Shown here: positions 1 to 64,000 of the stretch, piece after piece | Layout: each line of letters starts with the position of its first letter | Numbering within the stretch: position 1 is the first letter of the stretch | Program-made: the position numbers and the translations under genes | Notes under the pieces: generated by a model | The model's database searches: none | The model's input: the letters and a program-made list of their open reading frames with translations, nothing else | Told to the model about the DNA's origin: nothing | Assembly: GCA_951406725.2 (NCBI GenBank) | Contig: OX597819.1 | Span: 96,596,001-96,660,000 of the forward strand | DNA: 64,000 bases | Source: Octopus vulgaris | Lineage: Eukaryota | Direction: 5' to 3'

Positions 1-299
1 AAGAAATACTCCAAAATGGAGGACTGTCAAAGTCATTGTTGAAGAAGATGATAATAACAAATAACAAGTTGTTTAGACCTAAGACTAAATAAACAATTTC
101 TATTTGAAAACGGTACGAAGTGCCAAAAAATGTGAGTGGTGCCAGTCATTTGATCTCAAATAAATACTAAATACATAAATAAATAAACAAAATTGTATAC
201 ACAAAAAATATTGAAGTAGGCAACAGAGTAATATTTAAACACATATGAAGAAACAGAACATCTAGGTTATGTTTTTATGCCCTAGTCATACAGTTTCAA

Positions 300-510
300 A
301 TCATTGCCCAAAACTAGTAAATCTAGCATGGGGGAGGAAAATTGATTATATCGAGCCCTGTACTCAACTGGTACTTGTTTTATCGACCCCAAAAGGATGA
401 CAAACAAAGTGGGCCTAAACGGAATTTGAACTTAAGGCATAAAGTCGGAAAGAAATGGCGCTAAGCATTTTGTCCGGTTTCTTAATGATTCTGCCAGCTC
501 ACAGCCTTCC
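300..510 (-). mobile_element. tRNA-derived SINE, family 1 (tail type A), diverged
   Basis: Carries the shared core (plus strand ACTGGTACTTGTTTTATCGACCCCAAAAGGATG), the B-box region GGAATTTGAACT and the head end GATTCTGCCAGCTCAC seen in many other copies in the window. Confidence 0.85.
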
Positions 511-980
511 TATGTTCTTGTAATATAAAGTCTGAAAACGATAAGGATCTTATAGAAAAGAAAATCTAATATAAGATCACTGCAAGGATATATATTTATA
601 TTGAGGAGAGGTATTGATATAAATTTATATAGTAGGAATACATTGAGGATATTTATCTAAAAACTATAGTAATAAAGAGTAGGGAAATCTTATTAAAAAT
701 TACAAGAATGTACGCTAAGAATATTGATGTAAGTACATAATGTATCATACAGTGAGGATACTGTTGTTAGGATATAGAGTAATTAAAAGGGTGTTAATAT
801 AAGGATACACAATATTTTTTTTAGTTAAGATATTGTTGTAAGGATATATAGCAATACAAAGTAAGGACATCCATGTAAGGCTATACTGTAATATAAAAAT
901 TAACGTTATTGAGATAAAAATATTTAGTGAAATATGAAGTAACAATATTAATTTGAGGTTACATAGTAATATAAAGTAAG

Positions 981-1549
981 TTTATTCTTTTCTACTCTAG
1001 GCAAAAATCCCCAAAATTTTGGGGGAGGGGGCCAGTCGATTAGATCGAGACCAGTACGTAACTGGTACTTAATTTATTGACTCCGAAAGGATGAAAAGTA
1101 AAATCGACCTCTGCGGAATTTGAACTCAGAACGTAAAGATATACGAAATACCTATATCATTACTGACCATAAGGAGCTACACACAGAGGGGACAAACAAG
1201 GACAGGCAAACGGATTAAGTCGATTATATCGACCCCAGTGCGTAACTGGTATTTATTTAATCGACCCCGAAAGGATGAAAGGCAAATTTGACCTCGGCGG
1301 AATTTGAACTCAGAACGTAACGACAGACGAAATACCTATCTCTTTACTACCCACAAGGGGCTAAACACAGAGAGGACAAACAAGGACAGACAAACGGATT
1401 AAGTCGATTACATCGACCCCAGTTCGTAACTGGTACTTTTTTAATCGACCCCGAAAGGATGAAAGGCAAAGTCGACCTCGGCGGAATTTGAACTCAGAAC
1501 GTAGCGGCAGACGAAATACTGCTAAGCATTTCGCCCGGCGTGCTAACGT
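981..1549 (-). mobile_element. Three head-to-tail family-1 SINE copies: 981-1152 (tail A), 1153-1336 (tail B), 1337-1549 (tail B)
   Basis: The core ATCGACCCCGAAAGGATGAAAGGCAAA...GGAATTTGAACTCAGAACGTA occurs three times. Both junctions read ACGAAATACC|TAT. Confidence 0.92.
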
Positions 1550-2372
1550 AAGTATAGTGAAATTGGTTTAATATAGATATATTAACCAGAGATATGAAAT
1601 TGGTTAAATATAGATATATTAACCAGAGATATTAACGTAAAAAAGTGAATATATACTGTATAAAGATATGAATGTATAGCTATGCAATAATGCAATGTAA
1701 TATTATTCATGTAAGGATGTACTGTTGTATATACTATTGTATACTATTGTATGGCACAAGGATATTTGCATAAAACTATATAGTAATATGAAGGAATGAT
1801 ATTAAGGTAAGGACAAACAGTAATATAAAAGACGCTTAGCTTACGAACGAATAGCTTTTAGAGGAATTATATTAAAGAGATGCAAAACAAATTCACCACG
1901 TGGATAAGAAACAACTCCGAGATATCATTGATACGTCATCTGGTTTGAATTCTCCTCACACAGAGGAATTAAGACACTGCAGAATAAAGCCTTTACATTG
2001 AAATATTGAAAACTCCAGCAAGGGGTTTAAGCACAAAAATTTTAACAAACAAAAAAAAAACACGTTCTTCGCTTGGTTAACTTATATCAGCACCAACTAT
2101 AAGAGAGAGAGCATAAAAAAAAAAAAACGAATATTAAAAAAATATATTTAAACCACCAGCAATAACGGAATAAATAGGTGAATTGTTTCAACTTTTGTGA
2201 CGATTATAATCATGTCACAGAATCAAGGAAGAATATTGTGACATTCATGACGTTAGTGACTCTATTGGCAATGACACATCGTGTAGTAACGAGATGTGAA
2301 CTTCACTGATACAACTGACATTTGCTTTCTACGGGTTTCTGGATGTTGGTTTCAGATGAAAGTAGATAAGGT

Positions 2373-2388
2373 TATATATATATATATG

Positions 2389-2480
<92 letters not shown>

Positions 2481-2508
2481 TGTGTATATATATACATACA
2501 TATGTATA

Positions 2509-2559
<51 letters not shown>

Positions 2560-2577
2560 ATATATGTATATATATAC
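2373..2577. repeat. Compound (TA)n/(TATG)n microsatellite, representative of dozens of (TA), (CA), (TATG) and (GATA) tracts across the window
   Basis: Directly visible. Confidence 0.98.
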
Positions 2578-3107
2578 TTACTTGGAAATGGATGCGTTGC
2601 GTTCAATTAAATAGTAGATAATAAATAATATATAATATAATATATATACATACATACATACACACACATGCATATATGGGTACATGACGTCACCAACGGT
2701 GCAAGTAGCATGAAATACGTAAACAATGAGAAAAAATGGAAAATGGGACAAGTTAACACAGGAAAAGGACCCTTCATCAGTTGTTTACTGTATATCTACT
2801 CCTCATTTCGAGCATTCAACGACAATATGAGTCTTCAAAGACAGCTGCTCCCATAAATTTAAAAATAAAATTTAGGATTTATGGAGGGTCCAAGTTGGGA
2901 GCCAAAAAATGACAGTGGAGACATACAAGGAAACTGAACGAAAACTAACATAGAGGGTCGTTAGACCAGAACGAGAGGGAAATAGTGAACACTGGGAGAA
3001 ACATTTTATTGAAAAGAGAAAAGATAGAAGATCGTTTAAACGTCCGTGCAAGAAAAAGATAGTCACGTGAGGAAAAGAAAGATGGATGAGGATCACGTGT
3101 GAGCAAC

Positions 3108-3139
<32 letters not shown>

Positions 3140-3733
3140 GAAGGAGAGAGAGAGAAAAAAGGGAATTGGTGAAGTACAGAGGAAGAAAACAGTATAGGGT
3201 AGAGTATGACATCAAAAAGGTGAAGATAAACTTACTTGGAAATGGATGCGTCGCGTTCAATTAAATAATCGATAATAAATAATATATATATACACACACA
3301 CATACACACACGTACATATTTGGGTATAGGACGTCACCAACGGTGTAAATAACATGAAATAGGTAAACAAACGAGGGAAGACGAGTGAGATACGTAAATA
3401 ACAAGAAAAAAGTGGAAGATAGGACAAGCTAACACAAATGTTGTTGGCTGTCTACTCTCCATGTTCGCTTTCGTTCGGTTTCCTTGTATGTCTTTATTGA
3501 CATTTTTTTGTCCCCGACCTTGACTCTCCATAAATTCTAAATTTTATTTTTGAATTTATGGGAGCAACTGTCTTTGAAGACTCATATTGTTGTTGAATGC
3601 TCGAAATGAGGAGTAGATAGACAGCAGACAATTGCTGAAGGGTCCTTTCTCTGTGTTAGCTTGTCCTATTTTCCATTTATTACTCTTTGTTTACGTATTT
3701 CATGTTATTTGCACCGTTGATGACGTCCTGTAC

Positions 3734-3740
<7 letters not shown>
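2575..3740. repeat. Direct plus inverted repeat block, probably PLE terminal-repeat (pLTR) derived
   Basis: About 2575-2760 is repeated directly at about 3229-3440, and about 2674-2880 is repeated inverted at about 3527-3740. The block adjoins a PLE and is bounded by (TA)n. Confidence 0.6.
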
Positions 3741-3779
<39 letters not shown>

Positions 3780-3846
3780 TCTATTATATATATATATATA
3801 TTATTTATTATATATTATATATATTATTTATTATCTATTATATATA

Positions 3847-3888
<42 letters not shown>

Positions 3889-3889
3889 A

Positions 3890-5545
3890 TATAACGGAGA
3901 AAACAAGAAAAAACAACGCGAGGACGTGGTACATGCAAAGTATTAATAAGCGCTAAGGAAAGGAAACAAAGACAAAGTGTGTTTTACGTTTCGAGCAAAG
4001 CTCTTCTTCAGAAACAGGAGACATAGGAAAGTCCAAGATAAAAGAAAGACGGAGGAAAGAGATCGCCAACAACCTATATGTAGTTACATTTTGGAATGAC
4101 CGGAAAGGGATATACCAAAAAAATTTGATTTCTAAAAGGGGAGAGTGTAAGAGGAGGTATCTCTGTGTGTGTGTGTGGCAGTATTTGAATGCATGTGTGG
4201 ATATGCGGGTGGTGGTAAGTGCGTGTGTGTGTGTGTGCATGCGTGTTGTGTGTGGTGTTAACTGTTTATATGTATATGTGTGAGTGATCGTTGTATCTGT
4301 TAATGTTGTTGGAAGAATTCAGCAGCTATGCTAACAGGAGTGGTGGTCCTTTGCATAGTTGTGTGTTTTTGCACGTGAGCGTTGATGGGATGGTCAGTGG
4401 TAGGGAGTCTGAGAGGTAGTCTGAAGGGCGTGTATGTGTATGTATGTATGTGTGTGCATGTATGTCCGCGTGTGTATGTTTGTGTGCGCCTGTATGTACG
4501 AGTGCGTGTGCATGTGTGTGAGTGTTGTGTGTGTGTGTGGTGTGGTAGGTATCTGTGCGTTCATGTATGTGAGTGTGCGTGTGTATATGTGTGTGCGTGT
4601 GTATCTGTGCGTGTGTGTATGATAGTGCGCGTGAGGCTGACCAATGTAGAATTTGTTGCAGTGATTACATCTGATGCAAGAGAAAAGGCTGAAAGAAGTG
4701 CAGGGGAAGGAGTTCCTACTGTGAAGGGTGTGCTGGTTGGAGGTAGTGTTGGTGATGAAAAGACAGGTGTGGCAGCGGGATCTAGAGCAAGGGAAGGATC
4801 CGGGTTGGATTGAGATGGAGGAGAGAAGGTGCTACGGACCAATAGATCACGTAGGTTATGGGCGCGTTTAAAGGAGGGCAAAGGGTGGGTTGGGGAAAAG
4901 GGGTCGGGTGGTGGGATCTAGCTGGGGACGACGGAAAGGGGGAAAGGGGGTACAGTCGGGGGATCGGTGTGAGGAAGGAGAGAGGGAAGTGGTGCGATCG
5001 ATTAGACGAGCATTAGACGAGAGCGGGCAAGGGCAGATTGGACAAGGGTGGATGAGTATCCTCGACACATGAACAGGTGGTCCAGGTACTGGGACAGGCT
5101 GTCGAAAACCTGGTTCCGGCTGCACAAGCGTCAGAGGCAGAGAAACTATGAGTAGGGGATGACCCATCTGGTGTGGGAAAGATGGGTGGAGGAAAAGTTG
5201 AGGTAGAGATTTGCGTCCATGGGTTTGAAGAAGGCGGAAGCGGTGAGAGAGTTGGAGGGGAGGTCAATGATGAGAAAGATATCTAGGAAGTATACAGAGG
5301 TGTCAGAGATAGTAGAGGTAAATTGGGGGAAAAGGGTGAAAGTTAGAAAAGAAAGGGATGAAATTGGGAGTTGTTCGCAGGAGAGAGGGGTGGCGGCGCC
5401 TATACAGTCGTCCACGTAGCGACTGTATAGCTCTGGGGTCGGTCCAGAAAATTGGTAGAATACTTGGGCATCAATGTAACCAACAAATAGGTTGGTGAAA
5501 TTGGGCCCCATTCTCGTTGACATAGCGACACCAGAGATTTGTTGG
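3890..5545 (-). mobile_element. Penelope-like element, 5'-truncated and frameshifted: RT C-terminal half, GIY-YIG start and terminal repeat
   Basis: RT motifs YQQISGVAMSTRMGPNFTNLFVG, RYVDD, FLDI, FKPMDANLYLNFSSTH, then FKRAHNLRDLLVRS. A frame missing from the ORF track (about 4630-4808) gives QPGSFPCSRSRCHTC...CIRCNHCNKFYIGQ, the PLE Cys-linker and GIY-YIG start. Confidence 0.9.
3979..4016 (-). ncRNA. Minimal type I hammerhead ribozyme in the PLE terminal repeat
   Basis: Minus strand reads UGUUU CUGAAGA A GAGC UUU GCUC GAAA C GUA AAACA: full core, stem I UGUUU/AAACA, stem II GAGC/GCUC, palindromic ACGU in place of stem III. Confidence 0.8.
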
Positions 5546-5961
5546 TAAATATATATGAACATGTATGAGTACGTACATACAAATATACGTTCATGTACGT
5601 ATACATGTTTGTGTAAGTGTGTACGTATGTCGGCGTTGTGAACGCAGGAGGTTTATGTCTATGTATTGTGAGAATATTGTTGCGCGTATTTTTTTATCTT
5701 CTGTCTTTTTTCTTTTTGTACCTATTTGAGTAACTTCCCTTTTATTCAACGATTTTTCATAGCGTCTGTTCACATTAATAGCCGACGAGAATGCAACGTA
5801 GCTCTTCGCTCTGACATTTGAAACTCCGAGTATTATAATCACAAACTTTTACTGTTTATTCTAAATTATAACATATATAAATAACCCTCTATTTATCTAA
5901 TATCAAGGTCTCATTCTATTCTTGCGTATATATTATGTGTGTATATATATATTTTCTTTCC

Positions 5962-6215
<254 letters not shown>

Positions 6216-6269
6216 ATGTATGTATATATGCATGCATGTATGTACGTATATATACAAGTGTGCGTGTGT

Positions 6270-6770
6270 GTGTGTTAATGTGTCTTTGTACTTGTCCCCC
6301 ACCACAACTTGAGAACTGGCGTTGATTCTTTCTTTTCTTCTGAGACTGTAACCTAAAAGCTCGGCACAAGAAACCGAGAGAATAAGAACCACACTTACAA
6401 AGAATAATATTCGCCTAAAACCCTTGACGGCGGTACCCCGGCATGGTTGCAGTCCAGTAACTGAAACAAGTAAAAGATTAAAGATATAATATATAATATT
6501 TATATATATATCATATATATATATGTAGCGGATTGGGAAAATGGAAACTGAAAGAAGCCCGTCGCATATACATATATGTATGTGTGTGTATATGTTTGTG
6601 TGCCTGTGTTTGTACCCACACCACTGCTTGACAACCGATGCTGCAGTGTTTACGTCCCTGTAACCTAGCGGTTTGGCAAAAGAAATCGATAGAAATCCTG
6701 GGGTCGATTTGCTCGACCAAAGGCGGTACTCCAGCATAGCCGCAGTTATATGACTGAAACAAATAAAAGA
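6270..6770 (+). mobile_element. Two 5'-truncated copies of tRNA-derived SINE family 2 (about 6270-6485 and 6528-6770)
   Basis: They match the reverse complement of the complete copy at 49468-49878 (GAAACTGAAAGAAGCCCGTCG; CCAGCATRGCCGCAGT...TGACTGAAACAA). Confidence 0.85.
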
Positions 6771-6812
6771 ATATATATATATATATAAAATTGCATTTTC
6801 AAACTTTCTTTC

Positions 6813-6872
<60 letters not shown>

Positions 6873-7454
6873 AAATGTGTACAAATGAATATTATATACA
6901 CATAAATATATACATTATATATGCATAAATATATATTCTAGCTCGAGTAAGTGAATAATACAGTCACACGTCATCTTCATGGGGAAGCGGTGGTGGCGGA
7001 CGGGGAAGGTGAGGCAGCATAGTGGGTGGGAAAATTTCACACAGTTCTCTGTTTGACTTGTTTTATAAATATGTATAGAGTAACAGAATTAAATCTATTC
7101 AGAAGGCACACACATACACATACACTAGCATATGCGCACACATCCACACACGTACAATCAATCACTAAAATTAACATATAATTGTAGGATTTACATGCGA
7201 ATTTGTGTATGTATGTATGTATGTATGTATGTATGTATGTATGTATGTATGTATGTATGTATATATGTATGTATGTATATATATATATGTATATATATAT
7301 AGACATACATACAATATCTGTACACCTCTTGAAACATACATGCATACACATATATATATATGTATGTGTATCTATGTGTGTGTATACATACATGCATATA
7401 TATATGTGTGTGTATATATATTTATATATACATGGATATGCATATACACACGCA

Positions 7455-7521
<67 letters not shown>

Positions 7522-7549
7522 GTTTGTATGTATGATTGTTGTAAAAAAA

Positions 7550-8950
7550 TGAACCACTGTTTATTATTAAAGTAATTACTGTAAATAAAAATAAAATCGG
7601 TTCGAATAGATTAAGTTAAAATAAAACACTGTTGTTTGAGACTAGCGCTTTCATCCGTTACATAGTTGTCAAAATGTAAATGCGTAATATTTATGTTATT
7701 GCTAAGCAACATTTTTACTTGTGTCTCTTTAAGAAATGTTATTTTGAAGAGAACGTTTGTAAAATGTTTTTTCTATTTCTTTCCGGTATTGTGAATCGTC
7801 CATTGAACATATATAAAAAGGAAATATTCTGAATTTGCTATTCCTGCAAATTTTCTAAATATTCATTGAGTGCTATTTTCCTTAGTTCTGGTTAACATAT
7901 TTGTTGTTCATGTATTCTAACTGGTTCTTATAAAGAATTTCCGGTCTGACCAATGTAATTTTACTTACAGCTGGAACAAGTTATGCAATAAATTAAATTT
8001 ACTCTATTGCATTTCAGTTCAGCATTTATTTTCAAAGATTGTCCGTTTTGAATTTCATCTTGCAACTAGCTTCCAAATAATTAAAATTATCTATACCATA
8101 TATCGCACATCTAATATATCTTCACATTTTGCTCTTTCAGCTTCTTTTGTTACGTTTACAGTTGATGCTTAAACTGTTATTAATTAAATCTTTCATTTTG
8201 TGCTGAGGAACGGGGTTTGTTGTTTAGCCTTAATGGTTGTAAAAGTATTTGATATTTCTGTATTATGAGTATTGACTTATGGAAAAATATCTTCTTCAGT
8301 TTTCTTTTAAACGAAGTACTCTGTTGAGATATATCCAGTTCCCTTGCTTTTTAATTATATTTTTGATCATTTTTTGTAGTTTTTGAAACATTCTCAGATC
8401 ATCGAGTCAAATTTGTCACAATTCAATATCAACCACTATGTTTTGCTATACCATGTTGAATGTTCCATTTAATGTGTAGTGGATAACATGAATAAAAGTT
8501 CAAATATCGATGTATCTGGGATTTTATAAAATATATTTTTTGTAATCCTGGTATTACATTATTTTATAACGATATCAGAAAATAGTAATCCTTTTCAATG
8601 CTTTCTATTGTGAATTAAATGGTGGAGTGGAGGGCGTTCACGATTTCATGAAATATTTGAAGATTGCCTCTTGATTTCTTTTACAAAATGAATGAATAAG
8701 GAAATAAATAAATATATACATAATGAAATCATAGAGAAAACACTTCTTTTTCTCTATGATGTATCCATTAAAGTTAGAACTTTACATTGCATATTTACAT
8801 CTTAATGAGTCTGAAATTACTGAAAACGCTAGATTCAAGTAACAGCTTTCTATTTTCCTTAATTCCTTTCCGACTAAATTTAAATTTAGCTGAACGTGAT
8901 TTATTATAAATAAACTGCGTTTCAGTTTCAGTAATCTTTCCTCAATTTAT
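7550..8950 (-). mobile_element. Highly decayed Penelope-like element (RT end plus GIY-YIG)
   Basis: Minus-strand translation near 7940-8000 gives NLIYCITCSSCK*NYIGQTG (GIY-YIG). About 8440-8540 resembles the PLE YYKPTDT..YL.F.S.HP motif. Confidence 0.7.
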
Positions 8951-9036
8951 TAAAATTTCTCAATATATATTGTAATGTGCACTACAAACCAATCATTATC
9001 TATATTTAAACACACACACACACACACACATATACT

Positions 9037-9073
<37 letters not shown>

Positions 9074-9075
9074 GA

Positions 9076-9138
<63 letters not shown>

Positions 9139-9145
9139 CACACAG

Positions 9146-9177
<32 letters not shown>

Positions 9178-9336
9178 TCACACACACATGATATTTCACT
9201 TAGGCAATTCTTCACTTTCGAGTGTGCTGCATCTTATGGTAGAAAAATCTGCAAGCTAATGAAGTTCATCATTGCCCAGTCTCCTGTTCCGCGGTCATTT
9301 ATCTAATTACACACAAACGTGCACACATAAGCGAAG

Positions 9337-9420
<84 letters not shown>

Positions 9421-9518
9421 GCACACACACACACATAAATACGAGTGTATGAATGAGTGAGGGACATAGATACATAGACTGGTAGTTAGGTAGGTAGGTA
9501 GGTAGGTAGGTAGGTAGG

Positions 9519-9608
<90 letters not shown>

Positions 9609-10362
9609 CCGCCTGTGTTATTTCCAGATCAATCAGGAATTTAGACCAGATACTAAAGGATTGAATGTCACAAAGCAGGATATGATTGCAATGTTATAAA
9701 GACAGCTACAAGGCCGTGGAGAGTGCAAAACATCATTGAGATAGTTAAAACTTCTTGGAGATGGCCACATGGTGAAGACGGCTATTTACATCGTGAAAAA
9801 GCCTACAACTTCATGCAAATGAATTCAGAATCGTGGAGATAGCTATACACAGACGCGTGCGCACACACGCACACACATACACACACACGCACGCATACAC
9901 ACGCGCGCGAACGCTCATGCGAGCATAGGTTCAGAAGAGATGGCTACAACGTAGTAAATATGGCCAGAACATGGTGAAGTTGGTTACAGCAACAGGGGAG
10001 TTGTTTCCTAGTGGCAGTTTTCTCAATTGTCTCATAGTAGATGAAGCAGTGACGGATAGCAAGGCTAATGAGACACAACTTTTATCAAGCAAGCCAGATC
10101 AGTTCTTGCAGAAAGTATCAGGAACTCACACCAAATAAAAACGTGAGTACAACGACGTTACTGTAACCCACATTCGTATTTCCAACAAGCAACTCACACT
10201 TGAAATACCTTAAGAATATGGCTCTTCCATTTACCAGCAACTTACATATGTTTCATCAACGGGAACCAATAATTCTCTTCATTTAGTTAGTATCACGTGA
10301 TGTGTGTGTTTAGCAGAAAGAATATACAATGTAGGAGCTCATTTCTGATAGTTCTTATATAG

Positions 10363-10440
10363 TAGCACTCCCAACCGTTTTTGGCGCCACAGACCGGTTT
10401 CATGCAAAATCCTTTTTTCACGAGCCGGGGGATCACACGC
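10363..10440 (+). mobile_element. hAT/Charlie-like transposon end fragment
   Basis: CTCCCAACCGTTTTTGGCGCCACAGACCGGTTTCATG resembles, from memory, MER1/Charlie3-type termini. No partner end was found. Confidence 0.5.
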
Positions 10441-10525
10441 ATAACAAAACAATGAAATGCATAATATATATAATGTAATTATTACATGTATAATACATAT
10501 ATATTACGTATATGATACGTATATA

Positions 10526-11545
10526 CAGGGTGTCCATAAAATCTTTTTACAATTTCAAAAGTTTTTATTACAAAGGCAATTTATGGGATGTTTATCAGAT
10601 TTGGTCTATGTACTCAGTGGTCATCAAAGTTTTTAATCATTTGGCATTTGCAATTTTCAGGTACCCTGTTGATGGAAAAGGTTTTGTTGAATGAAACCCT
10701 AAAAAATGGCTACTCCTCAAGAAAAGTTATAATGCGTATCATGGTTTATGGAAAGAAAATCGGACATGCAGAACCAGCGAAACTACAGGATTAAGTATGG
10801 AAGACATCCACCAACACGTCCGTCAATTCGTACATGGCACATGAAATTTATGGAAACAGGAAAAGTGTTGGATAAAGGGAGAAATGGCCGATCAAAATTA
10901 ATTCAGGAAAACATGGATCATATGAGACAATCTTTTGTTAGTTCTACAAATTCGTGGTTGAACGTGGTAGTTACAGCTACCACGTTCAACAGTGCACAAA
11001 GTCATACATAAGAATTTGCGATGGTACCCTTACAAAGTGTAAATCTTACAGGCACTCAAACCAAATGAGTACCTAAAATGCAAAGAGTTTGTAGTTAACA
11101 TGCTGGGACGAATTTCTGAGTTGCAGCTTTCCTCGCCCGAATTTGTTTTAGTGATGAGATAACCTTTCATGTTTCAGGGAAACTGAACTCATATAATGTG
11201 AGGATCTGGGGATCAGAACACCCCCATGTGACTATGGAACTTCACTGAGATAGTCCAAAGGGCAAAGGGCAATGTTTGGTGTGGGATGATGTGCAATCGA
11301 ATCATTGGTCCAATTTTCTTCACAAAGAGAGCGATTACTGTAAATGTTTACCTTGACCTTTTGACTGAATATGTGGCTCCATAACTCTAACTATCATTTT
11401 CCAGCAGAATGGTGCATCACCACATTGGGGACTGTATGTTCGTGGCTCCCTAAATCAAACATTCTCAGACCGGTGGATTGTAAGGGATGGCCCAATTCCC
11501 TGGCACCTCGTCCCCCGGATATCACTCCCCTGGACTTTTCTATGG
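10526..11545 (+). mobile_element. Tc1/mariner-superfamily transposon remnant, probably DD41D (rosa) type; transposase pseudogene from about 10706
   Basis: TA|CAGGGTGTCCATAAA left TIR. Peptides YGRHPPTRPSIRTWHMKFMETGKVLDKGRNGR, CFSDEITFHVSGKLNSYNVRIWGSEHP, VWCGM...IIGP, IFQQNGASPHW and PDITPLDF, with stops and frameshifts. The right end is missing. Confidence 0.88.
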
Positions 11546-12689
11546 AGTTATTTCTGTCAAAAACAAAAAAGAAAAACACCTTGCGGGCATAAAGAATCGA
11601 CACCCCTGGAGTATTAATGTACAAAAGTATTTAATAACAAAGGTATAAGACGTACCCTTTGCTTTTGTCCATTCTCATTCATACCCACGTACACACACAC
11701 ACATACACACATACCTGCACTCTCTCACAAGCATACTTTCTCTCTCGCTCTCTCTCTCTATCTCTCTTTCTCTCTCCCATACACTCATACGCACAGTCCT
11801 CACTGATGAATAAAGGCTGGAATTATTTTGTATGTAACTATGTTTAATCAAAGTGTGTGTGTAATGATAGTGCATATCAGTTATTTAGACATGTGCTTAT
11901 GTATATATAAAGTTGAATATATGTGTAATTGTGTGTTTGTGTTTGTGTGTGTGTATATATATGTATGTATATATATATATATACATATACATATATGCAC
12001 ATTCACACACACACACACACGCACATACACAAACATATATAAGACATGAAGAACGAGTGAGAAGAGTGAGGGGAGAGACCCAGTATGAAAAAAGGATTGA
12101 ACGAATGTCTGTAGGTTATATGAATATGTCACTTAATAATTGAGCGGGTGTATACTACGTTGAAGGGTATATAATTGTATCGAGAACCGGGTATTTATTC
12201 ATTTATTGACAACTGGCGGTATCCACAGAATTGGCAGTAGCATAACATGAAGTAATGTTATCTTTTCGCCTGAATGCTCGTTCGGAAGCGAGATAAGAAG
12301 GCATGTCACTGCAATGGGGTTATTATCGCAACACCACCCTACCTTCTCCTCGACTATTTCAGACAGACGTTTTGACAGGTATATTCCACTACCACTGTTC
12401 CACCACAACTATTGATTTTTTTTTTATTCTATCCACTACACACGTTAGAGATTTAGAAATATTTTATCTAGTTTATAGCATGGTTCCTAATCGGGGTGGT
12501 GAGAAAACGACTGGACGTGATCATCCATCCAATCCTTATGTTCTGTACAGAATATTGATTATGTTAAACATGCTACTGAGGTTGGTGTTATGGAAAAAAA
12601 AACTTTTAACAGCGACAGTGATGTTAATAATATTACAAATAATCTTCTAATACAGGCACAAGACCATGGATGTCACTAGAAGACTTAGT

Positions 12690-13580
12690 ATCCCTTATCT
12701 TTATCGACAAAGGAGGAAGGTGTCACCATTACCATTTATCTTTACACGAATCCTTGTCAAATACTGAAGTTTATCTTAATCAGCTGCTCCCTCACCCAAG
12801 GCACTTATCTTGGTGCATTACTATGCACCCCTAGGTTTTCTGCAGTTGAAGCTAGCCATCATGTTTTGCATTCTGTTTCACTAGTTTGACGTAAATAGTA
12901 GTTGCCTAGTTTTCTGTTGGTGGAATTTCTGGAATATCAAACTCTTTCTTAAAGTGCCTTACTTTATTCTTGATGGAATATACAGAGATTTGGGGGAGTA
13001 AGTTGTTTTGTTTTTGACTACTTTTCGTCGAACCCAGTAGTGAGAGTCTTGATAGTGAGTTCGTGCTGAGTTAGATCTCATCCTCTGAAAGCCTTTGGTA
13101 GACACAAGATATGGACATCACTTTTCGCATAGTGCATCATTATGGTTAGAATCTTCGTTGTCTTGGTGCCCAGTCTCTAGATATCATTCAGTTTCCAGTT
13201 GAAGATGTTGAAGCTAGCTCACTACGAGTATTGTCAGGGAGTTAATTGCTTTAAATTTATTAGTCACAATCATCTCACATTTTAGCTCTACATACACTCT
13301 CCTGTTGTACTCTTTCCGGTACTTGTATATACTATCTTGATCTCCTGCTCACGGTGGCAGTATTAAGATCCTGGTTTGTGATCTTGGATAATTTTTCTCT
13401 CTTGAAGGTAAACATAACACATTCGTCGATTCTGAATTCTATTGCGACGTCGTCGGTTGAGATTTCGACGATATTGAGTAGACCCTTCTGCTGGTTGTCG
13501 TCCCTGGCAAACATCTTGAAATCGTCAGTGTTGAACAAAAGGTTCAGTTCGTTATACTGCGAGCTGTACGAAAAGCTACT
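12690..13580 (-). mobile_element. R4/Dong-type (RLE) non-LTR retrotransposon, decayed RT fragment
   Basis: LNLLFNTDDFKMFARDDNQQKGLL..FRIDEC matches the HLLFMDDLKL.A...FG.DKC motif. MMHYAKSDVHILCLPKAFRG matches HHP.SD..RLY.PR..GGRG. Confidence 0.78.
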
Positions 13581-15145
13581 GTTGTTCTGCAAATTACTGA
13601 GTGGAGCGAATGCAAGGCAAATCGACAGACAGTGATAGACAGACAACGATACACAGTCACAGAGACAATCAAATTAGCTGTTAGTCGCACTGCTACGCAC
13701 AGACTCGACAATTCTACGTTTCTCTGCAGAAATCTCATCAATTTCCACATTAAGTTCAACAGTGTATATTCATCCTAAGCCTGGATATGCAATCGAGGTA
13801 TCTAGCCAGGATATTTATTCATCGCAATCTCTGCTTCAGAAATATCAGTTTATATCAAATAGAATCTCCTTTCAAGTGGTTTTGGGGTTGAACCAAGGCG
13901 GGTTTCTTTTTTTCTAGTTTTCTTTTATCTTAACAGAATATATATATTTCTAAAGAACTGAGTCTCCTTTGTTATTTTACCAACACTTACCTCCACCGTT
14001 ACCACCAACACCATTACTACTATCACCAACATCAACACGACTCTGAGTCCAATACCGCCACGACTGCTACCGCCAACACCAACACTACCACCACTGCAAC
14101 CACTACAATTACCATCACCCCATCTCCCCTACCACCACCACCAACAACAGCAACACCATCAACAACGACACCAGAAACCACTATCAACAACACTAACACC
14201 ACCACCACCACCACCACCTCCCCTCCTCCGATATCCATTCTGCTACCAAGTTTGGTTGTTTCTGATGTTGATTAGCCCTAGGCCCAGCCTTCATCAAGCC
14301 AATATATGATCGATAAGGGTTCCTGTCATGACCATCGCATCATATCAGTGTTGAGGCAACATGGTTCAATACATATTTTTTTTTAAAGTTAGTGAAAGTT
14401 GTTTGGGTGTTATTTCTTGCATGTCTAACAAACCAGTAGAAACTCCTTTGTTTAATATTGTTGTTGAAGTTGCTGCTGTTGTAGATGTTCTTGTCATTGA
14501 TATTGCTTTTCGTTGTTGTTGTTGTTGTTTTTGTTGCCGCTGTTCTTTTTCTTGTTGGTATAATTGTTCCTCTCACTAACCAATCTTCGTATTGTTCCGT
14601 CACTCTTACACTCCTTATTGTTGTTGTTCTTCTTCCTATTGTTCTACAAGTTCTTCATACAACATTTACGGTCGCTGCTGTTTTTGTTGCAGCTTTTCTT
14701 GTTCTTGTTGCTGCTGCTGCTGTTGTTGTTGTTGCATTTGCACCTGTTGGAGGAGGCAGTTGTTATTCCAGCTGTTATTGTTGATGTTATTGTTGTTGCT
14801 GTTTTAAGTAGCCCAACTACTGTATACCTGTATGTGAACATGTATTTATATAAAGAATTGCCTGGTGTTCGGTTTATGCGTGCGCACACACATTCACACA
14901 TATACTCAAAGAAAAACGAAAACACACATATATAAGTGTGTGTGTGTATGTAGGTGTTTGTGCGTGTGCGTGTGTGTGTATTTGTTGTGTGTTTATGTAT
15001 ATGTATATATATACATACACACATATACTCATACATTATTTACGCTTGTATGTATGTATATACGTATATACATATATATATGTGTGTGTGTGTGTATATA
15101 TATATAGAGAGAGAGAGGGGGGGAGATAAATAGATAGATAGATAA

Positions 15146-15180
<35 letters not shown>

Positions 15181-15181
15181 C

Positions 15182-15256
<75 letters not shown>

Positions 15257-16149
15257 CAAACAGACACACATAGACACTGATGTACTCTTTTGGTTATTTT
15301 CTTACCCATAAATAAACACACACGCATACGCACACTGACTATTATGCACACAAGTAAACACAGTTTGCACTCTGAGAAGAATTTCAAAATTAGATAAGAA
15401 TGCAGGAATTTGTGTATTGGTGAAAGCTTACCCTGTTTCAACCTTTTCCTCCTACCCAACCATACATCTCCCACTGTATGTGGAAGAAAATAATACGTTG
15501 TTGTGTGTTCTTCTCGAATGTTCTCTCTTAAACAACCTTTTAGTTGTTTTCACTCTTCGTGTAACGCTTGCAGCGAATGCTATCACCTCTCGCCTATATA
15601 ATGAAGAACTTTCAGCAGAAGGAAAACACAAAGCTGAGCAAGATAACAGACCCTGCAAAACACAGTAGTTGGCTTTTTAGGAGAAGTTATAAAAAATGTT
15701 ACCATTTCTGTTGGCCAACTATAAAGCGGCCTTTATGAATAATTGAAACAGAATATATTTGGAATTCAGGAATGGAGCTCAAGGTTACGAAATTGTTATC
15801 TTGTCAATTTAAATGCAGACAAACAACAACAACAACAACAGCAGTTGAGGTCTAAATTGATATGGGAAAATCTAAACAACCCGGAAGTTGTCTTATTTAA
15901 ATCTATTAAACATTTAACTGACTTGCTAACAATGTTTCCTTTGATGCTGAAATCTAGACCAAATAAAACTCTGTGGGAATCCCACTACCATTGTCTTCAT
16001 TGTTTCTATTCTTCAATACTTCTACTGTATTTTACTATAAATAAAGTTCTTGTTCATTTTACAGAAGAATACAATTATCTTTTAGTAGACATATTCTCAA
16101 CCCTCTCACTCGTTTTCGTGGTGATTCCCGTAATGGCGGTATCTTTTAC

Positions 16150-16310
16150 TGAAAAACAGTGGTGGATATCAGAATCAGCAGAGTGACAGAAGCATATACC
16201 CTGTGGTATTTGGTCGCGTCTCTTTAGGCTCCGAGTTCGATTACAATTCCGATCTTTCTCGGATCGTTAAGGTTAGTAGCAGTTCAATACTGAGGTCAGT
16301 TTCATTTGTA
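16150..16310 (+). mobile_element. Very diverged family-1 SINE
   Basis: Remnants GGTGGATATCAGAATC, GGTATTTGGTC, CCGAGTTCGATT and TTTCTCGGATCG..AGTAGCAGTT occur in the correct order. Confidence 0.5.
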
Positions 16311-16449
16311 CCTAGGTCGTATTTTTTTTACTCCTCATCCTTAAAACACAAAAATATTTAGAGGAAGATTTTCGTGTCTTTCAAAACTATTATACTCTTA
16401 TAAAGTTGTGCATCTAATTATATTTCTTATAAAATGTCAAATACCATTA

Positions 16450-16698
16450 TTATTTATTTTTTACCCCATACTTGTTTCAGCCACTGGACTGCGGCCATGC
16501 TCGGTCACTGCCTTGAAAGTTTTGATCTAACAAATCGACCCCTGTACTTATTTGCTTATTTTTTAAAGTATGGTTCATATTATGTTGCTCTCTTTTGTCG
16601 AACCGCTAAATTATGGGGACGTAAAGACCCATCACTGGCTGTCAAATGGTGGAGGAGGACAAACATAGTACAAGTACAAAGACACAAACACACACACA

Positions 16699-16700
<2 letters not shown>
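16450..16700 (-). mobile_element. SINE family 2, 3' half
   Basis: CTTGTTTCAGCCACTGGACTGCGGCCATGCT...GAACCGCTAA matches 49490-49620. Confidence 0.85.
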
Positions 16701-16767
<67 letters not shown>

Positions 16768-16769
16768 CG

Positions 16770-17170
16770 CTTTTGTATTTGGTTTGCATGATTCTTCGTG
16801 TGAATTCGTGTGTTGAAACAAATCTTGTGTCTAGGGAGGGTTATTATGTCAATAAAAATAAAAATAAACACACGCACTGGTTCAATACCAGTTCGTTATT
16901 TTATCAACGAACTATTCAATGGTTTGTTTAATGTGTTGATTGAACAATCAGTCAGTTGTTAGTGTTCCCTGTCAAAGAGAGAGCCTGTCGTTGATAAAGT
17001 CACAAATAGCGACAAAAGGACACTGTCGGAGAAAACTAACGACCGATTTATTGTTCAATCAACACATTACACAAACCATTGAAAAATTGATAGAATAAAG
17101 AAGTCTTTATTTGAATTTTTATTGGCATAACGACCCTTCCAATACAAAACAATATATACACACGTGTTCT
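16770..17170. mobile_element. Fold-back (long imperfect palindrome), MITE-like
   Basis: 16915-16948 and 17050-17083 are reverse complements at 33/34 nt, and pairing extends out to about 16825/17150. Confidence 0.7.
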
Positions 17171-17204
17171 GTCATAATCGCTCTATGAAAGTGAGACATG
17201 AATT

Positions 17205-17830
17205 ATTTATTGTAAGCATTTGAAGCATTTCGAACGATTCATTAATATTGTCTTCGGAAAATTCTTGGGATAAACTGGAGAATGGCGATCAGTGACGTAG
17301 AGGTACTTGAGAGCAGTTGTAGTGGAAGTGTAGAATCGATCATTCTGCAAAGTCGTTCGAGGTAGGGTGAACAATTGGTGAGAATGAACGATAAAAGACT
17401 TCTTGGGCAGCTTTTGTATGGTCTGCTGGAAGATCGTAAATGGCAGCACTTAAATCCAAAATGTGATTCAAAGACTGCCTTAAAACTGTTTTGATACAAA
17501 CAGGAATTTCAGATGTTGATTGGGAGAGAGAAGCACAAGATTGAAATGGATGGAAGAAAAGAGTCCTCAGTGGCTGCTCGAAGTTTGAAAGAGAAGATCA
17601 ACAGCAAGCTTAGAATGAATGAACCAATAGAAAATGAAGTATTGAGTTTTACGTATGTGATTTGTAGGAGGAAAGCTTTAGTCATGCAGGCCCGCTCGCC
17701 CATCAAAGAAGCCATAGGAATTGACTCCTTGTAAATCACGATGCAGCTATTGTTCCCAACAGATCATGTTCCCAACAGAGCTGTGAAAAGCCGTGCCGTT
17801 CAGTTGGAGGATTAAAAAGACATGTCAAAA
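17205..17830 (+). mobile_element. RTE-clade LINE 3' fragment, decayed
   Basis: CLRKILGINWRMAISDVEVLESSCSGSVESIILQSRSR*GEQLVRMNDKRLLGQLLYGLL is a typical RTE post-RT region. Confidence 0.8.
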
Positions 17831-18049
17831 GGCTTCATATTGTGGCACCGGTTCCTTCTGCCAGCCAGCGCAACTGCATTATGCAATATAAGGTGAAAAT
17901 CTTTGGCGGGGCTCAGGAGTCATATAAGGGTCTTACATTGCATTATCAACGACTCATTTCAATGATTCTTTCTAGCAATGGCTTTACTCGTATCCGAGAA
18001 AGCAGCTACTATATATGTATATATATGTATACATACATATATATCTCTC

Positions 18050-18970
18050 TCTATATATAAAACTGAGAATGTGTGTCTGTCTGTGTGTTTCCCTAAAACT
18101 TGAGAACTACACAACCAATTTCATTCAAATTTTACACATGCCTTACTTAGGGTCCATGTAGATTCATGGGCAAAAGAAATTTCAACTTCTTGCCTGGGGC
18201 GAGCCCATAGCAATATCATATCTTCTCCACTATTTCAGTATTATGTGTTAAAAGTGAAACAAAAACATTTCTCTATTTTATGTCAGATACTTTCACTTTA
18301 ACAATAAAAATCAGAGATAATAATAACAATTGAATTACATGTAGTAAGTAATAATTAAAATCAAACTAAAGTATAATATAATCGCAACATAACAAAAGTA
18401 AAAATAGCAATTAGTATAAAATTGCATCAATGACTTGAATAAGTGGTTTCACATGAATGGGAATAAATTAAAAATAAAATTGGTGTGAAGAAATGGAATA
18501 GTCCAGATGGAGCTGTGCACATACCGTTTACCACGGCTTTTACAGTAGATTATCTGCTAATTAGCTTGCATTAAGTATCTATATGAAGTTTGGCTGTATG
18601 TAATGTCTGTTTTCTCGAACAGCCGCTTCTACTGAGTACTGCTGTTGGTTTATTACTTATACATAAAGGACTATAGCTTTAACTGCATGCTGCTTTTTAA
18701 TTCACCGTAAGGTTTGTTGTTATTATTATTATTACTGTTTAACTATTGTTATCACGTTTGTTGGTTACTCGTAAGGGAAACGTTGTTGCGTTGCATTTGT
18801 TAAATAATTGTAAACTGTAAGCACAGACCCCCCCCTTTGGGAGAAGGAGCTTTGGTTATTGTTTAAAAATTGAATTGTGCCCTTGTTTGGGGAAATTGAC
18901 AATATTTTCACCGTTTATACGGAAGCATTTTTGTTAGAATGCCTTCGATAGAAGAAAGTCTAAAAATGAA
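18050..18970 (+). mobile_element. Probable Helitron-type element, 5' part
   Basis: Starts TCTATATATAAAACTGAGAATGTGTGTCTGTCTGT, the usual 5' signature of invertebrate Helitrons. No 3' hairpin or CTRR seen; truncated by (TA)n. Confidence 0.45.
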
Positions 18971-18973
18971 TTT

Positions 18974-19022
<49 letters not shown>

Positions 19023-19049
19023 TGTAGATCGTATACGAGTGGGTATATA

Positions 19050-19400
19050 TTTATAAAAAAGAAGTTTGAAAACGCTACTATATAAGATAAATTTTAATTT
19101 TCTTAGATATTTTACATGTTTCGGTTCTTCTTGAAAAAACGAACCTTATCAAAAATATTTTAAAAAGTTAAGTGTAATAAAAAAAGTTCATAATTGTTTC
19201 TTACTGGTCTCAACAGCCGCGGGTCATTCGAACACAAGACAGCTAAAAACAACCACGTGGGTCCTGTTGAGATCAGTAAGAAACAACTATGAACTTTTTT
19301 GTTACACTCAACTTGAAACTTACAGCTATTATACTTACTACCGACGAAACACCACCACGTGGATTCTGTTGAGACCAGTTAGAAACAATTATGAACTACA
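19050..19400 (-). mobile_element. Short PLE-type repeat with a decayed hammerhead motif and an internal inverted repeat
   Basis: Hammerhead-like fold at 19106-19160. Inverted arms at about 19165-19213 and 19264-19314, with a third arm copy at 19355-19398. Confidence 0.55.
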
Positions 19401-19410
19401 TATATATATG

Positions 19411-19726
19411 TAGGAGCACTCTGTCGGTTACGACGACAAGGGTCCCAGCTGATACGATCAACGGAACAGCCTGCTCGTGAAATTAACGTGCAAGTGGCTG
19501 AGCACCCCACAGACACGTGTGCCCTTAACGTAGTTCTCGGGGAGATTCAGCGTGACAAGGCTGGCCTTTTGATATACAGATACTATTCATTTTTGTTAGC
19601 TGAGTGGACTGGAGCAACGTGAAATAAAGTGTCTTGTTCAAGGACACAACGCGTCGCCGGGAATTGAACTCAGGATTTTACAATCGTGAGCCGAATGCTC
19701 TAACAACTAAGCCACGCGCCTTCACA
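19411..19726 (-). mobile_element. tRNA-derived SINE, family 3, full length
   Basis: Minus strand has A box TGGCTTAGTTG and B box GAGTTCAATTCC, then GTGTCCTTGAACAAGACACTTTATTTCAC (CORE/V-like central domain). Confidence 0.85.
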
Positions 19727-20130
19727 ATGTATTTATATATAAATACATACATACATACATACATACATACATACATTTACTTTGTTATGTCGCTTCACCA
19801 ACCTGACTTCTCGCGCCTACATTTGTATTTGTATACAAACCTTACCAGTGATTTATCAGATATCTGCCATCAAAAAAAAAAAAAACGTTTTTTATTGAGA
19901 ATTTATCAGCGACTACCTGAGTACTCTCTCCTATTAAATAGAGCTCTCAGTCTATTTTCCTATATAAACTTTAAACGAAAATGGTCACTACTTCAATAAA
20001 ACCGTCGGGCGAAACTTAAAATAGTGACAACCAAAGAAAACTTTAAAATAAAACTGTAATTTCAATATTGAGTTTCCCCATATTTGAAAATAATAACAAA
20101 CTGTATTAAACACACACACACACACGCACG

Positions 20131-20188
<58 letters not shown>

Positions 20189-20398
20189 CACACACATCAT
20201 TGTATTTGAGACTATTATAGAAAGTTATAATCCATTTGTCAGACCGTGAGACTTTTTCAAAACTACATTTGAAAAAGTCTCACGGGTTAAAGCAGGATTA
20301 TGAATTTGTAAGACAGTTACAAAATACAATTCTATATAGTTAACGTTGTTTCCTGAAAATTTGTGCGCGTTTTTGGCTACCTGAAAGTACATAATAGC

Positions 20399-20445
<47 letters not shown>

Positions 20446-20447
<2 letters not shown>

Positions 20448-21001
20448 GCCCTGATGCAGTACCAGGTAGTGGCTCCCGTGGCTTCTGATCTTAACTGATT
20501 GGAAGTGTTATCATGTACATTGTTTTGTCTTAGTATAAAAGAGGGGCTACAGCAAATATTCTGCTCAATTCCACAGATTTGCTTGTCAGTTGTTTGACTT
20601 TAACCAGTTGAGCATGTCCCTTAGTGGCTGATGATATGTGCATCTCTGATCACAAGCAGAAGTAGTGGGGGAGCATCATAGCCATGTGTTGAGAGGGAAT
20701 CTTTGGGGTTTGAATAATTCACCTTTGGAAACATGGGTGGTTCGTTCAACAGCCTTAAACAATCCTTATTCAGGGACCTTTTGGGCGGGATGGGCTACTC
20801 GACCAGAAGAAAATTCTAACTGGGCCCCATCTGCAAGGTCATGCGCTGTTTATCTTGATATGAGATCACCATCTCGCACACATATGGTTGTGATGCAAGT
20901 GCCTGGTGTACCCTTATCAGACGGGTAGTCATGATGGGTATACTGGGCTTCGTATATTTTACCCTAGTGTCACTTTGATGGCATGCACTGCTCTCTCACT
21001 C
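20446..21001 (-). mobile_element. Non-coding interspersed element of about 555 bp ending in (TTA)n; probable non-autonomous retroposon
   Basis: GC-richer block sharply bounded by (AAT)n at 20397-20445 and CAATAAT at 21001. No credible ORF. Confidence 0.45.
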
Positions 21002-21009
21002 AATAATAT

Positions 21010-21202
21010 ACTTATCGCTATTTCGACTGCCGCTACATTCTGAGTTCAACTTCCGCCGAGGTCGACACTGTCTTTAATCCTTTCGGGGTCGATTAAATAA
21101 GTACCAGTTACGCACTAGGGTCGATATAATCGACTTAATCCATTTGTCTGTCCTTGTTTGTCTCCTTTGTGTGTAGCTCCTTGTGGGCAGTAAAAAAATA
21201 AG
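21010..21202 (+). mobile_element. Family-1 SINE, tail B, head truncated
   Basis: CTGAGTTCAACTTCCGCCGAGGTCGAC...TTTGTCTGTCCTTGTTTGTCTCCTTTGTGTGTAGCTCCTTGTGGGCAGTAAAAAAATA. Confidence 0.9.
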
Positions 21203-21539
21203 ATGTGGTTAAGGGTAACCTCATTATTCCCACGTCAAGACTTCACAACCGGATGCAGTTTCACATCATACCAAGGTCATATTATTGTTCCTTATGGCGT
21301 TGTTAATGCCTTTCATATCATTTCTGTTTTCCTGGCTATTTCCTGTAGCCACAATAGATCTATTGTTATTGTTGATCTTTCTATGATCGTTACTGCAACT
21401 GTCATTTTTGTCCTTATAGTGACTGCCTTCTGTACTCAGGGTGGCTCAGCTGCTGATATTGCTTTTTAGAGTTGTTGCTGTTTTGTGTTCGCTTCGTTCT
21501 GTAGCCATACGAAATGGACTGGCAGTATGGTTTGCTAGC

Positions 21540-21576
<37 letters not shown>

Positions 21577-22125
21577 GATTTATTTATTTTTTTTTTCTCG
21601 TTTTTGGATTTGGTTTGTAAGATTTGTTATATGAGTTCGTGTGTTGAAGCATATTCTGTTGTGTCTGGGGAGAGTAATTTTCTTTTTGTGCCTTATAATG
21701 TAACACACTCAGCAGTAAAATTTCCTCTTATTTCTTATTTTTATTTTCCTAAAATTTTCGTTGCGTCTTGCAACCTTTTCAAGAGTCTTGACTCTGTCCT
21801 TTATTTACACAGCGTTCCTTTTTGTTTGTTTATGCGCATGTATGTGGATCAGTGTGTGTGCCTATGCATGTACGTATGTATGTGTGTATATATGTATTCA
21901 TGTATGTGTGTATGTATGTATGCATGTATGTGTTTGTATGTATATATATGTGTGTGCATCTGTATGTATCCTGTATATTCATGTGCTTGCATATCTGTGT
22001 TTGTGTATTTTCTATGTATGTGTGTGTGTGAGCATGTGTTTGTATATGTATGCACCTCTGTGTCCTTGTGTGTGCATGTCTGTGTGTGTGTATGTGTGTG
22101 TGCAAATATGTACCATGTTTGTATG

Positions 22126-22864
22126 CCCGCCGAAGAACCCTAAGGCTTCGAGAGGTGGGGGAGAGACTCCGGACAAAGCGGAAGAGCTACACTCTCCCGA
22201 AGTCAGGAAGAAAAGAAAGAAGAAGAACGGGTCATTGCAGGTGGGATATGATGTGCCGTCTGCATGTCCCGAAGTTGTGCCACCCTGGGTGGAAGAAACG
22301 ATCCCACCTTTAAAGATGATCAATTGATTATCTTTTTCTACAAGGGCGGGGAGGTGGAAAATAGTAGAAGAACATAAAGAGACAGTAGAAATACCCTTCA
22401 CACGGGATCCCGAATGGCCTCCGCAGATAGCTGTGGAGGTCATAAGGTTTCCCTTGTGGAAAAGGCTTAAAGGATTTGGGGAGGAGTGTCGCATATGGCC
22501 GGCTGGTCCTTACACGACTTACATGTCCTACATGAGTGAGGCATGGGAAATGGTTGGATACAGGAACTCAAGCGGCATTGAAGATAATGATGGATATATT
22601 GATGGATATATCGATGAGTAGGAGGTTAAAAAGCCTCGTTAGAGGGTTTGAAACATCATCCTATTGTATTATTTGTAGTGGTTTATAACCTCAATTGTGT
22701 GTTTAAAAAAAACATGTTAAGTAACAGATTTTAGTGCCTCCTTCTTGTAAGAGGTGTGAAACCTCATATTGATTCTTAAAAAAAGAAAATATGTTTTCGA
22801 GAAAAATCCAGTCGACGGGTGTTGGGTTTCGTCTCTCATTTATTCATTTTATTTCATTTTCATT
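22126..22864 (+). pseudogene. Orphan coding remnant of about 165 codons with one internal stop, plus a 3' UTR and (CATTT)-like tail; possible ORF1-only retroelement 3' end
   Basis: ORFs 21761-22327 (non-repetitive part) and 22433-22621 are in the same frame, and a single TGA at 22325 interrupts it. Confidence 0.5.
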
Positions 22865-23113
22865 AGGTAAGCAAGCTACTTTATTTCATATAATTTGCCA
22901 TTTAGGCATTTACAAAGAGGGGACAAACAAGGACAGACAAATATAAAGGGTGAAGTAGCTTAACACAGTTAAAATTTTCGAATGAAGTTATGGATAAGAT
23001 TATAAACAATGGATTTTACGAAGACAATGTTTAAAAATATTACTTAATGATCATGTCGAAGGACAGACACCCAGCCATCCGGGTAGAACCTTTACTTTTT
23101 GATCCGGTCACAC

Positions 23114-26100
23114 TTACCTGGAGCCAAACATACCCAGCTTGCATGCCGCAGGCTTCCATCTTTTCATAAACATATCTCGTGACAGACACCTCTTCTCCAG
23201 CCTGATTTTGCTACTGAGGTGGTAACTAAAAAAGTTAATCAACCCCTGGCCGGAGACAAAGATGCCTGTCACTATACCTTTCGTGCGCGTCTTCCATACT
23301 GTTTCTTTCAGTATGGCTACTACACAGAAAAAACAAGCCTCTCTTTCCCTGTTAAGGAAAGGAGGCGGCACAATCTCGATGATAGACTCAGCTGATAGCT
23401 GTACTCTTCCCATCATTGACAACAGTTGTTCGGCAAAAGCTATCAGTCCCGATAACTCCGGACACTCCACGAATGCGTGCAAGACGGTTTCCCTATCCTG
23501 CTCACATCGCGGGCATGTCGGCGAGACGGCACTTTCGTGCCTTGACAGCTTGTCGCGAACAGGTAAAGCCACACGGAAACACTGCCAGGCCAGGGATTTC
23601 TGGTAATTATCCAGGACCCCGGAACAGGTTGACCAACTGATTTTCATCGTAGCCCAGGGCTTCCCCTAAGGCGTCTTCTGACATAAGGTCCACTAACCCA
23701 CAATAAAAATCTGTGGTGGAACTCCTGTTGCCGGCGTTGCTCACCCGAGAGAGTAGCTGGAGCGTCTGACGGCACTCCAAATGCCATTCACCCAGTTTAG
23801 GTCTCCGCTTGATCCATGCACCGATGTCCATTAGGGATGTTAACTGGGGAAGGTAGAACCGGACGTGCGGTGACCACACTTACTCTCCATCCAGGTAAAG
23901 CCAGAGGTGCCTCAACCTTAACGCGAGTTTTCGCATCCTCAGCCAAGGCATCCCTAGCCCACCCTTTAGCGGTTTCTGGTAGCAGACAGAGCGCTTTACA
24001 AGTGGCTTTCCTCCTTTCCACAAAAAGCGGAAAAGGATTCTCTCCAACTTGTTCAGTCACAAATCGGGGCAAGGCACCACGGTCAGACGGTAGGTGATTA
24101 CTGATGTTATAAACATCTGCACAACCTCCGCTTTTCCTAGCAGGGATAACGCCCGCCCAGACCAGGTCTGGGTTAGAGCGGTCACCTTGCTGGCCACCTC
24201 ACTCCAATTTTTCTCTATCTGGAGGTCTGGACCAATCCAGACGCCGAGCAGCTTAACAGGACCTTCCGTCCAACGCCCCACGACGTTATTGGACATCGGC
24301 TTACCCCTCCAGGTGCCGAGTTGCAAACCGACCGACTTGTCCTTGTTAACCTTTGCTCCTGCTACCGCCTCGTAGCTTTTGATGACCTCTTCCACCACTG
24401 GAAGCTGGCCTTCGTCTGCCACGATGATGGAGGTGTCATCCGCATACGTCGTAGCTCCTCTTTCACACCATAGATCATGCGGCGCGCCCCCTAGTGCCTC
24501 CAACTTCCGCAGCAAAGGCTCAAGAGCCAATACATATAGGAGCGAAGACAGGTGACATCCCTGACGAACTGAACGCTCGATCCTGAACGGCTTCGAAAAG
24601 AAACCGTTCACCTTGACTACAGACTCGATGTCGCTATACAAAGCAGCGATCCAACCTCGAAAGGTCGGGCCTAGGCCAGCCTCTCCGAGGACCGCCGCCA
24701 AGTACCGATGGTCGACCCTATCAAATGCTTTAGACTGGTCTAAATGTACCAGTGCTCCCCCTGCGCCAGAAAGCTTCCCCACCCTCTCTAAGGAGTAGCG
24801 TATAAGGTGGAGATTATCGTGGATCGTTCTGCCAGGGATAGCGCACGTTTGCGCTTCCCCGACAAGTTTGTCCACTACCCGCGCCAACCATTTTGCTAGC
24901 ACCTATCTCGTCCCCTTTGCTCGGGTCCTTCCTGATCAACGTCACCACCACCCCCCCGGCTCGCAGACTTGGGAATTCTCCCATTCTGCTGCCAGTTTGC
25001 GTAGACGCTAGCCAGCAGGTGCGCGAACAAGTCTGGCATACTTTTATAAAATTCATAAAGCAGACCATCGAGACCCGGCGACTTCTCCCCGGGGCACTTG
25101 CCCAACACCTCAATTACTTCCTCGGCTGTGATTGGCCCTTCACAGCACTCAGCCTCTCGTGCCGAGAGACGCGGGCCACCAGACAGGAAGTCCCTAAGGG
25201 CCTCACCATGATCCAGCGTCCCGCACCTCCCGAACAACTCGGCGAAGTGCTTGTGAAGTGCCTCACACATCTCGTCCCGCTTCTTGACCGTGCATCCGTT
25301 TTCATCAACCCCAATTGTGGCATCGTTGCCGCGTTGTGTTTCTATCGTACGGGCCCATCCGGCAACATTAATTCCCTCACGACCCAATGCTCGTACTTTA
25401 GCCCGAACTCTACATCCCTCTTGTTTGGTTTTGAGGTGACGGTCTAATGCCGTTCTCGCCGCTAAAATGTGAGATGCAGAGCCCAACCTCAATGCCTCCT
25501 CTAAGTTCTTAACTAGTTGCCCTTCTATTCTAGCCCTATCTAGTCTTAGTGGTTTACTAAATCTAATGGACTCGAATCGAATGGCTCTTTTGAGGGCGAA
25601 CCACCATCGGTTATTAACCACGGCTCCGGTTAACGCCCTCTGCACTAACTCCTTAATCCGGCTACGGTATGCCTCGCGAGTCAAAATAGACTTGTTCAGC
25701 TTTCAGTAGCTGGTTCCTATCTTAAGTGTGCTATCTATGTCCAGTCTACATTTGACCATTCTATGGTCAGTATAGGGCACCTGGACGAGCTGTGGACAAC
25801 TAAAACTAGACTTATCTCTAGTTCTTATCACTATCCTGTCTAGATAAGACTTGAACCTTCCGTCGCCACTCATCCAGATCCACTCTGGGACGTTCGGATG
25901 GTCAAGTCTGTAACGATCTGCCAGCTGAAACCGCTTAAGCAGATCCACAAGACGTGAGTTTACTTTTCTATGGATCGAGCCAACGCTATCGATGTGTACG
26001 TCAACGATAGCATTAAAGTCCCCTAATACCACTAAAATCTTCGACCTCACGAGAAAGCCCTCTAGCCGCCGATAAAAATCAGTTTGGAAACCTCTAGCAC

Positions 26101-26439
26101 AAGGTGCATAGAGTCTGATCAACCTGAAGGCCTTACTGTTGTATATCAAATGAAGGACGACCAGCCCACCTTCTGGGTTCACATAGACTGTACTTGTCTG
26201 CAGAGCCAAGTCTTTACGGATCAGTACCACTACACTCCTCGCCCTCCGGTCTGGCCAGGAGACATGATTTTCTCGTAGCCATTCAGGAGAGGCGAGAAGG
26301 TTTGTAGGCTGTCCAGCTTGGTCTCTGTAGCAACCATCACGTGTATATCATGTGATCTGAGGTCGTCGAGGAAACAAGCCTGCTTCCACTTCGAACTCAG
26401 ACCACGCACATTTAAACAACCAAGGTTAAGAGAAGCCAT
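23114..26439 (-). pseudogene. LINE ORF2 (APE endonuclease, reverse transcriptase, zinc finger), broken into at least six pieces
   Basis: LNVRGL, ATETK, LGDFN, YLDRI and TDHR (APE); KSPGLDGL..EFYK, LDQSKAFDRVDH, SVRQGC.LS.LLY and YADD (RT); CPRC..DRETVLHAFVEC (zinc finger). Confidence 0.95.
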
Positions 26440-26456
26440 TACAAAGAGTAAAAGTT

Positions 26457-27899
26457 CTACTTACATTTCGTTGGAGAGGTTGGGGCCGACCTCACCACAC
26501 ATTTGTGGGCCCCTTCTTTCTCCTCCTTCTTCAGATAGTCCGGCAAGTTCCCGATACGCCGGATGGTTTCTGGGTGTCTGTCTTTTAATTGTTTGAACAC
26601 TATTTTCGCAATCCACGCACATCTTTCGTTTAGATCTTTGTGTTTGTCGTACAGTCTTGCTGTGTGATGCGGAACCACAATATCGTTTATATATTTGTTT
26701 CGCGTATCATATTTAATTAATATGAGTTCATTTTTTCGTCTTCTTTTTCTGGGCCAGTTGGGCGGGATTTTGTTTTTGGTGCCTGTGGTGTGTCTTTGTT
26801 TTTATTATTTTTTGTAGGGGATGTGGACGGGGATGATGCACGAGTTCTTTTACGAACAGTTGTAAATCCCTCCTCTGATACCTCCATGGTATCGTCTGGG
26901 GTAGCAATATTTTGTTCAGAAGGCGCCGCAGTTTTAAGGGGGTGGGAAGTTTTAATAATGTAGGGGTTTGTGTGTGCAAGGGCTGGGTTTTTTTGTCAGT
27001 TTGTTTTGGGGTTGGCACCGTAACAGCAGGAGTGGGACTTTTTGTTTTTGTAGGGGTAGGTGGGTTTGCAAGGGTAGGGATTTTTTATTATCTGAGGGGC
27101 CTGGTGTCTGCGGTTTCTTTTGCTTGTCTGGACAGTCTACACGAATGTGGCCCTTTTTGCCGCAGGCGTAACAGGTGGGTTTTCGGCCTTCGACCTGCAC
27201 CCTGAGGGCCACATTCTCGCCCATGAGCACCCTCTCAGGAAGGACCTGCAGGTCCTCTTGTGTTCCTTGAATTATTACATTAATGTCTCGCCCAAGCCAA
27301 TATTGAGGGGCAGAGCATGTTATCTGTAATATTTTAATTTTGTCCGTCCTTTTATATAACAGGGCGGCCACTACCTCTACAGGATCTACTTCAGGCGGTG
27401 CTTCTGCAATCCTGACCCGGGACGTCCTGCGTCCCCTATAGGTTGGCAGAAGTACCACCTCCTTGGTTTTTAGGGGATTCACAGAATGCCCGCGGGCCAC
27501 CTCTTCCCCCGAGAAGCGGACCTCCACAGTGCCATATGCCCGTCTCCTGGCGACGTACACAATGTCCTTCCAAATCGGGGACAGGCATTTCTCGATAATA
27601 TTCTTTTCAAAGTGTTTGAACCTTCTGCTTTGTGGACAGAAGATTTTAAACACTACGGTCAGCTTCTCGGTCTCTACGATACTGGCGGAGGGTGATATTT
27701 TAACATCACCACCCTCCTCTTTCATTCTTTTAAATAGCTCGACGAGCTGATTGACATTGATGTCAATGTTCTCGGTTGCCACTGCGGCTACCACCGAAAA
27801 TTTTTTACTACAATTATCAACATTGCTCTCCTCAAGAGCACTATTTTCGTGAATAATCTCAACAGACATTATTCTGTTGAAATTAGTAATAGACAACAC
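26457..27899 (-). pseudogene. LINE ORF1, gag-like nucleic-acid-binding protein, frameshifted in the C-terminal part
   Basis: 315-aa ORF with CYACGKKGHIRVDC (CX2CX4HX4C), then a P/T/K-rich linker and a C-terminal piece ending just before the ORF2 ATG. Confidence 0.9.
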
Positions 27900-28296
27900 A
27901 AAAAAAACAAGTATTGGTTTCCCACAAAACTGGGAAACCTATAAAAAGTTTTTCTTCCAAAGCAGTTCAATGAGTGGTAAAGAGCAGTTAAAAAATTAAG
28001 TTTAATTCCCACTCCCGGGGGAGGGGCACGAAAATAGTCTGGCAAGACTATATACAGTCACGTAGATGAAAAAAGCCACAATGGCTAACAGTTCAACAGT
28101 AACAAATTATCCAATTATTCCCCGGTAAAACCGGGGAACAAGACAGTTCAACAACGTTCAAAAACAAATTTTCAGTAGTAAAATTCAACAAGTTCCAGAT
28201 GGTACGAAGTAATATTAACAACACAGCAAAACTCTTACCGGGAAGAAAACGCGTCCAAACCGTAGTAAGGTAAGCAAAATCACTCTTCAGTCAGTG

Positions 28297-28330
28297 AGGT
28301 TAGCAAGCTACTTACCACACAGCCACTCGT
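28297..28330 (-). mobile_element. 5' head remnant of a family-2 SINE (LINE target site)
   Basis: GCTACTTACCACACAGCCACTC is identical to the head of the complete copy at about 49855-49876. Confidence 0.85.
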
Positions 28331-28335
28331 ACGAC

Positions 28336-28421
28336 TATTCTGACAATCTTTTTCTAAAAAGGAGAAACCGGTCAAATAAATAAATAAATATCTTTAAAAT
28401 TGCATTTTCAAACCTTCTTTC

Positions 28422-28425
<4 letters not shown>
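28336..28425 (+). repeat. Short PLE-type repeat with a hammerhead-like motif, ending in (TA)n
   Basis: TATT CTGACAA TCTTTTT CTA AAAAGGA GAAA CCG GTC AAATA. Its end AAAATTGCATTTTCAAAC recurs at about 6787-6812 and, inverted, at about 19060-19080. Confidence 0.55.
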
Positions 28426-28506
<81 letters not shown>

Positions 28507-29221
28507 CACATATATATATATATATATATACATATATATATACATACATACATACATACATACATACATACATACATACATACATACATACATACATACA
28601 CACACATAAAGCATATATGTGTGCTTGTGTTTGTGTGTAGATACGTGTGTATGTGTGGGTTCTTGTCGGCACTGATGTTTGTAACACTCAGTCCACATTA
28701 ATTTCAGATTTTCAACGTCATCACAAGTATTGACTGGCTTTGATGTTTAGAAATCAATAATAAGTGTTCCTTTAACTAAGGACATGTCTGAAAGAATGTT
28801 TACAAATAATTATGGCTCCTCTAGAACAGTTCTTTGAAGCACTCCACTCAGAAATGCTGAAATAGTTTTTGAAAGTGCAACGTTTTCTGCGCCAATATTT
28901 TTATAATTTATGGCTTATTATCACAAGCCAACATTCACGATAGCCTTGGAAGAATGTTAGTACACCACATTTATAGTTGACTCGCTGAGCAGTTGTGTCA
29001 ATATTGAGTCATAAAACTGTAGAAATTGTATGAAAAATGTTCTACCTGAACGTGAATCGTAGTGAATATCTCATTGCAAGTTGTTCTTCTTTATGAACCT
29101 ATTAAATTTCTCACAGATATTTCGTTTCAGTACTTTGATGTTTTGCGAGAGAAAGATCTGTATGTTTTGCTGTTCGGTACGTTTGTTCCTTAAAGGTAAA
29201 TGATATTGTGCTTTCACTGCA

Positions 29222-29312
<91 letters not shown>

Positions 29313-30939
29313 GTGTGTGTGTATGTATGTATGTATGTATGTATATGTATACACACACATGTATATGTACACAAATGTATAGATAATATACATGTATTTA
29401 AAAATACATATACATATATATATGTATTTGTATAAATTCATAAAAACATATATATAAATATATATTCCAATCACGCTTTATTTCTTATAGTGTGTTAAAT
29501 TTCAAACCTGAGGCAATAAATTTGTGCTCTCCTTGAAAACACTTGGAATACCATGCGTACTCTTAAAATCTTACTCTTTTAACAACTATTCAATGTTAAG
29601 TGGAAAAGATAATTTTTTAGAATGAGATAAAATCGAGAAGCAGAGAACATTTATAAAAGAAAGCCCGAAGCACTTATAATTGCAACTGTTGGATAACTAC
29701 CATATCTATAATTATTTCACAATAAATATTAACAACTTAATTAAAATTTTAGATCTGTCAAACGAGAAAGATTTTAACACTATAAGGAGTTGGCAAACGA
29801 GTTATTTTTGCAAATATTCGAGCAGGTGATTCTCTTTTCAATATTATTATTAATAACAGTTACCTAATGCATTACTTAACATATTAATGGAAAATTACGC
29901 TAAATAAGAAACGGCAATATCTTATCGTAATAACAATAGTTTCTTACCCGAGTTTAAACAGTTTTAAAGTAAGGGAAAATGAGATATTCATACTTTACCA
30001 TAAGGTGAAATATTGTTATTGTTTAACCCATCCTAATCCTGATCGAGCACAGCTATGATCAGCATTGTTCCAGCTGTGACTATTTCGTCTTTTATTCAGA
30101 AATAATCTCCCTAGACACGCATTATCTAGCGTATCTCCTTTCTTTTAAGACGGTAGAATAGGCTTTGATACTGATTTAACAGTTATTTCTATTTGTTTGA
30201 ATAACCAACCAGTAATTTTAGTGACACGGCTCTAAGAAGGGGTGAACGATATCGTGTGAGGTATTTTATTGAAATTATGCATGTTTTGAGTTAGATTTGA
30301 AAATTTGGGACACATTCATCTTGCAGAAAGTTTCACGATTTTCTGTTTATTGCAAATGAATATCATTTTATGTTCTTTAAAATAATATTCAGATTTAAGA
30401 AAGAAATGAGTATGGAAGTGATTAGTTTGTAATTATTAAGATGTAATTAGTCACTACATGTTTCCTAGTTTGTGTAATCTACTCCGAGAATATTCGCAGC
30501 GATAGGCTACTTTCTGATTATGCCAGTGAATTCTAGAATAAGTTCCAGTTCACGTGTCGATACTGTTACTTTTGGTAAAGGATAAACGCCATATACAGTA
30601 AAATCATTAATGCCCTACTGCTGGCTTTTGGTGGGTGATTCCTGGAAGTGTTTTGGTTATAATCTCTCCAAAATTTGATTCAGAAGGCTGTTTTCAGTTC
30701 CTGTTGTAGTAACCAGATTTTTTTAATTTTTGAGTTAGTAAATCTGAGGAAAGGCGTAGAGTGTCACTAATTGTTATTTGTGAAAGTTTGTTAAATTGTT
30801 AAAAGAGATTTAATACACTTACTTAATAAACAATAAAAAAATTTCAACAAGGTTCGATCACCGAAGTTTAGCAACGTTAAGCTTAATTAGCACTTAGATA
30901 GGCAACAGTAACGTTGAACTTAGCAACTGTATCATCTTT

Positions 30940-31190
30940 AGTCAGTCAGCACAGCTCAGTCGGTAAAGCATCAGACTTTATATAGCGCGTCGGACACAAT
31001 GCTTAGTAGCATTTCTTCCAGCTCTTTACATTTCGAGTTTAAATAACGCCGAGATAAATTTTGCTTTGCATTTCATCCTTTCGGGGACGATAAAATAGAA
31101 TACCAGCAAAGTACTGAGGTCAATGATATCGACTAACCCTTCTCCTCAAAATTGTTGATCTTCTGCCAAAATTCAAAACCTTATTATTTC
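30940..31190 (+). mobile_element. Family-1 SINE, tail A, diverged
   Basis: TTTCATCCTTTCGGGGACGATAAAATAGAATACCAG core. Confidence 0.75.
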
Positions 31191-31219
31191 GCTAGTTCCT
31201 GATAATTTATTGTCAGCAG

Positions 31220-31344
31220 GTATTTTATCTAGAGGTTTGGTTACAAGTCTTCTGGCACTTTTCTACAGGTCGACAATGCGAATTTCATTCCCAATTTCTT
31301 CCAGTCTTTTAGGTAGCATTTTGGGTGTTGTGTCAACTGCACCA

Positions 31345-31345
<1 letters not shown>
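31220..31345 (-). mobile_element. R4/Dong-type RLE C-terminal scrap
   Basis: IIIGAVDTTPKMLPKRLEEIG...DL*KS resembles PVIIGALG..P..L...L....LQK. Confidence 0.5.
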
Positions 31346-31385
<40 letters not shown>

Positions 31386-31413
31386 CATTATTATTATTAT
31401 CGTCATCATCATT

Positions 31414-31617
31414 AAGGCGGTGAACTGGCAGAGTCGTTAGCACATCGGGCAAAAATGCTTGGTGACATTTCGCCTATCTTTATGTTTTGAGTTCAAATTC
31501 TGCCGAGGTCGGCTTTAGCTTTTATCCTTTCGGGATCGATAGAATAAGTACTAGTTGAGTACTGGGATCGATATAATCGACTATACTCTCGCCCAAATTT
31601 GCCTATTATAGCAAGGA
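31414..31617 (+). mobile_element. Family-1 SINE, tail A, full length, embedded in (ATT)n
   Basis: Head GGCGGTGAACTGGCAGAGTCGTTAGCAC, B box GAGTTCAAATTC and core, with (ATT)n on both sides. Confidence 0.9.
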
Positions 31618-31632
31618 TTATTATTATTATTA

Positions 31633-32005
31633 TTTTCTCTTTATACTTCAGCTTTGATTTCTGTTGTATTTCACTCAAGGACATCATTCCCAGCACGAAT
31701 ATCAGCGGGGACACACTGTCCCCCTGGAAGATACCTCTCTTGATTTTCCCCTCTCCTAATACTTACTTCTCCGCTGTCAATTCCGTTCTCCAGTATTTCA
31801 TGCTATTCCATATAATGCTTCTCATATTCTCTGCTACTCCATGCATTTCCATTGTTCTTATTATCCAGGAGTGTGGCACCATATCGTATGTTTTGCGATA
31901 GTCAACCCATGCTATGCTCAGGTTTGTATGTCTTCTCGTGCAGTTTCTGATAATTAGATTATCAATTAAGAACTGATCCTTCGTTTTTATCCTTATTCTT
32001 ATTAT
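31633..32005 (-). mobile_element. R4/Dong-type LINE RT fragment
   Basis: KDQFLID...NLSIAWVDYRKTYDMVPHSWI...IKRGIFQGDSVSPLIFVLGM. Confidence 0.9.
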
Positions 32006-32069
<64 letters not shown>

Positions 32070-32094
32070 ACATCATCAACATCATCATCATTTT

Positions 32095-32805
32095 CATTAG
32101 CATCTTCTTTCAATTCTGTTTCCATTTCTTGCCGAGTGTCTTCCTGGCACCTAGGGCAGAGAAACGCGCAGTATATATTGGTAGACCATTGAAATAAACA
32201 TACCAGATTGTTCATTTACAAGGTCATGTGATAGAGAAAAAGGAGAAGAAAGACAGAGAAGAAAAATAAAAAATAAAAAGTAAACGAATAAAATAAAGGG
32301 AGAAAAGGAAAGAAAATTCACATCGACGATGCTCTTCTGAATACGTGTGACATACCAGTTAGGACAATCTTTTACAATTCCTGCATGGGTGGTAAGCCAG
32401 GGATCATTCTTAAATAATTTTCAGTTCCTTTTTTGATCATTCCAAGTGCTCCTACAATCACTGGTATTATAACCGTCTTGAGATGCCACATCTTTTCGAT
32501 TTCGATTAGCAAGTCTTTATATTTTCTGAGCTTACCAAATTCTTTTGCCGAGATATTTTGGTCACAGGGTATGATCATGTCAATCAGTAAACAGACTTTA
32601 TTGTTTTGGTCTTTCACAAAAATATCTGATTTATTTGCTTTGATGGTCCGTTCTGTACATACTGGGAAGTCACAAAGAATAGCTACATTTTCTCCCTCGG
32701 TTACAGCCTCAGGGTGGTGCTTGTACCATTTGTCAGCAGTTTTGATTTTATAATGCCGACACATTATCCAATGTAGGCATTGGCCAACTCTGTCATGTCT
32801 TGGTT

Positions 32806-32806
<1 letters not shown>
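32095..32806 (-). mobile_element. R4/Dong-type LINE 3' end (RLE endonuclease plus 3' UTR)
   Basis: RHDRVGQCLHW...ILCDFPVCTERTIKANKSDI...LIDMIIP..KLRKYKDL..EIEKMW...IPVIVGALG. Ends at a (TGA)n tract. Confidence 0.9.
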
Positions 32807-32863
<57 letters not shown>

Positions 32864-32918
32864 TTAACAACAACAACAACAACAACAACAACAATAATAA
32901 TAATAATAATAATAATAA

Positions 32919-32949
<31 letters not shown>

Positions 32950-33155
32950 AAGAAGAAGAAGAAGAAGAAGAAGAAGAAGAAGAAGCAAGAAGCAGAAGAA
33001 GAAGAAGAAGAAGAAGAAGAAGAAGAAGAAGAAGAAGAAGAAGAAGAAGAAGCAGAAGAAGAAGAAGCAGAAGAAGAAGAAGCAGAAGAAGAAGAAGCAG
33101 AAGAAGAAGAAGCAGAAGAAGAAGAAGAAGAAGGAGGAGGAGGAGGAGGAAGAGG
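32807..33155. repeat. Compound trinucleotide array (AAT)(AAC)(AAT)(AAG)(GAAGAAGAAGAAGCA)(GGA)
   Basis: Directly visible. Confidence 0.97.
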
Positions 33156-33159
33156 AAAA

Positions 33160-34372
33160 TAATGACAGGATTTAGGATGCACCACCCACAATCTGACATA
33201 GAAAGGTTATATATACAACGTATAGAAGGTGGTAGAGGCTTTATACAGTTAAAAAACCATTACAAAATAACCATCGTAGGACTACAGAAATACCTACTTC
33301 AGAAGTAAGGAAAACTAATACAAATAGCCACAAAACACGAAAAAAACAAAAAACTGTTTTCAGTATTTAAGGAAGCTGACAAATACAAAAAAGAAGTCAT
33401 ACTTCCCAACAACTATGACGAAAAAGAATAAACAACAAAACTGTAAAACAACTGAAATCCAAACTAAAACTGGAACAGCAACGGATGACGATGGCAAGAA
33501 AAGCCCCTTTACGGCAAATACAGGGGTTAAACTAAACGCAAAATAAATAGACAAAGCAAAATCCTAACAACGGCTGAGAAGCTCGGGACTCAAAGCAGAG
33601 ACTTGAAGGATTTTTAATTACAGCACAAGACCAAAGCCACCCCACCAGAAATTACCAAGAACATAATGGGAAGAAACATAACAAGTAACTGCAGAATATG
33701 AGGAGATGGACAAGAAACAATAAACCATATTATTTCTGGTTGCCCAGTCCTGGCTAAGAGAGAATATATTCACATACGTGATGGAGTTGGGATCTACATA
33801 CACTGGAAGCTATGCCAACACTATGGAATAACAACAGAAAAAAATGGTATTGGCACACACCAAAAAAAGGTCACAGAAAATGAGAAAGCAGCCTTATTAT
33901 GGGATATGCCAAGACACACAGATAGAAAAATTAAGGCCAATAGACCGGATATAGTCGTCAGAGATCATCAAGAAAAAAAGGCTTTCACTCGACGTATCAA
34001 TACCAGCAGATAATAATGTTTCTCTAAAAGAAATGGAGTAACTTTCAAAATACAAAGACCTGGAAATAGAAGCAATTCGAATGTGGAGTCTAAAAACAGA
34101 AACAATTCCTATCATAATAGCATTAGGTATGATAAAAAAATATTCAGACAAATACATAAGAAAAACACCAGAAATAACAAATATATATAATATACAGAAA
34201 ATAGCACTACTAGGCAGGCACCGCACACATCCTGCGTAAAACACAATACAATAACAATAACAGCATCGCTATAAACTACAGCACATATCCAAGGCACACA
34301 GAGCTGCTCTCGGTAGTGCAGTGAAAGCATGTCATAAAAATAAGACTATTGAGTAATAATAATAATAATAAT
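33160..34372 (+). mobile_element. R4/Dong-type LINE 3' portion with (TAA)n end
   Basis: GFRMHHPQSDIERLYIQRIEGGRG; YIHWKLCQHYGI; LWDMPRHTDRKIKANRPDIVV; SKYKDLEIEAIRMW. Terminates in TAATAATAAT at about 34353-34372. Confidence 0.9.
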
Positions 34373-34759
34373 ATAAATCAGAAACTTAACTGACAAAATG
34401 CACTGTCACACATATATATATACACGTACTCTTTCACATACCCATATATTCACCATAAACTGTACTCGACCTGCAAAAATTAGTAACCACATGCCTTTAA
34501 TTCACGCGTTGCCCAGCTCCATAATATCACGTTGGATATTACAGACCAGGGTATGTAAAAAAGCTGGATGGTCACGACAAGAAAGCCTTTGATCGTAAGT
34601 CTTTTCAATCAGGGCTGACCTGGAGCTACGCAATAAACCATTGTTCTGTTTAATGTAACTCTTCAAAACTTCCTTTTGTCCAAACAGTCTCTCCCTCCAC
34701 TCCCATTCACTATTCCTGCCTTTTCCCCTCTCACCTCCCCCGCTCCTTACTATCCTTAT

Positions 34760-34791
<32 letters not shown>

Positions 34792-35578
34792 CAACACCGC
34801 TACCATCACCACTCCACGACTATTTATTCTATTTTAAACCTTCATTAATTTGCAACCTCAAATTTTCTCTCGCGCAAAAACAAAAACAAAAACAAAAACA
34901 AAACAGTAACGTTTCAGTTTTTAAATTTAATATTTCTATAATAATATTATTTCTCTTGTTCTGGTCGTTGCTGTTGTTGTTGTTGTAGATGTTGTTGTTG
35001 TTGGTATGGTTACTGTTTTGATATTGCTTTTTATTTTTTTTATAACTGTTATGGCTATTATTGTTGTTGTTGTTGTTGTTGTTAATAATTTGTTGTTTTT
35101 ACGATGTTTGTTCCATCGCAGATATTCCTTATGTCTTTTGTTCTTGTTTTATTGTTTTTGTTAATGCCGTTGTTGTTTTCCTTGTTGCTGTTGTTGTTAT
35201 AACCGATGTCGTTAATTATATTCTTTGCGAAATTCAAATTTATTGCAATATTAAAAATCCCTCACCCTTGTCTCCTCCCCCTCTTCCCTTCACTCCAACT
35301 TCTGCATCTTCCACCCTTTCACCCTCTCCTATCTCCTTCCAATTCTCATTCCTCGCAACTACCAACGTCGTATCTCTCCTCACACACACCTCCATATACT
35401 GTCATTTCCCCTTTTTTTTTTCTCTTTCTTCTTTCTCACTTCACAACTCCTAACATCCCTTCTACCATATTTAATGGTCTCCTTTACATTTTGGAAACTT
35501 TCCCGAGATTTTCAGGCTATTGTATCAGAAGAAAATACGAAAGACACAAACATCACAAATACCACCACCACCACCACC

Positions 35579-35610
<32 letters not shown>

Positions 35611-35639
35611 AATAATAATAATAATAATAATAATTCTAA

Positions 35640-35861
35640 TATTGGTTTCAAATTTTGGCACAAGACCAGCAATTTCAAGGGCGGATGTAAATCGATTACA
35701 TCGGCCCCAGTGCTCAGTTGGTACTTATTTTAACCACCCCCGAAGGAATGAGAAGACAAAGTCGACCTCAGTGACATTTGAACTCAGAACGTAAAGTCGG
35801 AAGAAATTCCGCTAAGCGGTTATTTCCCGGAGCGGTATCGATTCTGCCAGCTCACCGCCTA
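35640..35861 (-). mobile_element. Family-1 SINE, tail A, between AAT-rich tracts
   Basis: Core plus head end GATTCTGCCAGCTCACCGCC. Confidence 0.88.
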
Positions 35862-36039
35862 AATAATAATTATAATATTATTATTAAAATAATGATTTTG
35901 TGTATTTGCCCTAGAAGAACCCCATGAAGGGGACATTCTAAAAACGGTTCAAATTTTGTGAAGGAGTTTACATAAAAATGGTGAGAGGAAAAAAGGAATG
36001 CGCAGGAAATAACTACAACAGTAGCAGCAGTTGTAGTGG

Positions 36040-36243
36040 TTTAGAATTTGGGCACAGGGGCCGTAATTTTAAGGGGAAAAGGTTAGTCGATTACATCGAC
36101 CCTAGTATTTGACTGGTACTTTCTTTTATCGACCCAGAAAGGATGAACAGCAAATTCGAACTAGGTGGAATTTGAACTCAGCATGTAATGAGTCGGAAGA
36201 AATAATACTAAGCATTTTGTCCGGCACTCAAACTGGTCTGCCA
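36040..36243 (-). mobile_element. Family-1 SINE, tail A
   Basis: AGTCGATTACATCGACCC...ATCGACCCAGAAAGGATGAA...GGAATTTGAACTCAG. Confidence 0.85.
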
Positions 36244-36344
36244 CTGTTTGTAATATAAGCTTAAGTGGGGGGTGTTATTCAATTAAATCAACCCTTGAAC
36301 GATGAAAGGTACGTTGTTATTGCTGTTGTTATCTCATAGATGTC

Positions 36345-36420
36345 AACAACAACAACGACGACGACACCGTTGACAACAACAACAACGACGACGACACCGT
36401 TGACAACAACAACAACAACA
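36345..36420. repeat. 30-bp tandem repeat, about 2.5 copies
   Basis: Unit ACAACAACAACAACGACGACGACACCGTTG. Confidence 0.9.
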
Positions 36421-36656
36421 ACGACCACAAAGTTACGTACAAAATAATAGTACAGTTACTACTATTTCTATTGTGCATCCATCACTATTATGATTAAAGT
36501 TGATATCCATGGCAACGACTATAAATAACATAATTCTTTCAATACAAGAATCACCACCAACAACATCGACACTACTACTATTGTCAACACGACTACCACC
36601 ATCATCACCTCCAACAACACTTTACCGCCACCACCACCACCATCACCACCACCACC

Positions 36657-36688
<32 letters not shown>

Positions 36689-37551
36689 CAACCACACCAT
36701 ACTATCACCACCACCAAAACAACACCAGTTCCACCACAACCACTACCACCAAAACTACTATCAGCACCACCACTACCACAGAAACCACCAACAACAACGA
36801 CACTATGCCATCAGCACCACAAAATCAACCCAAGTTCCACCACCGCCACCAACACCAACACCCCCACCACCATCATCACCACTACCAAGAAAACCACAAC
36901 AACAAAAAACACATCTGCCATCACTTTAAACACCACCAACGCCACTACTGCAACTACTACTAACAACAACAACAACAAAAACAACAACAACATCAACAGC
37001 AAGGAATCAATAGCAACATGTCCAACTTGCTAAAAACACTATCTTCATCATTGTTTTCACTTGGTAATGTTCTGAAGTACCATGTCTTTGTAAGTAGCTA
37101 TCACTTTATGTGGCCTTTGACCTTTGACACAGTCTCCATCACTTCCTAGGGAAGCTGCCAAACAATTTAATTAACAACGTCACTGAGATGAAAACTTCCT
37201 TTACTCCATCTTCACACATCTATTCCATCACACGCACCCCACACTCCACTCACTCAGCGTTTTCTTCCATTGATTACAGAAATACTTTAAAACAAAGACT
37301 GCAGCTATTGATGTGTGTGTGTGTGTTTGTGTGTGAATATGAGTGTATATGTGTGTGCACGGACGTGTGAGTGTATGTGCTGGTGTGCGTGGGTGTGTGT
37401 GCATATGTGTGCGCATGTATGTGTATACGTACATACACGTTCCCGCCACACATACATCAGCTGAACGCTATTTGAGGAGCTTACGATGAAAAAGCATTTC
37501 ATGGTATTGGACCTTATCCACCATTTCTCGGTTTGACTTAGAATACATAAA

Positions 37552-37615
<64 letters not shown>

Positions 37616-37697
37616 CATACATACATACATACATACATACATACATACATACATACATACATACATACATACATACATACATACGTATGTATGTTAT

Positions 37698-37922
37698 GAG
37701 CGTCAGAGTAATACACCTGCTTGTTGTTCCTTCACTTGTTTTCATCTTTTGTTTTCTGTAAATTGGATATATATATATACATACATACGTACATGCATAC
37801 GTGTGTATATGTATTAATTTTTGGGTGATGAAGGATAATATTCGAAACGTTAAAGACCCTTTTCTTTTGAGTGTTATACAAATATAGTTATAAACTGTTC
37901 CCCTTGCTTTTGCTTATTTATC
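37698..37922 (+). repeat. PLE-type terminal-repeat fragments with a decayed hammerhead motif
   Basis: 37698-37766 resembles 6020-6095. 37823-37859 reads GGG TGATGA AGGATAATATTC GAAA C GTT AAAGACCC. Confidence 0.55.
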
Positions 37923-38611
37923 ATGCATACATACATACATACATACATACATACATACATAGGGAATCCATCGGCTCTCCTAAGTCCATGCGTCCTCCGG
38001 TAGATTCTGTTTTAACTCACACAAAGTACCCATAATCACCCTCCTCACTAAACACGGTTGGTTGGGTTTTTTCAGTTTAGTGGCTGGCAACCACTACCAA
38101 CAAGCATTCACGAGCGGCCATATACACTGTATGTCAGCCTGTTCATCTGTCAGTCTGTGTTTATCTATCTAAGTATGTATGTATGTATGTATGTATGTAT
38201 GTATGTATGTATGTATGTATGTATGGATGGATGGATGGATGGATGGATGGATGTTTGTATATTTATCTCTCCTCTCTCTCTCTCTCTATATATATATATT
38301 TATATATATATATATATCATACAGATACACATATACACACATACATATATATGTATGTGTGTGTATACAGGTGGATAGATAGATAGATACATACATACAT
38401 ACATACATACATACATACATACATACATACATACATACATACATAGACATACGCTAATATCAAAAAGTGAGAGTGAGTGCTCAACACCGCATTGGTGGAT
38501 AAATATTCTTTATTTCTGAGTTACCAAGGCTACCAATGTTTATATGGGAAGCGATCTTCCCAATAATTCAAGTATGCCACATAGAAATGGTGGTACTTGT
38601 CTCCATTTTGG

Positions 38612-38645
<34 letters not shown>

Positions 38646-39061
38646 AGTTTATTCGGGCTAAATTTGACCGTTTGCCTAAAAGGAAAAGAAAAAAATATCC
38701 CCTAAAAATATTTTTAAAAATCAAAAAAATATCAACTACATTATGGCTGGAAGATAACATTTTACTCAAAGGAACCTCCTTCAGTTTCCCCCACAGCCTC
38801 GAGACAGCTCCGGAACCTAGTGTATGCGTCCCTCGCTATATCCCTGGGAATATCAAACATCTTGATATTGAATATTGACCAACTGTCCTGCTTTTGTGTT
38901 GCAGGCACAGCGGTCGTTTAATTTTCTTAAACGCACCTCACGCACAGTACTATACGATCAGGCAAATTCAGTATGTAAAATGGGATTCAAAAAATATAGT
39001 TGCGAGTAATCTCTCACAACCATCTTATTGATATTCATATTGAAATTTACAACATTCCCAT

Positions 39062-39152
<91 letters not shown>

Positions 39153-39309
39153 TGTATGTATGTATGCTTATACTATATACACACATACATTAATATATAT
39201 ATGTGCGTGTGTTCGTATGCACAAGCACACGCACATGCACACACACAAATGTATATGTGTATATCGCATTTAGTTTTGCCTACTTGTTAGATACTGAATA
39301 GTGGTAGTG

Positions 39310-39383
<74 letters not shown>

Positions 39384-40313
39384 TGTTGTTGTTTTGTTGC
39401 TGTTGTTTTTGTTGTTGTTGTGGTGGTGGTGGTAGTGGTGGTGGTCGCAGCTGCAGCATATAACATCAGTAACATCAAAGAATACTTTCAACCGTAAGAA
39501 ACCGTAAGAAACATTAATTTTACTGAAAGAATGCTTGACCATCTTTCTTATTCAGTCTGTCTCTTAATCCAGGATTTTGTCGTCTGCCAACTCAAGTAGT
39601 TATTTTATTATTCTACTCTTTTGTTGTTTTGTTGGCTTCTGATGTTGTATTCTGTATACTTTCTTTTTTGTTTTCCTTTGCTAATATATATAGATTTTAA
39701 AGTTGCATTTTTCACATGAGAAATCCGTTTTGTTTTATCGCCGCTTCACTGGCAAAAAACGTAAGTTTATGTTGGTCAATATATGACTAAAGCCCCTACG
39801 CTTTGGTATGCTGCGACATCTGTGTTCAATATTGGAACTATTTTATTACGCTTCGATAAATATATGGCTAAAACGGTCTGTGTAGTCTTTCCTTTTTCTC
39901 TCCATGTTTTACCATATATGTCGGCTAACACATAGATTTGACGGAGTGGTTAGAGCAGCGGCTGGAATCCATTGTAGTACTAGTTTCTGAGTTCAAATCC
40001 CTGTGACTTATTATTATGGTTATCTTTAATACAATGCTAAAGTTGTATGGTCTAGATAAGGAATCTCTTTTCTATGCAATATACAGATGAACATTCAACC
40101 TTTTACCCATCAGTGTATCTAAAAACCTCATAAGAGAAAAATTTTATAATTATTCTGTTTAAATATATTTATTTATATTAAGGACATTACTACACATAAA
40201 TGCCTCGCGCTATGAGGGACTCTTAAAGTCAAAACTACCATAATGATTACAGTGTAACGAACGCGAGGGAATGCAACTCTTGAAGCGAACTCTTAAAAAC
40301 ATGTATATGTATA

Positions 40314-40395
<82 letters not shown>

Positions 40396-40574
40396 CATTT
40401 ATATGCACTTGGAAAACAGTGTACCTTGATTAAATTCCTGCTGTTCTATATCCTAAAGGAATATTTTCAATATTTCAGATGTTTTCCCAGGGGCTTACGT
40501 TATTTTGTACTTAGTAATTTACTCACCAACACACCTCTTAACGTACTAAGCGATGCACTTAGTAAAGAGTAATT

Positions 40575-40750
40575 CCTCATCGGCTTTGGTGAACAGTACT
40601 ATCGTTGATTACATGTTTCTGACAGGCACCCAATCATTCACCCGGAATAATGAAAGGCAACACTGATGCTTGAAGTATTTGAACGTGAAGAGACGGAAAA
40701 AATTGCACAAAACACTTTGCAGCTCTAATAATTCTGTCAATCCAGTGCCA
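40575..40750 (-). mobile_element. Very diverged family-1 SINE
   Basis: CCCGGAATAATGAAAGGCAA...ATTTGAACG...TAATATTCTGTCAAT in the expected order. Confidence 0.5.
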
Positions 40751-40918
40751 TTTTGAGGCACAATAACGTAACACTAAATAGTCGTGACAAATAGATCCAA
40801 ATTACAAACTTTCAACTGATGCATGCATGCACACTTATACACACACATATACACACACAGGCACACACGTGCGTACGAACGTCTATATCTATATCCGTTT
40901 AGCCATCTATCTGTCTGA

Positions 40919-40974
<56 letters not shown>

Positions 40975-40997
40975 GTATGTATGTATATATACCTATA

Positions 40998-41190
40998 TAC
41001 CTTATATAATAAAACAGAGTTTGTGTGTGTGTTCCTTATAGATTCGTAAATTGAGTTGCTGATTTTGACGTATGAGGTATCAAAAGATTCAGTAATCTTT
41101 CGGCTACCAAAGAGAGTATATTTTTTTGCACAACTCATTTTTACTACACAAATAACCTCGAAAACGAGGTCGGGTCGCACAATTCTGAGA
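40998..41190 (+). mobile_element. Short non-autonomous Helitron-like element
   Basis: 5' CCTTATATAATAAAAC..GTTTGTGTGTGTG; 3' hairpin ACCTCG-AAAA-CGAGGT followed by CGGGTCGCACAATTCTGAG. Confidence 0.45.
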
Positions 41191-41534
41191 TCTTTAGCTT
41201 AGGGAGTCAACTCTGTCTGAACTATTTTTATGTCCTAGATAGAGCATAATAAGAAAATGTTTAAAATACATAGAGTTTTACTAGGGAATGGAACTATGAA
41301 GATATAGAGTCAACTTTATTAGTATTATTTAGTAGATAATCTTGTGAAGTACGTTCGTCTGTGTTTTGTTTAGCCCAGAGTTGCTTCTGATGTAGCAGAT
41401 CCATCACATACTTTTTTCTCTCTTCCTAAAGTACTGTAAATCTGTCTTTCTTTTGATGAAAGGGTGTGATTGAAAAGAGATTTGGCTGCTATTTGTAATA
41501 TCTCATTTTAGCATAGAGACACCTGTGTATGTGT

Positions 41535-41624
<90 letters not shown>

Positions 41625-43825
41625 TATGATTTGATATGTTCTCTGTCTTAGAGAGTTTCAATGTGAAATATTATGATGCTTTAATATAGTGAAAAACCAG
41701 AAGAGAAAACATACTAGAACTAAAGTGACTTCAGTCTCCATGACAAAAATAACCATTAGCGTATTAATATTTGACCTTGGTCTCTCAAATAACCATAATG
41801 TTTCAAAATGGGTTGAATAATTAAGGAATCATACTGACCATACTGTTGGTTCTAAAAACATCATGGCAGTAAAGGAATCTGTTTATCATAAATTTATAAT
41901 CAGCAAATAATCATTTATAATACAGACATTTCTGTAAAAACATTTAGAAAATATATATAGAAACAGAAGACCGCAATACTAGGGTCTGTTGTTGCATGCA
42001 AAATGTTTTGAACTCATTATTCATATGCAATTATTTATAACCTTATCTACTTCGAGTGCCACAAATAAAGACGAATTATTTTAGGGTCTGTATATATTGT
42101 TAGGATTTTCTCATACACCATTTTTAAACCATAGACATATTTGTTAAACTCAGGCGTCCCCCATATACATTGAACTTCTTTGTTTAATGAGAACAACTCT
42201 ATTCCTTTAACTTCAAAATGAATCTAACTCTTGTCTAATAAAGGAAACTTTTGATATATTTCTCAACTCATGAGCAATGAAAATTATAATACATATTCAT
42301 TGCTTCTTTGAATTTACCGACTGAATACTGCCTTTTCTTATCCCTCTCGTTACATCCGGTTTACTTGATAGCGTTCTCTCTCTCCCTCCCTCTCCAACCC
42401 TACTCTTGTCTCTCTCTGTCACATGTCTTACAATAAATATTTCATTAAATCTTCCACTTTATATAATAATATCGTTAACATTTTTGAAGTTCAAACATTT
42501 GAAAACTTCAACCTTGATGTTAACTCCATAAAACTAACATTGACATTTCTGCAACCCCCTGTAAGGATATATGAGTATGCACAAAACGTTGTATGTATTT
42601 ATATGAACATTGTATATATATATATAAAACAGAGTTCTGGGCCGTTTAATTTTTCTCAACTGTTTCAGTGGGTCGATTGAGTAAACATTAACGAACCTAT
42701 AATGACTACTGGAAACAGATGTAAGTCGAACTTACTACAAGAAATATAACCATTATTTATGCTTTAACTTACGTATGTGCGTATGTATGTATGTATGTAT
42801 GTATGTATGTATGTATGTATGTATGTATGTATGTATGTATGTATGTATGTATATATGTATGTATAGACATAAACTCACACACATATATTGTACGCAACAT
42901 AATTCACAGACGCGCGTACACGTATATACACACTTCACACACGCAAATCCTCACACATTTCACACACAAATCAACACACTCGCTTACAATGGTGCTGCAT
43001 TTGTGTGCGCATAACCAAATTCATCCACAAAGCTCCACCTCTCTCCCTCTCCCTCTCGCTCTCTCTTACTTTCTTCGTCACCTTCAGTCCTTTCGGTCCT
43101 TTTAACATCCTGCAACACTGATATAACTGAAGCAGAGATCATACCACCATTAAATGTCTATATCGTCGTTAAATGCCTACGCTATTAATCATCTTTGATC
43201 CTTATCAATCATAATCTCCCACACCGCCAATACGAATCCTCTGATTCGTGTCTGACCGAGGAAACCCATATCTTAATCTACTAACATAAAATACTCTCTA
43301 ACTCTACTGTACTCTCATACATTATGTCATATATTTAGTTCGGAGTCTCACCAGTTCAATACTTATAAACACAGCAGTAATTGTGCTTAACCTCTGACTT
43401 TTCGAAAACCGCTAAACAGATAACCATAACCGAGTTTCTCGGTATATCTCAAAACATATCTCACAGACAACCAAATTTCACCGTACTCAGTCGAGCAAAA
43501 ATGGATCATGTATTTATTCGTAACTACATGAACATAACCGCCAACTCCTGCAGCACAAAGATCTTTTGATATTACTTAGCCAGTAAGATCCTTTACATCT
43601 TAAATTTCAAATCTAACGGAGATCTTTTTCTCCTATACCATGGACCAGTGGAGTTTCATATTTGACACTTCTGCAAAAATGTTGTTTATGCCATCAGTAA
43701 AGCATTCAGCTTCAGCTTGAGAGAGAGTTGTTCTGTCGACGCTAATGACAAACGATCAACAGATTAAGATCATCATGACGCGTCTTTGCAAGGTTGTGTG
43801 GGTATGGCGATATCCATACATACAT

Positions 43826-44725
43826 ATGTCTGAATTTCAAAGAAGCCGTATTGTGTGTCATTCTGAAGGTGGACATAGCATAACATCGCAGCAAACCTTA
43901 GGATCCCGCTTTCTACAGTTAATAGAGTGATTGTGTAATCCACCAGAGAGGGGAAGTAGTTCATATCATCTCACCCAGGATGACCAGGTCCCTCTAACAT
44001 GACCCTTCTCTTTGTTAAGAGAAGTGCAAGACCTCTAACATAGCTGAAAAAGTTGATATCAGTCCCAGAACAACTTTCTTTAACTTGGTAACTATGGCAG
44101 AGCAGCCACTTCTTCGACCAGCCAATATCAAGCGGAGAAAACATTGGGCCAGTGAGATGGTGGAGAGGCCAATAGCATTTTGGGGCACTGTCATATTCTC
44201 CAGTGAGTCCAGATTTACTATATTTTCTGACTGGCCGAGTGTGGGTCTGGAGACTCTGTGATCAAGAATTTGATGTGAAAAGATTGCAGCCAACGATGAA
44301 ACATGGCAGCTATTCTTTGATGGTCTGGGAAGCAATTTAGAGCAATGGTCAATCAGAACCTGTGGAGAGTGAGGGAAGCATAAACTCAGATAAATATATG
44401 TCCATATTCCAGAAAGGAATCCTTCCAATCTTCTTAAGTGTTGAAATGATTCAAGAAGACTATTTATGGAGCTCCTTCTCACAAGGCAAAAATAATCCAA
44501 GATTTGTTTGAAGAGAATGGCATTAAAAAACTTCCATGGAAAAGCCAGTCACCAGATATGAACTCTATTGAACAGCTCTATGGCATCATGGACATGACAC
44601 TTTGCAAAAACAACAAGAAAGCATTCTCAAAGCCAGATCTTTTGAGATTACTGCATGAAACTTGGCAAGAAATTCCTCAAGAGAATTGTCGTCATCTGGT
44701 CAGTAACATGCCTATTAGGCTCTAA
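43826..44725 (+). mobile_element. Tc1 (DD34E) transposase pseudogene
   Basis: MSEFQRSRIV; [12 protein letters not shown]; INSDKY; LPWKSQSPDMNSIEQLY...WQEIP...LVSNMPIRL. Confidence 0.9.
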
Positions 44726-45973
44726 TTAAAAACAATTTGCACACATACATACGCGCGTGTACATACATATAGAAACATAGACACACACATGAGGCCACAT
44801 ATCTGTGTTTGCATTCGTTACTATGTTGCTTGGTTGCAGTTTCTTCGTGTCCAAAGAACACAAGGAAGAGAGGTGGTTATGTAACCAGATCTTTGAAGCT
44901 GTGTGGCATTTCTTCCTGCCTGCGCTTAGTAGTTTCAAAATAAGAGTCGACCTACACAATCAAATCCCATTCTTTAAACTTGGGGGTCTGACCACAGTGG
45001 TTCAGCGGACTAAGACGGCTGTAGTTACCAGCAAGCTGTAGGTTTTACGTTAGAATGGCCTTGAAATAAGTGAATTGCCGTACAGAGGTTGAAAGCTCCA
45101 TCTAGCCTGGAGTTTTCGGAAGGGTGTCAAAGAGACCACTGGATCGCCTGAAGGGAATCATTCCTTGTTTTGCAGCCGAGACTCCGCTAGCTTTTTCCTT
45201 TCACAGCATTCACAAAGGAGTGAAGATTTGGGTTTGAAGTTTCTTCCATAAGAGGATAATAAGCTCATAGTTGAAAACTTGTCAGGTGTTACAACTCTGG
45301 GGCAGAGTAGAACTTGGAATAATAGTGGCTCAGAGGTGGTTCGACACTGCATGGCCTACTACTATATGCAGTTGTAGACATACTCAGAGTCACCGTACAA
45401 AAAAACGTTCTTTACAATACGTACAGTCATACAGTGTACAGTAGCTCATGCAGAAGTGAAATGTCATGGATTTGTGACTAAATCCATCATGTCCTACCTA
45501 GTGGCATTGGGGTTAGGAAAGACAGTAGAACATTGATTGGTAAGCTGAAGAGGAGAATAGAAAATAGTTCATCATGAATATGGATGAGGAATGTGAAAAA
45601 AGGACCAAAGCTGTGAATGAACACATTTCCAATGAGTAGTAATAGAAGTAATACAAAATAGTTGATGCGTGGTTAGAGTGGTTATAGGTGCGTTCAATTT
45701 GATGTTGTGTTTAGTAGGAATTTCCTCCAAATCAGGATATTCCCTGGTAGCATCGATGTTGCTTGACAACAATGGAATAAGTGATGATATCGGAAGAGGT
45801 GCTGAAATCGCTGTTCTCTAGTCGGCAGCTGATGAAGTGGTTATACAAGAGTATAAAGCTGTATGTAAAATAATAATGTATATATAGGCACATACACAAA
45901 CATATTCGCCTATGGATATAAACACATGTATGGAGATATATATGTATATGTGTGTGTATGTGTGTGTGTACAC

Positions 45974-46007
<34 letters not shown>

Positions 46008-46433
46008 ACACACACACACGCACACATACATACATATATGCCTGTAGTTTTCCTACTTGTGAAACTTTTATATATTCTATACAATTTATTTAAATATACT
46101 TCTTCACCTCATGACCATTATGTCTACTGTTGTTAATGCTGGTACAACGAAGAGATTAAGTTTCATGTACTTTTAACAGTCTGGACATAACAGATGTATT
46201 AATCTATCGCAAACATTTCCTTGCTTATGGAGTCAAGGTAGTGGTAACATTGGATATTTTCTCTTCTATTTACTAGTTGTATATACATCACTAGCATAGC
46301 AACGCTATAAGTGAGCGGCCATTTTGTCGGCAATACATTAAGTATATCTCGGTTTACTGTACTACATTTCTGTGCGATGAAAAGACCCACTTTCTATTGT
46401 GTTTCGTGTTAAATATTTAATAGTAAAATATTG

Positions 46434-46495
<62 letters not shown>

Positions 46496-47546
46496 TTATT
46501 CATCCTCAGTTATTCTAAAACTCCATCCTCCCCTGTTTTCTCTTCTTATTCTTATTTTTTTTCTTTCTGTTCTTTACATTTCTATATCAGCCTTCCACAC
46601 CATCACCACCACCATCACCCCCACTACCATCACCACCACCACCACCACCCACACACCTTCACCTTTACTAGATCGAGAATTCTTTGTACTATTAATGGCA
46701 ACACTGATAATGAAGCTAACCGCAATTCTAATATTATTTTCATGTTTACGTTAAAGTGTTCGTTGCTATTGTTGTTGCTATTGTTGCTGGTGAAGCTGTT
46801 ACGTCAATTCGACAGCGGTGGGTGTGCGCGTGCGCGCGTGCGTATGCGTGTTTGCGTGTGCGTGTGCGCGTGTGTATAAAAGGGGAGACTTTACAGATTT
46901 TTAATATTTTTTTTTCTTTTCTTCTCATTTCCCTTTGCTTTTCAAATGACATTGATTTTAATGATTTCTTGCCAACAGCTTTGTAGTTTTTTTAATTATT
47001 TTATTTGACTCAGTTTTTTTGTTTGTTTATTTTGGATAATTTTTTTTTTTAAGAGCTCGTCTACTCTTTCGTCCAGAATTGTCTCCCATCAAAAGCTTCC
47101 AGTCTGTCACCGAGATATCGAACAATTCCGATCAATAATCTCTCTACTATGAAACGGAATACAATAGAAAATGAATGATTTCACTTGAATACACTATATT
47201 GTTGTCAATGTTGTTACTACAGCTGCTGCTACTGCTGCTGCTGCTGCTGCTTCTTCTACTGCTGCTGCTGCTAGTGGTGTTTTATTTAGAGTACATCTAT
47301 TTAATCCTTCGCCATCATCATTTTGTTGCATCACAATAATAAAATCGACATATTTACTCACACATACATACACACACACGCACACACAGCAGAAAAATCA
47401 ATTTACCAGTTTTATATTACAGATATCAACATCTTTTGAACAAAAATTTCCCATTAACCTTATTCCGACCAACCAGAACACAGAAACAATTTCATTAGAT
47501 TTACTACATCACATACGGATTAAAGCAAACCTGAATTCTATCGCGA

Positions 47547-48610
<1,064 letters not shown>

Positions 48611-48969
48611 ATTATCATTGCTGTTGTTATTTTTCTTATTGTTGCTATTGGTGTATTTGACATGCCACACCAGATTGTTGTCGCACATCACTAATAATGT
48701 CTGCTCCCACAAGATGCGCGCGAGCGAATTCATGTGCGTTCGTATGCGTGTATTTGTGTGTATGAATGTGTGTTTGTGCCTATGTCTATGCCTATCTGCT
48801 TGTGAGTGTACTTCTGAGTGTGTGTAAATGTGCACTTTAATGTATCGCTGTGTGTGTGTGTGTATGTGTGTGTGTGTGTGTGTTTGTGTGTGTGTGCGTG
48901 TGATTGTGTGTGTGTGTGTATATGTGTGTGTTTGTGTGTTTGTGTGTGTGTGTATGTGTGTGTGTGTTT

Positions 48970-49008
<39 letters not shown>

Positions 49009-49467
49009 CGTGTGCGTTTATATTGGTATGTATTTAAGAGAATCTCTGTCTGCGCATTTATGCATTGGTGCGTATTTATATATGTACGAATGTATGTATT
49101 TGTGTGTATTTGTGTATATTTGCGTGATTATATGCGCTTGAATATGTGTGAGTGTGTGTTTTCATATGTATAAATGTCAGTTTGCATGGCTACATGGTCA
49201 AGGTGATAGAACTTTAGTCAAGAGACCAACGTGAAAGACACCATGTGGTCGTTCGATCTCAGAGAAATAGAAGCTAAATGTCATTCAGATATCATACAGC
49301 CACCTTTAAGAGTGAAGGACACATTGTATATCGGTAATTCTACATGTTGAAGTGGTCGCAATTGGAACGGCTTTGATAATAGATATGCTGGATGAAACTT
49401 GACCTGATGTGAACGAACGATAATAAAACAATAGGCAAACTCCAATAGAGGCACAACAAGTGACTTA

Positions 49468-49878
49468 CTCTTTACTCTTTTACTCTTTTACTTGTTTCAG
49501 TCATTTGACTGCGGCCATGCTGGAGCACCGCCTTTAATCGAGCAACTCGACCCCGAGACTTATTCTTTTGTAAGCCCAGTACTTATTCTATCGGTCTCCT
49601 TTGCCGAACCGCTAAGTAACGGGGACACACCAGCATCGGTTGTCAAGCAATGCGAGGGTGGGGGGGAAACACAGACACACAAACACACACATGCATAGAT
49701 ATATATATATACATATATACGACGGGCTTCTTTTCAGTTTCTGTCTACCAAATCCACTCACAAGGCTTTGGTCGGCCCGAGGCTATAGTAGAAGACACTT
49801 GCCCAAGGTGCCACGCAGTGGGACTGAACCCGGAACCATGTGGTTGGTAAACAGGCTACTTACCACACAGCCACTCCT
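49468..49878 (-). mobile_element. tRNA-derived SINE family 2, full length (CORE-like central domain, internal microsatellite, (GTAAAAGA)n tail)
   Basis: Minus strand has A box TGGCTGTGTGG and B box GGTTCAGTCCC, then GGCACCTTGGGCAAGTGTCTTCTACT. The tail reads TTACTCTT x3 on the plus strand. Confidence 0.92.
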
Positions 49879-50466
49879 ATTCACTTCCTTTGTAAACTGT
49901 TAACGTTTCATGACCATTGACTAAATTTAGTTACACTCTGGAACGAGTGTATGAAACAGGTTCTTTTAGTGGAGAAACATGAACTGAGAAAGTAATTTTC
50001 ATTTCTTAGAACATAAAAAGGCGTACAGTAACTTAAATTAAAGGAGTGTTGAGGCTTGATGAAAAGCTGAGCATCACCACCTTGTCATTGGTTGCTGAAG
50101 ATTTGTGAATCGGGATTTCTTTAAAAAGTAAAATAAAAGATGATTTCGTTTCAGCTTACGATAAAGAAACTGAAGAAAATTGCAGAAAAGTCGTTATCTG
50201 GTTAAAGAAACCATTAAATGTGGCTTGGTTAAAGGCTGATCAGCACTCCAATCAAGAAGACTGCACCATGTCAGTGAATGCAGTCAAAAAGCAGAGTGAA
50301 TGGAATCAAATTGTGCCATTGTTGCTTCTTGTGACACCAATAAGCAATGTTGGTTTTATTGATAGAGATATTGTTAGGCTTGCATCTTATGGTGTATAGT
50401 ATTTTCCACTTTTCCAGGAAGATTTGTACGGTGTGAGGTAACTAAGCTGTCTGTGTCTGAACAGTT

Positions 50467-50525
50467 AAGGGTGAGAAAAGATGGTAACTCCTGTACGTTA
50501 AGGGTGAGAAAAGATAGTAACCCCT
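50467..50525. repeat. About 32-bp tandem duplication
   Basis: GTTAAGGGTGAGAAAAGATRGTAAC occurs twice. Confidence 0.85.
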
Positions 50526-52814
50526 TGTAGATATATTGGATATAAGGTTGTGGCGAATGAAGCCAAATAACACTCGATAAATATGAATTGTGCAAACTTA
50601 TTTGATCCTTAACTAAAACGGAGACACCACCAGAAACTTGTGAAGAACTAGAACAAATACGGCAAAGCATTTTTGTCCGATACCCTAAAACTTCGGTCAA
50701 ATTGCCACGTGTATTTAACGTAGATACGTGTGTGCCTGTGTGTGCGCGCGCGTTTGATATATATATATATGTCTTGTCTGCATGTGTCTGTCTTTTTTTG
50801 TGCGTGTGTGTGCATGTGTGTGTATGTGTGTGTGCGTGTGTATGTGTGTATGTGGTTTCGTATATTTGTTTGTGTGTTTTCGTATCTCTGCGCATTTTTC
50901 CAATATAGGTGCATATTTTCTAATCTCTGTCGTCCATTATGGAGAAAAGTTGTTTTCCTTGTTGATATATAAGATCAAAATTCATCTGTTTTAGAGAATT
51001 CTGAGGCTCAGCAATATACTGGAACTTTACTTAGATAAAAAAAAAAGTAGGCCTTTATATAACAGTACATCAGTCGACATATTTTAACAATATATTGCTT
51101 TCCTTAAAAATCTGGGGATACAGAAACAGAGAAACAAATTTTGAGCATTCGAATTATAAAGATTGATAATTCGAAGAGAATGAAATATTGTGTCTGTGTG
51201 ATTATTTCATCGTCTTAGATACATTATAGATAAATAACAATCCTAGAATACAAAGTGAAATGGTCACAAAACACCTTTTTATCATAAATCTAATGGATCA
51301 GATTTGATCTGAAGATAAATAAGAACATTCCTAATCCTCGAATTTTATGTGGCATTAAATAGCATTAAATGTTGTTGTTGTTGTTGTTGTTTGGTGGTAG
51401 TGGTGGGGGTGTTATTGTTGTTGTTGTTGATTTTTATCCCTCATCTCATTGCTAGTCAGACAAAAGATACGTCATCTAAATCATAACGTATCGAGCAACA
51501 CATTGTGTGTCTTTCGTTTTTTTAAAAGCAGTGAAGAGTTATTTCAGGGAGAATTGTCTACTGTTTCTAACATGCCAAACTCTCCTCTTGGTCCGTATTC
51601 TCAAATATTTTCTACTTCGTCCAACAACACTTGTGTCGCTGTGTCCGATCTTCCACAACATCTTGTGTGTTCTCTGGGGTTTTTTTTTGGGGGGGGGGGG
51701 GTTAAAATTTTCATCAGACTCACCTACAGACTGTATTAGAACAACTACTAGTGACAACAGCCAGGACAGAGAATATTGTTAACACCTTTCATTCCTGATC
51801 ATCCTTCAGGACACAGACGTTATACATACACGCATAACACACTCGGCACCTCGCACCAAGTTTATTTACATAAACAGAGATCTGGAACACACGCTGTAGA
51901 AACATGACAACTTTCTGTCCTTGTAAATATGCTCTTCATACTCCTTTATGTATTTTGTTGCTTCGATATCCTATCTCCAGAACCTAGACACCACTATCAA
52001 TTACTAAATACTATAAACTAGCCTTCTTTCCTCACTTACTATATTTCTAGTAATACTTCCACATTACTGTGACAAGCCAAAATAAATCCATATTTTCACA
52101 ATGAATTTTAATAATTATGTCGAGTAATTATTCAGATAAGATGTAAGATTGTACTGCTGTGCAATCTTCTCCATTTTGTACAATATCATGTAGATACCTA
52201 AACTATTTATCGTGCAAGAAAGCAGTAAATTGCATTATACTAAAAGCAAGTTGTAATTCTAAGACTAACGGAAGTCTACTTGACACCATACCGGAAACTA
52301 TTGACTCTGACGTCATTTAACGTTGATTACCTTTTATCTTACTCTTCTCATTTTATTTATTCTACAAAGAGATACATGGCAGAAAATGTTAAATACTTGA
52401 ATTCATGTTTCATTCCTGCTTAGTGATCAGCAAACTACAACGAAACGATAAATATGGTTTATATTTATTAAAATAATGTATTTTGTGAAAATCAGTGAAA
52501 GTCTTTTAAACATAGGCGCCGGTTATTTCATTCCTAAGTACTTCTCATTTTGAGGTACCTGAGTCCCGTCAGTTTTTGACAAATTTTTAACGGACGAGAC
52601 CCAGCAAAGTCAAGATAACGACCCTTCGTTTGTTCCATAGAAAGTGCTTTAGGGCAAACAAAAAGAAAAGAAGGGTTTGAAGCATGTGATGTGATATCAC
52701 ACACAATTCTATGAGTGGAATCACACTTTTCCATATTGAAAGTTCTTGTAAGATGTCGCTTTTTGATAGCCTAAGCACACACGTAGACACAGAGATATGC
52801 AGAAATACAGAGAT

Positions 52815-53469
<655 letters not shown>

Positions 53470-54049
53470 TGTTCGTGTATATGTACATTTAAGTATGTGT
53501 ATTTAAGAATGTAAATTTTGTCTTTCACTCGAGTAGAAGTATAACGAAATGAAGTCGAGATTTTGCCGTTTCATGATTATCAGAAGTACTTTGAGATGGA
53601 TGGAGGTAGAGCTAATCCGCAACTATCTCTCTGATCGGTGTGAAAACTTGTGGAGAGATTTATGGCTCAAATTGATATCAGTTGAAATACTGTTTGAGTG
53701 GCGGAAATCAAAAGGACAGATATAGAATTTGGTTAGCATTTTGTGACAACCGTATATTAGAGTCGAGTGTCAATATGGACCAAAAATAATTGCCCAAAAC
53801 ATCAATGCTATTAATGTCCTGAATGTGTAATGTGTCAGTATGAACAACTATTGTGTTAAATATTCAAGGTTGCCAGAAAAAAACTAAGAATAGAGAAATA
53901 GATTTCCTGCTTTTATGTAAGTAACAGTAAGTTACGTATCTGTATGAATGTATATATATGATTGCCTGTGTGTTTGTGTATGAGGATGAAAACTGAGTGT
54001 GAAAATGTAATACCTTAACGGTTTAATGGCAATTGCTAATGAATATATC

Positions 54050-54282
54050 TATTTCTTTATTACCCACAAGGGGCTAAACACAGAGGGGACAAACAAGGAC
54101 AGACATAGGTATTAAATCGATTACATCGACCCCAGTGCGTAACTGGTACTTAATTTATTGACCCCGAAAGGATAAAAGGCCAAGTCGACCTCGGCGGAAT
54201 TTGAACTCATAACGTAACGGCAGACGAAATACTGCTAAGCATTTCGCCCGGCGTGCTAACGTTTCTGCAAGCTCGCCGCCTT
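54050..54282 (-). mobile_element. Family-1 SINE, tail B, full length, with 10-bp TSD
   Basis: TGAATATATC at 54040-54049 and 54283-54292. Complete head, core and tail ending GAAATA. Confidence 0.95.
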
Positions 54283-54299
54283 TGAATATATCGTGTATG

Positions 54300-55890
54300 T
54301 CCTGTTATAGCTTATTCAGTCATGCTTTGTATTTTTAATAAACATATTTTCTTTATCGGTCCGTGTTTGAGCTGTATTTTTGTCAGCAATGGTGGAGTAT
54401 GAAGAATTGATTATTTTCAGGATCTGTTTAAGTTTTTGTGTTCATTTAGTGGAATATGTCTGGCAATTAGGATCTCGCATTTGTTGAATCATGAATATTG
54501 ACCCCATTTCTCAAGGTAAATTCTAAGTGCCCGATTTAATCTTCGTGACAACCATTACATTTAAAAACATAAATGTGAAGTAATATTTTTACAGTGAAAA
54601 ATATATAAAATGTGTGTTCAATAAGATTGATACAGGTTCTGTAGTTAGGACGACCACATTTTTTTTACTACTAATGTTGTTTAAGAAATGGGTAATTTGG
54701 CGCCGGTAACTTTTTAATGGATTTTGGTTATTTTGTGTATTCTGAGCTGGTTTGCTTCAATAATGGAATGTTTTAATGGATAATGTTACTATATTTCTTG
54801 TGTGTTGTGTTGTAAGGAAAAGAATTGAGTGTATCTAAAGTGTTTTTGTCATTCGTAATTTTCGAATATCTGTTGTATTGGCACATTCTATAGTATTAGC
54901 ATTGTTGGGTACTGTCTTTCTAGTAATTTTTATTTTAAAACTTCTAGTCTTATTCCGAGTCTCAAAACTCGAAATAATGCTATTTATTTTTCGTACTAGA
55001 TTAAACAGTCTATTTGTTTTGGTACGTTTCGTGTGGCACAAGTGAATAATAAGTTCTGGGTTTCAATTGTTTGTGTCTATTTGTGTCCATTTTAATGATT
55101 AAAATAACGTAGAAGGACAGTTCCTTTTGATTGTATATCATTGTGAACTGTATATTGTTATGTCATGAATTAGGGTCTTGAAGTCAATGTGTTGGTCAAG
55201 ACCTCCACGGAAGGAGGTCGTTATCTAAGGTTCATTTCCAATTTTCTAAGACATATTTATGGAAGCTGGTACCGTATAGCTGCATATTGGAAAAAGTTAA
55301 GCGACTGTTGCTCCCTCCGCAGTTCCAATTATTTGTAAATGCTGCCACAGAAAAAGAAAAATTTGATTTTGTAGAATGAATTTTACTCCTTCAGTAATAA
55401 ATCTTGATTCTATGTGGTCTTGAATTTCATTGGGAAACTTTTTTCTGTCAGATTCTATTGCTTCCAGTCCATATGGGAACATAGTTTAAAGGTTTACTGT
55501 ATCAAATGACAATAATAGTCCTTTTGCTAACTTTTTTCGGGAAGGCAACTTAACAGGTCTAAATAATTTCTTATAAGACTTGGTATGTTTTGCAGAGTAG
55601 GTTGCAGCAATAAACCTACAAAATTGCTGAGTCTATGTTTCACAGTTTGGGCCCTTTATAATTGACCTTAATTTATGATCGTTAGTGTATGCTACGTTTA
55701 TACATGCTGAACTTGATTCTTTTCCGACGTTGTCAATTTTGCCGAGTCCATACAGACTGCTGGTTTTGCTTTCGAAGTTCGTTTGATAATCACATTTATT
55801 ACTCCTTAAATCTTTTTGGTGTCACTGAATGAAGGTGTTAAATTTTTCATTGTCTTTGATTCTTTGCAATTGTTCACCCTTTTATAAGAG
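54300..55890 (-). mobile_element. Decayed Penelope-like element, RT region
   Basis: SSLYGLGKI...LRSIIKGPNCET and YGLEAI...VKFILQNQIF..LQIIGTAEGATVA are PLE RT motifs, with many lesions. Confidence 0.75.
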
Positions 55891-56068
55891 TGGTTTCATG
55901 TAGCAGGAATAATGTAGTGTCTTCTAGTTTTCAAATACACACCCCTATAAACATACATACATGCATATGTATGCACACAAACACACACACACACACATAC
56001 ACGCACATACACAAATATATATATATATATATATATATGTGCGTATGTATGTATGCATGCATATGTAC

Positions 56069-56099
<31 letters not shown>

Positions 56100-57479
56100 T
56101 GTATGTATGTATGTATGTATGTATGTATGTATGTATGTATGTATGCGTGTGTGTGTGTGTGTATGTGTGTGTGTGAGTGTGTGTGTAAGAGATCCTTTCA
56201 TATAGACGTACGTCTATACGAAAGGATCTTTCAAGGTAAGCACTGCAATATTCGGCGTTCTAATGGCACATCAACATTAAGTAGGATATACAGATTGTCA
56301 CACGGTATTAATACTGCTTCCGTCACTAGTATATATCGCTAACACACATATAGAATATAAATGAGTTATAAAGATGTAAAGGTAAAGGTGTCAATTCCCT
56401 ATGGCTGTTTTAAGCAGATCCTTTAATTGATTAATGAAAATATTACATCGATTTGAAAGAAGCCCTTTAATTTGATAATCTAAATAAGTATTGGCCACCC
56501 CTATCATTCTTTCTTCTATTTATCACCTCTTCCCCATCAGACATTCCCCTGCTGCTAACCCTACAACCTACCCTCTTGTGTAGATAAAGCTAGATATATG
56601 GTTCCAGTACATTGAGAGTCTAGTAGATTGTCTGACAGTAATTGATTTAGCACCATTAACTAGAATACAGTTGACGACTCCCAATGGATTTTATTCTAAA
56701 TAGTTGAAGACTACATTCTACATAAAGTCTTCTAAATATAAGTATCTAGGTCACCACTCTTTTTATCCCCGACCCACACTATCTCCTCTGCTACTCTCTA
56801 AATTATAGTAGGCTTGACGTGGTATGCATTATTTTCTAAATTCATGCTACCACAGGTATGACAAAAAAAGTAAATATTTTGAGTCCCATTATTGATGTAA
56901 ATATGTTTTTTAAAAATGGCTATATAATGGCGGTGCCCCAGCATGGACACAGTTCATGAGCTGAAACCGATTCAATCCATTCAATTCATTCAATTCAGTT
57001 CAAATCCTGTATATTTGAAGTCTATGCAGTCATCTGACGAGAACGGTTTCTTTCAAATTGATGTAATGTTTTCATCAATCATTTAAAGGATCCGCTTGAA
57101 ACAGCGGCCGCAATGAATTCATACCTGTACATCTTTGTTACTCATTTATATTCTGTTCACCTAACTTGGAATCTGCACTTCGGAAATACTATAGAAAGTA
57201 ACTTTATAAAAGTACATGTCTGAATTACCAAGAGCGGATATTTTCCCTTAGCTGGAGTGCGTTGTCTGCACACACGGCAGGAATATCAGGTAGAAACCTT
57301 CCTGCACGGAGTCTTGATATACAATATTCAATTAATATTGCTTGGTTGTGCGGATTATACCGACCCTAGCAAGGTGCCTCAATTTAAGTACTTAATTCAA
57401 CTGAAACTTAATTATATGTATATTGTTGTTGGCATCCTTTTTGTCTCGGGAGACAATAGAGTTGCGCATAAAGTAGTCT

Positions 57480-57645
57480 AGTCCGGCTTTTACATTTCAT
57501 GTCCTGATACATTTCCTGCTGTGGCTGTGTAGTCCTATCCTGGACAAACACTCCCTCTGGCAGGTACCGCAATTGTAGCGAAGACTGTTCCTGGCTGGTT
57601 GTAATGTCATAGTTTCTTGTTGACGTCTTTTCTTGTCTTTCCATT

Positions 57646-57712
<67 letters not shown>

Positions 57713-57970
57713 ACTCCTTTGTATCCCCTCTTTTACGGTACGTCGCCAATCTCCACGGTTGCTGGCAACTGCTTCCCAATTGCTAATATTGATGTTGCAG
57801 GCCTTCATGTCCCTTTTGCAAACATCCTTGTAACGTAAGAACGGTCTTCCCACAGACCTAGTACCCCTAGCAAGCTCTCCGTAGAGTATGTCCTTGGTGA
57901 TTCTGCCATCTTTCATACGGATAACATGCCCAAGCCATCTCATACGTCTTTGTGTGAGGAGTGCAAACAT
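57480..57970 (-). mobile_element. RTE (BovB-like) LINE 3' end
   Basis: [50 protein letters not shown]...CGTCQRECLSRIGLHSHSRKC. Confidence 0.93.
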
Positions 57971-57981
57971 GTATATATATG

Positions 57982-58013
<32 letters not shown>

Positions 58014-58047
58014 TGTATGTATGTATGTATGTATGTATGTATGTATG

Positions 58048-58111
<64 letters not shown>

Positions 58112-58117
<6 letters not shown>

Positions 58118-58465
58118 TTTAAAATGAGGGTGAGAAATTAGATATTAATTTAATTAACATCGATTTCACACCAGTGGTCTAGCATATAAAAAAACTGAAG
58201 GACGTCCTAGTATGCAGTCCTGCAAATTATATTCATCTGGACGGTCGCACCGATGATCTACGGACATTTATGTAAGTAAAATTACGTAATATGTTAATAG
58301 TGAAACACGTATGCGAATAATTCATATTTTTATTGGTTTTTCTTTTGTCTTGCTCGATTACGTTTTGGTTGTTTTGCTAAATTTTTCTTGAGAACATTTC
58401 TTAGTAGTAAGACCATAGCGGATCTATTTCTAGCATAAGGGTGTCAACTTAGTGGTTTCCATCTA

Positions 58466-58468
<3 letters not shown>
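58112..58468 (+). mobile_element. About 355-bp element between (TA)n tracts with a hammerhead-like motif (PLE-derived or retrozyme-like)
   Basis: 58245-58316 reads UCGCA CCGAUGA, a long stem II, then GAAA CAC GUA UGCGA. Confidence 0.6.
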
Positions 58469-58530
<62 letters not shown>

Positions 58531-59076
58531 GCAGACAGCTCTTTATTCACACATACAGATCCAGCTGATGCCGAGACTGGAAACAGAAAGTAGTTCCATT
58601 TTTAAATTATCTGAACTGCACGTGTACTCCCTATACAATATACACCCTACATACACACACTTACACGCAAACCACCCATTCACCACCCGACCAAATAACA
58701 ACCACAATACTCGCTATCTCTTCCTCATTATTGCTTTGTCTACATTCTTGCGATTTTTGCTTCTTGTTGATATCATGTTGTTCTTTGTTGTTTCCCTTAA
58801 TTACCTGTGTAGTCTCTCATTGCTGCTGTTCTTATTTACGTTGTTATCGTTGTTTTTTCGTATTGTTCTTGTTGTTCTTTATTGTGGCTGCGGAAAATGT
58901 AAACAATTCGATTGCTCTTCTTTTTATCTCTATACATAATGTGCCTGCGTATGAATGTATGTACGTTTATATGTATGTGTGTGTGTGTATGTATGTATGT
59001 ATGTATGTATGTATGTATGTATGTATGTATGTATGTATGAATGAATGTAAGTATGTTTGTATGCATGTGTTTATCC

Positions 59077-59119
<43 letters not shown>

Positions 59120-59207
59120 ACATATATACATATATATATTCATACGTGCATATGTATATATGTATATATGTATATATATATATGTATGTATATATATATA
59201 TATTATG

Positions 59208-59245
<38 letters not shown>

Positions 59246-59572
59246 GTATATGTATATATATATGTATATGTATATGTATATGTATACGTATATGTATATA
59301 TATATATACATATATATACATATATACCTATGTATGTATGCATATATATATATGTATATATGCATAAGTGTGTATATGCATATGGTATAGCGTTATTGTG
59401 TGCATTTCTGTGCATTACTGTCTGTGCATTTATGTAGATATCTGACTGAAGGTATGTACGTGTTTGCATCAGTGAATTGGCGTTGTCTGTGACTTTCTGT
59501 TTGCGTATATTCGAGAATCAGCCTGTGTACGAGTATGCGTTTATGTGTGTTTTTCTCTATGTGTATGTATTT

Positions 59573-59635
<63 letters not shown>

Positions 59636-59799
59636 TGTCGATTGTACAAGTCTCATCGTGCTATGAGTGAATTAGTGAGCTCGTGTCTCTATGTGTGCGT
59701 GCGTGTGTGTCCATGGATGTCTCTGCGCGTGTAGGCGTTAGTCTGTCTATGTGCTAATCTTCGCGCGCGCGTGTGTTCATGAAGGTAGACGAATATAAA

Positions 59800-60530
59800 C
59801 CGTCTTTCTATTCAAATTCAGTGATGCAGCAGTCATGATGTCTCTCGTTGTGTTCCCAAGTGTCACATTGAATTGTAAACAATAACATTATTAAAATTAC
59901 CAGGTAAAGACAATTCGTGAAAACGTAGGTTACTTTTAATGACAACATCTCCTCAAGAAAGAATCTACCAGAGTTCTGTAACCAGATTTTTACTAACACA
60001 CTACATAGAATGCATCTGCTTTTAATATTTGAAAGCACACTCCGGCAATCTATTTCTTCCGTAACCTAGGATTTTTATTACAAATTTTTAGATAATCTTT
60101 CTCGTAGTTTTTAAAAACGTTTTCCTTTTTCAGATTACTATTCTTATTTATTTTTCTGTTTTCCTTTACAAAAGGAGAATGTTTTCAGTGAAGGAGTATC
60201 TTCCGTTTGTTTTGTTTCGTTGGTATTTTTACCTCGAAGCTGTGATTTATGCAAATCAGTGCCGCTGCAAGTGGCTATTAGATGGTAGAAATAGTGATAA
60301 ATATTTATAGATTTGCAAAAATGGATTTTCGAAAACAGCAAGAAACATAATGTTTGGCTCAGTGGTTATACGTCTTAACCAACGACTGTCTCGCTTTCTC
60401 TTTTACAAATCAGTCCTCTTCTGGCGCAGTTAATATGATATTGCAACACCATTATTTGAATAAAATTAATAAACAAGTAGAGATGATTATAGAGAAGTTG
60501 CGTCACGATACAGCATGTTGTTAACTGTTG
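59800..60530 (-). mobile_element. Possible very old PLE fragment (GIY-YIG-like)
   Basis: Weak VY.(F)QC...GNTTR remnant near 59840-59880 only. Confidence 0.3.
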
Positions 60531-60559
60531 TTTATATATGTGTATATATATTTATATAG

Positions 60560-60596
60560 ATTTCTTTATTAACCACCCAGGGCCGAACACAGAGGG

Positions 60597-60597
<1 letters not shown>
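60560..60597 (-). mobile_element. Isolated tail-B 3' terminus (extreme 5' truncation)
   Basis: ATTTCTTTATTAACCACCCAGGGCCGAACACAGAGGGG versus ATTTCTTTATTACCCACAAGGGGCTAAACACAGAGGGG at 54051. Confidence 0.75.
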
Positions 60598-60672
<75 letters not shown>

Positions 60673-60676
<4 letters not shown>

Positions 60677-60862
60677 GTGCAGTGAATAAATTATCTAAAT
60701 TATGCAAAAAATGGAAATAACACTGACATCTCATTTTAACAGAGACATTTACCAAAATTGCATAAAAATATTTTGAAATACTAAAGAGTAAATTTATTCA
60801 ATAAAATCGCCATTGGCTTCAACCACTACCTCAAGACGACTTCGGAATCTCCTGCAACTCTT
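60673..60862 (-). mobile_element. Tc1/mariner-superfamily right end (transposase C-terminus plus TIR), possibly DD37D/maT
   Basis: Minus strand KSCRRFRSRLEVVVEANGDFIE*. Terminus TA|CAGAGTGCAGTGAATAAATT in (TA)n. Confidence 0.8.
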
Positions 60863-60909
60863 ATATATATATGTATGTATGTATGTATTTATGTATGTTT
60901 GTATCTATC

Positions 60910-61120
60910 TATCTATGTCTGTTGCTGTAACTCACCTCCACCGCTTGACAACCGGTGTCGGTCTGTTTATGCCCCCGTAACTTGGTTTGGCAATATAGAT
61001 CGATAGAATAATTACCAGGCTTCAAAGTACTGGGGTCGATACATTCGACTATAAATTCTTCAAGGGCGTGCCCCAGCATGGCCGCAGTCTTCTGACTGGA
61101 ACAGGTAAAAAACGAAAGAT
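60910..61120 (+). mobile_element. SINE family 2, 3' half (another scrap at about 56925-56970)
   Basis: CCGCTTGACAACCGGTG...GTGCCCCAGCATGGCCGCAGTC..TGACTGGAAC. Confidence 0.85.
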
Positions 61121-63861
61121 ACAATAAGTTACATGCAAGCTTAAAGGAAGGTTTGTGCCTATATGTTTGTATGTGTGAATGTGGTGTGCGCGTGTGCGCG
61201 TGTGTGAATGTGGTGTGCGCAGTGTACGATTGGAAACGTGTATGCAGGTATAGCATGGAGGAATGTACACAGCAGCGTTAGTTCTATCCAGGAGGGATTA
61301 ACCTTGTAGCAAGAGAAGAATATGATACGGACTCTGCATTTTGAAGAGCGCTGCGCTAAATGCGAGCTATTAATTCCGATTCGGTGATGCCTTTCATTCT
61401 AATGAACGTCTGGGTGCTTATGGTTGATCGAATACTGGGAAATGTTTTTGAGATCCAATACACTTTAATTAGACAAATTACGATAATCAAATTGAATAGC
61501 AATATGTAAATGGGAAGGCTCACTACATTTTTGTCGGATGCTAATTAATAGACTTGCCATTCTATTTCTGTTTCGACGCATTAAACCCCTCATACAATAA
61601 TTGAGTTTAATTGTTATTTTCCTCCTAAATAAGATCAGTTAAACGAATCAGATTATTACGGTGTCTATAATATATAATTAATAATATATTATCTATTGTA
61701 TAAAAATTACTAATATACGGTTGGCACTCTAAAGCTAATCAACCCCATTTTTAATCAAATCAGGGATTTTTAACAGATAACAAGCATTCCATTATGTACA
61801 GGTTCTTCTTTATGATGTTAATCAGAATTTTATCACAGATAACAAGTTTAAATTAATATAGTCACATATTCAACGTAAGACCACAAAAATATAATTACAT
61901 TATATTAAGGTTGTGTATCAGAGGATAATGTTTAACTTGTGCGCTTGTGAAATATATCCCGACTGTTTTGCATTTCTAGAGAGAATATTTGAAGCTGTAA
62001 ACTTTTTAGCAGAACGATTTCTTTCAGTTCGTACGAGTAATGAAACTGTTGGTTTTCCTCATAATGGGAAATTAATCAAGGTATTTAGAATTTTGGATTA
62101 ATCTAATCATTTTATTAGTAAAACATAAATACTGATGGCTAACAAAAATATTGGGGGCATGAATCATACCTTTCTAAAACAACTTGTAAGAAATTCATAA
62201 ATCTGATTGGATCCAGCGTACTGGATCACGAGATCTATGAAGAGATATAAGTATATTTTCTTTCATTGGATTTCTAGTATCGACTGTGATTTGCCGTTGG
62301 AGTTTTGTTTTACAACTGGAAGATTTGTGAAGTTTGGGGTTATAAAAGGTTACAGTCATGAACAGCTTACTCCATGTTTCCTTGGCTTTTAACCTTTAAA
62401 TAGTATTAATGTGAAATACTGATGCGACAAAAATTATGACAATGCCAGAAACACGAGTGACAAATAGAATGGTTTGTGAGCATGAATTAAAGAGCTGAAT
62501 GAGTTTGCAGATAAAATTCCATTTTTTCTTTTTTTTTCAGATTCACTGAATCTAGTCGCAGAACTGTCAAGAAGCGTTATTATTTTCTTTTGAAATTCGT
62601 ACACATTTTGCTATTACTTAGCAGTGCTATCTCGTTTCTGCTGCATTATCTAATAGTTATACTGATTTGTTCAATATGAGACACATCTCAATTATGTCCA
62701 CTTGAAATAGAATATTGCTCCCAACGTAATTCTAGACAGTTTAAAAAATGATGCAGGTTACTATGTCAAGTAATCCGTCTTGACATAAATATTATATTTA
62801 AAAATACACGTAACATAAACCCACTTCTATTTTGTTTTAATTGAAAAATAGAAGCTAAGAAATTCTATGCTTAGTATATGATGAACATCTTGCCGTTTTG
62901 AGGGAAAGTATTTATATATGAGGAATAATGAGTAAACTTTTCAATCTTGTGTTGAGGATCGAAAGTAGACAAGAATAAACTCTACCATCAGTTCTACTTC
63001 AATGAGAAACGGTAGATTCATTGAGCAAAACGAAATTAACATTTTAGTGTTGAAAAATTCTTTAAGTTAAAGAAATTAGATACCAAGTTGTTCATAGCAA
63101 AAATTTTATTCTAATTTTTTTTTTTTTTAGTAAATTTACCCATTTGTTTGTAAGATCATACGATATTGATCTGTTCCTATAGCAGCGATTCTCTTTATAC
63201 TTCTTATATTACATTGCTTTATTCTTCATCTGCTATATTGAAAAAGTATTCGGAAAATATTTCATTTCTCTAATATATGAAAGTGAACATAAATTATAAT
63301 AATCCTATGCTCCTGACATCTAGCATTCATTGATTTCAATGTTTTCACTCATTCTACACTCCAACTTTGTTCACTTAGAAGCTGAATAAACATTTCGCGC
63401 TTTAGATCATTTTTCATCAGCCCAACACGCTCTCGTGTATCTGATTAAAACCAAATTCCTCAAAAAACCTTTAATGTTTCCGTCAGTTTCAATGCTAACC
63501 CTTATGCTCACATATTTAGAATTACTTGATTACAAAATCGTTAATATAGCTTAGTAGATATTAAAAATAACATCCCAGAATCATAGATTTTTTTTAGCTT
63601 TAATCAGTCAATTATAATGAACTACCCAAATCAACCGACCTGTTTTAACGCTTACCATGCAGAGGTTCCTTTGTTGGTTTGTCACTAGTGTCTGTATGTT
63701 GGAATAAAAAAGCTAAAGAGAATCGGAAAATTATTGACCTATCACAAAGTAAATACGAAAGACAGTGAAGAGAAATGTCTGGAGAAAACTGAAATAATTT
63801 CATCCATTTTATATTTTCATGATACATTCTTTACACAAACTGTATGCATGTGTGTGTGTGC

Positions 63862-63904
<43 letters not shown>

Positions 63905-64000
63905 TGTGTGTGTTAATTTATCCATGAGTGGTTGTGAGTGTATGAGCAGACATATGCACAGAATTACGTCCCTGCTCACGTTTTCTCTACAGCTATCCTA

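Follow-up and report, generated by a model that had tools for sequence, protein, structure and literature searches.

A common hairpin 3' end without poly(A) in a Tx1-type LINE radiation and a SINE of Octopus vulgaris, and the LINE families that probably copy the SINE

The LINE at the locus

The window, i.e., the whole stretch of 64,000 nucleotides of Octopus vulgaris DNA that was analysed, contains a full-length LINE of the family called fam1 here, flanked by target site duplications (TSDs) and by part of a second tRNA-type SINE family. The following features belong to this LINE and its target:

22882..28297, minus strand: full-length Tx1-type (L1-like) LINE, fam1; ORF2 is broken in this copy, which is 92% identical to the intact copy L080
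26952..27869, minus strand: ORF1, with one CCHC zinc knuckle
23114..26439, minus strand: ORF2 (endonuclease, RT, zf-RVT), with frameshifts near 26235, 24930 and 23615 and internal stops
22953..22961, minus strand: 3' UTR segment complementary to the first 9 nt of the target, about 80 nt from the LINE end
22916..22939, minus strand: box, identical to the SINE copy at 54082-54105 (match search)
22896..22908, minus strand: LINE 3' hairpin with a 4-bp stem and a 5-nt loop, 14 nt to the end (alignment, RNAalifold)
22866..22881, minus strand: 3' TSD, 16 bp, from the head of the second tRNA-type SINE
28298..28313, minus strand: 5' TSD, 16 bp, with one mismatch (15/16 identical)
28314..28337, minus strand: 5' part of the host SINE head; the same sequence precedes other full-length fam1 copies
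49532..49861, minus strand: copy of the second SINE family (the fam1 target), part downstream of the site

The Pfam domains Exo_endo_phos, RVT_1 and zf-RVT scored above the cut-off in the pieces of the window ORF2 and in L080, one of the intact fam1 ORF2 copies present elsewhere in the genome, while zf-CCHC was found in ORF1 of fam1 and of the related family fam7. In the comparison with PDB, L1 ORF2p gave 230 bits over residues 6-870 vs 73 bits for R2, with none of CR1, L2 or RTE among the 15 matches. The two ORFs, with an N-terminal endonuclease of the APE type, RT and a C-terminal zinc domain in ORF2, mark fam1 as a member of the L1 clade in the broad sense, including Tx1.

The remainder of the host SINE copy was not found beside the 3' TSD at 22866-22881, its place being taken by the sequence 22100-22865 (plus), which contains a short lysine-rich reading frame and has no second copy in the fetched loci. 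Other LINE fragments of the window, at 31763-32863 and 57497-58111 (minus), are presumably R4/Dong-like and RTE-like, as judged by their translations, and a 45-nt 5'-truncated tail of a fam4-like LINE adjoins a (TA)n run at 60553-60597 (minus).

The common 3' end in the window

The other element with this end is a SINE family with one body and two tails, A and B, the copies of which in the window are the following:

54050..54282, minus strand: full-length solo tail-B SINE, 233 nt, with the box at 54082-54105, the hairpin at 54062-54074 and 12 nt to the end; TSD of 10 bp at 54040-54049 and 54283-54292
1337..1549, minus strand: tail-B unit, its end abutting the own-head site
1153..1336, minus strand: second tail-B unit of the stack, 184 nt
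985..1152, minus strand: host SINE remainder, same body with tail A; lower boundary approximate
21008..21200, plus strand: 5'-truncated tail-B SINE

The 24-nt identity of LINE and SINE claimed in the initial annotation was reproduced, 22916-22939 matching 54082-54105 without mismatch, as were the near-variants in the copies at 1153, 1337 and 21010, which lie at 1185-1208 and 1369-1392 with one mismatch each and, on the other strand, at 21145-21168 with two. These five matches in the window compare with 0.00 expected and with none in 100 shuffles. The distances from the box to the 3' end were measured as had been given, 34 nt in the LINE (end 22882) and 32 nt in the SINE (end 54050); both elements do terminate in the same hexamer without poly(A), and the small stem-loops described as differing in sequence proved to be hairpins of a 4-bp stem and a 5-nt loop in each. 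Between the box and the end, the window LINE is no nearer to the SINE than shuffled sequence reaches, the last 28 nt giving a score of 14 with a shuffle mean of 6.0 and maximum of 17. Two further features, beyond those annotated initially, are the position of the 16-bp TSD of the LINE in the head of the second SINE family and the stacking of the 1153 and 1337 copies in the head of their own family.

The 3' end and the target of fam1

A fam1 copy used as a query without tail or flank yielded 1,146 first-look candidates, of which 40 were scored and 30 fetched. The same terminal base and the box were present in all 30 (in one with a short box deletion), and the target or its first bases followed directly after the end in all 30; the 3' flank continued into the host SINE body in 27, two copies keep only about 15 nt of the head, and one lies in a look-alike non-SINE site. 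Thus, the 3' end is a family feature, and fam1 is sequence-specific. A SINE scrap fused to one LINE copy, which was considered as the origin of the end, is rejected by these flank-free copies, and the end was found in the older subfamilies as well, those only about 80% alike keeping box, stem and target. In the larger set of fam1-lineage ends, 68 of 71 lie within 3 mismatches of the 16-nt site, some of these loci having been retrieved with a query that included 12 nt of flank, and the target is present in 144,072 exact genome copies. A trait of Tx1 elements, insertion at a specific sequence of a repeated target that leaves a TSD of about 15 bp, is seen in fam1 (16-bp TSD) and in fam7. Other LINE tails are also stacked at the SINE-head site of fam1 (L067, L271, L272, L287).

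The related LINE families and ORF1-only elements

By protein and DNA searches, a radiation of related LINEs was found, with fam2 inserted in (ATT)n, fam3 in (CT)n or a short motif, fam4 in (ATCT)n and fam5 in (ATC)n, so that microsatellite targets recur (fam2, fam3b, fam4, fam5); further members are ORF1-only elements, fam7, fam8 and the very young fam9. Every family of the radiation ends in a short hairpin and an A-rich spacer, and a poly(A) run was seen in none of the ends displayed. All assignable non-SINE carriers of the tail are members of the L1-like/Tx1-type clade or its ORF1-only relatives, in agreement with the clade to which the tail had been assigned. The sample consists of about 2 Mb of search-chosen loci, in which a family with the exact tail B and the purine-purine-T-A site motif could be missed; the queries with fam1 ORF1 and two outside proteins brought up no families other than fam2 and the relatives of fam1, fam7 turned up by chance in flanking sequence, and fam9 was reached via the fam7 endonuclease.

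The closest named protein found is from Argonauta. In the RT tree (41 rows, quick search), an Argonauta protein falls into the single clade of this genome's families, next to which stand elements of fish, newt and lancelet, and the subclade of fam1, fam3 and fam7/8/9 received an SH-aLRT of 99 in the same quick search. Named Tx1 or L1 references are absent from the tree, and the label "Tx1-type" therefore rests on anatomy and targeting. The entry BAD04856 is presumably a Tx1 element.

The ORF2 of fam7 is about 58% identical to that of fam1. At the 10-nt own-head site of the tail-B SINE, 28 of 30 fam7 copies were found with at most one mismatch and 29 with at most two, and in the full-length copies the SINE head is split, with one part on either side of the LINE and a TSD. 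The element ends 12 nt behind the stem in fam7 and in the SINE, and 14-15 nt behind it in fam1 (14 in the window copy); no fam1 end was seen at the own-head site of the SINE in the fetched loci.

Several peculiarities of the radiation were observed. Two different ORF1-only elements with tail-B-like ends are stacked at the second SINE-head site (L351:6618-8703 and L352; G000:C2:157.00-157.02 Mb), while other ORF1-only elements (L321-L350) carry a long perfect hairpin right after a splice-donor-like motif in their 3' part, with some of their tails fused to the middle of a fam1-type ORF1. In (ATT)n, fam2 forms head-to-tail arrays of about 5.87 kb period with many ORF2 open (L141-L200), and the small contigs C47 and C50 (G000) are largely such arrays. 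The arrays of fam9 (L421-L432) have a period of about 5.26 kb, its tail recurring also at about 1.78 kb, the latter period probably representing ORF1-only passengers. Two subfamilies of fam7 (L371-L420) have unlike 5' ends, and the head site that they use begins with G in one and with C in the other.

The landing sites and stacks of the tail-B SINE

In the assembly, which comprises 2.80 Gb in 227 contigs, an exact 18-nt pattern found 134,670 tail-B ends, the own-head site following directly in 34,318 of them, and the insertions at this site form stacks with a period of 184 nt, such as 1153-1549. At the fam1 site, no tail-B end was found by exact pattern genome-wide (0/134,670), nor in the fetched loci with offsets from -8 to +15 and 2 mismatches allowed (0/266). 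Among the loci that were not picked by SINE ends, the own-head site was used in 22 of 49, the second head site in 3 and other places in 24; about half of the SINE copies are outside SINE heads, which is looser than in fam7. The non-head sites keep a loose version of the head-site motif, the 109 of them in the whole sample having a purine at position 2 in 100, T at position 3 in 81 and A at position 4 in 87. Of 40 full-length solo SINEs, 19 carry TSDs of 9-19 bp and 21 gave none; the 40 controls gave a single match, of 6 bp. For the SINE heads in 49400-54400, a tRNA match was absent from the Rfam results, which consisted of microsatellite noise.

The stacks could alternatively be tandem duplications or multimeric master copies, and the site common with fam7 would then say nothing on the driver; we regard this as hardly credible. 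It would suit the period-184 arrays of up to four units, one of which, in L279, ends inside a unit, and the near identity (at most 1 difference) of adjacent B units in 6 of 40 pairs, but most adjacent units differ by many changes, TSD-flanked solo copies lie at sites whose sequence is like the start of the head site, and the base at which fam7 LINEs interrupt the head is the same. The upstream tail-B units are, moreover, less diverged than the non-B hosts behind them (9.0 vs 12.1 of 110, n=33, p=0.002), although in B-on-B pairs the upstream unit was not younger (n=40, p=0.20). Insertion explains most of the stacks, and duplication or the copying of multimers explains some. As a separate observation, one tail-B variant was at the second head site in 6 of 19 cases vs 0 of 99 for the commonest variant, which hints at several drivers.

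The LINE families compared with tail B

The majority sequence of 228 of the 266 SINE tails served as the tail-B reference. Over the last 28 nt, it was matched at 23-26 positions by fam9, 20-25 by the ORF1-only elements, 23 by fam8, 21-22 by fam7 and 17 by the window LINE, whereas over 60 nt fam1 (42-46; the window LINE 44) and fam3 (44-45) catch up through the box with fam9 (44-47), fam1 scoring as well as fam9 and better than fam7 (41-43), and one ORF1-only element reaches 51. The nearest hairpin is that of fam9, the 11 flanks of which, as far as seen, are not the head site; fam7 has the site of the SINE but differs in the box, the loop and the last base. Among the genome patterns, fam9-type stems numbered 345, and the pattern for such a stem joined to a SINE-type terminus gave only 9 matches, one of them with the SINE site motif, and fam9 was rejected on these grounds as the source of the SINE terminus. 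No LINE matching both tail B and the site exactly was present among the sampled families, a fam1-like 3' UTR continuing into a SINE-type tail gave no match, and the 30 fetched from the 513 pattern matches for LINE-like stems ending at the own-head site were all SINE variants. Tail B is, relative to the sampled families, a mosaic, which would fit its origin in an older member of the subclade or in one outside the sample.

The initial annotation had proposed this Tx1-type family, or a close relative, as the autonomous partner of the SINE. The first half of the proposal, in which fam1 or an older fam1 subfamily is itself the partner, is largely refuted and appears very improbable. It would account for the best upstream-box match to the SINE (24/24; 27/28) and for the common terminal hexamer, the older subfamilies score over 60 nt as high as any family, and intact ORF2 copies exist. 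Yet fam1 was rejected as the driver by the absence of SINE ends, both among the 134,670 and among the 266, from a site that fam1 uses almost always and that is present 144,072 times, and the reverse, a fam1 end at the SINE's site, is likewise missing from the fetched loci. Besides, the end register differs, the last 28 nt are near the shuffle level, and all older subfamilies seen keep the same target. At the median, divergence amounts to 6% in the SINE, 4.2% in fam7 and 0.4% in fam1, the figures for the LINEs coming from the 30 best matches and leaning young; the span is 3-11% for the SINE (10th-90th percentile) and 1.5-6.5% for fam7, the LINE samples again being best matches. The window family thus fails as the partner by its register (14 nt behind the stem vs 12), by the much younger age of its best-matching copies and by the unused site.

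The second half of the proposal fares better. The fam1/SINE pair has the 3' terminal sequence in common (24-nt identity, 44/60; the last 28 nt weak) and a different insertion signature, while in the fam7/SINE pair the site and the 12-nt spacer are the same, the stem-loop with compensatory changes being common to the clade and the SINE. The data favour a close relative as the putative partner, namely fam7 by site and register and fam9 by hairpin sequence, and point to fam7 or its close kin as the probable driver, perhaps several over time. The 24-nt identity of fam1 and the SINE most plausibly goes back to an ancestor, both having retained it, and is not to be taken as a sign of current partnership.

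Conservation of the hairpin and the polyadenylation-like hexamer

When 26 ends were aligned, the 4-bp stem proved to be paired in 91% of 104 cells vs 71% in shuffled data, although the 4-nt-loop families are misregistered in the alignment, and controls at slid positions were paired in 17-48%. Double changes in the stem numbered 19 vs 7.8 in the shuffles, none of 500 shuffles being as high, and as the rows are related, these are not independent events. The same four pairs were found unaided by RNAalifold, and the second pair of the stem is G-C in fam1 and C-G in the SINE and in fam7/8/9. The stem is short, about -4.5 kcal/mol, and it is kept by compensatory changes across the sampled families, the ORF1-only passengers and the SINE; the covariation anticipated initially for a structured 3' end was accordingly observed.

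In a non-stringent alternative, the end would be conserved as a signal for polyadenylation or processing, poly(A) or pairing with the flank would pick the RNA, and the SINE would have retained its captured tail by descent only. A canonical polyadenylation hexamer does lie about 12 nt before the end in most families, that of fam1 being completed across the junction with the target; a poly(A) on the RNA would be invisible in the DNA copies, and the crocodilian SINEU families driven by Tx1 have poly(A) and no common tail, according to the available text of PMC4494074. However, the polyadenylation-like hexamer behind the stem is altered in 115 of 154 SINE tails that retain the stem, which speaks against the hexamer being what is kept. 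The precise and uniform ends without A-runs, the compensatory stem changes across LINEs, ORF1-only elements and the SINE, and the keeping of the same structure by two kinds of non-autonomous element also make this alternative unlikely. We infer instead that the clade recognises its RNA by the structured 3' end, i.e., that it is stringent.

The antisense segment of fam1

When the 3' UTR was shuffled 5,000 times, a perfect antisense match to the target, such as that at 22953-22961, arose in 11 of the shuffles. If the segment is placed blind to the base under test, a target T faces A in 59 ends and a target A faces T in 5, with 1 other and 6 unplaced; the facing bases that switch together between subfamilies may represent one evolutionary event. 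In a SINE subfamily with a segment antisense to the site, the use of the head site was not raised (20/44 vs 119/222). A role of the segment in targeting is a possible lead.

Comparison with the known systems

The available portions of Ohshima 2012 (PMC3472496) name only three SINEs with L1-clade tails, from maize, sorghum and Chlamydomonas, the pairs being ZmSINE2/3 with LINE1-1_ZM and SINEX-3_CR with L1-1_CR (PMC3472496; PMC3747384, Table 1), and in Table 1 of PMC3747384 no animal SINE with an L1 or Tx1 tail is listed. The plant and algal pairs resemble the octopus case in the L1-clade LINE, the conserved 3' end of about 45 nt, the hairpin with compensatory changes and the tRNA-derived SINEs, and in both the stringency is inferred, as far as the available text of PMC3472496 goes. 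The octopus case differs from them in the animal Tx1-type clade, the sequence-specific targets and the SINE that holds the target of its carrier, and fam1, fam7 and the SINE are without poly(A) or a terminal repeat.

In crocodilians, SINEU was tied to Tx1-Mar by the common target (Kojima 2015, PMC4494074). As described in the accessible part of that paper, Tx1 families likewise target a mobile element there, the SINE is assigned by common target, tandem SINE insertions occur around the TSD, and the specificity is weaker in some SINE families. However, SINEU families have snRNA heads and poly(A), no LINE with the same 3' end is reported for them in that part, and the target of Tx1-Mar is Mariner, whereas the octopus target is a SINE and, for fam7, the putative passenger itself. 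The same text lists the site-specific Tx1L (target Tx1D), Keno (U2), and Kibi and Koshi (microsatellites), which are also site-specific LINEs of the APE type, with microsatellite targets recurring in octopus (PMC4494074). Unlike them, the octopus families have targets that include the heads of two tRNA-type SINE families, and no case of a LINE targeting tRNA-type SINE heads was found in the literature search.

For pairs of the UnaL2/UnaSINE type, the recognition has been demonstrated by experiment. A short 3' stem-loop common to LINE and SINE is a feature of both systems, whereas UnaL2/UnaSINE belong to another clade, carry terminal short repeats and are not known to have a sequence-specific target. 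HAL1, the half-L1 elements reportedly described by Bao and Jurka in 2010 as ORF1-only and non-autonomous, are comparable to the octopus ORF1-only elements L351, L352 and L370 with the hairpin tail, but some of the latter stack at a fixed SINE-head site and are without poly(A). UnaL2/UnaSINE and other stringent pairs of L2, CR1 and RTE are listed in the available Table 1 of PMC3747384.

The annotation of O. vulgaris recognises 13 recently active L1-Tx1 families, the word "target" being absent from its available text (PMC13282606), and the accessible parts of PMC4758252, PMC4824008, PMC5786205, PMC10294476 and PMC4889948 contain nothing on this LINE-SINE pair. No prior description was found in the literature search, though Repbase, Dfam, subscription papers or supplements may hold one.

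Proposed mechanism and significance

Target-primed reverse transcription is the established route of LINE insertion. We consider it probable that the tail-B SINE, with the poly(A)-less hairpin tail of a site-specific Tx1-type radiation, acquired this tail once by tail replacement and is copied by the sister families of the window LINE, which would read the folded 3' end and nick the own-head site. The endonuclease of each family would nick its own site, the ORF2 protein would bind the box and the hairpin, and reverse transcription would start at a fixed distance behind the stem, 12 nt or, in fam1, 14-15 nt, with no need for poly(A), the target-primed insertion leaving duplications of 9-19 bp. 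The SINE, its tail once swapped, would ride on whichever sister accepts the tail signal, and since the landing site is part of every SINE copy, the passenger would multiply the targets of its own carrier.

A bolder extension, which is tentative and on balance doubtful, would be that this animal Tx1 radiation chooses its RNA through a folded 3' signal free of poly(A) and its DNA site in part through the element's own RNA, as in the 9-nt antisense segment of fam1, with the tail-stealing SINE breeding the landing pads of its carrier. If true, the two would make up a naturally occurring LINE-SINE system that amplifies itself and is guided in part by RNA.

The initial reading was right in the clade, probably right in the principle and wrong in the family. 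The SINE that contains the target of its carrier would explain the stacked arrays that confuse repeat annotation, and the sisters with a common RNA signal and different DNA targets, i.e., two SINE heads and several microsatellites, would form a natural series for the study of endonuclease specificity. In textbooks, the L1-clade elements of animals stand for the "relaxed" LINEs, which recognise poly(A). Given a living animal clade of the Tx1 type that has intact copies, a hairpin that covaries, ORF1-only passengers and a SINE of more than 130,000 copies, ancestral stringency in the L1 clade would become testable.
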